UHGV virus genome: UHGV-0359675
DNA length: 13,650 nucleotides
Source of the DNA: a virus
Reading direction: 5' to 3' (one strand)
Shown here: piece by piece, positions 1-13,650 of the stretch
Numbering within the stretch: position 1 is the stretch's first letter
Layout of the letters: each line of letters opens with the position of its first letter
The notes under the pieces: generated by a model
What the model was told of the DNA's origin: nothing
The model's input: only the letters and a program-made list of their open reading frames with translations
Databases searched by the model: none
Translations under genes and position numbers: made by a program

Positions 1-443
1 TCTTTGAATTTTGCAATCAGGCTGTCAGCCTTATGCTCGAACTGACCATAACCAGCGCCCGGCAGTGAAGCCCAGATATTGCTGCAACGGTCGATTGCCT
101 GACGAATATCACCGCGGTCAATCATCGGTAAAGCGCCACGCTCTTTAATCTGCTGCAATGCCACAGCGTCCTGACTTTTCGGAGAGAAGTCTTTCAGACC
201 AAGCTGCTTACGGTAGGCATCCCACCAACGGGAAAGAAGCTGGTAGCGTCCGGCGGCTGTTGATTTGAGTTTTGGGTTTAGCGTGACAAGCTTGCGAGGG
301 TGATCGGAGTAATCAGTAAATAGCTCTCCGCCTACAATGACGTCATAACCATGATTTCTGGTTTTCTGCCGTCCGTTATCAGTTCCCTCTGACCACGCCA
401 GCATATCGAGGAACGCCTTACGTTGATTATTGATTTCCACCAT
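1..443 (-). CDS. R: Endolysin R (lambda-type lytic transglycosylase), 3' end truncated by window edge
   Basis: Reverse translation from ATG at 443..441 reads [35 protein letters not shown]..., matching recalled lambda R N-terminus. Start overlaps the 3' end of S as in lambda. ORF runs off the window start. Confidence 0.88.
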
Positions 444-750
444 CTTCTACTCCGGCTTTTTTAGCAGCGAAGCGTTTGATAAGCGAACCAATCGAGTCAG
501 TACCGATGTAGCCGATGAACACGCTCGTTATATAAGCGAGATTGCTACTTAGTCCGGCGAAGTCGAGAAGGTCACGAATGAACCAGGCGATAATGGCGCA
601 CATCGTTGCGTCGATTACTGTTTTTGTAAACGCACCGCCATTATATCTGCCGCGAAGGTACGCCATTGCAAACGCAAGGATTGCCCCGATGCCTTGTTCC
701 TTTGCCGCGAGAATGGCGGCTAACAGGTCATGTTTTTCTGGCATCTTCAT
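427..750 (-). CDS. S: Holin S (class I, lambda S107/S105 dual-start)
   Basis: 107-aa [37 protein letters not shown]... matches recalled lambda S almost residue for residue. The MKM dual-start motif is present (antiholin start 750..748, holin start 744..742). Confidence 0.92.
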
Positions 751-870
751 GTCTTACCCCCAATAAGGGGATTTGCTCTATTTAATTAGGAATAAGGTCG
801 ATTACTGATAGAACAAATCCAGGCTACTGTGTTTAGTAATCAGATTTGTTCGTGACCGATATGCACGGGC

Positions 871-904
871 AAAACGGCATGAGGTTGTTAGCGCAACCTC
901 ATGC
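871..904 (-). terminator. Perfect 12-bp stem hairpin followed by a short U-tract on the minus strand, in the Q-S intergenic region
   Basis: + strand GGCATGAGGTTG-ttagcg-CAACCTCATGCC at 875-904 preceded by AAAAC at 871-875, so in minus sense the hairpin is followed by GUUUUG. The U-tract is short, so termination is uncertain; it may instead be a processing or stability element of the late leader. Confidence 0.35.
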
Positions 905-1282
905 CACCCGCTTTCACGAAGGTCATGTGTAGAAGGCCGCAGCATAACTATCACTGATGAATTCAGGATAGCCAGTGGCTACGGCTCAGGTTGGGTTGTG
1001 GCGGTCGGTGCTGAACTCCGACTTAATGACGATAGGCGTGTACCGACGCCTCGTTTTACTTCCTCCGCTTTCACGGCTTCACCCTAGACCAGCTTTACGA
1101 AATCCTCGTAAACCTAACCGCGGCAGATATGACCGGCACGGTGTGCCATATCACGGACCGGCGGGTGTCTCGTTCACCTGATTAACGCATCAGCCTGCGT
1201 ATTCACCACAACGATAAGAGTACTGCGCGGCACCTTTCACCAATTCCGCGAGGTCTGCGGGTTCAATGCTCTTACCTGTTGT

Positions 1283-1369
1283 GCAAACAAAAAAGCCACC
1301 GTTGCAACTTAAGAGTCACTAACGGCAGCTTACCTTCTAATTATGGCTAAATGGATAATTGCATGTCAA
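1283..1369 (-). promoter_or_regulatory. Candidate late promoter pR' with a downstream T-rich terminator-like element
   Basis: Minus-strand -35 TTGACA (1369..1364), 18-nt spacer, -10 CATAAT (1345..1340), overlapping and just after the Q-like stop (1349..1347). About 40 nt downstream a weak stem is followed by CTTTTTTGTTT (1296..1285 in minus sense). The layout resembles lambdoid pR'/qut/tR'. Confidence 0.4.
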
Positions 1370-1865
1370 GGTTTTTAACAGCAACATGCTTAACTTTCTC
1401 AACACGTTTACGCATTTTGAAAGCATTTTGCATTGGCTGGTATAAAACAAATAATGACGCTTTCAGGATGTCGTCAATTTCGTTTCTACAGGTTGCCAGT
1501 GAAGGTTTTCTCCATCCCTCGCCACCACGTCCACACATCTTGCGTGGCTTTGCAGTCGCGTGATAGTAGGATGCAATTGCTCGCTTAGATGAACCATGAG
1601 CGTAGTAGCTGAGGAGGATGCCAAAGGCTTTCTTGTCAATGTACATGACGGAATCAACGACCTGAGAAATCAACATTCCATCATCATCATTACACATTGG
1701 CCTTGTCATAATTCTTCCCGGCTCTACGCTCTCCATGAACTTCGCTATTACGCTGCTCATGCGCTTTTCCAGACGACCTGAATAAACCCATGCGCCCCAC
1801 AGTTCAAGCCAGCCATTCAGCCACTCGTGCTGCTCTTTGGTGAGGTTTAGTTCTCTTATGCTCAT
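1347..1865 (-). CDS. Late-gene antiterminator, Q-like (P22 gp23 / Q-family, not lambda Q)
   Basis: 172-aa ORF with WGAW and C-x-DDD motifs recalled from P22 gp23-type Q proteins. It sits directly upstream of the lysis cassette. Its start overlaps the NinH-like stop in an ATGA motif. Confidence 0.72.
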   Translation of the reverse strand: MSIRELNLTKEQHEWLNGWLELWGAWVYSGRLEKRMSSVIAKFMESVEPGRIMTRPMCNDDDGMLISQVVDSVMYIDKKAFGILLSYYAHGSSKRAIASYYHATAKPRKMCGRGGEGWRKPSLATCRNEIDDILKASLFVLYQPMQNAFKMRKRVEKVKHVAVKNLDMQLSI

Positions 1866-2050
1866 CGTCTTCCCCTCTTGCCTTGTTTGACCATCAGGAC
1901 GCCGTTAACTATTACGTGACGCTCGCCTTTGCTGTCTCGGTTGTACTTGAGCACTGTTCCTCTTGCGCAGGAAAGCATCCTCGCCACTTCGGTCTGATTG
2001 CCTCGTGTCTGGATAAGAAGCTCTGGTATCGTTTGAATTGTGGCGTTCAT
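1862..2050 (-). CDS. ninH: NinH-like small protein
   Basis: 62 aa; the IQTIPELL...GNQTEVAR...RGTV.KY...H.IVN.VLMV pattern matches recalled lambda NinH. ATGA-coupled to the RusA ORF upstream. Confidence 0.65.
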   Translation of the reverse strand: MNATIQTIPELLIQTRGNQTEVARMLSCARGTVLKYNRDSKGERHVIVNGVLMVKQGKRGRR

Positions 2051-2409
2051 GCGTTCTCCAGTTCGGTGATTTTTATTCCAAGCCGTCCGCCTGGTACTTT
2101 CACACCACGAATTACGCGAATGTCATCGAATTGCTCGTCGTCTTCCGCAAATCCGGCGTGGATAAGGGAGTCGAGTAAACCTTTCAGGATGTTGTCGAGG
2201 TCGCGGCGGCGGGAGTCTGGAACGTCTGCGATGACTTTGATACGGAGTCGTGATTTGGTGAAAATGTCTAACTTGAGTTGGCGGATGATTTGCTGAACGT
2301 CTTTTCGGTATTTCTGGCCTTTATCGCTTATGTAATATTGGCTTCCCCGTCTTCGCCAGTAGGTATTCACCGACGGCGGGTATGGAAGCACAAACTGATA
2401 TTCGTTCAT
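2047..2409 (-). CDS. rusA: Holliday-junction resolvase RusA
   Basis: 120 aa with conserved LPYPPSVN, RRRDLDN and GGRL motifs recalled from E. coli RusA. Typical nin-region position. Confidence 0.82.
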   Translation of the reverse strand: MNEYQFVLPYPPSVNTYWRRRGSQYYISDKGQKYRKDVQQIIRQLKLDIFTKSRLRIKVIADVPDSRRRDLDNILKGLLDSLIHAGFAEDDEQFDDIRVIRGVKVPGGRLGIKITELENA

Positions 2410-2696
2410 GACTTAATCTTCCCCTCCCTCAGCAGTATCGCCTGCGTTCTGATCACGCCTTCGAGGTGGTAAAGTCTGGCGTCTTTGTTGTCGAGATTAT
2501 GGGTGCGTCGGTCGATTTCATCGTGACACGCACTACAAGCCCATGCACCGATCAGGTCGTCAGGCTTCATTCCCGTTCCGCAAATTCCAGCCATCCGGTA
2601 ATGTGCCAGAACTGTAGTTTCAGGGTTGCCATTGCATACGCCGTAAATACGTACCTGACATTCTCTTCCGCGCGCTTCTTTGCGTAGGTTAGCCAT
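2406..2696 (-). CDS. YbcO-like DUF1364 protein (Cys-rich putative nuclease)
   Basis: 96 aa MANLRKEARGRECQVRIYGVCNGNPETTVLAH...CSACHDEIDRR resembles recalled DLP12 YbcO. ATGA overlap with rusA. Confidence 0.68.
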   Translation of the reverse strand: MANLRKEARGRECQVRIYGVCNGNPETTVLAHYRMAGICGTGMKPDDLIGAWACSACHDEIDRRTHNLDNKDARLYHLEGVIRTQAILLREGKIKS

Positions 2697-3418
2697 TAAG
2701 CAGCCTCCCCTGTTACTTTCAGCATTCCGTTATCGAGCAGCTTTCTGGTCAGCCACTGTTGACCACGCCCGGTGATTTTTGTGGTGAACGATATCTGTAT
2801 TCCGTGATTTGTGTTGACCGCTGTTTCTTTCACTGTGAAATAGCCGCGATCCATATATTCCTGCATTGGCACATTGCGCCGGGAACCTGAAGCAATAAGG
2901 ATTTTGTGATCACGCATCCACGCAAACAGTTTGTTTTGACCAATACCAACAACCTTTGCAAAGTTTCCAATCAAAATTCCGCTGGCCTCGCCAACGCGAT
3001 CGGCAAACTCAACTTTAGGTGCGACAATTGCGAGCTGGTTTTCCAGTTGCATTTTCTGCTCAGCAAGATCGGCAGCAAGGCGCAACGCTTCCGGTAGCGT
3101 TTTGGGGATATTAACCGCAGCTTCTTCAAGCTCTCGCCAGCGGTCAACAAGGCGAGCGGTGAACTCTGGCGACAACTGGGCAACAACGACAATACTGTCT
3201 CGCTTACCTTGTTCGCCCTCGAAGACGTAATGCTCGTACTGAACATTGAACCCTAAGTTATTGATTCTTTCGGAAACCTCAATTTGAGGAAGCCGGATAA
3301 CACCATTTTTAGCCAGCGTTTCGATGGTACGTTTCACATTGTCATGACGCTTACCAACCAACTCAGCAATTTCAATGCTTGTCATTTTGATGGCATTGCC
3401 ATTCATTAACTCATTCAT
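2696..3418 (-). CDS. Phage antirepressor-like protein (Rha-type N-terminal domain, KilAC/AntA-type C-terminal domain)
   Basis: 240 aa. N-terminal MTSIEIAELVGKRHDNVKRTIETL resembles Rha-family regulators; the C-terminal half resembles the antirepressor KilAC domain. Stop overlaps the YbcO-like start (TAATG) and start overlaps the NinF stop (ATGAATGA). Confidence 0.7.
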   Translation of the reverse strand: MNELMNGNAIKMTSIEIAELVGKRHDNVKRTIETLAKNGVIRLPQIEVSERINNLGFNVQYEHYVFEGEQGKRDSIVVVAQLSPEFTARLVDRWRELEEAAVNIPKTLPEALRLAADLAEQKMQLENQLAIVAPKVEFADRVGEASGILIGNFAKVVGIGQNKLFAWMRDHKILIASGSRRNVPMQEYMDRGYFTVKETAVNTNHGIQISFTTKITGRGQQWLTRKLLDNGMLKVTGEAA

Positions 3419-3587
3419 CGTCTTCTTCCTCGTACATTGAGCTATTCGGATCGCTCATCAGTTCTGCGCAGCAGTGCTCACACATGTGAACTTCCAGCAC
3501 ATGCAGCTTCTGACCGCAGTTAGCGCACGTTAAAGCTCGCTCGACGCTTTCTTTCTGGCATTGAAGGGATTGGGATGGGCTAAGCAT
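3411..3587 (-). CDS. ninF: NinF
   Basis: 58-aa ORF translated by hand (below the 60-aa track cutoff): [58 protein letters not shown]. The CANCGQKLHVLEVH.CEHCCAELMSDPNSSM core matches recalled lambda NinF. Confidence 0.7.
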   Translation of the reverse strand: MLSPSQSLQCQKESVERALTCANCGQKLHVLEVHMCEHCCAELMSDPNSSMYEEEDDE

Positions 3588-3933
3588 TATTGGCGTCCTG
3601 CATCATGAGAAAGACAATCATGGCGGCGCGGAGTTGGTTTTCATCTTGAGTCATATGATATGGGGTGCTATCACTGCCAACTTTTCTATGCGCTGCCTTC
3701 CATAATCCATTTTCTGGCGCTGGAATAATGCCAATTCTGTTCTCTACGATAATCGGCTCTGCGTCTTCAGGATTATTGCAGTAGTCGTACCATCGATAAT
3801 TACCATTTGATTCATTGCCGACAGACCGTCCATCTGCGTTGTGCGGATAACCTAATGGTATTGCCCCCACTATCGCTTTAAATACTCGCTTGTTAATTTC
3901 AAAATCACTTAACTGTGAATAATCCATTGTCAT
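3580..3933 (-). CDS. NinX-like / DUF2591-type nin-region protein, likely starting at the internal Met ([15 protein letters not shown]...)
   Basis: ORF track shows 129 aa from 3969, but the Met at 3933..3931 forms an ATGA overlap with the NinE stop, the coupling pattern used throughout this operon. Position between ninE and ninF matches P22 ninX. Family assignment is from memory. Confidence 0.5.
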
Positions 3934-4106
3934 TTCCTCGCGCGATGTCTTAGCCACCGGATATCCCACAGGTGAGCCGTGTAGTTGAAGGTTTTTACGT
4001 CAGATTCTTTTGGGATTGGCTTGCGTTTATTTCTGGAGCGTTTCGTTGGAAGGTATTTGCAGTTTTCGCAGATGATGTCGGTGATACTTCGTCGCTGTCG
4101 TCTCAT
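3930..4106 (-). CDS. ninE: NinE
   Basis: Internal Met of the 78-aa track ORF gives [58 protein letters not shown], matching recalled lambda NinE. The start at 4106..4104 overlaps the NinB stop in ATGA. Confidence 0.75.
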
Positions 4107-4543
4107 GCCGCCCTGTCTCCCCATCGCGCTTTCCATTCGAGAGCCAGTCGCGCTTCGTCTGACCACTTAACGCCACGCTCTGTACCGAATGCCTGTATAA
4201 GCTCTAATAGCTCCGCAAATTCGTTTACACGCATCCTGCTGGTTGACTGGCCTATTACCACAAAGCCATTCCCGGCAAGGTTAGGAACAACATCCTGCTG
4301 CTTTAATGCTGCGGTAAACACACACTTCCAGCTTTCTGCATCCAGCCAGCGACCATGCCATTCAACCTGACGAGAGACGTCACCAAGGCAAGCCCAAAGC
4401 TTTCGATTCTGGTCTAAGCTGCGGTTGCGTTCCTGAATGGTTACTACGATTGGTTTGGTTGGGTCTGGAAGGATTTGCTGTACTGCGTGAATAGCGTTTT
4501 GCTGATGTGCTGGAGATCGAATTTCAAAGGTTAGTTTTTTCAT
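4103..4543 (-). CDS. ninB: NinB (recombination protein, Orf family)
   Basis: 146 aa [55 protein letters not shown]... is essentially identical to recalled lambda NinB. Confidence 0.85.
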
Positions 4544-4748
4544 GACTTCCCTCTCTAACAGATTTCAGGTTATTCCACTCCGTTACCGCACTGCGATAAT
4601 TCGCGGCCACCACAGCAGCGTGGTTAGCGCAGTAGATTTGGCACCCGTTCTCCATGTCGAATATTGTCGGTGATTTTCCGCATTTACATTTTTTGGCACG
4701 CGGTGCGTCTGAACACATTCCGTTAACGGTGTCCATCAGGATCACCAT
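4524..4748 (-). CDS. Small Cys-rich hypothetical protein, first gene after the tR2-like terminator (NinA position)
   Basis: 74-aa ORF with CKCGK...C...C spacing suggesting a zinc ribbon. Alternative start at Met5 (4736) has a GGTGA Shine-Dalgarno. The 3' end overlaps the ninB start. No family recognised. Confidence 0.45.
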   Translation of the reverse strand: MVILMDTVNGMCSDAPRAKKCKCGKSPTIFDMENGCQIYCANHAAVVAANYRSAVTEWNNLKSVREGSHEKTNL

Positions 4749-4760
4749 CGTTCTTAATCC

Positions 4761-4791
4761 AATAAAAAAGGGCTACTGTGTAAATAGCCCC
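4761..4791 (-). terminator. Intrinsic terminator between the helicase gene and the nin region (tR2 analogue)
   Basis: Minus sense: GGGGCTA-tttacacag-TAGCCC followed by TTTTTTATT. It lies 27 nt downstream of the helicase stop, at the position of lambda tR2. Confidence 0.55.
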
Positions 4792-4817
4792 TGTTATTAG
4801 CTCAGTGACGTAGATGG

Positions 4818-6194
4818 TCATACGTCCGCCCCTTGTGCATATCGTCTGCCACGCGCAGCAGGCGCATTTGATGCTGTGCAAATCTGTCTGGCTTCATCCT
4901 GGTCACATGCAACAAAGTGTCCGTTGCAGAACCGCTGGTAAACCGTACCAAGTGAGCCAAAACGGTTTTTCGTCACAATGATTTCAGCAAATGGCGCGGC
5001 GCTACTGTTCTCGTCATATACCGCTTCCCGATAGAGCATGATGATTGAGTCTGCGTCCTGTTCAATGCTTCCTGAATCACGCAAATCTGCGTTTGTCGGG
5101 CGTTTGTTTGGTCGCTTCTCAACATCGCGTGAAAGCTGACTTAGGGAGATAACAGGCGTTTTCAGGTCTTTCGCCATCGCCTTAAGGCTTCCTGAGATGT
5201 GGGCAATTGCGAGGTCGTTGCGATCTGCTTTCGGCTTCTCAATCAGGCCAAGATAATCCGCCATGATGAGTGACAGGTTTGGATTTTCCTGTTTGTGTCG
5301 TTCTGCGATTGAGCGTATTTCTTCGACCGATAACCGCGAGGCATCGACTACCCATACATCCAAATCTGCAAGCTGACTCATGCCGTTAGCAACACGCGCC
5401 CAGCCTTCGTCATCCATCGATGCAGGATTTCGCAGTACGCTAACCGACATCCTCCCGGCGTTGGCAATGCTTCGCTCTGCAATCTGCAATGCGCTCATTT
5501 CCATTGAGAAAATCAATACCCCGCGCCGGACGTCAGAACCAGGAATAACGCGGCTTGCAACGCCTTCGGCAATCTTCAGCGCCAGCTCGGTTTTCCCCAT
5601 ACCAGGACGAGCAGCGATTATCACCAGGTCTTCTGCGTTCATCCCTCCGGTGATGGCATCAAGTTCTTCGATTCCGGTCTTCAGGGTATCGGACTCTTCT
5701 CCGTTCCTCAGACGCCTGTCAAGCGTGTCAGTGTAGTCAGTAATGATTTCCCCTAACCGTACAGGTTTAACCTCGTCACGGGGCTTTCTGATGGCTGAAA
5801 GACGCTTTACAAGCTCATCCATCGCCTGACTCGATGCGTCGATGGTTCCGCTCTGAATTGGTTCACGCATTTCATCCATGATTTCCAGCACCAGACGGCG
5901 GTGATAGTTATCCGCGACCATTCCGGCATATCCCTTCAGGTTTGCGGCACTCGGGCAGTTTTTGCTGGTCATCAGGATTGCGGTGAAATGCTCCTCTCCG
6001 CACGCCTCGGCAACCATCAGCGCGTCGATTAGGTTTCTGTTTCTCGCCTGCTTGCGAATAACCTCGAAGGCTTTCCGGTAGAGCGGAATTGAAAACGCTT
6101 CCGGCTCCAGCGTTGCAAGAACGTCACTGGCGGTTGGAGTTAATCCACCAATCAGCAGGCCACCGATAACGCTCGCTTCGATATCCTGTCTCAT
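4818..6194 (-). CDS. Replicative DNA helicase, DnaB family (phage P-function analogue, P22 gp12-like)
   Basis: 458 aa with Walker [13 protein letters not shown] and DnaB-like C-terminal RecA-fold motifs. ATGA overlap with the upstream O-like gene. Confidence 0.88.
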
Positions 6195-7138
6195 GCAATC
6201 CCCCTGTCTGCAAACTTCCCTTCCCGAACTCCCGTTAACGAGTCTTCTCTCAGCAGGTAATCAAAATCAGCCGTCCAGCCCGTGTCGTTGTCTCCGAAGT
6301 AAAACGGCTTGGCCTGATGCACAAACGCCCTGACATACGCTCTGAAACCGTCCACGTTTGGCGTTTTCAGTTGCGGGATGATTTTCTTCAGGCGGCGTTT
6401 TCGTTTCTCGTTGACCGCAACAGCGTGTGGCAGTCTGTCACCGACTTCGGTGTTGTAGGCGTTCAGGAAGGATTCGTAGTCGATTCGTTCTGCCTTGCGA
6501 CGTTCAGGTTTAACCTGCCCATCGCCTCCCCCATTGGGGGGTAGGGGGGTATTATTTATATTCTTGTTAATACCTTCTTGTTCATGATGTGCGGTTGTTT
6601 GTGCGGCTTCATGTGCGCTTTCATGTGCGGCATGTACGCTGAAAGCCGCGCTATTGCTGGCTTCATCATGTGCGGCATCATGTGCGGTTGTTTGTGCGGC
6701 TTCATGTGCGGGTAAATTGTCCATTTTTTGAGCATATTCATGGTAATTTGTGATGGTTATCACACGGCCTTTTTGCTTCTCTCCATCAATGGAGATCATC
6801 CCCTCTTTCACAAAAACCTGAAGCATCCGCTCAACCTGATCACGGCTTGCTGGCTTGCCATGTCTGTCGCATAACTGAAGACCTAAATCAGCTGCTGTCA
6901 CAACCAGTTGACCGGGTTGCAGATGCCATTCATGACCTTTGAAATTCGCTTTGTATGGCTTTCTGGCGGCATTCAGGAGAAGGTTATCCCACAGGGTGCG
7001 AAGATAAACATCTTTCGCCCATGACTGTTTCAGAATGCTCCGGTACAACGGAATGTAACCAGTTTTCTGGTTCTCCATCCTGTTGCTCCTGCGCTCGTGT
7101 GCGGCGCTGAAATCGTAGATTTTTGCTGTATTGCTCAT
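6191..7138 (-). CDS. Replication initiator, O-like, with a His/Ala-rich repeat linker
   Basis: 315 aa. Position between cII and the helicase, and a central low-complexity linker ([16 protein letters not shown]...) encoded by the DNA repeat array, match the organisation of lambda O with its internal ori. Confidence 0.75.
6551..6711. repeat. Candidate origin of replication: 12-bp-periodic direct repeats (core TGTGCGG) in two clusters plus an adjacent AT-rich block
   Basis: Core TGTGCGG at 6588, 6600, 6624 and at 6669, 6681, 6693, 6705, with variants at 6612 and 6633. Each cluster has exact 12-bp phasing. AT-rich TATTATTTATATTCTTGTTAATA at 6551-6575 lies on the gene-downstream side, as in lambda ori. 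Confidence 0.5.
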
Positions 7139-7140
7139 AA

Positions 7141-7413
7141 CTACCTGCCTTGACGAAAGACCTTAAGAACATCGTTAAACTGACTTACGGATATGTCTTC
7201 TTTGAGAAGCTTTTCCAGAAATGCGTTTGGAATGAACGTATATCCCTCCTCTTTTGGTAGAGACGGGAGCAACGCCCTCGCCTCAGCCTTCAGAAGCTCA
7301 GTTCTGGCAACTTTCACAAAAGAGATTTGAGTTCTTTCATCAATGGAACGAAGGAAGCGCAAACGCTTAGCTTCTTTGTGTGTATCAGGTGGATTAAAGC
7401 CTTTGTTTCGCAT
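7141..7413 (-). CDS. Hypothetical 90-aa protein between cII and the O-like gene
   Basis: Start at the internal Met (MRNKGFNPPDTHKEAKRLRF...) has a GAGGT Shine-Dalgarno 7 nt upstream. The longer 181-aa track ORF overlaps cII out of frame and is rejected. No family recognised. Confidence 0.45.
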   Translation of the reverse strand: MRNKGFNPPDTHKEAKRLRFLRSIDERTQISFVKVARTELLKAEARALLPSLPKEEGYTFIPNAFLEKLLKEDISVSQFNDVLKVFRQGR

Positions 7414-7424
7414 ATAATTACCTC

Positions 7425-7490
7425 GTTGGATGTTGTTAAAATTCCATTTGTATTTGATCAGAACGCTCGGTTGCCGCCGGGCGTTTTTTA
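7425..7490 (+). ncRNA. oop: oop-like antisense RNA with toop terminator, overlapping the cII 3' end
   Basis: Perfect -10 TATAAT at 7413-7418 on the + strand. Terminator CGCTCGG-ttgccg-CCGGGCG then TTTTTTATT at 7464-7492, inside the cII 3' end and antisense to it. This is the lambda oop/toop arrangement; the sequence matches my recollection of lambda toop. Confidence 0.5.
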
Positions 7491-7729
7491 TTGGTGAGAA
7501 TCGAAGCAACTTGTCGTGCCAATCGAGCCATGTCGTCGTCGACAACACCCCATTCAAGAACAGCAAGCAGCATTGAGAACTTTGGAATCCAGTCCCTCTT
7601 CCACCTGCTGATCTGCGACTTATCAACGCCCACAGCTTCCGCTGTCTTCTCAGTTCCAAGCATTGCGATTTTGTTAAGCAACGCACTCTCGATTCTTAGA
7701 GCCTCGTTGCGTTTGTTTGCACGAACCAT
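7436..7729 (-). CDS. cII: Transcriptional activator CII (lambda-type)
   Basis: From the internal Met: MVRANKRNEALRIESALLNKIAMLGTEKTAEAVGVDKSQISRWKRDWIPKFSMLLAVLEWGVVDDDMARLARQVA.ILTNKKRPAATERS.QIQMEF, matching recalled lambda CII (97 aa). Shine-Dalgarno AAGGA is upstream. Confidence 0.9.
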   Translation of the reverse strand: MVRANKRNEALRIESALLNKIAMLGTEKTAEAVGVDKSQISRWKRDWIPKFSMLLAVLEWGVVDDDMARLARQVASILTNKKRPAATERSDQIQMEF

Positions 7730-7745
7730 ATGTAAGTATTTCCTT
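7707..7745 (+). promoter_or_regulatory. pRE-like promoter with CII-binding direct repeat TTGC-N6-TTGC
   Basis: TTGC (7707-7710), GTTTGT, TTGC (7717-7720) on the + strand, straddling the cII start and oriented toward cro/c2. This is the classic lambda pRE -35 architecture. Confidence 0.6.
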
Positions 7746-7785
7746 AACAAATAAGAAGTTATGCGCATCAACTTATGCGCGTTGT

Positions 7786-7831
7786 ATTCCCGCATTTCGG
7801 CGGGAATGAGGACCATGACTGTTAAAGAGCA
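7786..7831 (-). promoter_or_regulatory. nutR: boxA (TGCTCTTTAACA) plus boxB hairpin
   Basis: Minus sense: boxA TGCTCTTTAACA (7831..7820), a near-consensus rrn-type boxA. boxB ATTCCCGC-cgaaat-GCGGGAAT (7807..7786). Lies between the cro stop and cII start. The same boxB core recurs upstream of N. Confidence 0.6.
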
Positions 7832-7837
7832 ATTTGC

Positions 7838-8023
7838 TTATGCCGCTTTGCGGTAAGCGCTTTCTTGATACTTCAGGGCGCCAGCTGTAACGACTTCCAG
7901 TCGATAGGCGTCTTTCTCTGGGATGACTTCCTTCCACTGAGAGACTGCTGCGTCGCTAATGCCTAACGCTTTAGCTACAGCACGCTGGGTTCCGAAGTGG
8001 TCGATAACATCTTTCTTGTACAT
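7838..8023 (-). CDS. cro: Cro repressor (P22-type)
   Basis: 61 aa MYKKDVIDHFGTQRAVAKALGISDAAVSQWKEVIPEKDAYRLE.VTAGALKYQE.AYR.AA matches recalled P22 Cro. Divergent from the repressor gene across the operator region. Confidence 0.85.
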   Translation of the reverse strand: MYKKDVIDHFGTQRAVAKALGISDAAVSQWKEVIPEKDAYRLEVVTAGALKYQESAYRKAA

Positions 8024-8038
8024 AGACTCGCCCCGAAA

Positions 8039-8103
8039 TTAAAGAACACTTAAATTATCCACTAAAGGAATCTTAAGTCAAGTTTATTTAAGATGTCTTA
8101 ACT
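8039..8103. promoter_or_regulatory. OR operator region: three 18-bp P22-type operators with divergent pR and pRM
   Basis: Sites ATTAAAGAACACTTAAAT (8039-8056), ACTAAAGGAATCTTAAGT (8062-8079), ATTTAAGATGTCTTAACT (8086-8103), spaced 23-24 bp centre to centre. Minus-strand pR: -35 TTGACT (8081..8076), 16-nt spacer, -10 GATAAT (8059..8054). The c2 ATG at 8104 abuts the third operator with no Shine-Dalgarno, suggesting a leaderless pRM transcript. Confidence 0.7.
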
Positions 8104-8754
8104 ATGAAAACTCAATTGATGGGAGAGCGCATTCGCGCTCGGAGAAAAGAACTCAAGATCAGGCAGGCCGCACTTGGAAAGATGGTCGGCGTGTCTAATG
8201 TTGCCATATCTCAGTGGGAACGCTCTGAGACAGAGCCAAATGGAGAGAATCTTCTCGCCCTGGCTAATGCGTTGAAGTGTTCCCCTGACTATCTGATGAA
8301 AGGAGAGGAAAGTCTTTCAAACATTGCCTATCACAGTAGGCATGATCCAAGAGGGTCATACCCTCTGATTAGCTGGGTGAGCGCAGGATGCTGGATGGAA
8401 GCTGTAGAACCATATCATAAGCGTGCAATAGATAACTGGTACGATACAACCGTAGACTGTTCAGAAGATTCGTTTTGGTTGGACGTGAAGGGAGACTCAA
8501 TGACGGCTCCGGCCGGTCTCAGTATCCCTGAAGGAATGATAATACTCGTCGATCCTGAAGTAGAGCCGCGTAACGGGAAACTGGTAGTTGCAAAGCTCGA
8601 AGGAGAAAACGAGGCAACTTTCAAGAAGTTAGTTATTGATGCAGGCAGGAAGTTTCTAAAACCACTTAACCCACAATATCCGATGATCGAGATCAACGGA
8701 AACTGCAAAATCATCGGCGTAGTTGTCGATGCAAAACTAGCAAACCTTCCATAA
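8104..8754 (+). CDS. c2: Prophage repressor C2/CI (HTH N-terminal domain, LexA-like S24 autocleavage C-terminal domain)
   Basis: 216 aa, near-identical to recalled P22 C2 (MxTQLMGERIRARRK.LKIRQAALGKMVGVSNVAISQWERSETEPNGENLLAL...). GDSM serine motif and the downstream Lys are present. Confidence 0.9.
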   Translation: MKTQLMGERIRARRKELKIRQAALGKMVGVSNVAISQWERSETEPNGENLLALANALKCSPDYLMKGEESLSNIAYHSRHDPRGSYPLISWVSAGCWMEAVEPYHKRAIDNWYDTTVDCSEDSFWLDVKGDSMTAPAGLSIPEGMIILVDPEVEPRNGKLVVAKLEGENEATFKKLVIDAGRKFLKPLNPQYPMIEINGNCKIIGVVVDAKLANLP

Positions 8755-8779
8755 GGGGGCATTCGCCCCTTTTTTTTTA
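8755..8779 (+). terminator. Intrinsic terminator downstream of the repressor gene
   Basis: GGGGC-attc-GCCCC followed by TTTTTTTTTAT immediately after the c2 stop codon. Confidence 0.6.
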
Positions 8780-8821
8780 TTTCCTTTAAAAATCAAAGCT
8801 AAACTTAAGTTACGAAAGAAA

Positions 8822-8875
8822 ATTTAAGTTTTCTTCAAAAATACTCTTGACCATTAATTAAAGAGATCTTAAATT
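8822..8875 (+). promoter_or_regulatory. OL operators and pL promoter
   Basis: Operator-like 18-mers ATTTAAGTTTTCTTCAAA (8822-8839) and ATTAAAGAGATCTTAAAT (8857-8874). -35 TTGACC (8847-8852), 17-nt spacer, -10 TAAATT (8870-8875), directed toward nutL and N. Confidence 0.55.
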
Positions 8876-8920
8876 TAAGCCATCAGCAGGACGCTGGAAG
8901 CCAAACGGAAAAGATTGGCA

Positions 8921-8962
8921 GGCTCTTTAACATTGATGGGATTGTCCCGCCGAAATGCGGGA
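8921..8962 (+). promoter_or_regulatory. nutL: boxA (GGCTCTTTAACA) plus boxB hairpin
   Basis: boxA-like GGCTCTTTAACA at 8921-8932. boxB TCCCGC-cgaaat-GCGGGA at 8945-8962, sharing the 19-nt core TCCCGCCGAAATGCGGGAA with nutR in transcript sense. Confidence 0.6.
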
Positions 8963-9275
8963 ACCAAAGAGTAGTTGGCTTTGGGGTGACGTGAAGTGCA
9001 GCTGCACGACGGCAACCGGAAGATAAGCACCCGGCGCGTCACCGCCAAAGTCAATTCCATAGGCGTTATGCAGCCGCCACCATATTCAAGAAAGCTGCAC
9101 AAGAGGTAGGAGGATTTATGTGAATACTTACATTCAATTGAGAGATTAATTAAATAGAACTGATCGAGCAGAGTCCATAAAGGCTCATAAATGCTCTTCC
9201 ATCCCCGTCTAATTGGCGGGGAAGGAAACCACTTTGTAATAAAAAAATTCCAAAGTTGTTTCATCGGAGGTCAAC

Positions 9276-9575
9276 ATGACAGTAGTCATTACATATCTGG
9301 CTGACGATAACGCCAGAAATCGCCGCAGAGCACGCAGACAGGCTCAACGTGAACAGGCAATGCAAGAACAGCGACTGGCGCGAAAGATTGCGCTAAAGCT
9401 CTCTGGTTGCGTCAGAGCAGACAAAGCAGCATCACTCGGAAGCCTTCGCTGCAAGAAGGCAGAAGAAGTCGAGAGTAAACAGAATCGTATTTACTACCGC
9501 AAGCCACGCAGTGAAATGGGGGTGACTTGTGTTGGTCGCCAGAAAATGAAATTAGGAAGCAAACCACTTATTTGA
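9276..9575 (+). CDS. N: Antitermination protein N (lambda/21-type C terminus, distinct arginine-rich motif)
   Basis: 99 aa. N-terminal arginine-rich motif NARNRRRARRQAQREQ. C-terminal ...NRIYYRKPRSEMGVTCVGRQKMKLGSKPLI parallels recalled lambda N (...RTWYSKPGERGITCSGRQKIKGKSIPLI). Shine-Dalgarno GGAGG upstream. Confidence 0.8.
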   Translation: MTVVITYLADDNARNRRRARRQAQREQAMQEQRLARKIALKLSGCVRADKAASLGSLRCKKAEEVESKQNRIYYRKPRSEMGVTCVGRQKMKLGSKPLI

Positions 9576-9583
9576 GGTGATAT

Positions 9584-9670
9584 ATGGAAGAAGAATTTGA
9601 AGAGTTCGAAGAGCATCCGCAGGATGTGATGGAACAATACCAGGACTATCCTTATGACTACGACTATTGA
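9584..9670 (+). CDS. Candidate 28-aa highly acidic micro-protein (MEEEFEEFEEHPQDVMEQYQDYPYDYDY)
   Basis: Strong Shine-Dalgarno GAGGTG 5 nt upstream, overlapping the N stop. Hand-translated; below the 60-aa ORF-track cutoff. The same 17-nt initiation region recurs at 9904-9920. Confidence 0.35.
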   Translation: MEEEFEEFEEHPQDVMEQYQDYPYDYDY

Positions 9671-9854
9671 TAAGAATCAATGGTGTGGACAATTCAAGCG
9701 ATGCAATGGATGCAAGCTGCAATCGGAATGTATGGTTAAGCCTGAAGAAATGTTTCCTGTAATGGAAGATGGGAAATATGTCGATAAATGGGCAATACGA
9801 ACGACGGCAATGATTGCCAGAGAACTTAGTAAACAGAATAACAAGGCTGCCTGA
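9654..9854 (+). CDS. ral: Restriction-alleviation protein Ral-like
   Basis: 66 aa MTTTIDKNQWCGQFKRCNGCKLQSECMVKPEEMFPVMEDGKYVDKWAIRTTAMIARELSKQNNKAA matches my recollection of lambda Ral (66 aa). Position just downstream of N in the pL operon fits. Confidence 0.55.
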   Translation: MTTTIDKNQWCGQFKRCNGCKLQSECMVKPEEMFPVMEDGKYVDKWAIRTTAMIARELSKQNNKAA

Positions 9855-9912
9855 TGGTGGCCTTTATTTTTGTCCGTAAATAATTTCATGCTTATTACAA
9901 TCAAGGTGATAT

Positions 9913-10335
9913 ATGGAAGAACAAGCAAACAAGATTCTCGTAGAACTTCTGCAAAAAGCCAGTAATGGAATAGACGCGGCTGTTTCATTTAGCCAGGCAC
10001 AGATTCCTGATGTTGTTCGTCAGTTGCTAACATGGAGTTTTGTCCATAGCGCACTTTTCCAAGTGGCTGGGTTGTTGCTTTTAATTGCAGCAATGAAACT
10101 TCCTAGTTTTGCAAGAACGGCAAGAAATAATGGCGAGAGATGGACGTCTTTAGATGGATGTCCAAACGATAGATATTTTATATCTTCGTTTTATTACGAT
10201 ATATGCACTGTATTTGCTCCTATATTTGGCTCAATTATTGGCGTTTTAATTATTGCCTTCAATTTCGAATGGTTGAAGATTTGGCTTGCACCTAAGTTAT
10301 TCCTAATTGAATATGCAGCATCATTGGTTAAGTAA
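9913..10335 (+). CDS. Hypothetical 140-aa membrane protein with two predicted TM helices; possible superinfection-exclusion function (positional inference only)
   Basis: Hydrophobic segments SFVHSALFQVAGLLLLIAAMKL and FAPIFGSIIGVLIIAFNFEWLKIW. Follows ral, where lambda and P22 carry sieB. An intrinsic terminator follows at 10340-10366. Confidence 0.5.
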   Translation: MEEQANKILVELLQKASNGIDAAVSFSQAQIPDVVRQLLTWSFVHSALFQVAGLLLLIAAMKLPSFARTARNNGERWTSLDGCPNDRYFISSFYYDICTVFAPIFGSIIGVLIIAFNFEWLKIWLAPKLFLIEYAASLVK

Positions 10336-10339
10336 TTTC

Positions 10340-10366
10340 AGGCCGCATAGTCGGCCTTTATTTTTG
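10340..10366 (+). terminator. Intrinsic terminator after the membrane-protein gene
   Basis: AGGCCG-catagt-CGGCCT followed by TTATTTTTGG. Confidence 0.55.
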
Positions 10367-10484
10367 GCATAAACAACAGAATAAACACTGCACTGTGTAT
10401 TCATTCCAACGAGTGAATACACGGAGCAATGTCGCTCGTAACTAAACAGGAGCCGACTTGTTCTGATTGTTGGAAATCTTCTTT

Positions 10485-10512
10485 GCCCTCCAGTGTGAGG
10501 GCAATTTTTTTT
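10485..10512 (+). terminator. Intrinsic terminator immediately upstream of the 10525 gene start
   Basis: GCCCTC-cagtgt-GAGGGC followed by AATTTTTTTT, ending 13 nt before the GGAGG Shine-Dalgarno and ATG at 10525. Confidence 0.6.
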
Positions 10513-10524
10513 GATGGAGGATAT

Positions 10525-10875
10525 ATGAGTGAAGTAACAGATTTAGTTGTTATTGAAAAAGCAAATGCAATGACTGTATTTCAGTCTGCCGACCAGATTG
10601 AAGAAATTCTCCAAAAGGTTGAACGTGAAGTTATGTCATTTGTGCCTGATATCACAACGGCAAAGGGCAGAAAGGAGATCGCTTCTCTGGCGTATAAAGT
10701 TGCGCAGACGAAAACATATCTCGATGGTCTTGGCAAAGACCTTGTTGCTGAACTGAAGGAAATTCCAAAGCTAATTGATGCCAACCGCAAGACAGTGCGC
10801 GATCGCCTTGATGAACTGAAAGCCAAGGCGCGCCAGCCTCTTACTGATTATGAGGAAGAATCAGGCGCGGATTAA
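10525..10875 (+). CDS. Hypothetical 116-aa protein (predicted helical/coiled-coil)
   Basis: Start chosen at the internal Met with Shine-Dalgarno GGAGG (MSEVTDLVVIEKANAMTVF...). The upstream in-frame extension of the track ORF (from 10429) runs through the terminator and is rejected. Confidence 0.55.
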   Translation: MSEVTDLVVIEKANAMTVFQSADQIEEILQKVEREVMSFVPDITTAKGRKEIASLAYKVAQTKTYLDGLGKDLVAELKEIPKLIDANRKTVRDRLDELKAKARQPLTDYEEESGAD

Positions 10876-11494
10876 AGCCGAAGAAGAAGCTAAGGCAGCA
10901 GCTGAAGCTCTCGCAAAGCAAATTGAGTCTGACCATGAAATAGCGATTTTGATGGATCGCGAATTTGACCGCCAAAGAGAAGAGGCAAGACTCAAAGCGG
11001 AGCAGGAAAAGCGAGAGCATGAAGAACGATTAAAAAGAGAAGCTGAAGAGAAAGCCAGAGCAGAAGCCGAAGCAAAGGCAAAAGCCGAAATTGAAGCAGC
11101 AGCAAGGCGAGAAGCAGAAGCTAAGGCCGCAGCGGAACGTGCAGAGCGTGAACGCATTGAAGCCGAGCAACGAGCACAGCGCGAAGCAAAAGAGGCAGCA
11201 GAACGAGCTGAAAGAGAAAAGCAGGCAGCAATTGAAGCAGAACGCAGAAAAGCACAGGAGGAGGCTGAACGAATCCGTCGCGAGGCTGAAGCAAAAGAGC
11301 AAGCCAGAATAGCAGAAGAAAAAAGAATCAAGGACGAAGAAGAGCGTAGAGCAAAGGATAAAGCTCACCGGAAAGAAGTAAATAACAAAATACTTGCTGA
11401 CCTTATCAAGGTTGGCGCATCAGAAGATGTTGCTAAAAATATCATAACAGCCATCGTAAAAGGCGAAGTATTCGCAACAAAAATAACCTACTAA
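10850..11494 (+). CDS. Hypothetical 214-aa protein with a long E/R/K/A-rich predicted single alpha-helix or coiled-coil and a short C-terminal domain
   Basis: Overlaps the preceding ORF by 26 nt in the +1 frame with no obvious Shine-Dalgarno. About 150 residues of EAEAKAKAE / REAEAKAAAERAERE-type repeats. The start is uncertain; this may be a frameshifted continuation of the upstream ORF. Confidence 0.5.
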   Translation: MRKNQARIKAEEEAKAAAEALAKQIESDHEIAILMDREFDRQREEARLKAEQEKREHEERLKREAEEKARAEAEAKAKAEIEAAARREAEAKAAAERAERERIEAEQRAQREAKEAAERAEREKQAAIEAERRKAQEEAERIRREAEAKEQARIAEEKRIKDEEERRAKDKAHRKEVNNKILADLIKVGASEDVAKNIITAIVKGEVFATKITY

Positions 11495-11519
11495 TAAAAC
11501 CAACATAAGGAACCACCCA

Positions 11520-13650
<2,131 letters not shown>

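Follow-up and report, generated by a model that had tools for sequence, protein, structure and literature searches.

Putative 12-bp-phased iterons inside the O-like initiator gene of CUS-3-type lambdoid phages

In phage lambda, the replication origin lies inside the gene of the initiator O, at the boundary between its N- and C-terminal domains (PMC3349717, PMC7466680). Four annotated iterons (39034-39118, the ori bases being 39034-39160) are followed by a 38-bp A-rich AT stretch (PMC3349717). In the lambda sequence, an inverted repeat encoding SSENSGESSD and then the P-binding C-terminal domain are found 3' of this stretch. Several O or gene 18 types carry their own internal repeats, which are taken as origins (PMC8022706). 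Besides lambda, this is the case of P22, with four repeats of ~20 bp and an origin presumed to be inside gene 18, and of phage L, whose gene 18 contains six imprecise 11-bp repeats (TGTCCAACGGA) proposed as the origin from the sequence only (PMC8022706). The Stx phages 933W and P27 harbour six lambda-type iterons, the extra ones lengthening the linker peptide of O (PMC7466680).

Direct repeats are also found in iteron plasmids, whose general scheme associates a winged-helix Rep protein with direct repeats adjoining an AT-rich unwinding element (PMC4980987). A literature search yielded only the general principle, together with the examples of lambda, P22, L and the Stx phages, and no description of the repeat family of CUS-3-type phages presented here.

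Replication module of the window

The window (the whole 13,650-nt stretch of viral DNA analysed here) carries an O-like gene that is 99.9% identical, over that gene, to the O gene of the P22-like coliphage CUS-3. The following features were recognized in its replication module:

4818-6194, minus strand: DnaB-type replicative helicase gene (458 aa; Pfam), which overlaps the stop codon of O
6191-7138, minus strand: O-like replication initiator gene (315 aa; ORF list and translation), which houses all elements of the putative origin
6194-6520, minus strand: O-like C-terminal domain, the partner-binding half, of the HK97/ST104/P22 gp18-like type (~89% DNA identity to ST104 gene 18 and HK97-type O)
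6528-6549, no strand assigned: C/G-run element with a short inverted repeat C5-ATT-G5, encoding PLPPNGGG and belonging to the C-terminal (HK97/ST104-type) module
6551-6586, minus strand: AT-rich block of 36 bp, A-rich on the coding strand (CATGAACAAGAAGGTATTAACAAGAATATAAATAAT), candidate DNA-unwinding element
6587-6631, minus strand: putative iteron cluster 2, four 12-bp units with cores at 6623-6630, 6611-6618 (variant GCGCACAT), 6599-6606 and 6587-6594
6632-6664, minus strand: central spacer of 33 bp between the clusters (consensus in relatives CCAGTAATGGCGCGG)
6665-6712, minus strand: putative iteron cluster 1, four 12-bp units with 8-bp cores at 6704-6711, 6692-6699, 6680-6687 and 6668-6675 (CCGCACAT/A on the minus strand)
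6713-7078, minus strand: region coding for the predicted winged-helix N-terminal domain, aa 21-142 (AlphaFold, Foldseek and class covariation), in which Ala82 and Asp100 are the residues that tell the core classes apart

The O-like protein matches the Pfam family Phage_rep_O (PF04492) over aa 20-132 (E=2.3e-15, 57.3 bits for a cut-off of 28.7). The product of the gene at 4818-6194 matches DnaB_C (9.6e-78) and the DnaB N-terminal domain (3.9e-13), and is annotated in CUS-3 as a replicative DNA helicase. Upstream of the O-like gene lie cro, a cII-like gene and a divergent cI repressor gene. The order of an initiator followed by a DnaB-type helicase is that of gene 18 and gene 12 of P22, and is also found in ST104 and with HK97-type O genes, whereas the partner of the initiator in lambda is P. 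ST104 gene 18 and HK97-type O share with the window, at ~89% DNA identity, the C-terminal half, the AT-rich end and the C/G-run element, but the N-terminal domain and the repeats of the window are unrelated to those of P22, ST104 or HK97-type phages. The ST104 and HK97-type arrays encode LAKTANKTLAKSAN-like repeats. The similarity of the N-terminal domain to lambda O is marginal (BLASTP E=0.004 over 65 aa).

The phages HF4s, Gally and JEP4, as well as a large series of Stx2a-converting phages, share 97-99% identity with the window over the O gene, and the 234-bp region of the putative origin was found in 281 of 5,426 complete E. coli genomes. No origin annotation was found at the array of the O gene in the record of CUS-3 or in the other records inspected.

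A 181-aa ORF with a GTG start (7141-7686, minus strand) is located between cII and O and overlaps the cII-like ORF 7436-7816. It has no Pfam match, is unannotated in CUS-3 and is probably not a gene. Elsewhere in the window, an imperfect tandem array of the hexamer AGAAGC (11038-11121, ~14 copies, 63% matches) lies in a 214-aa ORF (10850-11494) that corresponds to a hypothetical protein of CUS-3. An Rfam scan of the window detected no RNA family.

The repeat array and the elements beside it

The original prediction described the motif TGTGCGG as recurring at a 12-bp phasing in two clusters of four, about 80 bp apart. Both clusters were recovered, with seven exact copies, all on the plus strand (starting at 6588, 6600, 6624, 6669, 6681, 6693 and 6705), and an eighth copy in phase that shows one mismatch (TGTGCGC, 6612-6618). 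The spacing is exactly 12 bp within each cluster and 45 bp between clusters, and the measured distance from start to start of the clusters is 81 bp. TRF delineates period-12 arrays at 6600-6631 and 6664-6711. Over the whole window, nine TGTGCGG are observed for 1.8 expected, a count reached in none of 200 shuffles. The ninth copy, located near the 5' end of O (7098-7104, codons SAAHE), was considered as an autoregulatory site; it is missing from all other loci and is probably due to chance. No further repeat cluster fit to be an origin was found in the replication module.

On the coding strand, the core reads CCGCACAT, and the whole array lies within the O-like ORF, between the Phage_rep_O domain (aa 20-132, the domain-coding region extending to aa 142) and the C-terminal half. 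Each unit has the form NCC GCA CAT NNN and encodes a tetrapeptide repeat, for example AAHE, AAQT or TAHD. Its core is asymmetric and covers 7-8 bp, (C/G)CGCACA(T/a) on the coding strand. No dyad symmetry was found within the units; every copy of the core is carried by the same strand, with no inverted partner.

Conservation was analysed in 54 loci whose products are homologous to the N-terminal domain (66-87% aa identity), taken from one-genome-per-species collections across Enterobacterales, the genera including Xenorhabdus, Brenneria, Sodalis, Yersinia, Citrobacter, Enterobacter, Atlantibacter, Pantoea, Proteus and Morganella. One Klebsiella phage and one Yersinia phage were added to this sample, of which 51 loci were usable. 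A first protein database search, which returned mostly 'partial' entries, served only to seed the alignments. All slots set by the layout were counted in the unit statistics, so that matches were not selected. The array is present in all 51 loci and its layout is rigid, with 3+3 or 4+4 units and a step between clusters that is always 45 bp. The cores belong to two classes, class A, (C/G)CGCACA(T/a), in the window and 22 other loci, and class B, (C/G)CG(C/A)GCAT, in 28 loci, the class being uniform across all copies of any one locus.

Position 3 of the unit falls on third codon positions, four-fold degenerate for the most part; it is a C in all 146 class A slots and in 204 of the 206 class B slots. 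In the same way, position 6, the third base of an Ala codon (GCN), is an A in 145 of the 146 class A slots and a G in 203 of the 206 class B slots. Position 1, at which changes alter the amino acid, retains about 0.3 bits in class A and class B alike, and positions 10-12, between the cores, 0.1-0.9 bits in both classes. The N-terminal domain encoded by these genes follows the usual pattern, third codon positions being the least conserved (1.49, 1.68 and 0.85 bits for codon positions 1, 2 and 3), and GCA and GCG account there for only ~21% and ~16% of the Ala codons, respectively. Since the synonymous sites of the cores are invariant while amino-acid-changing sites between cores vary, selection acts on the DNA and not on the linker peptide. 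Furthermore, units of the same locus differ by 0.12 per site in the cores versus 0.60 per site between them, so that a homogenisation of whole repeats cannot explain the conservation of the cores. The comparison of loci thus shows purifying selection on the cores at the DNA level.

According to one alternative, the repeats would be coding only: a His/Ala-rich low-complexity linker, flexible or metal-binding (AAHE/TAHD), would have arisen by slippage, the periodicity of the DNA being a by-product. It accommodates the in-frame units, their period of four codons and the 'AH' dipeptide seen in all homologues. However, it leaves unexplained why the synonymous third positions of the cores are invariant when the residue-changing first position is nearly random, and why GCA and GCG are switched together throughout the copies of a locus, contrary to the background codon usage. 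Moreover, the sequence between cores diverges within loci, and the peptide itself changes, His being replaced by Gln, Leu, Asn or Arg and, in class B, Ala by Glu, always through single-base changes. The coding-only reading is therefore very unlikely. The original prediction would have been refuted by homologues keeping the linker and lacking any repeat at the DNA level; the opposite was found, as homologues keep the DNA repeat though the peptide changes.

The two clusters have the same number of units (3+3 or 4+4) in the 51 genome loci (L005-L058) and in 61 of 62 distinct viral sequences (L340-L419), and sister loci differ as 3+3 versus 4+4. The viral contig L358 carries 4+3 units, which makes this symmetry a rule that is not absolute. 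Concerted evolution between clusters was considered as its cause; the similarity of the two clusters outside the cores is 0.48 within loci versus 0.43 between loci, a weak effect, and this explanation was set aside.

Some homologues are frameshifted or truncated within the array (proteins P0022 and P0040, loci L009 and L054, with PRITPRITASISPR-type readings). In this region, Xenorhabdus ehlersii has a stop codon 3' of cluster 1 and a Symbiopectobacterium MAG carries frameshifts; many database entries of homologues are 'partial' proteins ending within the repeats. This suggests decaying prophages and/or assembly breaks at the repeats.

In both core classes, all three codon positions of the central spacer are kept, with a mean information of 1.25, 1.06 and 1.03 bits at positions 1, 2 and 3, to be compared with the values given above for the N-terminal domain. 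It matches neither core class and does not covary with the class. This conservation suggests that the spacer may be a site for another factor.

On the gene-downstream side of the array, where an AT-rich block had been predicted, the GC content falls to 0.17 (6550-6579), which is indeed the minimum of the gene. An AT-rich run follows the array in all 51 loci, and CATGAACAA is invariant in all of them, synonymous sites included; the 39 nt located 3' of the array are on average 77% AT, and A alone makes up 54% of them on the coding strand. The position and the polarity of the block are those of the 38-bp AT-rich region of lambda (PMC3349717).

The C/G-run element, which the original prediction had placed at 6527-6548, exists but sits one base to the right: CCCCC (6528-6532), ATT, GGGGGG (6536-6541), TA and GGGGGG (6544-6549). 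It is common to ST104/HK97-type O genes that have other iteron types, and shows G4 in 10 of 80 relatives. C5-N-G5-like motifs also occur 3' of the AT-rich block in two other types of right arm (L049 and L054). As single-stranded DNA, the inverted repeat of the element can form a modest hairpin of -8.3 kcal/mol on the plus strand (z=-2.1); for the minus strand, z is -1.4. This repeat may be the counterpart of the one that lambda carries on the right of its AT-rich region, which is a resemblance and not a test.

The two runs of six G had also been regarded as candidate slippage sites, and could then act as phase-variation switches truncating or restoring O. Two homopolymer runs of 6 nt do lie in the ORF, and two of 119 close relatives carry G6/G5; however, these two variants could just as likely be homopolymer sequencing errors or dead prophages, and the other 117 are G6/G6. 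The polymorphism of a contingency locus is thus lacking among these relatives. Moreover, the HK97/ST104-type version of the element (C5..C5..G5) differs by substitutions and not by indels, the frame and the PLPPNGGG peptide being kept. A slippage switch, for the G6/C6 runs, is hardly credible on these grounds, and this part of the original prediction is not supported.

Core classes and the N-terminal domain of the initiator

The class of the cores goes with two residues of the initiator. At aa 100 (numbering of the window protein), all 23 class A loci have Asp and all 28 class B loci have His; at aa 82, the split between classes is also perfect, with Ala or Pro in class A and Ser or Thr in class B. 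An AlphaFold model of the N-terminal domain of O (mean pLDDT 80.6) predicts a winged-helix fold with, in model numbering (window aa minus 20), a helix at 62-68, a recognition helix at 79-91 and a beta-wing at 95-109. In this model, the recognition helix has residue 100 in second place, and the helix before it starts with residue 82. A Foldseek search with the domain retrieved only winged-helix DNA binders (the CodY DNA-binding domain, RosR, CRP and the MarR family), with weak scores (E about 0.01). A sequence search of the PDB with the whole O-like protein returned nothing at E<=1.

In a neighbour-joining tree, classes A and B largely form two clades. A Sodalis locus of class A, L017, is nevertheless placed inside the class B clade, its closest relative (86.7%) being the class B locus L035, and it encodes Ala82 and Asp100. 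Thus, aa 82 and aa 100 track the class of the DNA and not the overall phylogeny. The same association holds in independent viral contigs. A first scan, based on the alignment of the N-terminal domain, yielded only copies that were 98-99% identical; the independent class B set comes from a second scan led by a class B sequence. All 61 distinct class B sequences encode Ser or Thr82 and His100 and have the G in 7-8 of 8 units, and all 78 class A sequences encode Ala82 and Asp100, with no exception in either class. Among database proteins, P0013, known as a protein sequence alone, is the sole one that combines Asp100 with an 'AEH' unit.

This covariation is the strongest available indication that the N-terminal domain of O reads the cores, although it rests on few independent events, essentially two clades and L017. 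A bolder proposal, made tentatively and with somewhat more doubt than belief, is that the initiators and origins of this family form two orthogonal specificities. These would be set by a one-base difference in the core (CGCACAT versus CG(C/A)GCAT), synonymous in the overlapping frame, and matched by an Asp-to-His change at the start of the recognition helix together with a change from Ala to Ser or Thr at aa 82. The same proposal holds that the bipartite and mostly symmetric array, with its conserved spacer, may recruit a further (host) factor. As the sites are located inside a gene, every copy of the core had to change in concert by silent substitutions. If real, the two specificities would represent a minimal and readable switch in a recognition code, allowing related prophages to coexist without cross-talk between their origins, and the recruitment of a further factor would imply an architecture of the initiation complex unlike that of the lambda O-some.

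Just upstream of Met21 of O, the sequence AGGAGCAAC(A/C)GG(A/G)TG (7076-7090, minus strand) is kept at the DNA level in the 51 loci, GTG replacing ATG as the start in four of them. It looks like a Shine-Dalgarno sequence and the start codon of a shorter O isoform beginning with MENQK, the position at which the start of O is annotated in the Klebsiella phage record. Since the 20 codons upstream of Met21 resemble the N-terminus of lambda O (MTNTAKILNF), both starts, the full-length one and Met21, may be in use.

Origin assignment and place among lambdoid modules

The array and the N-terminal domain are inherited together and are joined to different C-terminal domains (three or more module types) and partner genes. 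Directly after the array, most of the 51 loci have a right arm of the lambda type, with an SSENSxESSD segment and a C-terminus like that of lambda O. The right arm of the window is instead of the HK97/ST104 (P22 gp18-like) type, the DNA similarity with these phages beginning in or after the AT-rich block. The similarity of the Klebsiella and Yersinia phages to the module of the window covers only the array and the N-terminal domain, and their partner gene encodes a lambda-P-type or another loader/replication protein in place of the DnaB-type helicase of the window. The C-terminal module of the window recurs in identical form with at least three unrelated N-terminal/iteron types, each encoding its own repeated peptide. 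Two other N-terminal types associated with it were seen in loci L180-L259 (e.g., L180 and L188), with the linker peptides LAKTANKTLAKSAN and KTFTNSVKQTFTKSVK; the linkers encoding them are presumably the own iteron arrays of these types.

The locus thus presents what characterizes an origin inside the O gene of a lambdoid phage, that is a Phage_rep_O initiator, an array between its two domains and an AT-rich region on the C-terminal side. Along the direction of transcription, the repeats, the A-rich AT block and the inverted repeat follow each other as in ori-lambda, which also lies at the domain boundary within the gene of a Phage_rep_O family initiator (PMC3349717, PMC7466680). The co-inheritance of the array with the N-terminal domain and the exceptionless prediction of the class by aa 82 and aa 100 indicate that the repeats are cognate to this domain. 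However, the units differ from lambda-type iterons, which are palindromic 18-mers (18-19 bp) with an internal dyad, in 4-6 evenly spaced copies (four in lambda). Those of the CUS-3 type are phased at 12 bp, with an asymmetric core of 7-8 bp, and occur in 6-8 copies distributed in two clusters around a conserved 33-bp spacer. Because of its one-strand cores, its 12-bp period and its bipartite layout, the array is not a set of lambda-type iterons, though it occupies the same position.

Other known systems show partial likenesses. As in phage L, the repeats are short, direct and more numerous than those of lambda, they lie in the initiator gene of a P22-like phage and the origin is deduced from sequence; the motif, the period and the type of initiator sequence differ, and a bipartite layout has not been described for phage L. 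In Stx phages, the number of iterons varies too, and the CUS-3-type module itself is found in many Stx2a-converting phages, but the iterons of 933W and P27 are lambda-type palindromes bound by dimers of a lambda-like O. With iteron plasmids, the array shares repeats in the same orientation without dyad, a winged-helix initiator and an adjacent AT-rich region; plasmid iterons are, however, of 17-22 bp and located outside the rep gene, and the likeness does not imply a demonstrated homology.

Its conservation, the selection on its DNA, the covariation of the cores with the helix-turn-helix, its modularity, its lambda-equivalent position and these precedents argue that the array consists of iterons cognate to O. 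It is thus highly probable that it supplies the iterons of a replication origin, that of a CUS-3-type lambdoid module, with an adjacent AT-rich unwinding element; the C-terminal domain would recruit the helicase. The original prediction of iterons and an AT-rich unwinding region in the linker of an O-like gene, arranged as in lambda with shorter and more numerous units, thereby receives strong comparative support.

The cores could also be selected binding sites that are not the origin proper, serving O autoregulation, a copy control of the handcuffing type, another phage or host protein, or a recombination hotspot for module exchange. The junction at which the N- and C-terminal modules meet in the mosaic does adjoin the array, lying within the AT-rich block or after it, and the central spacer, conserved as DNA without matching either class, may bind a second factor. 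However, the covariation with the helix-turn-helix of O points to O itself, and the array, the AT-rich block and the right arm are collinear with the functional ori-lambda. In addition, the conserved AT-rich block would have no role if the sites were purely for control, and the replication module offers no other candidate repeat cluster. A function of this kind in place of an origin appears improbable.

If the array is part of the origin, O molecules would bind its eight cores, all in the same orientation, through their winged helix, Asp100 and Ala82 helping to read the central CA step. The eight occupied sites (4 + 4) would form an O-some-like nucleoprotein complex stressing the adjacent 36-bp AT-rich block (6551-6586) until it opens, and the C-terminal domain of O would deliver the phage DnaB-type helicase (4818-6194). 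As the array has to remain in frame, its period of 12 bp is the multiple of three nearest to a helical turn; successive proteins would be offset by ~50 degrees around the helix, an arrangement compatible with a wrapping of the DNA. Since the units lack dyad symmetry and lie on one strand, the binding geometry of O must differ from the one dimer per iteron of lambda and, by analogy, would be more like that of plasmid iterons.

This array would therefore represent an iteron family not characterised before, within a kind of origin that is well known. The two-domain organisation with the origin in the gene is classical, and its generality has already been noted (PMC8022706), so that the textbook picture of lambdoid replication is left unchanged. 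The array shows a protein-coding linker and a set of binding sites co-evolving in one stretch of DNA. The switch between A and G in the core, paired with that between Asp and His in the recognition helix, provides a directly testable specificity swap for a winged-helix initiator. The module is also frequent in complete E. coli genomes and constitutes the replication region of many Stx2a-converting phages of O157:H7. In Stx phages, phage replication drives toxin production (PMC7466680). The value of the finding comes mainly from this natural switch of one base and one residue and from the frequency of the module in the prophages of pathogenic E. coli.

Follow-up and report, generated by a model that had tools for sequence, protein, structure and literature searches.

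A small conserved ORF between cII and the O-like initiator gene of a lambdoid prophage

Genes and features of the locus

The window analysed here, a 13 650-nt stretch of the virus genome UHGV-0359675, comes from a lambdoid (CUS-3/P22-like) prophage, of which it is the immunity/replication region; its orientation is the reverse of that of the usual lambda map. Along its minus strand run a cro-like gene, cII, a 90-aa ORF (below, simply the ORF), an O-like initiator gene and a gene for a DnaB-type helicase (Table 1). The ORF opens with an ATG at 7413-7411, continues for 90 codons and closes with a TAG at 7143-7141. A preliminary description of this DNA had placed a 90-aa frame with a good GAGGT Shine-Dalgarno sequence at 7141-7413, and our analysis agrees, putting both on the minus strand at a spacing of 6 nt.

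Table 1. Coordinates of the ORF and of the features around it in the window
Feature	Position	Strand	Remarks
90-aa ORF with TAG stop	7141..7413	-	Small basic protein; PHROG 2519; RefSeq WP_001244621.1 'hypothetical protein'
Shine-Dalgarno GAGGT of the ORF	7420..7424	-	6 nt 5′ of the ORF ATG; equivalent of the lambda O ribosome-binding site
Putative -10 (TATAAT) of the oop-like antisense promoter, p_o	7413..7418	+	Base 7413 common with the ORF start codon; matches the position of lambda CATAAT
Oop-like antisense RNA (predicted)	7426..7493	+	5′ end inferred from lambda; terminator antisense to the cII 3′ end
Intrinsic terminator	7460-7487	+	12-bp G+C-rich hairpin followed by a T-run; 42 nt downstream of TATAAT
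cII, 97 aa, lambda-like	7436..7729	-	Pfam Phage_CII, 5.2e-48; RefSeq annotation; stop 22 nt 5′ of the ORF start
cro-like gene	7838-8023	-
cI-like repressor gene		+
129-aa ORF	8875-9264	-	Between the repressor gene and the N-like gene; UTI89_RS28850 'hypothetical protein'
N-like gene	9276-9575
AAGGCAGG, Shine-Dalgarno-like, for the O-like gene	7144..7151	-	In the last codons of the ORF (Q-G-R), 5 nt before the O start
O-like initiator, 315 aa from the first ATG	6191..7138	-	Phage_rep_O, 2.3e-15; phrog_345; begins 2 nt past the ORF stop
Iteron-like direct repeats (presumed origin)	6581..6723		Inside the O-like gene; four copies of a repeat containing TCATGTGCGG
DnaB-type helicase gene	4818-6194	-
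TTGCN6TTGY motif (CII-box type)	7707-7720	+	At the cII 5′ end, where lambda has pRE
TTGCN6TTGY motif (CII-box type)	1540-1553	+
TTGCN6TTGY motif (CII-box type)	10075-10088	+

The iteron-like repeats also encode part of the O-like protein, a repetitive His/Ala-rich linker whose length varies among loci. Motifs of the CII-box type occur three times in the window where 2.0 are expected, which is not above chance; the two that lie away from cII may mark CII-activated antisense or integrase promoters. Within the ORF itself there is neither such a motif nor any repeat. A promoter and terminator scan around the ORF returned no promoter-like or terminator-like site on the sense strand. The ORF is therefore not an autonomous moron, a reading that its close spacing also speaks against, with 22 nt between the cII stop and its start and 2 nt between its stop and the O start.

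The protein has been catalogued before. The PHROG 2519 HMM matches it over its full length (E 1.9e-57, residues 1-90 aligned with profile positions 1-90 of 90) and is likewise matched by all 18 aligned relatives; the label of this family is 'unknown function'. No Pfam, NCBIfam or PADLOC family matches the ORF above threshold, and the sole hit among the PADLOC defence models, JetB, is not significant (E 0.021, 13 bits). The statement in the preliminary description that the ORF has no recognisable family thus holds for Pfam and NCBIfam, and for families with a function, and gives way to the full-length match in PHROGs. Nor did Pfam, NCBIfam or PHROGs reveal any likeness to known lysogeny regulators.

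In UTI89 the RefSeq annotation of the protein, WP_001244621.1, is 'hypothetical protein', and the ORF is labelled 'hypothetical' in phages JEP4, Kapi1 and Gally; CUS-3 and ~48 records of Stx2a-converting phages contain it without annotation. Together with the 5′ end of O it occurs in 277 of 5426 complete E. coli genomes (~5%), with uropathogenic and avian pathogenic strains (UTI89, S88 and APEC O1) among the carriers. Our literature searches found no paper that names WP_001244621, and none that deals with what an ORF located between cII and O might do. The 2.7-kb record OR850084.1, titled 'Staphylococcus phage SA 1298 Kay', contains a copy of this enterobacterial ORF with 74% identity. Its match statistics equal those of a Salmonella phage record from the same accession series, OR850760.1, and the entry is probably mislabelled or contaminated.

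Selection on the ORF and its linkage to the initiator gene

Homologues were gathered from E. coli, Salmonella, Scandinavium, Pseudescherichia and metagenomes. Among nine diverged copies, most pairwise dN/dS values fall in the range 0.03-0.17 and synonymous sites are close to saturated; the variable alignment columns are spread 32/30/81 over the three codon positions. The top dN/dS value, 0.38, belongs to a pair that includes locus L010, whose 3′ half is almost identical to that of the window. Homologues with 71% identity or more are 90 aa long, apart from two Salmonella forms of 86 aa, and those down to ~50% identity measure 90-93 aa, without internal stops. All 80 IMG/VR copies retrieved are intact, and the exact protein, which belongs to a cluster of 500 variants, is found on at least 1000 contigs; the clusters of frameshifted forms hold 8, 3 and 4 variants only.

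Poor conservation with frameshifts in related prophages was named in the preliminary description as grounds to doubt the gene. This objection fails in view of the conservation, the dN/dS values and the intact copies: the check turned up strong purifying selection and frames that are open nearly everywhere. Judged from these comparisons, the ORF is a genuine, selectively maintained protein-coding gene in the pR operon, and a pseudogene is rejected by dN/dS.

Two kinds of rearranged copy deserve mention. The L010 ORF (3001-3261) is a recombinant, with a first half of the Salmonella L005 type (MRKITEMHKEVKRSRFLQSIDKKTSLRFAAVARTELLKAEAR) and a second half nearly identical to that of the window, followed by a 98%-identical O gene; mosaic junctions therefore fall within this small ORF. 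Proteins P0020 and P0024, from some E. coli contigs, join the first 52-54 residues of the ORF in frame to the last ~68 of the DnaB-like helicase; they result from deletions of O and most of the helicase gene, presumably in decaying prophages.

In all 13 diverged enterobacterial loci cII is followed by the ORF, the ORF by an O-like initiator gene, and this by a gene for a DnaB-type helicase or, in its place, for a lambda-P-type loader (as in L003). The junction CAAGG(C/A)AGGTAGnnATG, in which the ORF stop and the O start are arranged as TAG-nn-ATG, is kept in 11 of these loci, and in the two most distant ones the ORF stop overlaps the initiator ATG (ATGA). A search of complete E. coli genomes gave, among the matches listed, no window-type O 5′ end that lacked the ORF. 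Homology to the window is lost 75-80 bp 5′ of the ORF, at the cII 3′ end/oop terminator, in 26 of 80 close relatives; in none of the 80 is it lost between the ORF and O, and the nearest right-hand break lies 465 nt into O. From the tight junction and this pattern of breaks we conclude that the ORF travels with the replication module. Its partners there are varied, comprising two types of O DNA-binding domain and both P-type and DnaB-type proteins, and the cII genes on its other side are of at least three divergent types.

Annotations disagree on where the O-like gene begins. RefSeq and most gene callers choose an internal ATG at 7078 that is preceded by AGGAG and gives a protein of 295 aa. Starting at the first ATG (7138) adds 20 residues. 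The O-like 5′ end, ATGAGCAATACAGCAAAAAT, is homologous to the lambda O 5′ end, and the 20-residue extension is kept in frame in all loci, including L014, where it carries an indel of one codon. An in-frame indel of this size supports the upstream start as the probable one. The N-terminal residues of lambda O are its ClpX recognition signal, and by analogy the conserved N-terminal tail of the O-like protein may be a degron.

RNA around the O start is unstructured, less folded than shuffled controls (z = +1.6). A hairpin that masks the O start is accordingly rejected.

The cII-initiator slot and the oop-like unit

The window was aligned with lambda's own record across both junctions of the ORF. 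Just 5′ of the ORF start the window reads CAACGAGGTAATTATATG, the counterpart of CAACAGGAGTCATTATG at the ribosome-binding site and start of lambda O; this alignment includes the ORF Shine-Dalgarno sequence, which is kept in related loci. Just past the ORF stop the window reads GTTATGAGCAATACAGCAAAAAT, the counterpart of the lambda O start CATTATGACAAATACAGCAAAAAT. With both correspondences in place, the ORF is, relative to lambda, an insertion of ~275 bp exactly at the O initiation codon. Lambda has no gene in the slot between cII/oop and O, and the extra gene that the preliminary description had seen there is borne out by this alignment. The ORF has thus taken over the ribosome-binding site and the start position that O uses in lambda.

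Other lambdoid phages also have a small gene in this slot. The orf48 of P22 (DUF2740, PF10872) lies between c1, the cII homologue, and the O-like gene 18; its start codon falls inside the annotated oop promoter of the curated record, in the same AGGAGTAATTATG context, its 3′ end overlaps the initiator start, and it too has no assigned function. It encodes 48 aa rather than 90. None of the 18 ORF-family members has a Pfam match to the DUF2740 model at E ≤ 1, and hhalign of the ORF family with 17 DUF2740 sequences was not significant (E 0.057, probability 1%), aligning only a 16-residue HKxxxRxRFL patch. P22 orf48 is a positional analogue of the ORF and not a demonstrated homologue. In epsilon34, whose gene order is described in PMC2629481, the slot between cII and the O homologue is occupied by gp49, a small ORF labelled 'conserved hypothetical', whose 3′ end overlaps the O start and whose upstream context (GGAGAGGTAATTATG) is identical; gp49 is 53 aa long, and BLASTP found no similarity to the ORF. 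According to its record note, gp49 is also ST104 ORF27 and a 'gene 42 protein', NP_958217.1. The ORF is, then, a further small ORF in a cII-initiator slot already known for them.

Slots that hold unrelated small genes in different phages are typical of 'cargo' positions, and the ORF could be an early accessory directed at the host (host takeover, superinfection exclusion or anti-defence) that sits in a permissive site of the pR operon with no part in replication. Lambda manages without a gene here, the ORF is combined with differing O types and helicase modules, and its protein has no recognisable fold, all of which fit such a role. Cargo of this kind is harder to square with a gene that has no promoter or terminator of its own, that gives no significant match among defence models beyond the JetB hit above, and that recombination never parts from O in 80 close relatives; it would also leave the C-terminal likeness to initiators, described below, unexplained. 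We regard a host-directed function as a plausible but rather doubtful explanation.

The ORF start also touches an antisense promoter. That a TATAAT on the opposite strand overlaps the start codon, as the preliminary description noted, is correct, the overlap being the single base 7413. The hexamer by itself is not beyond chance (three in the window, 4.6 expected), and the promoter scan leaves p_o uncalled because its -35 is poor (TGGATT). We assign it as the probable p_o -10 from its location, its homology to lambda and its conservation, the start context AATTATATGCGAAA, and hence the TATAAT opposite, being invariant in 13 of 13 related loci. The predicted oop-like RNA folds as two hairpins (-21 kcal/mol, z = -2.6); Rfam, which has no family for oop-like RNA, gave no match anywhere in the window.

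Compared with lambda, the segment made up of the cII 3′ end and the oop terminator differs little, and the terminator hairpin and the 3′ half of the predicted RNA do not differ at all. Both phages have the -10 over the start codon of the first gene past cII, the ribosome-binding site of that gene between the -10 and the transcript start, and a terminator antisense to the cII 3′ end, which is the architecture of a lambda-type oop unit. The window differs in having TATAAT in place of CATAAT, with a shift of 2 nt, in the poor -35, in the 5′ third of the RNA and in the gene overlapped, which is the 90-aa ORF here and O in lambda. A distant relative, L014, keeps the overlap of TATAAT and start codon with a different cII and terminator sequence, and has a terminator-like hairpin with a T-run at the same place, antisense to the cII 3′ end (1144-1161, minus strand). 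This suggests that the oop-like antisense unit is conserved as an architecture and not only as a sequence.

The preliminary description made too much of the interlocking of sense and antisense expression, which is no peculiarity of the ORF, lambda O with p_o and P22 orf48 being arranged alike. Read on the opposite strand, the lambda p_o -10 (CATAAT) becomes ATTATG, with the O ATG in it, and the interlocking is therefore the ancestral lambda layout.

The same facts bear on the idea that the ORF modulates the choice between lysis and lysogeny together with CII or oop, for example by stabilising CII, or through an effect of its translation on firing of the oop promoter. It lies directly downstream of cII, its start and ribosome-binding site are inside p_o, and the AATTATATGCGAAA overlap persists where cII and the oop terminator have diverged in sequence. 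An overlap that lambda O and P22 orf48 share does not single out the ORF protein, though, and recombination parts the ORF from the body of cII in the 26 of 80 loci noted above and never from O. The variety of cII types with which it is found, and its lack of likeness to known lysogeny regulators, further make such a modulator improbable.

Resemblance to O/DnaD-type initiators and a possible role

ORF residues 55-88 (EEGYTFIPNAFLEKLLKEDISVSQFNDVLKVFRQ) resemble the beginning of the O/DnaD-type origin-binding domain. The Pfam model Phage_rep_O (PF04492) matches 16 of 18 family members below threshold, with a best E-value of 5.2e-5; the window ORF scores 14.6 bits (E 0.048) over profile positions 6-39 of 95 only, and the gathering threshold of 28.7 bits is reached neither by it nor by the best family member. 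Three O-like or DnaD-like PHROG families, 678, 2365 and 16826, match 16, 10 and 7 of the 18 members. An ungapped BLASTP alignment pairs ORF 55-88 with lambda O 26-59 at 29% identity (E 5e-4 as a single comparison), and the family HMM scores 12.5 bits against the lambda O N-terminus. Alignment by hhalign of the ORF family with the neighbouring O proteins is in the same register and not significant (E 0.39).

The elements in common with the N-terminal domain of lambda O are a G-Y-x-x-hydrophobic-x-N motif, a helix, an 'L-S/T-x-x-Q-F' motif and a second helix, and the ORF moreover starts at the site where O starts in lambda. The ORF has ~35 of the 95 profile positions, with the recognition helix, the wing and the whole C-terminal half absent; its N-terminal 54 residues have no counterpart in O, and a complete O-like gene comes next. 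A complete winged-helix domain with a C-terminal domain that recruits helicase or loader, in all ~300 aa, is not present in these 90 aa, and with its end ahead of the recognition helix and wing the ORF cannot encode a whole DNA-binding domain. We therefore describe the likeness of residues 55-88 to O as a probable remote similarity and not as established homology.

In an exhaustive HMMER profile search of 1.84 billion representatives, every protein retrieved was a small member of the same family and none had initiator length, which rejects the ORF as a fragment of a known longer protein. AlphaFold models reached a pLDDT of 83.8 with 18 sequences and 57.6 with 12. The predicted structure has a long helix (10-51) followed by a short beta-hairpin and a pair of short helices (63-86), with no wing or recognition helix; a fold search with the model found no match, nor did a sequence search of the PDB with the family profile at E ≤ 10.

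The remains, without function, of the 5′ end of an initiator gene since displaced, or a leader that has to be translated for O expression but whose amino-acid sequence is irrelevant, would account for C-terminal 35 aa that resemble the O start, a protein that stops mid-domain, a tight stop-start junction with O and the few frameshifted alleles and deletion fusions, but is made very improbable, and largely refuted, by a dN/dS of ~0.1 with third-position variation dominant, by a length kept to ~50% identity without internal stops, by intact alleles that far outnumber the frameshifted ones and by a confident AlphaFold model with 18 sequences.

The explanation that we prefer, tentatively, is that the ORF is an accessory of the replication module, translationally coupled to O. 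Our observations at this locus cover the selection on the gene, its position, its linkage to O and a stop codon that abuts or overlaps the O start; coupling to O, descent from an initiator 5′ end and an accessory role are our best guess at what lies behind these. The ORF would be made from the early rightward (pR) transcript and would belong to the replication and not to the immunity module. Its translation would use the ribosome-binding site and the start position that serve O in lambda, the former flanked by the -10 and the transcript start of the antisense oop promoter. Because the ORF stops 2 nt before the O start, or in distant relatives overlaps it, ribosomes that finish the ORF are placed to restart on O, and reinitiation of this kind would tie the synthesis of O to that of the ORF protein. 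With the junction RNA unstructured, coupling, if real, would work by proximity and not by the unmasking of a hairpin. O may also be translated independently of the ORF.

As to the protein, it may descend from the 5′ end of an initiator gene and may aid O-dependent initiation as a small accessory that contacts O or the O-DNA complex. Any such interaction would need a conserved feature, given that the ORF is found with two O domain types and with P-type and DnaB-type partners. Linkage of the ORF to O can also reflect mere adjacency.

A more specific form of the replication-accessory explanation, which we consider unlikely, makes the ORF a truncated initiator paralogue. It would consist of the N-terminal strand-helix-helix of the O/DnaD domain joined to a long helix, and coupling would supply it in a fixed ratio with O. 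The protein would then join or cap O oligomers at the origin, or shield the O N-terminal tail, and so tune the timing and strength with which the prophage origin fires. If this were true, the paralogue would be a built-in 'initiator mimic', a regulator not described for lambdoid phages.

On present evidence the ORF is a routine 'conserved hypothetical', already catalogued, with one interesting evolutionary hint. The sole element that is even mildly surprising is the combination of a truncated-initiator likeness with a tight junction to the true initiator. The ORF nevertheless sits at the lambda cII-oop-O junction, among the best-studied of regulatory regions, yet has no assigned function. If it does not modulate the initiator, it simply adds another small accessory gene to a slot already known to vary. 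If it does, it would affect the output of prophage induction, including the replication of Shiga-toxin phages, and would constitute a new layer of lambdoid replication control.

Follow-up and report, generated by a model that had tools for sequence, protein, structure and literature searches.

An HK620/CUS-3-type pair of nut sites whose boxB hairpin class follows the arginine-rich motif of N

Two identical hairpin-forming repeats flank the immunity region in virus genome UHGV-0359675 (the window, the whole 13,650-nt stretch of DNA analysed here), and they raise two questions: are they the nutL and nutR sites of an N antitermination system, and do their boxB hairpin and the N protein encoded beside them form a recognition pair distinct from the lambda, P22 and phage 21 pairs? 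The window holds exactly two copies of the 19-mer TCCCGCCGAAATGCGGGAA, one at 8945–8963 on the plus strand (the nutL boxB) and one at 7787–7805 on the minus strand (the core of the nutR boxB); a third copy was not found in the window at up to two mismatches, and 0 of 200 shuffles gave a match. The boxA element GCTCTTTAACA likewise occurs exactly twice at up to one mismatch (8922–8932, plus strand; 7820–7830, minus strand), giving the RNA GCUCUUUAACA at both sites and, with its 5′ U, UGCUCUUUAACAG at nutR. This is close to the consensus of the rrn boxA, UGCUCUUUAACAA, which binds NusB/NusE and has the phage form CGCUCUU(U)A. The two boxA-boxB units, one downstream of pL and the other of pR, have the orientation of the early transcripts that diverge from these promoters. 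Between boxA and the 19-mer, nutL has 12 nt and nutR has 14 nt; at nutR the boxB stem extends to 8 bp (AUUCCCGC with GCGGGAAU, 7786–7807) and the gap to this longer stem is 12 nt. Folding of the 23-nt boxB core yielded a 6-bp stem (UCCCGC/GCGGGA) and the hexaloop CGAAAU at −10.5 kcal/mol (z = −3.0), a stability reached by 0 of 200 shuffles. The sequence-only reading from which this analysis started had described the hairpin repeat in transcript sense at both sites, its 6-bp stem and its CGAAAU loop, all of which are borne out; its boxA spacing of 12–13 nt was approximately right (12–14 nt to the 19-mer), and its near-consensus boxA is present, though common to phage 21 and closely similar in P22.

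The surrounding features were located by sequence scans and alignment. A pL-like promoter (TTGACC, 17 nt, TAAATT; 8847–8875, plus strand), with its start near 8882 by alignment to the annotated phage 21 pL start, precedes nutL, whose boxA lies at about +41; nutL falls between pL and the N gene (start 9276). On the other side, the transcript from a pR-like promoter (TTGACT, 16 nt, GATAAT; 8054–8081, minus strand) carries cro (P22_Cro family; 7838–8023, minus strand) upstream of nutR, which falls after the cro stop (7838) and before the start (7729) of its first downstream gene, a lambda-like cII of 97 aa (7436–7729, minus strand; full-length match to Pfam Phage_CII, E = 5e-48). A cI/C2-type repressor gene with HTH and peptidase S24 domains (8104–8754, plus strand) sits between nutL and nutR. 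Terminator-like hairpins with T-runs are present downstream in the pL operon, all on the plus strand: one after ral, a candidate target of N read-through (9843–9864), and two from the terminator scan (10340–10357 and 10483–10504) that correspond to the terminators previously noted near 10340 and 10485. On the right side, just a weak hairpin (7763–7780) and the place of the HK620 ‘tR1’ annotation were seen. An Rfam scan of 7000–10700 at E ≤ 1 gave no match at either nut site; a below-threshold STnc230 match fell at 9832–9912.

The closest known relatives answer much of the first question. Window 7000–10600 is 100% identical to E. coli phage CUS-3 (CP000711), and phage HK620 (GenBank AF335538, Clark et al. 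2001) has boxA, spacer and boxB the same base for base at both sites, in units that its record labels ‘nutL/nutR; putative’. Comparison with catalogued lambdoid nut sites, proposed from the sequence at the outset, thus ends in identity. HK620 and the window share two stretches, one running on from the pL start and the other from boxA-R; their immunity genes are different, HK620 having a 434-like cI and a lambda-like cro. HK620 N matches the CUS-3-type N over residues 1–56, with the whole arginine-rich motif (ARM) included, and ends in a P22/H-19B-type C-terminus (...AIYAAGYRKSKQLTAR). The HK620 N leader is without a ~206-bp insertion, which in the window accounts for the 313 nt between nutL and N. 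In the CUS-3 record the nut sites are unannotated and the cII CDS is drawn over nutR; the record also labels window 8755–9256 (8756–9257 in locus L001) ‘bsq5; boundary sequence’, a segment with nutL inside it. We are highly confident that the paired sites are nutL and nutR of an HK620/CUS-3-type N antitermination module, and the sites are real and, as nut sites, almost certainly functional. They are also ordinary and already known: because they have been annotated in HK620 since 2001, the sites are not new, and such an early antitermination module, being what one expects of a lambdoid prophage, has little discovery value. The annotation value is that nut sites are missing from CUS-3 and from many E. 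coli prophage annotations. Literature searches on CUS-3, HK620 and boxB returned general or other-phage papers, with no experiment on this N-boxB pair found among them, and a full-text search for the boxB or ARM strings matched no paper.

The second question is best approached through the phages whose nut sites are annotated. In phage 21, P22 and lambda these sites are placed and oriented as in the window, with boxA, spacer and hairpin in the same arrangement. Phage 21 carries an identical boxA at both sites, aligned as ‘boxA-L’ and ‘boxA-R’ with those of the window, together with a homologous pL leader and cro 3′ end, identical N residues 34–62 and a near-identical N C-terminus. Between these homologous flanks, both boxB hairpins and the N ARM have been replaced together: the phage 21 hairpins, UCUCAAC-CUAACC-GUUGAGA and UCACCU-CUAACC-GGGUGA, are unlike the CUS-3-type boxB in stem and loop, its ARM (GTAKSRYKARRAELIAERR) is unlike the CUS-3-type ARM, and its boxA-boxB spacer is 9–10 nt, as against 12 here. 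Common to both is a hexaloop with pyrimidines around four central bases, and the phage 21 loop CUAACC folds in a GNRA-like manner, with a C-C pair flanking the fold (NMR structure PDB 1NYB; PMC12550061). In P22 the boxA elements, GCTCTTTAAC (nutL) and GCTCTTTACC (nutR), closely resemble the CUS-3-type one, and the nutR boxB, CCGC-C-GACAA-C-GCGG, is built to the same plan in stem and C-flanked loop; its stem and first loop bases are near those of the window (CCGCCGACAACGCGG versus CCGCCGAAAUGCGG). The P22 GACAA pentaloop extrudes a C that the peptide contacts (1A4T; PMC12550061), whereas the CUS-3-type GAAA has nothing to extrude. Lambda shares the overall architecture, with a weaker boxA (CGCUCUUA) and a boxB of 5-bp stem and U-A-closed pentaloop, GAAAA or GAAGA.

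The N gene, annotated as N in CUS-3, encodes 99 aa (9276–9575, plus strand), with the ARM DDNARNRRRARRQAQREQAM placed at residues 10–29 (nt 9303–9362) by alignment with reference N proteins. The protein is directly homologous to experimentally characterised N proteins. Identity to phage 21 N is 70%, residues 34–99 being nearly identical and the ARM replaced, and residues 63–99 match lambda N in PDB 6GOV (chain 6gov_N; E = 9e-4), whose C-terminal RNA polymerase-binding segment is homologous. No part of N is more conserved across 109 distinct relatives than the ARM region. The motif shares A13, R16, R20 and R21 with all three reference proteins (lambda, P22 and phage 21), yet has Ala or Met at the position of lambda Trp18, which is without equivalent in CUS-3-type N, and Arg18 at the position of the P22 His. 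Lambda N and CUS-3-type N share an RRRxRR core with a Q/A-rich helix after it. P22 N (gp24) and CUS-3-type N both start MTV(V)ITY and contain a core NA(K/R)xRR..RR, outside which the two ARMs are unlike (RHERRRKLAIERD versus RRARRQAQREQAM). Against Pfam N_peptide (PF25694) N scored 18 bits (E = 0.004), below the 27.9 cut-off, and an NCBIfam search with N gave no match; the Pfam model is evidently narrow.

To relate ARM and boxB across genomes, loci were picked by N homology and not by boxB, which was then located by anchored searches. The ARM ARNRRRARR occurs with a CGAAAU boxB at nutL in 17 of 17 loci and at nutR in 17 of 17; the phage 21 ARM occurs with a CUAACC-type loop at nutL in 65 of 66 loci, and the P22 ARM pairs with a GACAA boxB. 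A scan of species-representative genomes yielded 7 loci. In one E. albertii locus a P22 ARM stands on an HK620-type N C-terminus, and the boxB there is of P22 type. More generally, the same three N C-terminal types occur with both ARM types, and boxB tracks the ARM, not the C-terminus. Both nut sites are of the CGAAAU class in 144 loci, which fall into 33 immunity-region clusters (including lambda cI, P22 C2-like and 434/HK620-like repressors) and carry several N C-termini; nutR lies 1.1–3.7 kb from N in these loci, yet always matches. Two further loci share the boxA and spacer; their ARM is unrelated and their boxB is of another kind, with the loop CC(A/U)U. Mixing of ARM and boxB classes was not seen among the loci classified. 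A nutL stretch query, which includes flanks common with phage 21, matched ~10% of complete E. coli genomes. Copies from E. coli are close to clonal, so that large counts do not represent independent events. At both nut sites the boxB type can be told from the ARM type, whatever the N C-terminus or immunity cassette. This natural co-segregation strongly supports the earlier proposal of a matched N-boxB pair, and the components of that proposal hold: the boxB differs from those of lambda and P22, and from that of phage 21 too, and the ARM is distinct in alignment with all three N proteins.

Diverged relatives extend the pattern. These include Erwinia phage vB_EhrS_49, found by DNA query, and keep the ARM core SDNARNRRRA(R/K)RA; a tblastn search with the 33-aa diverged ARM gave no match. 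Of 42 loci retrieved by a pattern that left the nutL loop stretch open, 40 have CGAAAU, CGAGAU or AGAGAU as their nutL loop, in short (C/A)-GNRA-U. The nutR loops of diverged relatives are CGAAAU, CGAGAU or CGCAAU, in a search that presupposed the (C/A)-GNRA-U form. Pairing of the boxB stem is maintained in 93% of cells, with three pairs changed on both sides, against 41–66% for slid controls, in a hairpin set partly selected for pairing in the inner six pairs. In the nutR hairpins of the diverged, Erwinia-type subfamily a mismatch at the third pair of the stem is conserved, and the simple model leaves it unexplained.

Could the repeats act as something other than nut RNA? They might work as DNA, either as palindromic protein-binding sites or, in keeping with the CUS-3 ‘boundary sequence’ label that takes in nutL and with the position of the boxA-boxB unit at mosaic junctions between HK620 and the window, as patches of homology for mosaic recombination. 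A symmetric DNA site, however, needs neither the asymmetric CGAAAU loop nor a boxA that is always in transcript sense; the compensatory stem changes keep pairing and not sequence, the boxB class goes with the ARM of N, a protein whose homologues bind RNA, and the operators lie elsewhere, at promoters. A DNA operator or palindrome was rejected on the constant sense of loop and boxA and on the compensatory stem changes, and a role in recombination would be compatible with nut function and not an alternative to it. We consider the DNA-level explanation highly improbable. That the hairpins are instead N-independent intrinsic terminators or attenuators of the early transcripts is suggested by their GC-rich character, by their position just after cro and pL, where tR1-like control occurs, and by the HK620 tR1 annotated directly after nutR. 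An intrinsic terminator was rejected because a T-run is missing after both copies (AACCAAAG and UACAACGC), and neither copy is among 13 terminator-like scan matches; with boxA before both, and with annotated nut sites at the homologous positions of lambda, P22 and phage 21, we give this explanation practically no credence.

A more serious alternative accepts the nut sites and denies them a separate specificity, the GNRA-type boxB being recognised by P22 N, lambda N or both and the pair thus overlapping in function with a known class. In stem and 5′ loop bases the boxB is nearly that of P22 nutR (CCGC-CGACAAC-GCGG versus CCGC-CGAAAU-GCGG), and for this reason partial cross-recognition with P22 is possible; the N start MTVVITY... 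resembles P22 MTVITY..., four ARM residues are shared with all three reference proteins, and GNRA-like loop variants are reportedly tolerated by lambda and P22 N. Yet no classified locus mixes the classes, despite the 33 immunity cassettes between nutR and N; the E. albertii N with a P22 ARM on an HK620-type C-terminus goes with a P22 boxB; and the residues that replace lambda Trp18 and the P22 His differ from both. Shared recognition appears rather unlikely to us, and a separate N-boxB specificity is what we infer.

By homology with lambda, P22 and phage 21, the HK620/CUS-3-type module would work as follows. RNA polymerase starting at pL or pR would transcribe boxA and then boxB; the boxA RNA would recruit host NusB-NusE(S10), and the boxB hairpin would be bound by the N-terminal arginine-rich helix of N (residues ~10–29). 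The lambda/phage 21-like C-terminus of N, with NusA and NusG, would lock onto the elongating polymerase, which would then resist the terminators at 9843, 10340 and 10483 in the pL transcript and those of the tR1 region, ahead of cII, in the pR transcript. Specificity would be seated in the ARM-boxB pair. The analysis itself establishes sequence, fold, position, homology, co-segregation and covariation; N binding, Nus dependence, read-through and loop geometry are all predictions of this scheme. In the hexaloop C-GAAA-U the four central bases most likely form a canonical GNRA tetraloop, with a non-canonical C·U pair to close it, by analogy with C-UAAC-C of phage 21, which is closed by a C·C pair. 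A GNRA tetraloop closed by C·U or A-U would stand between the pentaloops of lambda and P22 and the hexaloop of phage 21.

We lean, somewhat beyond even expectation, towards a broader reading in which the ARM NARNRRRA(R/K)R... and the (C/A)-GNRA-U boxB make up a widespread fourth N-boxB pair, found with at least 33 immunity types and as far as Erwinia phages, and biochemically orthogonal to lambda, P22 and phage 21, the peptide reading an unmodified GNRA tetraloop, closed by C·U or A-U, with no extruded base. If true, the pair would be structurally intermediate between the two earlier solutions, pentaloop and hexaloop, and, if orthogonal, would provide a new RNA-tethering tag, a compact peptide-hairpin pair to set beside the tools based on N of lambda, P22 and phage 21. 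For evolution, the module offers a clean natural case in which a protein motif is exchanged together with two distant RNA sites as one functional unit, the DNA between them being shuffled among dozens of immunity cassettes.

One further element of the N leader lies directly downstream of the nutL boxB. A hairpin (CCAAAG...CUUUGG) followed by the GU-rich GGGGUGACGUG occupies 8964–8991 on the plus strand and has conserved counterparts in lambda, in phage 21 and in the diverged loci; by analogy it may function as a boxC-like N-leader element.

The 13,650-bp window holds exactly two copies of the 19-mer TCCCGCCGAAATGCGGGAA, at 8945–8963 (+) and 7787–7805 (−); a third copy was not found there with up to two mismatches allowed, and the sequence was absent from 200/200 dinucleotide-preserving shuffles. 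Its boxB core folds into a CGAAAU hexaloop on a 6-bp stem (−10.5 kcal/mol, z = −3.0), a fold equalled by 0/200 shuffles. The boxA GCTCTTTAACA likewise has exactly two copies (8922–8932, +, and 7820–7830, −), separated from the 19-mer by 12 nt at nutL and by 14 nt at nutR, or 12 nt if measured to the extended 8-bp stem of nutR boxB (AUUCCCGC/GCGGGAAU; 7807..7786, −), the span that the sequence-only reading had assigned to nutR. Each boxA–hairpin unit lies in the sense of one divergent early transcript, one between pL and N and the other between cro and cII: consensus scans placed a pL-like promoter at 8847–8875 (+) and a pR-like promoter at 8081–8054 (−), and Pfam identified a P22_Cro-type cro (7838–8023, −), a repressor with HTH and peptidase S24 domains (8104–8754, +) and a lambda-type cII of 97 aa, matched over its full length and starting at 7729 (−). 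Every defining feature of a lambdoid nut site that can be checked from sequence is present; Rfam gave no match at either site. The exact repeat and its fold, together with the promoter scans and neighbouring genes, confirm the earlier observation of matching hairpins placed in transcript sense, and its interpretation is supported.

The nut feature is in itself ordinary and already annotated in HK620. Because the HK620 entry (AF335538, which accompanied Clark et al. 2001) has two features, labelled "nutL; putative N-utilization leftward" and "nutR; putative N-utilization rightward", in which boxA, spacer and boxB are exactly those of the window, the sites were already known at annotation level; HK620 N equals window N through residue 56. 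Over 7000–10600 the window shows 100% identity with Enterobacteria phage CUS-3 (CP000711), which resides in E. coli K1 strain RS218 as a P22-like prophage. In order of increasing window coordinate, the CUS-3 record lists cII, cro, cI, a "boundary sequence" (bsq5), N and ral, and it annotates no nut sites. The cII CDS of that record (126 aa, start 7816) crosses nutR (window 7730–7816, −) and is probably over-extended, as the 97-aa cII from 7729 fits Pfam Phage_CII full length.

The phage 21 record (OL657228) annotates boxA-L, nutL, boxA-R, nutR and the pL start. On alignment, window and phage 21 share the pL leader, boxA, the cro 3′ end and the sequence after boxB, whereas both boxB hairpins are replaced (UCUCAAC-CUAACC-GUUGAGA and UCACCU-CUAACC-GGGUGA in phage 21). 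N residues 34–99 are near-identical, whereas the arginine-rich motif (ARM) is DDNARNRRRARRQAQREQAM in the window and GTAKSRYKARRAELIAERR in phage 21; boxB and ARM also differ from those of lambda and P22, as the sequence-only reading held. Window N is clearly and directly homologous to phage 21 and lambda N by sequence comparison; its C-terminus aligns with the lambda N chain of 6GOV, a cryo-EM antitermination complex (E = 9e-4), and it scores below threshold against the Pfam N_peptide model (18 vs 27.9 bits).

An exact-match scan recovered the boxB from >120 IMG/VR contigs, most often as two divergent copies whose spacings form several classes, and the downstream N of these boxB-selected loci always carries the HK620/CUS-3-type ARM, on several C-terminal domains. 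Since this set had been picked by boxB, a second was gathered by N homology alone. There, the ARM ARNRRRARR accompanied a CGAAAU boxB in 17/17 cases at nutL and 17/17 at nutR, and the phage 21 ARM AKSRYKARR accompanied a CUAACC or CUAAUC loop in 65/66 at nutL. The nutR loops of phage 21 ARM loci were CUAACC, CUAACA, CUAACU or CUAAUC, and the single locus with a P22 ARM had the boxB loop GACAA. Three N C-termini (...KLGSKPLI, ...GKSIPAYYD and ...YSKPPYGAY) were found with both ARMs, the boxB tracking the ARM, and in one E. albertii locus, where a P22 ARM is joined to a C-terminus of HK620 type, the boxB is that of P22. This agreement of ARM and boxB type at both nut sites strongly supports the proposed N–boxB pair. 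At nutL, 100–300 nt from the ARM codons, the match could reflect hitch-hiking. The nutR site lies 1.1–3.7 kb away, and the 144 loci with both nut sites of the HK620/CUS-3 class sort into 33 distinct clusters by their intervening cro–operator–repressor DNA, including lambda cI, P22 C2-like and 434/HK620-like repressors; nutR always matches the ARM although this segment has been exchanged many times, and of the computational evidence this argues most strongly that the ARM–boxB pair is functional. As the E. coli copies are nearly clonal, the counts do not represent independent events. Two IMG/VR loci (L244 and L247) combine the same boxA and spacer with an unrelated ARM, SNSVTRRYLKRGELMAKRR, an N starting MT(N/K)..ASNSVTRRYLKRGELMAKRRAEA and, at nutL and nutR alike, a CC(A/U)U tetraloop (CCUU and CCAU, respectively); they carry another N/nut class, one more ARM–boxB co-replacement.

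Diverged loci were retrieved by the pattern boxA + spacer, N28, CAAAG, with the boxB region left unspecified. This yielded 42 further loci with longer-stem variants, one being Erwinia phage vB_EhrS_49 (NC_048197), whose annotated N starts MTIVMTYLASDNARNRRRAKRAAER and whose nutR lies between lambda-type cro and cII. The nutL boxB is of the HK620/CUS-3 class in 40/42; N was readable in 37 of these 40, with 34 exact for DNARNRRRA(R/K)R and the other three off by one or two positions, and varies outside this motif. Residues 1–21 are the best-conserved part of N across 109 distinct sequences of the class. Loops at nutL were CGAAAU, CGAGAU or AGAGAU, a result that is unbiased because the region was unspecified in the search; those at nutR were CGAAAU, CGCAAU or CGAGAU, from a search that demanded NGNRAN and hence is no proof of GNRA conservation. 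The central four bases are always GNRA (presupposed at nutR), flanked by C..U or A..U, the latter able to pair. The phage 21 CUAACC loop adopts a GNRA-like UAAC fold with a flanking C-C pair, and the lambda and P22 pentaloops form GNRA folds with one base extruded (PMC12550061); from these folds we infer by analogy that the window boxB presents a GNRA tetraloop of plain form, with C·U or A-U as its closing pair. Across 21 distinct hairpins, which had been selected partly for pairing at the inner six positions but not at the outermost one, 93% of stem cells are paired, against 41–66% and almost no double changes in slid controls, and in three pairs both partners changed (two U-A to C-G, one G-C to A-U). 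The third stem pair of nutR boxB in the diverged subfamily (L255, which is vB_EhrS_49, and L214–L254) is consistently mismatched (C·C, C·A or C·U), whereas nutL is fully paired.

These compensatory stem changes speak against a DNA-level palindrome. That reading, or one of mere recombination "boundary sequence", could draw on the bsq5 label of the nutL region in the CUS-3 record, and is further contradicted by the asymmetric loop and the boxA, both constantly in transcript-sense orientation; a recombination role can be compatible with nut function. Overlap of the boxB specificity with that of P22 or lambda N is possible: the P22 nutR boxB (CCGC-CGACAAC-GCGG) is close to that of the window (CCGC-CGAAAU-GCGG) and the two N-termini are alike, although no naturally mixed ARM/boxB pair was seen among the loci compared. 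An intrinsic terminator is excluded, with no T-run after either hairpin and neither among the terminator-like hits of the scan.

The sequence-level prerequisites for N antitermination are present in the window. By homology, boxA RNA would recruit NusB–NusE, and the N ARM would bind boxB RNA; the N C-terminus, of lambda/phage 21 type, would then, with NusA and NusG, make RNA polymerase termination-resistant, allowing it to read through the terminator-like hairpins detected by scan in the leftward operon (9843–9864, 10340–10357 and 10483–10504, all +) and the tR1 region before cII. We thus infer N binding, Nus dependence and read-through in the window's phage by analogy. The candidate tR1 region is window 7748–7786 (−): "tR1" in the HK620 record is equivalent to window 7780–7786, and 3′ of nutR boxB a perfect 6-bp hairpin, GCGCAU-AAGUUG-AUGCGC (7763–7780, −), precedes a T-rich but weak tail. 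Directly 3′ of nutL boxB (8964–8991, +), a second hairpin, CCAAAG-AGUAGUUGG-CUUUGG, is followed by GGGGUGACGUG; both elements are kept in lambda, phage 21 and the diverged loci, and are akin to the lambda boxC/N-leader stem. A sub-threshold Rfam match to the STnc230 sRNA (9832–9912, −; 27 bits, gathering score 50; E = 0.56) overlaps the post-ral terminator-like hairpin and is probably due to chance.

A 151-nt nutL stretch matched 553/5,426 complete E. coli genomes (432 over ≥80% of its length), although the query includes flanks common to phage 21 and some weaker matches may represent other nut types. No experimental study of the HK620/CUS-3-type N–boxB pair was found in the literature searched; the remaining interest is that a common pair, probably using a canonical GNRA tetraloop, has apparently never been characterised biochemically.

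Relative to HK620, the N leader carries a ~206-bp insertion (~9056–9261) downstream of nutL and upstream of the N ribosome-binding site, the nutL-to-N distance being 313 nt vs 106 nt; CUS-3 alone among deposited phages shares it, and the same spacing recurs in about 9 of some 100 IMG/VR loci. The insertion holds a strong Shine-Dalgarno sequence, AGGAGG (9108–9113), then ATG-TGA or a 9-codon GTG ORF, as well as a hairpin, CCCCG...CGGGG (9203–9221), and may influence how N is translated or the leader processed. Three single-base differences (22, 6986 and 8032) separate the window from the CUS-3 record across the 11.7 kb that they share, that at 8032 lying in the cro 5′ leader, just 5′ of the start codon. 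The prophage kil gene is interrupted relative to CUS-3 by a 1954-bp IS21-family (IS100-like) element (11697–13650), a junction present in no complete RefSeq E. coli genome of the collection searched; the element encodes istA (11783–12805) and istB (12802–13584), and its right inverted repeat forms the exact window end.

What the first reader, a model, noticed from the sequence alone, without database searches (positions are those of the whole stretch)
9576..9921. 28-aa hyper-acidic micro-ORF after N, with its initiation region duplicated 330 bp downstream
GGTGATATATGGAAGAA occurs at 9576-9592 and 9904-9920, each supplying a Shine-Dalgarno and an MEE start. The first begins MEEEFEEFEEHPQDVMEQYQDYPYDYDY (13 of 28 residues acidic, 6 Tyr); the second begins the 140-aa membrane protein. 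GGCCTTTATTTTTG also recurs at 9859-9872 and 10353-10366. The repeated linkers look like module boundaries used for cassette exchange. An acidic, aromatic-rich peptide next to the restriction-alleviation gene could be a small DNA-mimic or regulatory peptide, or just a coupling device.
Basis: seen in the sequence. Interest (0 to 1): 0.5.

Follow-up and report, generated by a model that had tools for sequence, protein, structure and literature searches.

The report
Lambda orf28 micro-gene beside ral
The 28-codon acidic ORF is the unannotated CUS-3 copy of phage lambda's uncharacterised gene orf28; it is a real, selected micro-protein gene that travels with restriction-alleviation genes, and the repeated sequences around it are joints where gene cassettes have been swapped.

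Summary
The window is phage CUS-3, read in the direction of its early-left (pL) operon: N, 28-aa ORF, ral, membrane-protein gene.

- **Identity.** The micro-ORF is lambda orf28 (phrog_16060). Lambda annotates it. CUS-3, Sf6 and NCBI's annotation of E. coli genomes do not.
- **Coding evidence.** It is intact, in frame and overlaps the ral start in every ral locus examined, from Escherichia to Proteus, Pantoea and Erwinia. Variation falls on third codon positions (31 of 41 variants). Its dN/dS of about 0.1 matches ral's.
- **Independence from ral.** It persists under the same selection where ral is absent. Twice, independently, it sits directly after a Lar-family restriction-alleviation gene. 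Its core motif (HPxDxMxQYQDY) also forms the C-terminal tail of four unrelated small proteins.
- **Repeats.** The 18-mer and the 14-mer are cassette joints. Relatives lack exactly the 329-bp orf28–ral unit or the 494-bp membrane-gene unit, with the junction inside the repeat.

A pure translational-coupling role is disfavoured. An accessory anti-restriction peptide is the best, still inferred, reading.

The parts
9276..9575 (+). N-type transcription antiterminator gene (99 aa). Its TGA stop (9573-9575) overlaps the Shine-Dalgarno sequence of the micro-ORF.
   Evidence: phrog_271, E 1e-36. Annotated as N in CUS-3.
9575..9592 (+). 18-mer copy 1, AGGTGATATATGGAAGAA. It supplies the Shine-Dalgarno sequence and the ATG-GAA-GAA start of orf28, and is the left joint of the 329-bp orf28-ral cassette.
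9584..9670 (+). Homologue of lambda orf28: a 28-aa acidic micro-protein gene with net charge about -12. It is not annotated in CUS-3.
   Evidence: phrog_16060, 28/28 positions, E 7e-19. Lambda annotation lambdap47. Coding signature.
9654..9854 (+). ral, the restriction-alleviation gene (66 aa). Its start lies 17 nt inside orf28.
   Evidence: PF11058, E 4e-48. Annotated in CUS-3.
9843..9872 (+). Terminator-like hairpin plus T-tract directly after ral. Its 3' arm and tail form 14-mer copy 1 (9859-9872), the left joint of the 494-bp membrane-gene cassette.
9873..9903 (+). 31-nt spacer, found only between ral's terminator and the second 18-mer in the loci examined.
9904..9921 (+). 18-mer copy 2. 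It supplies the Shine-Dalgarno sequence and the MEE start of the membrane-protein gene, and is the right joint of the orf28-ral cassette.
9913..10335 (+). 140-aa protein of unknown function with two hydrophobic segments (phrog_3054).
   Evidence: Family variants seen.
10340..10366 (+). Terminator-like hairpin plus T-tract after the membrane-protein gene. It contains 14-mer copy 2 (10353-10366), the right joint of that cassette.

Best explanation
**Shown: a real micro-protein gene.** The 28-codon ORF is the CUS-3 copy of lambda orf28. It sits in the early-left (pL) operon directly after N, so it should be among the first phage products made. That timing is inferred from its position. Its stop lies 17 nt inside ral, so ribosomes finishing orf28 end on the ral initiation region and coupling to ral is possible. 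Coupling is not its only role.

**Inferred: its function.** The peptide is a portable acidic and aromatic tail module with core motif F-[DE]-x-H-P-x-D-x-M-x-Q-Y-Q-D-Y. I infer that it docks on a host target and acts together with the small Cys-rich restriction-alleviation proteins Ral or Lar against type I restriction-modification enzymes. It may bind the enzyme itself or the Ral/Lar protein.

**Shown: the repeats are recombination joints.** The duplicated 18-mer (Shine-Dalgarno sequence plus MEE start) and the duplicated 14-mer (terminator 3' arm plus T-tract) are short shared sequences. Each cassette begins with a ribosome-binding site and start codon and ends with a stop and terminator. Cassettes of this kind have been gained or lost in lambdoid phages at these sequences.
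For: **Identity**
- 100% identical to CUS-3.
- 97.5% nucleotide identity to lambda orf28-ral.
- Lambda annotates orf28 with the same overlap on ral.
- Full-length match to phrog_16060.

**Coding**
- Intact and in frame in 63 unique ral-upstream sequences, in six P22-like Salmonella phages, and in Providencia, Proteus, Pantoea, Erwinia and Kluyvera loci. All length changes are multiples of 3, and ATG-to-GTG start changes keep a valid start codon.
- 31 of 41 variant alleles fall at codon position 3 (p = 4e-8).
- Synonymous fraction is 0.49 against 0.18 expected (p = 6e-6).
- pN is 0.02-0.23 and dN/dS is 0.06-0.15 where it can be estimated, comparable to ral.

**Independence from ral**
- About 16 unique ral-less contexts follow at least four different upstream flanks.
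- They keep the third-position bias outside the ascertained motif: 20 of 27 variants (p = 2e-5).

**Link to restriction alleviation**
- 125 of 154 untruncated unique contexts have an apparently intact ral downstream by a motif test.
- In one ral-less clade the micro-ORF start overlaps the stop of a Lar-family gene (PF14354, 36.2 bits against a cut-off of 28.6; phrog_599).
- In Klebsiella-phage contigs, a second Lar gene (47 bits) overlaps a 56-aa protein that carries the motif as its tail.
- A related fused protein overlaps a Ral gene.
- Ral and Lar both enhance type I methylation (PMC2993543).

**Portable tail**
- The motif is the C-terminus of four unrelated N-domains.

**Joints**
Against: - There is no direct evidence of translation or of any activity. 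The lambda ribosome-profiling paper could not be read.
- Lambda orf28 is non-essential in a CRISPRi screen (PMC10695390). That is expected for an accessory gene but gives no functional support.
- Lar-family genes are common in phage early regions, so two adjacencies could be coincidence.
- Several ral-less contexts (L254/L271/L276, L273, L277, L294) have no recognisable restriction-alleviation neighbour.
- The N-domains of the fusion proteins have unknown function.
- AlphaFold2 on a natural Orf28-Ral fusion gave no confident contact (pLDDT about 50 in the peptide).
- The family is narrow. An exhaustive profile search of 1.84 billion proteins added nothing new.
Confidence: 0.6

Rival explanations
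1. orf28 is only a leader ORF. Its translation delivers ribosomes to ral (translational coupling) and the peptide itself has no function.
For: - The orf28 stop lies 17 nt (11 nt in some relatives) inside ral.
- The ral Shine-Dalgarno sequence AGGA lies inside orf28.
- Most occurrences precede ral.
Against: - Amino-acid-level purifying selection holds across the part upstream of the ral RBS.
- The ORF is kept and still selected where ral is precisely absent or internally deleted.
- The motif occurs as the tail of other proteins.
- The fold around the ral RBS is not unusually stable, with a z-score of -1.5.
Confidence: 0.07
2. orf28 encodes a functional micro-protein whose target has nothing to do with restriction. 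For example, it could be a docking or decoy peptide for another host protein. Its position next to ral or lar would then only reflect clustering of early accessory genes.
For: - Several ral-less contexts have no Ral or Lar neighbour.
- The fused N-domains belong to families of unknown function, phrog_25582 and phrog_8760.
- One fusion locus lies near an AcrIF11-like gene, which suggests a general anti-defence neighbourhood.
Against: - Overlapping gene boundaries with Ral downstream and with Lar upstream occur in three independent arrangements.
- About 80% of unique contexts carry ral.
Confidence: 0.28
3. The ORF is not translated. Its conservation reflects a nucleic-acid element such as an RNA structure or a promoter region.
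For: - It is not annotated by most pipelines.
- It is only 87 nt long.
Against: - Variants fall 5, 5 and 31 at codon positions 1, 2 and 3, and synonymous changes are in excess only in this frame.
- No minus-strand ORF of at least 20 aa lies in the frame whose third positions coincide with those of orf28.
- Every free-standing copy keeps a start codon, ATG or GTG.
- Insertions and deletions are multiples of 3.
- No significant RNA fold was found.
Confidence: 0.03
4. The two 18-mers are alike because both genes converged on a strong ribosome-binding site and an MEE start, not because recombination happened there.
For: - The repeat is made of a Shine-Dalgarno sequence, a spacer and a start codon.
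- The same 17-mer also precedes a few unrelated ORFs in viral contigs.
Against: - The two copies share 18 of 18 nt, including the spacer.
- The membrane-protein gene is joined to at least four different upstream flanks, and orf28 to at least five, at the same point.
- BLAST segments of arrangement-C contigs abut at window 9592 and 9904, with the 18-mer shared between them.
Confidence: 0.08

Closest known systems
Phage lambda orf28 (lambdap47, NP_040623.1; phrog_16060)
   Same: - Same peptide. 175 of 196 collected copies, including lambda's, encode the same peptide as this window.
- Same position upstream of ral.
- Same 17-nt overlap with ral.
- Same 18-mer at the start.
   Different: - In lambda and P22 the gene follows the antisense sieB gene rather than N directly.
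- Lambda annotates it only as a hypothetical protein. No function is reported in the searchable literature.
Boundary ('bsq') or linker sequences of lambdoid phages, annotated in the Sf6 and CUS-3 records. The concept comes from the HK620 and Sf6 genome papers; this attribution is from my own knowledge.
   Same: They are short sequences shared between otherwise unrelated modules, lying exactly where modules are present or absent in relatives.
   Different: - The 18-mer and 14-mer described here are not among the bsq features annotated in CUS-3. Its only bsq feature in the stretch examined, bsq5, lies between cI and N.
- Sf6 bsq4 lies just downstream of the second 14-mer.
DNA-mimic anti-restriction proteins Ocr and ArdA
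   Same: They are strongly acidic early proteins that act against type I restriction-modification enzymes (PMC9410887). Orf28 has a net charge of about -12 and sits with anti-type-I genes.
   Different: - Ocr and ArdA are folded dimers of roughly 110-170 aa that imitate B-form DNA (size from my own knowledge). Orf28 is 22-30 aa.
- Orf28 matches no Pfam, NCBIfam or PDB entry.
- Mimicry by Orf28 is untested.
T4 Stp, a 26-residue peptide that inhibits the type Ic enzyme EcoprrI (recalled from memory, not checked here)
   Same: A very short phage peptide that acts on a type I restriction-modification enzyme. It is the closest analogy for how Orf28 might work.
   Different: - Stp is basic rather than acidic.
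- No sequence relationship was tested or claimed.
- The literature search for Stp failed on a term-length error.
Ral (PF11058) and Lar (PF14354) restriction-alleviation proteins
   Same: They are the genes physically overlapping the micro-ORF. Both enhance type I methylation of unmodified DNA (PMC2993543; PMC12707154).
   Different: Orf28 is not homologous to either. It is a separate, much smaller and acidic product.

Membership tests
Lambda orf28 family (phrog_16060) | Full-length match to the family profile | tested here: met
   E 7e-19, positions 1-28 of 28.
Lambda orf28 family (phrog_16060) | Lies immediately upstream of ral, with its stop inside the ral start region | tested here: met
   9584-9670 against ral 9654-9854, a 17-nt overlap, as in lambda (34271-34357 against 34087-34287).
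Lambda orf28 family (phrog_16060) | Conserved core motif F-x-x-H-P-x-D-x-M-x-Q-Y-Q-D-Y | tested here: met
   F8, H11, P12, D14, M16, Y19, Q20 and Y22 are invariant in the alignment of divergent homologues.
Lambdoid boundary/linker sequences | A short sequence shared by otherwise non-homologous flanks | tested here: met
   The 18-mer and the 14-mer each occur twice, against 0.01 expected by chance.
Lambdoid boundary/linker sequences | Relatives differ by the presence or absence of the module, with the junction in the shared sequence | tested here: met
   Contigs L022, L041, L062, L067, L070 and L104 lack exactly window 9593-9921. Lambda-type loci lack the unit between the two 14-mers.
Lambdoid boundary/linker sequences | Recombination is actually catalysed at these sequences | not testable with these tools
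   This needs recombination assays.
DNA-mimic anti-restriction proteins (Ocr/ArdA type) | Strongly acidic surface | tested here: met
   12 of 28 residues are acidic; charge -12.4 at pH 7.
DNA-mimic anti-restriction proteins (Ocr/ArdA type) | A folded domain of about 100 aa or more that imitates B-form DNA, or sequence or structure similarity to known mimics | tested here: not met
   Only 28 aa. No Pfam, NCBIfam or PDB match. The AlphaFold2 model has low confidence in the peptide.
DNA-mimic anti-restriction proteins (Ocr/ArdA type) | Binds the DNA groove of the type I methyltransferase and blocks restriction | not testable with these tools
   This needs biochemistry or a multimer structure prediction.
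Translational-coupling leader ORF | Stop/start overlap with the downstream gene | tested here: met
   17-nt overlap here; 11 nt in Erwinia, Kluyvera and L262.
Translational-coupling leader ORF | The peptide sequence is free to vary; only translation matters | tested here: not met
   dN/dS is about 0.06-0.15 and 31 of 41 variants fall at codon position 3.
Translational-coupling leader ORF | Exists only together with the gene it serves | tested here: not met
   ral-less copies occur, followed directly by a terminator, and are still under selection.
Intrinsic terminators (for the 14-mers) | A G+C-rich hairpin followed by a T-run, placed after a stop codon | tested here: met
   Hairpins at 9843-9864 and 10340-10357, each with a TTATTTTT tail. 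The scan found 8 sites against 1.8 expected. Termination activity itself was not tested.

The most novel reading that the evidence does not exclude
Orf28 peptides could be an unrecognised class of anti-restriction micro-protein. On this reading they are a portable acidic and aromatic tail of about 25 residues. It is used free-standing or fused to small zinc-ribbon proteins. It docks on type I restriction-modification enzymes, or on Ral/Lar, and is needed for full Ral- or Lar-type restriction alleviation. That would mean lambda's classic 'ral' function is really a two-gene module.
Probability: 0.3. Interest if true: 0.75.

Novelty: new member of a known kind. Interest (0 to 1): 0.5.

Why it matters
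- **An overlooked lambda gene.** Lambda has carried an annotated but unstudied 28-codon gene next to ral for four decades. This analysis shows it is as strongly selected as ral.
- **Widespread and unannotated.** At least 80% of window 9560-9925 is present in 786 of 5426 complete E. coli genomes. In the two RefSeq E. coli records examined it is not annotated.
- **A functional lead.** It is repeatedly tied to two unrelated restriction-alleviation families.
- **What it could explain.** If the peptide takes part in restriction alleviation, that might explain why cloned ral alone had little effect in one study (PMC9410887). It would add a very small anti-defence effector.
- **Cassette grammar.** The joints give a clean worked example of how lambdoid early operons are rebuilt from cassettes that run from ribosome-binding site and start codon to terminator.

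Tried and rejected
- **Family libraries.** Pfam and NCBIfam gave nothing for the peptide or for the 140-aa protein.
- **Solved structures.** A PDB profile search found no hit.
- **Large-database search with the peptide.** I worked around this with a padded alignment.
- **Exhaustive profile search.** Scoring 1.84 billion representatives added no new fusion partners.
- **RNA structure masking the ral RBS.** The fold z-score is -1.5, which is not significant. The hairpin at 9658-9688 cannot be separated from the conserved TIDxNQW codons of ral.
- **AlphaFold2 on a natural in-frame Orf28-Ral fusion (P0011).** Mean pLDDT was 62 and about 50 in the peptide, so the model is uninformative. MAFFT could not align the peptides and the Ral homologues to that fusion in one alignment.
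- **Acidic tail folding back on a basic zinc domain.** This idea is weakened because the fused N-domains carry net charges of -0.2 to -7.
- **Ribosome-profiling evidence for lambda.** The paper is not held in the library.
- **Literature on orf28 function.** The name appears only in strain lists and in a non-essentiality table.
- **Genome-collection scan with Ral.** Most hits were lambda DNA contaminating assemblies of unrelated organisms. Only the Providencia and Kluyvera loci were informative.
- **tblastn with the peptide against phages.** Most copies were masked, presumably by the low-complexity filter. The search still exposed the two fusion proteins.

Full report
**1. What the window is**

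Window 9200-10450 is 100% identical to Enterobacteria phage CUS-3, a P22-like prophage of E. coli K1 strain RS218. The + strand runs in the direction of the early-left (pL) operon:

| Feature | Coordinates |
|---|---|
| cI repressor | 8104-8754 |
| N-type antiterminator | 9276-9575 |
| 28-codon ORF | 9584-9670 |
| ral | 9654-9854 |
| 140-aa protein with two hydrophobic segments | 9913-10335 |

Further early genes follow, leading to cIII, kil and erf.

**2. The observation**

- Both repeats are real and far above chance.
- The 17-mer extends to 18 nt, at 9575-9592 and 9904-9921.
- The peptide has 12 acidic residues and 5 Tyr, not 13 and 6.
- The 14-mers are the 3' arm and T-tract of two terminator-like hairpins. 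One follows the ral stop (9843-9864). The other follows the stop of the 140-aa gene (10340-10357).

**3. Identity of the micro-ORF**

- Lambda's RefSeq record annotates orf28 (lambdap47, 34271-34357) overlapping the start of ral (34087-34287), exactly as here.
- The window is 97.5% identical to lambda across this stretch.
- The peptide matches phrog_16060 over all 28 positions (E 7e-19).
- The gene is not annotated in CUS-3 or Sf6. It is also not annotated in the two RefSeq E. coli records examined, although 786 of 5426 complete E. coli genomes carry at least 80% of window 9560-9925.
- Prodigal's 90-nt minimum gene length would exclude an 87-nt gene. This point is from my own knowledge.
- In the searchable literature orf28 appears only in strain genotypes (Δorf28-ral; PMC2327257) and as non-essential in a CRISPRi screen (PMC10695390).

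**4. Is it a gene?**

I collected ral loci from viral contigs, genomes, phage records and metagenomes.

- The ORF is intact and in the same frame relative to ral in 63 unique upstream sequences and in P22, SF11, ST64T, SW-70, BTP1 and UPF_BP1.
- It is also intact in divergent loci whose Ral is only 60-75% identical: Providencia, Kluyvera, Proteus, Erwinia and Pantoea.
- Length differences are multiples of three. They include a 6-nt deletion in the overlap that preserves both frames.
- Where the ATG is lost, a GTG replaces it (Kluyvera, Proteus, and the Lar-linked clade).
- In the part not overlapped by ral, 31 of 41 variant alleles fall at codon position 3 (p = 4e-8). The synonymous fraction is 0.49 against 0.18 expected (p = 6e-6). 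The other two frames show no such excess.
- Pairwise pN is 0.02-0.23, against 0.03-0.33 for ral. dN/dS is 0.06-0.15 where it can be estimated.
- No minus-strand ORF of at least 20 aa lies in the frame whose third positions would coincide with those of orf28.

I take protein-level selection as shown. Translation itself is inferred.

**5. More than a coupling device**

- A back-translated motif scan of viral and metagenomic contigs found copies without ral. In these, the micro-ORF stop is followed directly by the GGCTGCC…GCAGCC-T-run terminator that normally follows ral.
- These ral-less copies follow at least four different upstream flanks: a Lar gene, two kinds of N-type gene end, and a Pantoea-type flank.
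- Outside the nine codons fixed by my search pattern, they still place 20 of 27 variants at position 3 (p = 2e-5). The non-synonymous changes are mostly E/D and Y/F.
- Five further contexts have a recurrent internal deletion of ral with orf28 intact.

**6. Functional lead**

- In the largest ral-less clade, the micro-ORF's GTG start overlaps the stop of a 77-aa gene. That gene passes Pfam's threshold for Lar_restr_allev (36.2 bits against 28.6) and matches phrog_599.
- In Klebsiella-phage-like contigs a different Lar gene (47 bits) overlaps by 4 nt a 56-aa Cys-rich protein. The last 20 or so residues of that protein are the Orf28 motif.
- A divergent member of that fused family overlaps a Ral gene by 17 nt.
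- The motif is also the extreme C-terminus of three other unrelated N-domains: a CxxC…CxxC zinc ribbon (phrog_25582), a helical domain (phrog_8760) and an 81-aa Brenneria phage protein. All of these tails hit phrog_16060.
- Ral and Lar are unrelated proteins that both enhance type I methylation of unmodified DNA (PMC2993543; PMC12707154).

Gene-boundary overlap with both families, together with use as a portable tail, makes an accessory role in type I restriction alleviation the best-supported reading. It remains an inference. Several contexts lack any recognisable partner. The fused N-domains are not basic. AlphaFold2 gave no confident model.

**7. The repeats**

Three arrangements occur in nature, where X and Z are the outer flanks:

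| Arrangement | Layout | Examples |
|---|---|---|
| A | X-18mer-orf28-ral-14mer-spacer-18mer-membrane gene-14mer-Z | CUS-3, Sf6 |
| B | X-18mer-orf28-ral-14mer-Z | lambda type |
| C | X-18mer-membrane gene | several viral contigs |

- In arrangement C contigs, BLAST segments end at window 9592 and resume at 9904, sharing the 18-mer. Exactly one 329-bp unit is therefore missing.
- The membrane-protein gene is joined to at least four upstream flanks, and orf28 to at least five, at this one point.
- This fits the 'boundary sequence' idea that the Sf6 and CUS-3 annotators recorded for other sites.
- Each cassette therefore starts with a shared ribosome-binding site and start codon and ends with a shared terminator half.

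**8. Verdict**

The finding is real. It is largely explained by known things: lambda orf28 and lambdoid mosaic joints. What this analysis adds, and what I did not find in the searchable literature, is threefold:

- orf28 is as constrained as ral.
- It is independent of ral.
- It is linked to two restriction-alleviation families as a portable tail.

That last point is a testable lead rather than a result. Interest is moderate.

Noticed in passing
window 10429-10875 and 10850-11494: The 148-aa and 214-aa ORFs together match one 362-position family (phrog_1376). NCBI's annotation of the identical E. coli NU14 prophage marks them as a single frameshifted 'TolA' gene. Sf6 has one 322-aa gene at this position. 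This could be a pseudogene, a sequencing issue or a programmed frameshift.
   Followed up: no
window 9913-10335 and viral contigs: The membrane-protein family keeps the same N-terminal 35 or so residues and the same C-terminal 21 residues (WLKIWLAPKLYLIEYAASLVK). It has three alternative middle segments, giving 121-, 140- and 149-aa forms, so the gene looks internally mosaic.
   Followed up: no
L003 (lambda) and L229 (P22), the flank upstream of orf28; compare window 9480-9575: In lambda and P22, the DNA between the sieB start and orf28 reads like a remnant of the 3' end of a phage-21-type N gene (YYRNPLF against YYRKP…KPLI*). A deletion between GCAA[GA]CCAC repeats would account for the difference. 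This suggests orf28-ral once sat directly after such an N gene, as it does in CUS-3.
   Followed up: partly
L016, L069, L095, L101, L112, L148: The same internal deletion of ral (…WCGQ joined to …RTTAMIA) recurs in several contigs while orf28 stays intact.
   Followed up: partly
window 10385-10432: An inverted repeat with 22-nt arms (82% complementary, 4-nt loop) lies in the conserved stretch after the second 14-mer, within the region corresponding to Sf6 'bsq4'. Its role is unknown.
   Followed up: no
window 9220-9234 and 9555-9569: GGAAG[G/C]AAACCACTT occurs upstream of the N start and again at the N 3' end, 335 nt apart (14 of 15 nt identical). It may be another joint flanking the N module, or it may be chance.
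   Followed up: no
window 8875-9264, minus strand: A 129-aa ORF lies between cI and N, inside the CUS-3 'bsq5' feature, and is annotated as hypothetical in E. coli NU14. It could be a prophage-expressed extra gene.
   Followed up: no
proteins P0001, P0005, P0011: Public assemblies contain in-frame Orf28-Ral fusion products. One is a frameshift after QYQ, in a cluster of 76 member sequences. Another is an in-frame deletion of Ral residues 1-9. These may be real variants or assembly errors.
   Followed up: partly
L015 (viral contig), at the 17-mer: One contig has a chimeric start. The first 24 nt are those of the membrane-protein gene, and the sequence then continues as orf28 out of frame (MEEQALKSSKSILRM*). 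It looks like a crossover a few bases beyond the 18-mer that destroyed orf28.
   Followed up: partly
L124-L139 and similar genome contigs: Near-identical lambda ral DNA turns up in assemblies of unrelated organisms (Nocardioides, Paenibacillus, Shewanella, Bradyrhizobium and others). This is most likely lambda control DNA contaminating those assemblies.
   Followed up: no

Follow-up and report, generated by a model that had tools for sequence, protein, structure and literature searches.

A two-pass membrane protein of the PHROG 3054 family in the early-left region of a CUS-3-type prophage: a possible phage conflict factor

Most of the small early or accessory inner-membrane proteins of phages that have been characterised are exclusion proteins (T4 Imm and Sp, P22 SieA, HK97 gp15). 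Imm and Sp are produced early by a virulent phage. RexB, another phage inner-membrane protein, is encoded in the immunity region and is involved in exclusion; it has four transmembrane helices, is transcribed from pRM in lysogens and requires RexA. The rII proteins of T4 counter lambda Rex. The prophage exclusion proteins SieA and HK97 gp15 are both small proteins of the inner membrane (PMC10883804, PMC3594210). SieA stops DNA entry there (PMC10883804), and gp15 is encoded by a single-gene moron (PMC3594210).

A different kind of exclusion, of the abortive-infection type, is associated with SieB of lambda and P22, a predicted membrane-associated protein of 184-192 aa encoded in the N-ral-cIII region. 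Lambda sieB (34482-35036, + strand) is flanked by N and ral and runs antiparallel to pL; the gene following ral is ea10. P22 sieB has an annotated promoter of its own and is again on the opposite strand, flanked by gene 24 and ral. There, ral is followed by orf78, orf87 and gene 17, and an annotated terminator comes after gene 17.

The DNA analysed here, 13,650 nucleotides of virus genome UHGV-0359675 (the window), is the early region of a P22-like or lambdoid prophage of the CUS-3 type. Positions 4913-11696 are 99.97% identical to phage CUS-3 (CP000711), and the Escherichia coli ST95 strains UTI89 and NU14 are identical to the window across 921 bases (9600-10520) surrounding the gene of interest. 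Downstream of cI (8104-8754, + strand) and before N, a consensus scan detects a candidate pL promoter, TTGACC-17-TAAATT (8847-8875, + strand; 9/12), whose position relative to cI and N fits pL. By pattern search and sequence reading, a candidate nutL follows on the same strand, made up of a boxA-like GGCTCTTTA (8921-8929) and a boxB-like hairpin, TCCCGC-CGAAAT-GCGGGA (8945-8962). The role given to 8921-8962 is borrowed from lambda biology. A boxA-like TGCTCTTTA matching the nutL one occurs just past cro (7823-7831, - strand).

The next genes are all on the + strand. The N antiterminator (9276-9575) is annotated as N in CUS-3 and matches PHROG 271, "anti-termination protein N-like", at E=1e-36. 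The restriction alleviation gene ral (9654-9854) matches Pfam PF11058 over its full length (E=4e-48). Between them is an interval of 78 nt whose sole content is an orf28-like peptide of 28 aa (9584-9670). Beyond the gene of interest come a frameshifted gene similar to Sf6 gp33 (10525-11494) and then cIII. The kil gene of the window is interrupted by an element of the IS21 family.

The gene itself (9913-10335, + strand; ATG at 9913, TAA at 10333-10335) starts 59 nt after the ral stop and encodes a two-pass membrane protein of 140 aa. A Shine-Dalgarno sequence, AAGGTGA (9903-9909), can be read 3 bases before the start codon, and homologous loci keep it as AAGGTGATAT or GAGGGTAAGG. The protein is 100% identical to ECRS218_0047 of CUS-3; both for this phage and for UPEC strains, UTI89 and NU14 among them, it is already on record as a hypothetical protein. 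An earlier, sequence-only reading of this stretch had described a small membrane protein with two hydrophobic helices after ral, and the open reading frame, the Pfam identification of ral and the hydropathy all agree with it. Kyte-Doolittle windows of 19 residues exceed 1.6 only near residues 40-67 and near residues 95-126, where a single window within the stretch falls below the threshold; no such window occurs in residues 1-39, at the N-terminal end that had been called soluble.

Terminators flank the gene on both sides. Upstream, a hairpin detected by scan (9843-9864, + strand), overlapping the end of ral and followed by TATTTTTG, parts ral from the gene. It is a strong one, folding at -14.2 kcal/mol (z = -3.2). 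The same hairpin lies 48-49 nt before the gene in many lambdoid loci, and 35 of 65 distinct lambdoid contexts have a terminator of some sort upstream. Downstream, scan and folding place an intrinsic terminator at 10340-10365 (+ strand), beginning 4 nt past the stop codon and consisting of the stem-loop AGGCCG-CATAGT-CGGCCT (10340-10357) and the T-run TTATTTTT. At -9.7 kcal/mol (z = -1.9 against shuffles) this hairpin is weak taken alone. The terminator is nevertheless considered real, as the sequence-only reading held, because a hairpin and T-run follow the stop codon in 63 of the 65 contexts, because paired changes occur on both sides of the stem (e.g., GGCC/GGCC to GGAC/GTCC), and because at least four unrelated hairpin sequences occupy the same position.

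The gene resembles sieB in belonging to the N-ral-cIII region and in encoding a predicted membrane protein, here of 140 rather than 184-192 aa. It had also been assigned to the slot that sieB occupies in lambda and P22, and this part of the earlier reading has to be given up: in both phages sieB sits before ral and on the opposite strand. Nor was a SieB homologue found anywhere else in the window. The earlier reading had been unable to confirm homology with SieB, and three kinds of comparison bear out that caution. There is no Pfam match at E<=1, in a library that presumably includes a SieB model. BLASTP gives E=67 against lambda SieB and E=0.029, over 24 residues, against P22 SieB. The profile comparison that had been proposed, run with hhalign between the family profile and an alignment of four SieB proteins, returns a probability of 0.5% and hence no homology.

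The distribution of the genes leads to the same conclusion. In the Salmonella phages SPN9CC and Oslo, sieB adjoins a homologue of the gene studied here, and 80 IMG/VR loci combine the gene in various ways with sieB, ea10 or gp17. Since it is found together with each of them, it is not an allele of any of the three. Lambda Ea10 and P22 gp17 share its position between ral and cIII, and P22 gene 17 also has a terminator after it, but BLASTP detects no similarity to either protein; P22 gp17, unlike the protein described here, contains no hydrophobic stretch on reading its sequence.

The other membrane proteins mentioned above fare no better as relatives. SieA of P22 shows no similarity to the family (hhalign probability 0.3%) and is predicted to have three transmembrane helices, against two here. 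RexB is likewise dissimilar (hhalign probability 0.3%). The likeness to SieA, T4 Imm and Sp, and HK97 gp15 is one of general type, in that all are small, phage-encoded, accessory and integral to the inner membrane. For Imm, Sp and gp15 the comparison went by way of the PHROG and PADLOC families annotated for exclusion, none of which matched the protein.

The family to which the protein does belong is PHROG 3054, "unknown function", which it matches at E=8e-52, residues 1-140 aligning with profile positions 1-137 of 137. That it is a member of this family, a two-pass membrane protein and not SieB is almost certain. Members share a length class, two helices, end motifs and a place in the pL region, and no difference separates the PHROG 3054 proteins, the Sf6 "gene 34 protein" and ECRS218_0047. 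Source annotations range over "hypothetical protein", "phage transmembrane protein" and "gene 34 protein" (Sf6). NCBIfam gave no match to the protein, and the defence models of PADLOC-DB v2 gave none at E<=10. Searches of the literature for Sf6 gene 34, phrog_3054 and the pL genes of CUS-3 and P22-like phages found nothing relevant; those for small membrane exclusion proteins and anti-defence accessory genes found nothing relevant to the family. In the libraries and literature searched, no member has been assigned a function.

The family, made up of stand-alone proteins of about 110-185 aa, is very large. Homologues number 472 at 90% clustering, and a profile search of 1.84 billion representatives recovered 3,743 clusters at 50% identity, 1,725 of them at E<=1e-10. 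The best 150 of these matches are all stand-alone, single-domain proteins of about 70-185 aa, matched over nearly their whole length, with no domain fusion among them. When 148 diverse representatives were scored, 134 came out as two-TM proteins.

Carriers are of diverse kinds. A family member is present in 180 genomes of the phage collection, among them temperate phages of the P22-like and HK97-like groups. Others are the N4-like phage FSL SP-058, the phi92-like phage alia and about a dozen of its relatives, Bjorn-like podophages of Pseudomonas, and many Vibrio phages of 37-130 kb, including one of 129 kb. The N4-like and phi92-like carriers belong to groups that we take to be strictly virulent. 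Presence is patchy even among related phages: the gene is absent from lambda and P22 and present in CUS-3, Sf6-like phages, HK633 and SPN9CC.

Conservation along the protein is uneven. The N-terminal region (aa 1-45; 9913-10047, + strand) has invariant or near-invariant columns in alignments A1 and A2 and ends in F..QIP[DE]V..QLL.W. The C-terminal segment (aa 119-140; 10267-10332, + strand) is amphipathic and reads WLKIWLAPKL[YF]LIEYAASLVK in alignments; across the family the last 22 residues follow the motif [WT]L[KQ]I..APK[LV][YFW]L[IL]E[YF]A..L[IV]K. These end segments, about 45 and 22 residues long, are conserved across phages of Escherichia, Vibrio and Pseudomonas, the phi92-like and N4-like carriers included. 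Among several allele classes, third codon positions within the ends are only 40-60% identical while the peptides are near-identical, so that the conservation is attributed to selection and not to recent recombination. For the N-terminal region the third-position figure is 45-50%.

Between the ends lies a variable core (aa 46-118; 10048-10266, + strand) delimited by hydropathy, with TM1 at about residues 41-63, a loop at about 64-95 and TM2 at about 96-118. Close enterobacterial relatives carry at least seven length classes (120, 121, 128, 135, 140, 141 and 149 aa) whose cores cannot be aligned. One 121-aa allele is shared without any difference by the P22-like Salmonella phage SPN9CC and the E. 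coli phage HK633. The latter belongs to the Hendrixvirinae, which we take to be siphoviruses. Judged by substitution rates, the gene is under purifying selection. Against a homologue of 75% identity, dN/dS is 0.10 at dS 1.5; by region the ratio is 0.06 for the ends and 0.15 for the core. Against L032, dN is 0.09 for both ends combined and 0.22 for the core.

AlphaFold2, run on a 56-sequence alignment, predicts a helical hairpin with pLDDT of about 80-88 on both hydrophobic helices and 71 overall; the conserved ends score low (47-65, with about 50 for the N-terminal helix and about 60 for the C-terminal helices). The protein would be inserted in the inner membrane as a helical hairpin. Having two transmembrane helices, it must have both conserved ends on one and the same side. 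The evidence on its orientation is divided. Counts of K+R in 15-residue flanks across 134 diverse members (4.3 vs 2.0) favour a cytoplasmic loop, but short-loop alleles have acidic loops of 8-12 residues, and their positive-inside signal contradicts that of the long-loop members. Structure searches returned generic helical hairpins at most, Foldseek against BFVD found uncharacterised phage proteins only, and the only matches of the family profile to PDB sequences were connexin transmembrane noise (E>3). From their conservation, the end segments are probably the working surface, acting through self-association or through binding of a conserved partner.

Outside the lambdoid pL region, where the neighbours are ral, sieB, ea10, gp17 and cIII, the genomic surroundings are varied. 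For example, in Vibrio phage 1.194.O the homologue adjoins a DUF2800 PD-(D/E)XK nuclease, and in alia it precedes an AAA ATPase, a CapR/T5orf172 protein and a NADAR protein. In FSL SP-058 the RNA polymerase II genes precede it and a collagen/YadA-anchor protein follows. In five Bjorn-like contigs it closes the early block, and a GATase/amidoligase cluster comes next. Genes of the ParB-like, Macro, N6/N4 methyltransferase and integrase types accompany it in L095, as ParB and a sliding clamp do in K1M. A methylase and NAMPT are close by in S4-7; the adjoining genes are a large methyltransferase and SSB in L103 and DUF3560 in L101. In FSL SP-058, the phi92-like phages, the 129-kb Vibrio phage and the Bjorn-like phages its surroundings are early genes or genes on the replication side. 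Comparison of about ten independent phage contexts revealed no conserved partner gene. What the contexts share is that the gene is early or accessory in location, moves like a cassette, is carried by both virulent and temperate phages and, anecdotally, is often near genes for anti-restriction or other functions of counter-defence type.

In Vibrio phage K366 the homologue forms a unit of its own: standing alone, it runs against the tail and neck genes, has an extended -10 (TGnTATAGT) upstream and is followed by a bidirectional terminator. This lone insert, the terminator kept in nearly all lambdoid contexts and the allele shared by HK633 and SPN9CC show that the gene and its terminator behave as a mobile single-gene cassette found in many phage contexts.

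In the window the gene lies about 1 kb past the candidate pL/nutL, on the same strand. In all 80 lambdoid IMG/VR loci it is on the N strand, between N, ral or sieB on one side and ea10, a gp33-like gene, gp17 or cIII on the other. A consensus scan, an insensitive method, found no sigma-70-like site in the 48-nt gap before the gene; in SPN9CC, where sieB is the upstream neighbour, the same insensitive scan found no promoter-like site on the + strand before the homologue. Because the gene is downstream of pL, nutL and N, behind a terminator, and shows no promoter-like site, it is most likely an N-dependent delayed-early gene rather than one expressed in the lysogen. Transcription would start at pL and pass nutL, N and the terminator at the end of ral. 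The product would then be made only under N antitermination, after infection or induction, and not in the quiescent lysogen. We read the flanking terminators, by analogy with tL1 and tL2 of lambda and the terminator after gene 17 of P22, as part of the design of an N-dependent pL operon.

What such a protein would do is a more tentative matter. Our preferred reading, to which we give a probability of roughly 0.3, is that it is an accessory factor acting at the cell envelope in phage-phage or phage-host conflict during lytic development. Its most plausible form would be a block on the entry of a secondary phage, as with T4 Imm and Sp or P22 SieA, and the next most plausible the neutralising of a membrane-acting host defence. 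A hypervariable membrane core between constrained ends fits a conflict interface. Exclusion of secondary infection within the lytic programme is the best single guess, because most characterised proteins of this type are exclusion proteins, though by that analogy it is possible rather than probable. An early membrane protein does not by itself single out exclusion, since the early regions of phages hold many kinds of genes.

Counter-defence, taken as an explanation in its own right, holds that an early membrane protein neutralises a membrane-acting defence of the host or of a resident prophage, e.g., a Rex-like or other pore-forming abortive-infection effector, much as T4 rII acts against lambda Rex. 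The neighbours in the lambdoid pL operon are largely counter-defence genes (ral, abc2 and, in P22, gene 17, whose annotation reads "allows growth on phage Fels2 lysogen"). In other phages the homologue lies 1-3 genes from N6/N4 methyltransferases (S4-7, L095, L103), Macro (L095), NADAR (alia) or NAMPT (S4-7), and a counter-defence role agrees with carriage by virulent phages and with expression early on. This association of neighbours is anecdotal, however, and many neighbours are non-defence genes (the amidoligase cluster, the DUF2800 nuclease, the YadA-anchor protein, the sliding clamp). To our knowledge, few characterised counter-defence proteins are integral to the membrane, and the family has no homology to any of them. 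We regard this explanation as unlikely, if not negligibly so.

The same low standing is given to a role outside conflict, in host physiology or phage development, e.g., as a tether or regulator of replication or recombination, as a modulator of membrane potential or division, or in the timing of lysis. Replication and recombination genes are found near several homologues (the nuclease of 1.194.O, the AAA ATPase of alia, the sliding clamp and ParB of K1M, the SSB of L103), the pL operon is shared with kil, cIII and erf, and the conserved ends suggest a conserved partner, possibly of the host. Against this, no partner gene is kept from one context to the next, the gene is dispensable, since lambda and P22 are without it, and a precise structural role would not allow the core to vary so freely. 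As for lysis, the cassette for it is elsewhere in the window, where an ORF similar to the lambda S holin (427-750, - strand) lies away from the gene.

A less probable alternative is a moron expressed in the lysogen, with a weak promoter of its own, that provides the resting prophage with superinfection exclusion or abortive infection; this is the form that corresponds to the earlier, sequence-only reading. A gene bracketed by terminators (9843-9864 and 10340-10357) is what a moron would look like, and this counts against the N-dependent reading. The patchy presence among related phages, with lambda and P22 lacking the gene, is in line with a moron, as are the GC content (about 36-40% across the gene against 44-49% in the upstream cI-N region, though ral is likewise at about 40%), the clear independence of the transcription unit in K366, and the precedents of SieA and HK97 gp15, both small inner-membrane proteins (PMC10883804, PMC3594210). 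A weak or non-sigma-70 lysogen promoter may be present, given the insensitivity of the scan. The promoter search nevertheless tells against this alternative, both in the 48-nt gap and in SPN9CC. The best -10-like hexamer, TACAAT (9896-9901), has no -35, and transcription from it would start within or past the Shine-Dalgarno sequence. The upstream sequences differ from mosaic to mosaic, so that no promoter is conserved. The family is also common in N4-like and phi92-like phages, which, taken as virulent, have no lysogen to protect, and PADLOC gave no match. What remains of the probability beyond these four functional readings goes to something else.

Other candidates were rejected. A type I toxin would be shorter than about 60 aa, against 140 aa here, and there is no convincing antisense sRNA: an Rfam match to STnc230 (- strand, 9832-9912) scores 27 bits against a gathering score of 50 and consists mostly of the terminator hairpin, no - strand promoter for an antisense RNA was seen, and no literature on STnc230 was found. 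A class II (two-TM) holin is contradicted by the place of the gene in the early-left operon, by the lack of any holin match in PHROG or Pfam and by the separate lysis cassette. A chance open reading frame is ruled out by the dN/dS of 0.10 and the 472 homologues. Weakest of all, with a probability close to nil, is a SieB homologue or truncated SieB: the N-ral-cIII region and a membrane location are shared, but sequence and profile similarity are lacking, strand and position are different, and the co-occurrence with sieB completes the refutation.

The presence of this gene in the prophage is not new. What stands out is the size of its family, about 3,700 clusters at 50% identity that have neither a Pfam model nor a solved structure, and an unusual pattern in which ends under strong purifying selection surround an interchangeable membrane core and the gene moves with its own terminator. 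Nothing in this would surprise a phage specialist, but family size and conservation pattern together make the gene a reasonable target for a simple plating screen. As a tentative generalisation, PHROG 3054 may be a very widespread and so far unrecognised group of inner-membrane conflict proteins of phages, acting in superinfection exclusion or as inhibitors of membrane defences. These would be borne on a cassette of gene and terminator, exchanged among phages of Enterobacteria, Vibrio and Pseudomonas whether temperate or virulent. Their activity would reside in a conserved "handle" formed by the N- and C-terminal ends, and their specificity in the freely exchanged TM-loop-TM core. If this is not so, the gene remains an ordinary accessory ORF. 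If exclusion or counter-defence is its role, the family would be a common new one for the biology of phage-phage and phage-host conflict, and one recurrent unexplained gene of the lambdoid early-left operon would be accounted for.

The gene for the two-pass membrane protein (plus strand, 9913-10335) has a start region that recurs at a much smaller ORF nearby. This is a plus-strand ORF (9584-9670) encoding 28 highly acidic residues (MEEEFEEFEEHPQDVMEQYQDYPYDYDY), which overlaps the start of ral in the manner of lambda orf28. The ribosome-binding site and start region of this ORF, AGGTGATATATGGAAGAA (9576-9593), recurs without a mismatch (18/18) where the membrane protein gene begins (9904-9921). 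The repeat may represent a recombination 'boundary sequence' like those annotated in CUS-3.

Two antisense features lie in the same region. A minus-strand ORF of 129 aa (8875-9264) is found between the candidate pL and nutL on one side and N on the other. It overlaps bsq5, a boundary sequence in the CUS-3 annotation, and its PGAP entry in UTI89, UTI89_RS28850, reads 'hypothetical protein'. This ORF is possibly not a genuine gene. The other is at 9832-9912 on the minus strand, where the Rfam model of the enterobacterial sRNA STnc230 matches below threshold (27 bits, the gathering score being 50; E=0.046 when 301 nt were searched). The match covers the entire intergenic region between ral and the membrane protein gene and lies antisense to the ribosome-binding site of the latter. 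The terminator hairpin, potentially active in either direction, accounts for most of this score. No minus-strand promoter was seen for 9832-9912, and no literature on the STnc230-like match was found.

Downstream, a further terminator-like hairpin (10483-10504) directly precedes a homologue of Sf6 gp33 (PHROG 1376), split here into two overlapping plus-strand ORFs (10525-10875 and 10850-11494). The gene has a coiled region extremely rich in Glu, Ala, Lys and Arg. It is intact in HK633 (300 aa), and in UTI89 PGAP labels it a 'TolA, frameshifted' pseudogene. The split form is common, since the two halves have a PHROGs family each. Beyond this gene, an IS21-family element (11697-13650; istA 11783-12805, istB 12802-13584) has inserted into kil at 11696/11697. 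In CUS-3 and UTI89 the collinear sequence runs on through kil; Kil has therefore been lost in this prophage copy, which the element also cuts off from its own recombination genes.

Homologues of the membrane protein occur in varied surroundings. In HK633 the region (L002 3691-4366) was annotated as two genes, HK633_045 and HK633_044. The split is probably an annotation artefact, because the C-terminal part of HK633_045 lies in a different frame and reads across the terminator and intergenic region. An intact homologue of 121 aa is present (L002 4001-4366), and the SPN9CC protein is identical to it. In FSL SP-058, the early-region gene directly downstream of the homologue (L009 5427-6416) is annotated 'tail protein'. 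Its product has collagen triple-helix repeats and a YadA-like outer-membrane anchor, and looks like a phage-made trimeric autotransporter, not a virion part. Gene order is conserved in the Bjorn-like Pseudomonas phage contigs (L092-L094, L100, L102 and L011): the homologue is followed by an ORF of ~75-80 aa, one of ~300 aa, and a Peptidase_C26/GATase_6-7/COOH-NH2 ligase/Amidoligase_2 cluster. In Vibrio phage K366 the homologue (L098 3912-4436) is a lone inserted gene among tail-sheath and neck genes, antiparallel to those that flank it. An extended -10 element (TGTTATAGT) precedes the gene and a bidirectional terminator follows it, a textbook moron arrangement.

Follow-up and report, generated by a model that had tools for sequence, protein, structure and literature searches.

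A single inserted T splits an Sf6 gene 33-type member of the phrog_1376 family at a UTI89/CUS-3-type prophage locus

Results

One gene broken by one extra base

The locus at positions 10525–11494 of the window (the whole 13,650-nt stretch of virus genome UHGV-0359675 that was analysed) is of the UTI89/CUS-3 type and, with a probability that we place at about 0.9, is a single gene, Sf6 gene 33, broken by one extra T and hence a pseudogene allele. ORF calling on the window gave an ORF1 from an ATG at 10525 to a TAA ending at 10875 (116 aa) and an ORF2 from an ATG at 10850 to a TAA ending at 11494 (214 aa), both on the + strand and with ORF2 in the +1 frame relative to ORF1. An earlier note on this DNA had described the pair as an uncharacterised two-ORF module; re-reading the coordinates reproduced the 26-nt overlap (10850–10875) and the frame that it gave.

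Comparison with relatives placed the inserted base at 10861 (+ strand; GAAGAA[T]CAGGCG), outside any homopolymer run. In alignments T10861 was present in CUS-3 and absent in Sf6, HK544 and phiv205-1, which read straight through. Once the base was removed, the predicted 322-aa product was identical to Sf6 gp33, and DNA identity to Sf6 was 98.5% over 1121 nt. In its present form ORF1 (10525–10875, ECRS218_0048 in CUS-3) therefore consists of 112 native residues followed by the out-of-frame tail SGAD and a stop. ORF2 as called (10850–11494, ECRS218_0049 in CUS-3) contains native coding sequence only from 10862 to 11494 (residues 113–322 and the stop codon), its codons 1–4 (MRKN) being out-of-frame readings of native codons.

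A search for single-ORF homologues of about 330 aa, which the earlier note had proposed, found intact 322-aa genes in Sf6 and HK544, where the region is annotated as a single ORF, and in 68 of 80 close IMG/VR loci. The intact junction occurred in at least 355 complete E. coli genomes and the insertion allele in 38 of 5426; among the 30 matches listed, insertion-allele copies were 100% identical over 1121 nt. RefSeq labels UTI89_RS13095 'frameshifted', whereas the CUS-3 record annotates both halves as separate CDS.

Single-base indels are the commonest assembly error, and such an error would mean that the source strain really carries GAAGAACAGG, without T10861, within 10840–10880. This is extremely improbable, because the same T, outside any homopolymer run, is found in separately sequenced CUS-3 (strain RS218), and many laboratories contributed the 38 complete genomes that also carry it. 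The split is neither chance nor a read error.

It is also very unlikely that the locus is a real two-gene module, in which both ORFs give separate functional proteins and ribosomes reach ORF2 through coupling or re-initiation in the overlap. The in-frame ORF2 ATG at 10850 does precede the ORF1 stop, and the two halves have not only their own CDS entries in CUS-3 but also their own PHROG families, 17211 and 21365. However, the lengths of these profiles, exactly 116 and 214 positions, show that they were built from the frameshift allele itself, and they look like artefacts of that one frameshift. The split was confined to one near-identical allele (the 38 genomes), every divergent relative examined had one ORF, and joining the halves gives the exact sequence of Sf6 gp33. 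The ORF2 ATG lies 23 nt upstream of the ORF1 stop and, as had been noticed earlier, lacks a Shine–Dalgarno sequence: the preceding bases CAGCCTCTTACTGATT hold no purine-rich site. Of the two readings offered in the earlier note, coupling or one split gene, the second is thus the one that stood, and the 'two-ORF module' itself gave way to one intact ORF in relatives and a split limited to one allele.

Programmed +1 ribosomal frameshifting could in principle restore the full-length protein, since no sequence is lost where the two frames meet. We give this hardly any credence: judged by direct reading against established knowledge of +1 frameshift sites, GAA GAA UCA GGC has neither a slippery or stall-prone context nor, at the point of shift, a rare or stop codon, and the insertion is missing from all relatives outside one clone, leaving the supposed site without evolutionary conservation. 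A coupled or programmed-frameshift pair was accordingly rejected.

On its sequence, the window copy is best described as a pseudogene allele and not as a functional member of the phrog_1376 family: where that family has a single polypeptide of about 245–440 aa, the window frames encode 116 and 214 aa. From the native start, translation would give no more than the N-terminal domain of 112 residues with four aberrant residues attached, and ORF2, without a ribosome-binding site, would probably be translated weakly, if at all. ORF2 might still be expressed at a low level, and the 116-aa fragment might keep some activity; CUS-3 evidently manages without the gene. The pseudogene is recent, clone-specific and already flagged by RefSeq. 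What had been put forward as the best candidate for an undescribed accessory system is a pseudogene allele of a widespread and catalogued family.

Layout of the locus

A scan of the sequence found a terminator-like hairpin (an 8-bp stem followed by T8; 10483–10504, + strand) directly 5′ of the gene, matching the position of the tL2A-like terminator annotated in Sf6. No promoter-like site was found by scanning the + strand from 9200 to 11700. Because of the hairpin directly upstream, the gene is probably reached only by N-antiterminated read-through from PL. A Shine–Dalgarno sequence, GGAGG (10516–10520, + strand), is separated by 4 nt from the true start codon at 10525, a start consistent with the Sf6, HK544 and CUS-3 annotations.

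The next gene is cIII (11519–11650, + strand; Pfam Lambda_CIII, E 4e-15), just downstream as the earlier note had it. In annotated relatives cIII is followed by kil, two small ORFs and then erf, which lies ∼0.55 kb downstream of the gene in UTI89, Sf6, HK544 and CUS-3. In the window IS100 interrupts kil at 11697 and the sequence ends inside the IS, so the recombination genes are beyond view.

A widespread and already catalogued family

The Sf6 gene 33 protein (AAQ12223), HK544_037 and the E. coli 'TolA' cluster P0068 represent the same gene as the window's. The slot in Sf6 and HK544, N-ral-orf-X-cIII-kil-...-erf, is also the one that the window's gene occupies; the difference is that Sf6 and HK544 carry one intact ORF and the window a frameshifted copy. 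The intact protein matched phrog_1376 over its full length (E 2e-110), the window's 10525–10860 matched at E 2.3e-52, and ORF2 matched profile positions 161–362 at E 2.7e-52.

Our first scan for related loci gave near-identical E. coli prophages only. The N-terminal domain was matched by 5636 clusters at 50% identity (5020 at E≤1e-10), and among the 150 matches listed of these clusters the matched domain was always N-terminal. In 37 diverse representatives that we aligned, it began one protein in all 37, and the C-terminal domain was found in 35.

No Pfam family matched the two halves, the intact Sf6 protein (E≤10) or the 37 diverse members. Sequence-profile searches of the PDB returned low-complexity noise only, Foldseek against the PDB gave nothing below E 4.9, and a fold search of BFVD gave family members only. 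Among the PADLOC defence-system models the only match was LmuB at a meaningless E of 0.03. Searches of the literature for Sf6 gene 33 and for recombineering helpers of the Gam type turned up a single source on the phrog_1376 family, a preprint on Pseudomonas phage D3.

The family is thus already catalogued as phrog_1376, and phenotypes have been published for D3 gp53, one of its members (PMC12407980). That neither ORF had been recognised was a fair statement for a family without assigned biochemistry. The earlier note had named relatives with one intact gene of known function as grounds for abandoning its reading; the intact gene was found, the known function was not. Its size (over 5000 clusters at 50% identity), the lack of a Pfam model, an operon position like that of lambda gam and the recent Gabija result for one member make the family worth specialist attention.

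Architecture of the intact protein

The intact 322-aa protein is cytoplasmic, very elongated and three-part. Its first part is a conserved helical domain (native codons 1–112; 10525–10860, + strand; AlphaFold2 pLDDT 81–95). Alignments gave the family motif VPDxxTxKGRxxIASxAxKVAxSKTxLDxxGKxL...R..LD.....RxPL..WE, and all invariant residues of the domain are present in the window. For a typical member, modelled with AlphaFold2 over residues 1–216, the prediction was a long antiparallel helical hairpin (pLDDT 94, pTM 0.66).

The structure prediction suggested by the earlier note was run on the repaired E. coli allele and reached an overall pLDDT of 84.9. It contained one long helix over residues 157–295 (pLDDT 88–96 for 181–295); the only low-confidence break, between two long helices, fell at residues 143–156, with pLDDT<50 over 142–157. 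A short motif, DHEIAILMDREFD (residues 136–148; 10931–10969, + strand), common to Enterobacter, Rhodospirillales and other members, overlaps the start of this break, at the point where most family members carry a helical middle domain of ∼60 aa.

The central E/R/K/A-rich helix (residues 157–283; 10994–11374, + strand) and the C-terminal domain are encoded in the window at 10994–11494 in the shifted frame. In the repaired protein the 127 helix residues are 87% E/K/R/A (60% E/K/R and 27% A), with seven large hydrophobics, 51 i/i+4 pairs of opposite charge and a net charge of 0. There was no heptad pattern in this stretch, large hydrophobics occupying a/d positions at a frequency of 0.11. Composition and AlphaFold2 thus predict a helix of ∼130–140 residues that is of the single-alpha-helix (SAH) type rather than a coiled coil; residues 157–283 would span about 19 nm if fully helical. 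The single-alpha-helix character that the earlier note saw here is supported, while its estimate of about 150 residues was too long and the 'coiled-coil' of its title does not apply.

The DNA encoding the helix consists of degenerate GAA/GCN direct repeats, and recombination between repeats varies the helix length between alleles. One pair of direct-repeat copies (10880–10906 and 11111–11137, + strand) is 89% identical and 231 nt or 77 codons apart, and recombination within this pair accounts for the common 245-aa in-frame deletion allele; a comparison of allele sequences P0166, P0085 and P0070 showed other lengths from 275 to 333 aa.

The protein ends in a conserved mini-domain (residues 284–322, HRKEVNNKILADLIKVGASEDVAKNIITAIVKGEVFATKITY, and the stop codon; 11375–11494, + strand; pLDDT 84–91) with the consensus HRxxINxxxxxLxxxGxxExxAxxxxxAIxxGxIPxVxIxY across the family. 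This is the small C-terminal domain that had been noted from the window, and its conservation in the alignment bears the observation out.

Names and homologies that failed

Many database matches carry the names 'cell envelope biogenesis protein TolA' or 'colicin import membrane protein' (RefSeq and IMG), and the E/K/A-rich helix does resemble TolA domain II in composition. Nevertheless there is next to no chance of a TolA-like envelope or colicin-import protein. The TIGR02794 tolA_full model scored 9.2 bits against a cut-off of 59.45, no Pfam domain matched, those of TolA included, and no stretch of hydrophobic or small residues exceeded six, so that a membrane anchor and a signal peptide are both missing. 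Neither of the conserved terminal domains has any relation to TolA, and the genomic context is one of phage recombination genes. Judged from these sequence features, 'TolA' is an artefact of composition, and both names are wrong on many entries, including a 471-sequence E. coli cluster.

In Firmicutes phages, genes for DUF1351, Sipho_Gp157 and DUF2483 are uncharacterised neighbours of RecT, Erf or Sak4 genes, lying upstream of erf-ssb and sak4 and adjoining recT/red-beta, in a slot otherwise held by Mu-Gam-like genes (PMC8093625). Homology to DUF1351 (PF07083) was rejected: Sf6 gp33 gave no match at E≤10 and the 37 members gave none at E≤0.01, and the family profile aligned to gp48 of phi9805, a bona fide PF07083 member (E 3e-34), with an hhalign probability of 0.1 despite the same genomic slot. 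The same Pfam scans found no match to Sipho_Gp157 or DUF2483. Neither sequence homology (Pfam scans) nor fold similarity (structure searches) to Gam, Mu Gam or Abc2 was detectable. Photorhabdus Plu2934 ('Plu-gamma'), a recombineering enhancer, was also discarded as a member: its cloning primer encodes MNPYAVYD, which over these eight residues is unlike the family N-terminus and which we take to resemble the start of lambda GamS.

Gene neighbourhood across the family

In most lineages the gene is the first in an operon in which it is followed by an annealing protein (RecT, ERF or Sak4) and a YqaJ/PD-(D/E)XK exonuclease. Of 11 distant members, 9 had a gene for an annealing protein and/or an exonuclease within three genes. 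At 51 of 65 loci of the D3-like clade the next gene downstream, typically 7–10 nt away, encoded RecT (24), ERF (24) or AAA_24 (3), and the second gene downstream encoded YqaJ at 29 of 52 loci; in D3 itself the order is orf53-erf-exo.

At loci of E. coli-type phages, abc2 (anti-RecBCD) co-occurred in 64 of 69 cases and lambda Gam, with GamS as the query, in none of the 69. That the gene simply substitutes for a missing RecBCD inhibitor in E. coli phages was rejected on this count, as Abc2 is also present in those 64 loci.

D3 gp53 and Gabija

D3 gp53 (orf53, AAF80812) is the only experimentally studied member of the family. Its entire length aligned to the family profile (hhalign probability 100, E 2.6e-78), it matched PHROG 1376 at E 2e-130, and its N-terminal domain was 55% identical by BLASTP; the C-terminal mini-domain aligned with high confidence.

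In P. aeruginosa, D3 deletions escape Gabija, and escape is RecBCD-dependent (PMC12407980). With D3 orf53 supplied by itself, escape phages, including ones without exo-erf, are again targeted by Gabija, so that gp53 licenses restriction independently, like Exo-Erf and Mu Gam (PMC12407980). It also sensitises a transduced plasmid to Gabija and cross-complements a JBD30 escape phage, as does either the Mu-type Gam or the GemA of JBD30 itself (PMC12407980). The authors leave gp53 out of their DNA-end-binding systems (PMC12407980).

Discussion

By analogy with D3 gp53, we tentatively propose, at somewhat short of even odds, that the intact protein keeps a host enzyme off phage DNA by acting at DNA ends or on RecBCD. 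It would act early in infection, and holding the host enzyme off the phage DNA would let the phage's own recombination or circularisation proceed. The same action would make such phages visible to Gabija.

A structural role, in place of antagonism of RecBCD or at DNA ends, seems doubtful. The protein would then be a tether or 'ruler' in the phage recombination complex: the SAH would set the spacing at which the N- and C-terminal domains link exonuclease, annealing protein, SSB or a pair of DNA ends, and Gabija would be licensed indirectly, through enhanced end processing. A layout in which two conserved end domains flank a spacer whose length varies would suit such a part, as would the tight coupling (7–10-nt gaps) to three unrelated annealing-protein families and to YqaJ/DUF3799 exonucleases; the co-occurrence of Abc2 in E. 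coli phages, moreover, argues against redundancy with a RecBCD modifier. On the other hand, D3 orf53 licenses Gabija by itself, both in escape phages without exo-erf and from a plasmid, and a partner-specific bridge would not be expected beside three non-homologous annealing-protein families.

The proposal of action at DNA ends or on RecBCD can be extended to the whole family, which may form an unrecognised, widespread 'gam-slot' class that controls the access of RecBCD, and hence of Gabija, to phage DNA ends; we regard this as more speculative and rather unlikely as it stands. Members of such a class, encoded before RecT, ERF or Sak4 in Proteobacterial phages, may be ruler-like, with two end domains on an ER/K SAH, and their mechanism would be unrelated to those of lambda Gam, Mu Gam and Abc2. 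If this were true, recurrent inactivation in prophages (the T insertion and other IMG/VR truncations) could reflect selection to escape Gabija-like defences. A biochemical function would fill a gap in how Gam-less phages manage RecBCD and DNA ends, and the family might supply a helper protein for recombineering systems.

ER/K SAH domains are found in proteins such as myosin VI, myosin X and caldesmon. The helix described here shares with these domains and with TolA domain II an E/K/R/A-rich, overall uncharged composition with dense i/i+4 salt bridges; they too lack a hydrophobic seam, but the resemblance is physical only, and SAH behaviour is a prediction for the present protein. In gene order, lambda gam holds the same first position in gam-bet-exo, although the phrog_1376 protein is about three times longer than lambda Gam, and phi9805 shows the order DUF1351-Sak4-SSB, a slot that DUF1351 shares with the phrog_1376 family. 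Mu-type Gam gives the same genetic readout as D3 gp53 in the Gabija system. D3 orf53, like the E. coli-type gene, is an early-left-operon gene upstream of erf. However, D3 gp53 has an extra middle domain of ∼60 aa and its gene directly adjoins erf-exo, whereas in the E. coli subfamily the middle domain is missing and cIII and kil lie between the gene and erf; for these reasons the transfer of function from D3 to the E. coli protein is uncertain.

One gene interrupted by a single inserted base

The split gene occupies 10525-11494 on the + strand as two overlapping frames. ORF1 (10525-10875, 116 aa) has GGAGG four bases 5' of its ATG. ORF2 (10850-11494, 214 aa) lies in the +1 frame, overlaps ORF1 by 26 nt and has no Shine-Dalgarno-like site ahead of it, as an earlier note had described. 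When the junction was aligned with Sf6, HK544, phiv205-1 and CUS-3, the sole difference that matters was GAAGAATCAGGCG in the window and CUS-3 versus GAAGAACAGGCG in Sf6, HK544 and phiv205-1. Sf6 gene 33 and HK544_037 are each one 322-aa ORF, the kind of single-ORF homologue that the note had proposed looking for. With the inserted base, T10861, removed, the window encodes 322 aa that match Sf6 gp33 exactly; the lesion is therefore recent, with no other decay. The window copy is a disrupted Sf6 gene 33 allele; among characterised proteins, gp53 of Pseudomonas phage D3 is its closest relative.

With 40-nt probes in which each 28-mer crosses the junction, 38 of 5426 complete E. coli genomes (all UTI89/NU14/IHE3034/BEN2908 type) scored for the insertion allele and at least 355 for the intact junction. 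The gene is repeatedly lost in prophages, though 68 of 80 close IMG/VR loci carried the intact 322-aa form; one carried the T10861 allele. Independent disruptions, truncations among them, were seen in a few of these loci (L081, L083 with a 130-aa truncation, and L088-L090).

T10861 is not a sequencing error, as it lies outside any homopolymer and many independent assemblies share it. Neither translational coupling nor programmed frameshifting is supported, since none of the diverged relatives keeps two frames, the junction lacks a slippery site and no ribosome-binding site precedes ORF2. Of the two origins that the note had offered, a frameshift-split single gene is thus borne out by the 322-aa ORFs of Sf6 and HK544, and coupling is not. 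The proposed two-ORF module comes down to a frameshift, confined to one clone, in a gene that is known and catalogued; the finding is ordinary in itself and already flagged by RefSeq, where UTI89_RS13095 of UTI89 is a frameshifted pseudogene. PHROGs 17211 (window 10525-10872) and 21365 (10850-11491) have profiles exactly 116 and 214 positions long and are apparently database artefacts built from the frameshift allele. PADLOC returned nothing useful for the gene. The expected product is the N-terminal 112 residues plus SGAD only, so the gene's mechanism is moot within the window.

Prophage setting and expression

The window represents the early region of a P22-like/lambdoid prophage. Over 10400-11520 its sequence matches phage CUS-3 and E. 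coli UTI89, NU14, IHE3034, UM146 and APEC O18 at 100% identity. On the + strand, the leftward early operon extends from cI (8104-8754) through N (9276-9575), ral (9654-9854; Pfam Ral, E 4e-48), a 140-aa ORF (9913-10335), the split gene and cIII (11519-11650; Pfam Lambda_CIII, E 4e-15) to a kil remnant and an IS21-family element. The 140-aa ORF is a homologue of Sf6 gene 34 with hydrophobic segments; it belongs to phrog_3054 (unknown function) and had no match in Pfam, NCBIfam or PADLOC. Between cI and N, at the lambda rexAB position, a 129-aa ORF on the minus strand (8875-9264; UTI89_RS28850 in UTI89, annotated hypothetical) had no Pfam match and a PHROG match spanning only 20 residues. It could be a lysogen-expressed moron.

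Three terminator-like hairpins lie on the + strand within 660 bp, all ahead of the split gene: after ral (9843-9864), after the 140-aa ORF, which has its own (10340-10357), and just 5' of the split gene (10483-10504). Scanning both strands returned six such sites versus 2.9 ± 1.8 in shuffled sequences, and no promoter-like site on the + strand in 9200-11700. Its expression should therefore depend on N antitermination, and the hairpin set is consistent with strict dependence. A longer ORF listed from 10429 crosses the 10483-10504 hairpin and is an artefact.

The prophage kil gene is disrupted after ~20 codons by IS100 (IS21 family; region 11635-13650, junction 11696/11697), which carries istA (11783-12805) and istB (12802-13584); identity to CUS-3 ends at 11696. 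Expression of the downstream rec genes is possibly disrupted too. The kil::IS100 junction was found in none of the 5426 genomes, placing the window strain or variant outside that set.

A large family with a predicted single alpha-helix

Source names for the intact protein (TolA, colicin import membrane protein) reflect composition only and are wrong: the TIGR02794 score, 9.2 bits, falls short of the 59.45 cut-off, and the protein lacks a hydrophobic anchor. Pfam gave nothing for the intact protein or 37 diverse relatives, and PHROGs assign the gene to phrog_1376, function unknown. Searching 1.84 billion representative proteins with an N-terminal-domain profile matched 5636 clusters at E <= 0.001, of which 5020 passed E <= 1e-10. 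In the best 150 matches the domain was always N-terminal, in proteins mostly of 280-440 aa. Alignment of the 37 members revealed a conserved N-terminal domain (motif VPDxxTxKGRxxIASxAxKVAxSKTxLDxxGKxL...RxPL..WE), an additional helical middle domain in most, an E/R/K/A helix of variable length and a C-terminal mini-domain of ~40 residues conserved in 35. In the enterobacterial subfamily a short DHEIAILMDREFD-type motif takes the place of the middle domain.

In the joined protein, E/K/R/A make up 87% of residues 157-283, a stretch with only seven large hydrophobics, zero net charge, 51 i/i+4 opposite-charge pairs and no heptad seam. By sequence, these features typify an ER/K single alpha-helix, as the earlier note had suggested, and not the coiled coil it had also named. 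AlphaFold2 likewise predicts one helix at 157-295 (pLDDT 88-96 at 181-295) within an all-helical rod (E. coli allele, pLDDT 84.9) whose sole break is at residues 143-156. For a typical member the first 216 residues were confidently modelled (pLDDT 94, pTM 0.66) as a long antiparallel helical hairpin capped by short helices. Fold searches returned only family members in BFVD and nothing specific in the PDB (Foldseek, best E 4.9), so structure assigns no function.

Helix length varies within E. coli, giving alleles of 245-333 aa; in-frame natural alleles include 245, 275, 287, 300-309 and 333 aa (P0166, P0085 and P0070 among them). The coding DNA consists of degenerate GAA/GCN direct repeats, and the common 245-aa allele, present on many contigs, corresponds to recombination between repeats 77 codons apart (10880-10906 and 11111-11137). 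It lacks those 77 codons, including the DHEIAILMDREFD motif, and helix length and motif may thus be dispensable or tunable.

Association with recombination operons and a possible function

For eleven distant members inspected on their own contigs, genes for an annealing protein (RecT, ERF or AAA_24/Sak4), an exonuclease or both lay no more than three genes away in nine cases. Seven of the nine directly adjoin the exonuclease gene (four YqaJ/DUF3799 above the Pfam cut-off, two PHROG 'exonuclease', one sub-threshold DUF3799). In the D3-like clade (78 IMG/VR loci) the next gene downstream encoded RecT (24), ERF (24) or AAA_24 (3) in 51/65, usually after a 7-10 nt gap, and the second a YqaJ exonuclease in 29/52. 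The typical operon order is thus X - annealing protein - exonuclease, X being the family gene. In E. coli phages X lies ~0.55 kb from erf, with cIII, kil and two small ORFs between.

The Sf6 annotation records similarity to D3 orf53. The 354-aa product of orf53 aligned with the family profile along its whole length (hhalign probability 100, E 2.6e-78), showed 55% identity in the N-terminal domain and matched phrog_1376 (E 2e-130). In D3, erf (orf52) and a YqaJ exonuclease gene (orf51) follow orf53 directly. D3 escapes the Gabija defence system only via deletion of orf51-52, orf53 and orf66, and orf53 alone restores targeting (Hong et al., bioRxiv 2025, PMC12407980). It also made a transduced plasmid Gabija-sensitive and cross-complemented a JBD30 escape phage, whose escape JBD30's own Mu-type Gam or GemA likewise complements (PMC12407980). 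Escape requires RecBCD; the authors' model has Gabija attacking linear DNA from which RecBCD is excluded, and gives gp53 no biochemical activity (PMC12407980).

From the gene's gam-like place in the operon and the genetic results with D3, we tentatively suggest, at a probability of roughly 0.35-0.4, that the intact protein would act early in infection at phage DNA ends or on RecBCD, favouring the phage's own recombination or circularisation. Pfam scans and PDB Foldseek gave no homology to Gam, Mu Gam or Abc2, and abc2 lies alongside the gene in 64/69 E. coli-type loci, so it is not just a stand-in for a missing inhibitor. A structural ruler or tether inside the recombination complex is a somewhat less likely rival, against which counts the ability of D3 orf53 to act alone. 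The missing homology, the presence of abc2 and the lack of the middle domain in the E. coli subfamily all call for caution on the DNA-end or RecBCD role. The Gabija-licensing phenotype of one member, recently reported, makes that role testable. Beyond it, the lasting points are the TolA misnomer and a very large family without a Pfam model that is tied to phage recombination operons.

The Photorhabdus Plu2934 ('Plu-gamma') cloning primer encodes MNPYAVYD, eight residues unlike the family N-terminus; Plu2934 appears to be a true lambda-Gam relative, judged from those eight residues against the GamS sequence. DUF1351 is not homologous to the family (hhalign probability 0.1 versus a bona fide member). 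Its genes share the slot, however: in Firmicutes phages DUF1351, Sipho_Gp157, DUF2483 and Mu-Gam-like genes adjoin annealing-protein genes (PMC8093625), phi9805 being an example. The order X - annealing protein - exonuclease is that of lambda gam-bet-exo, and it is kept across three unrelated annealing-protein families.
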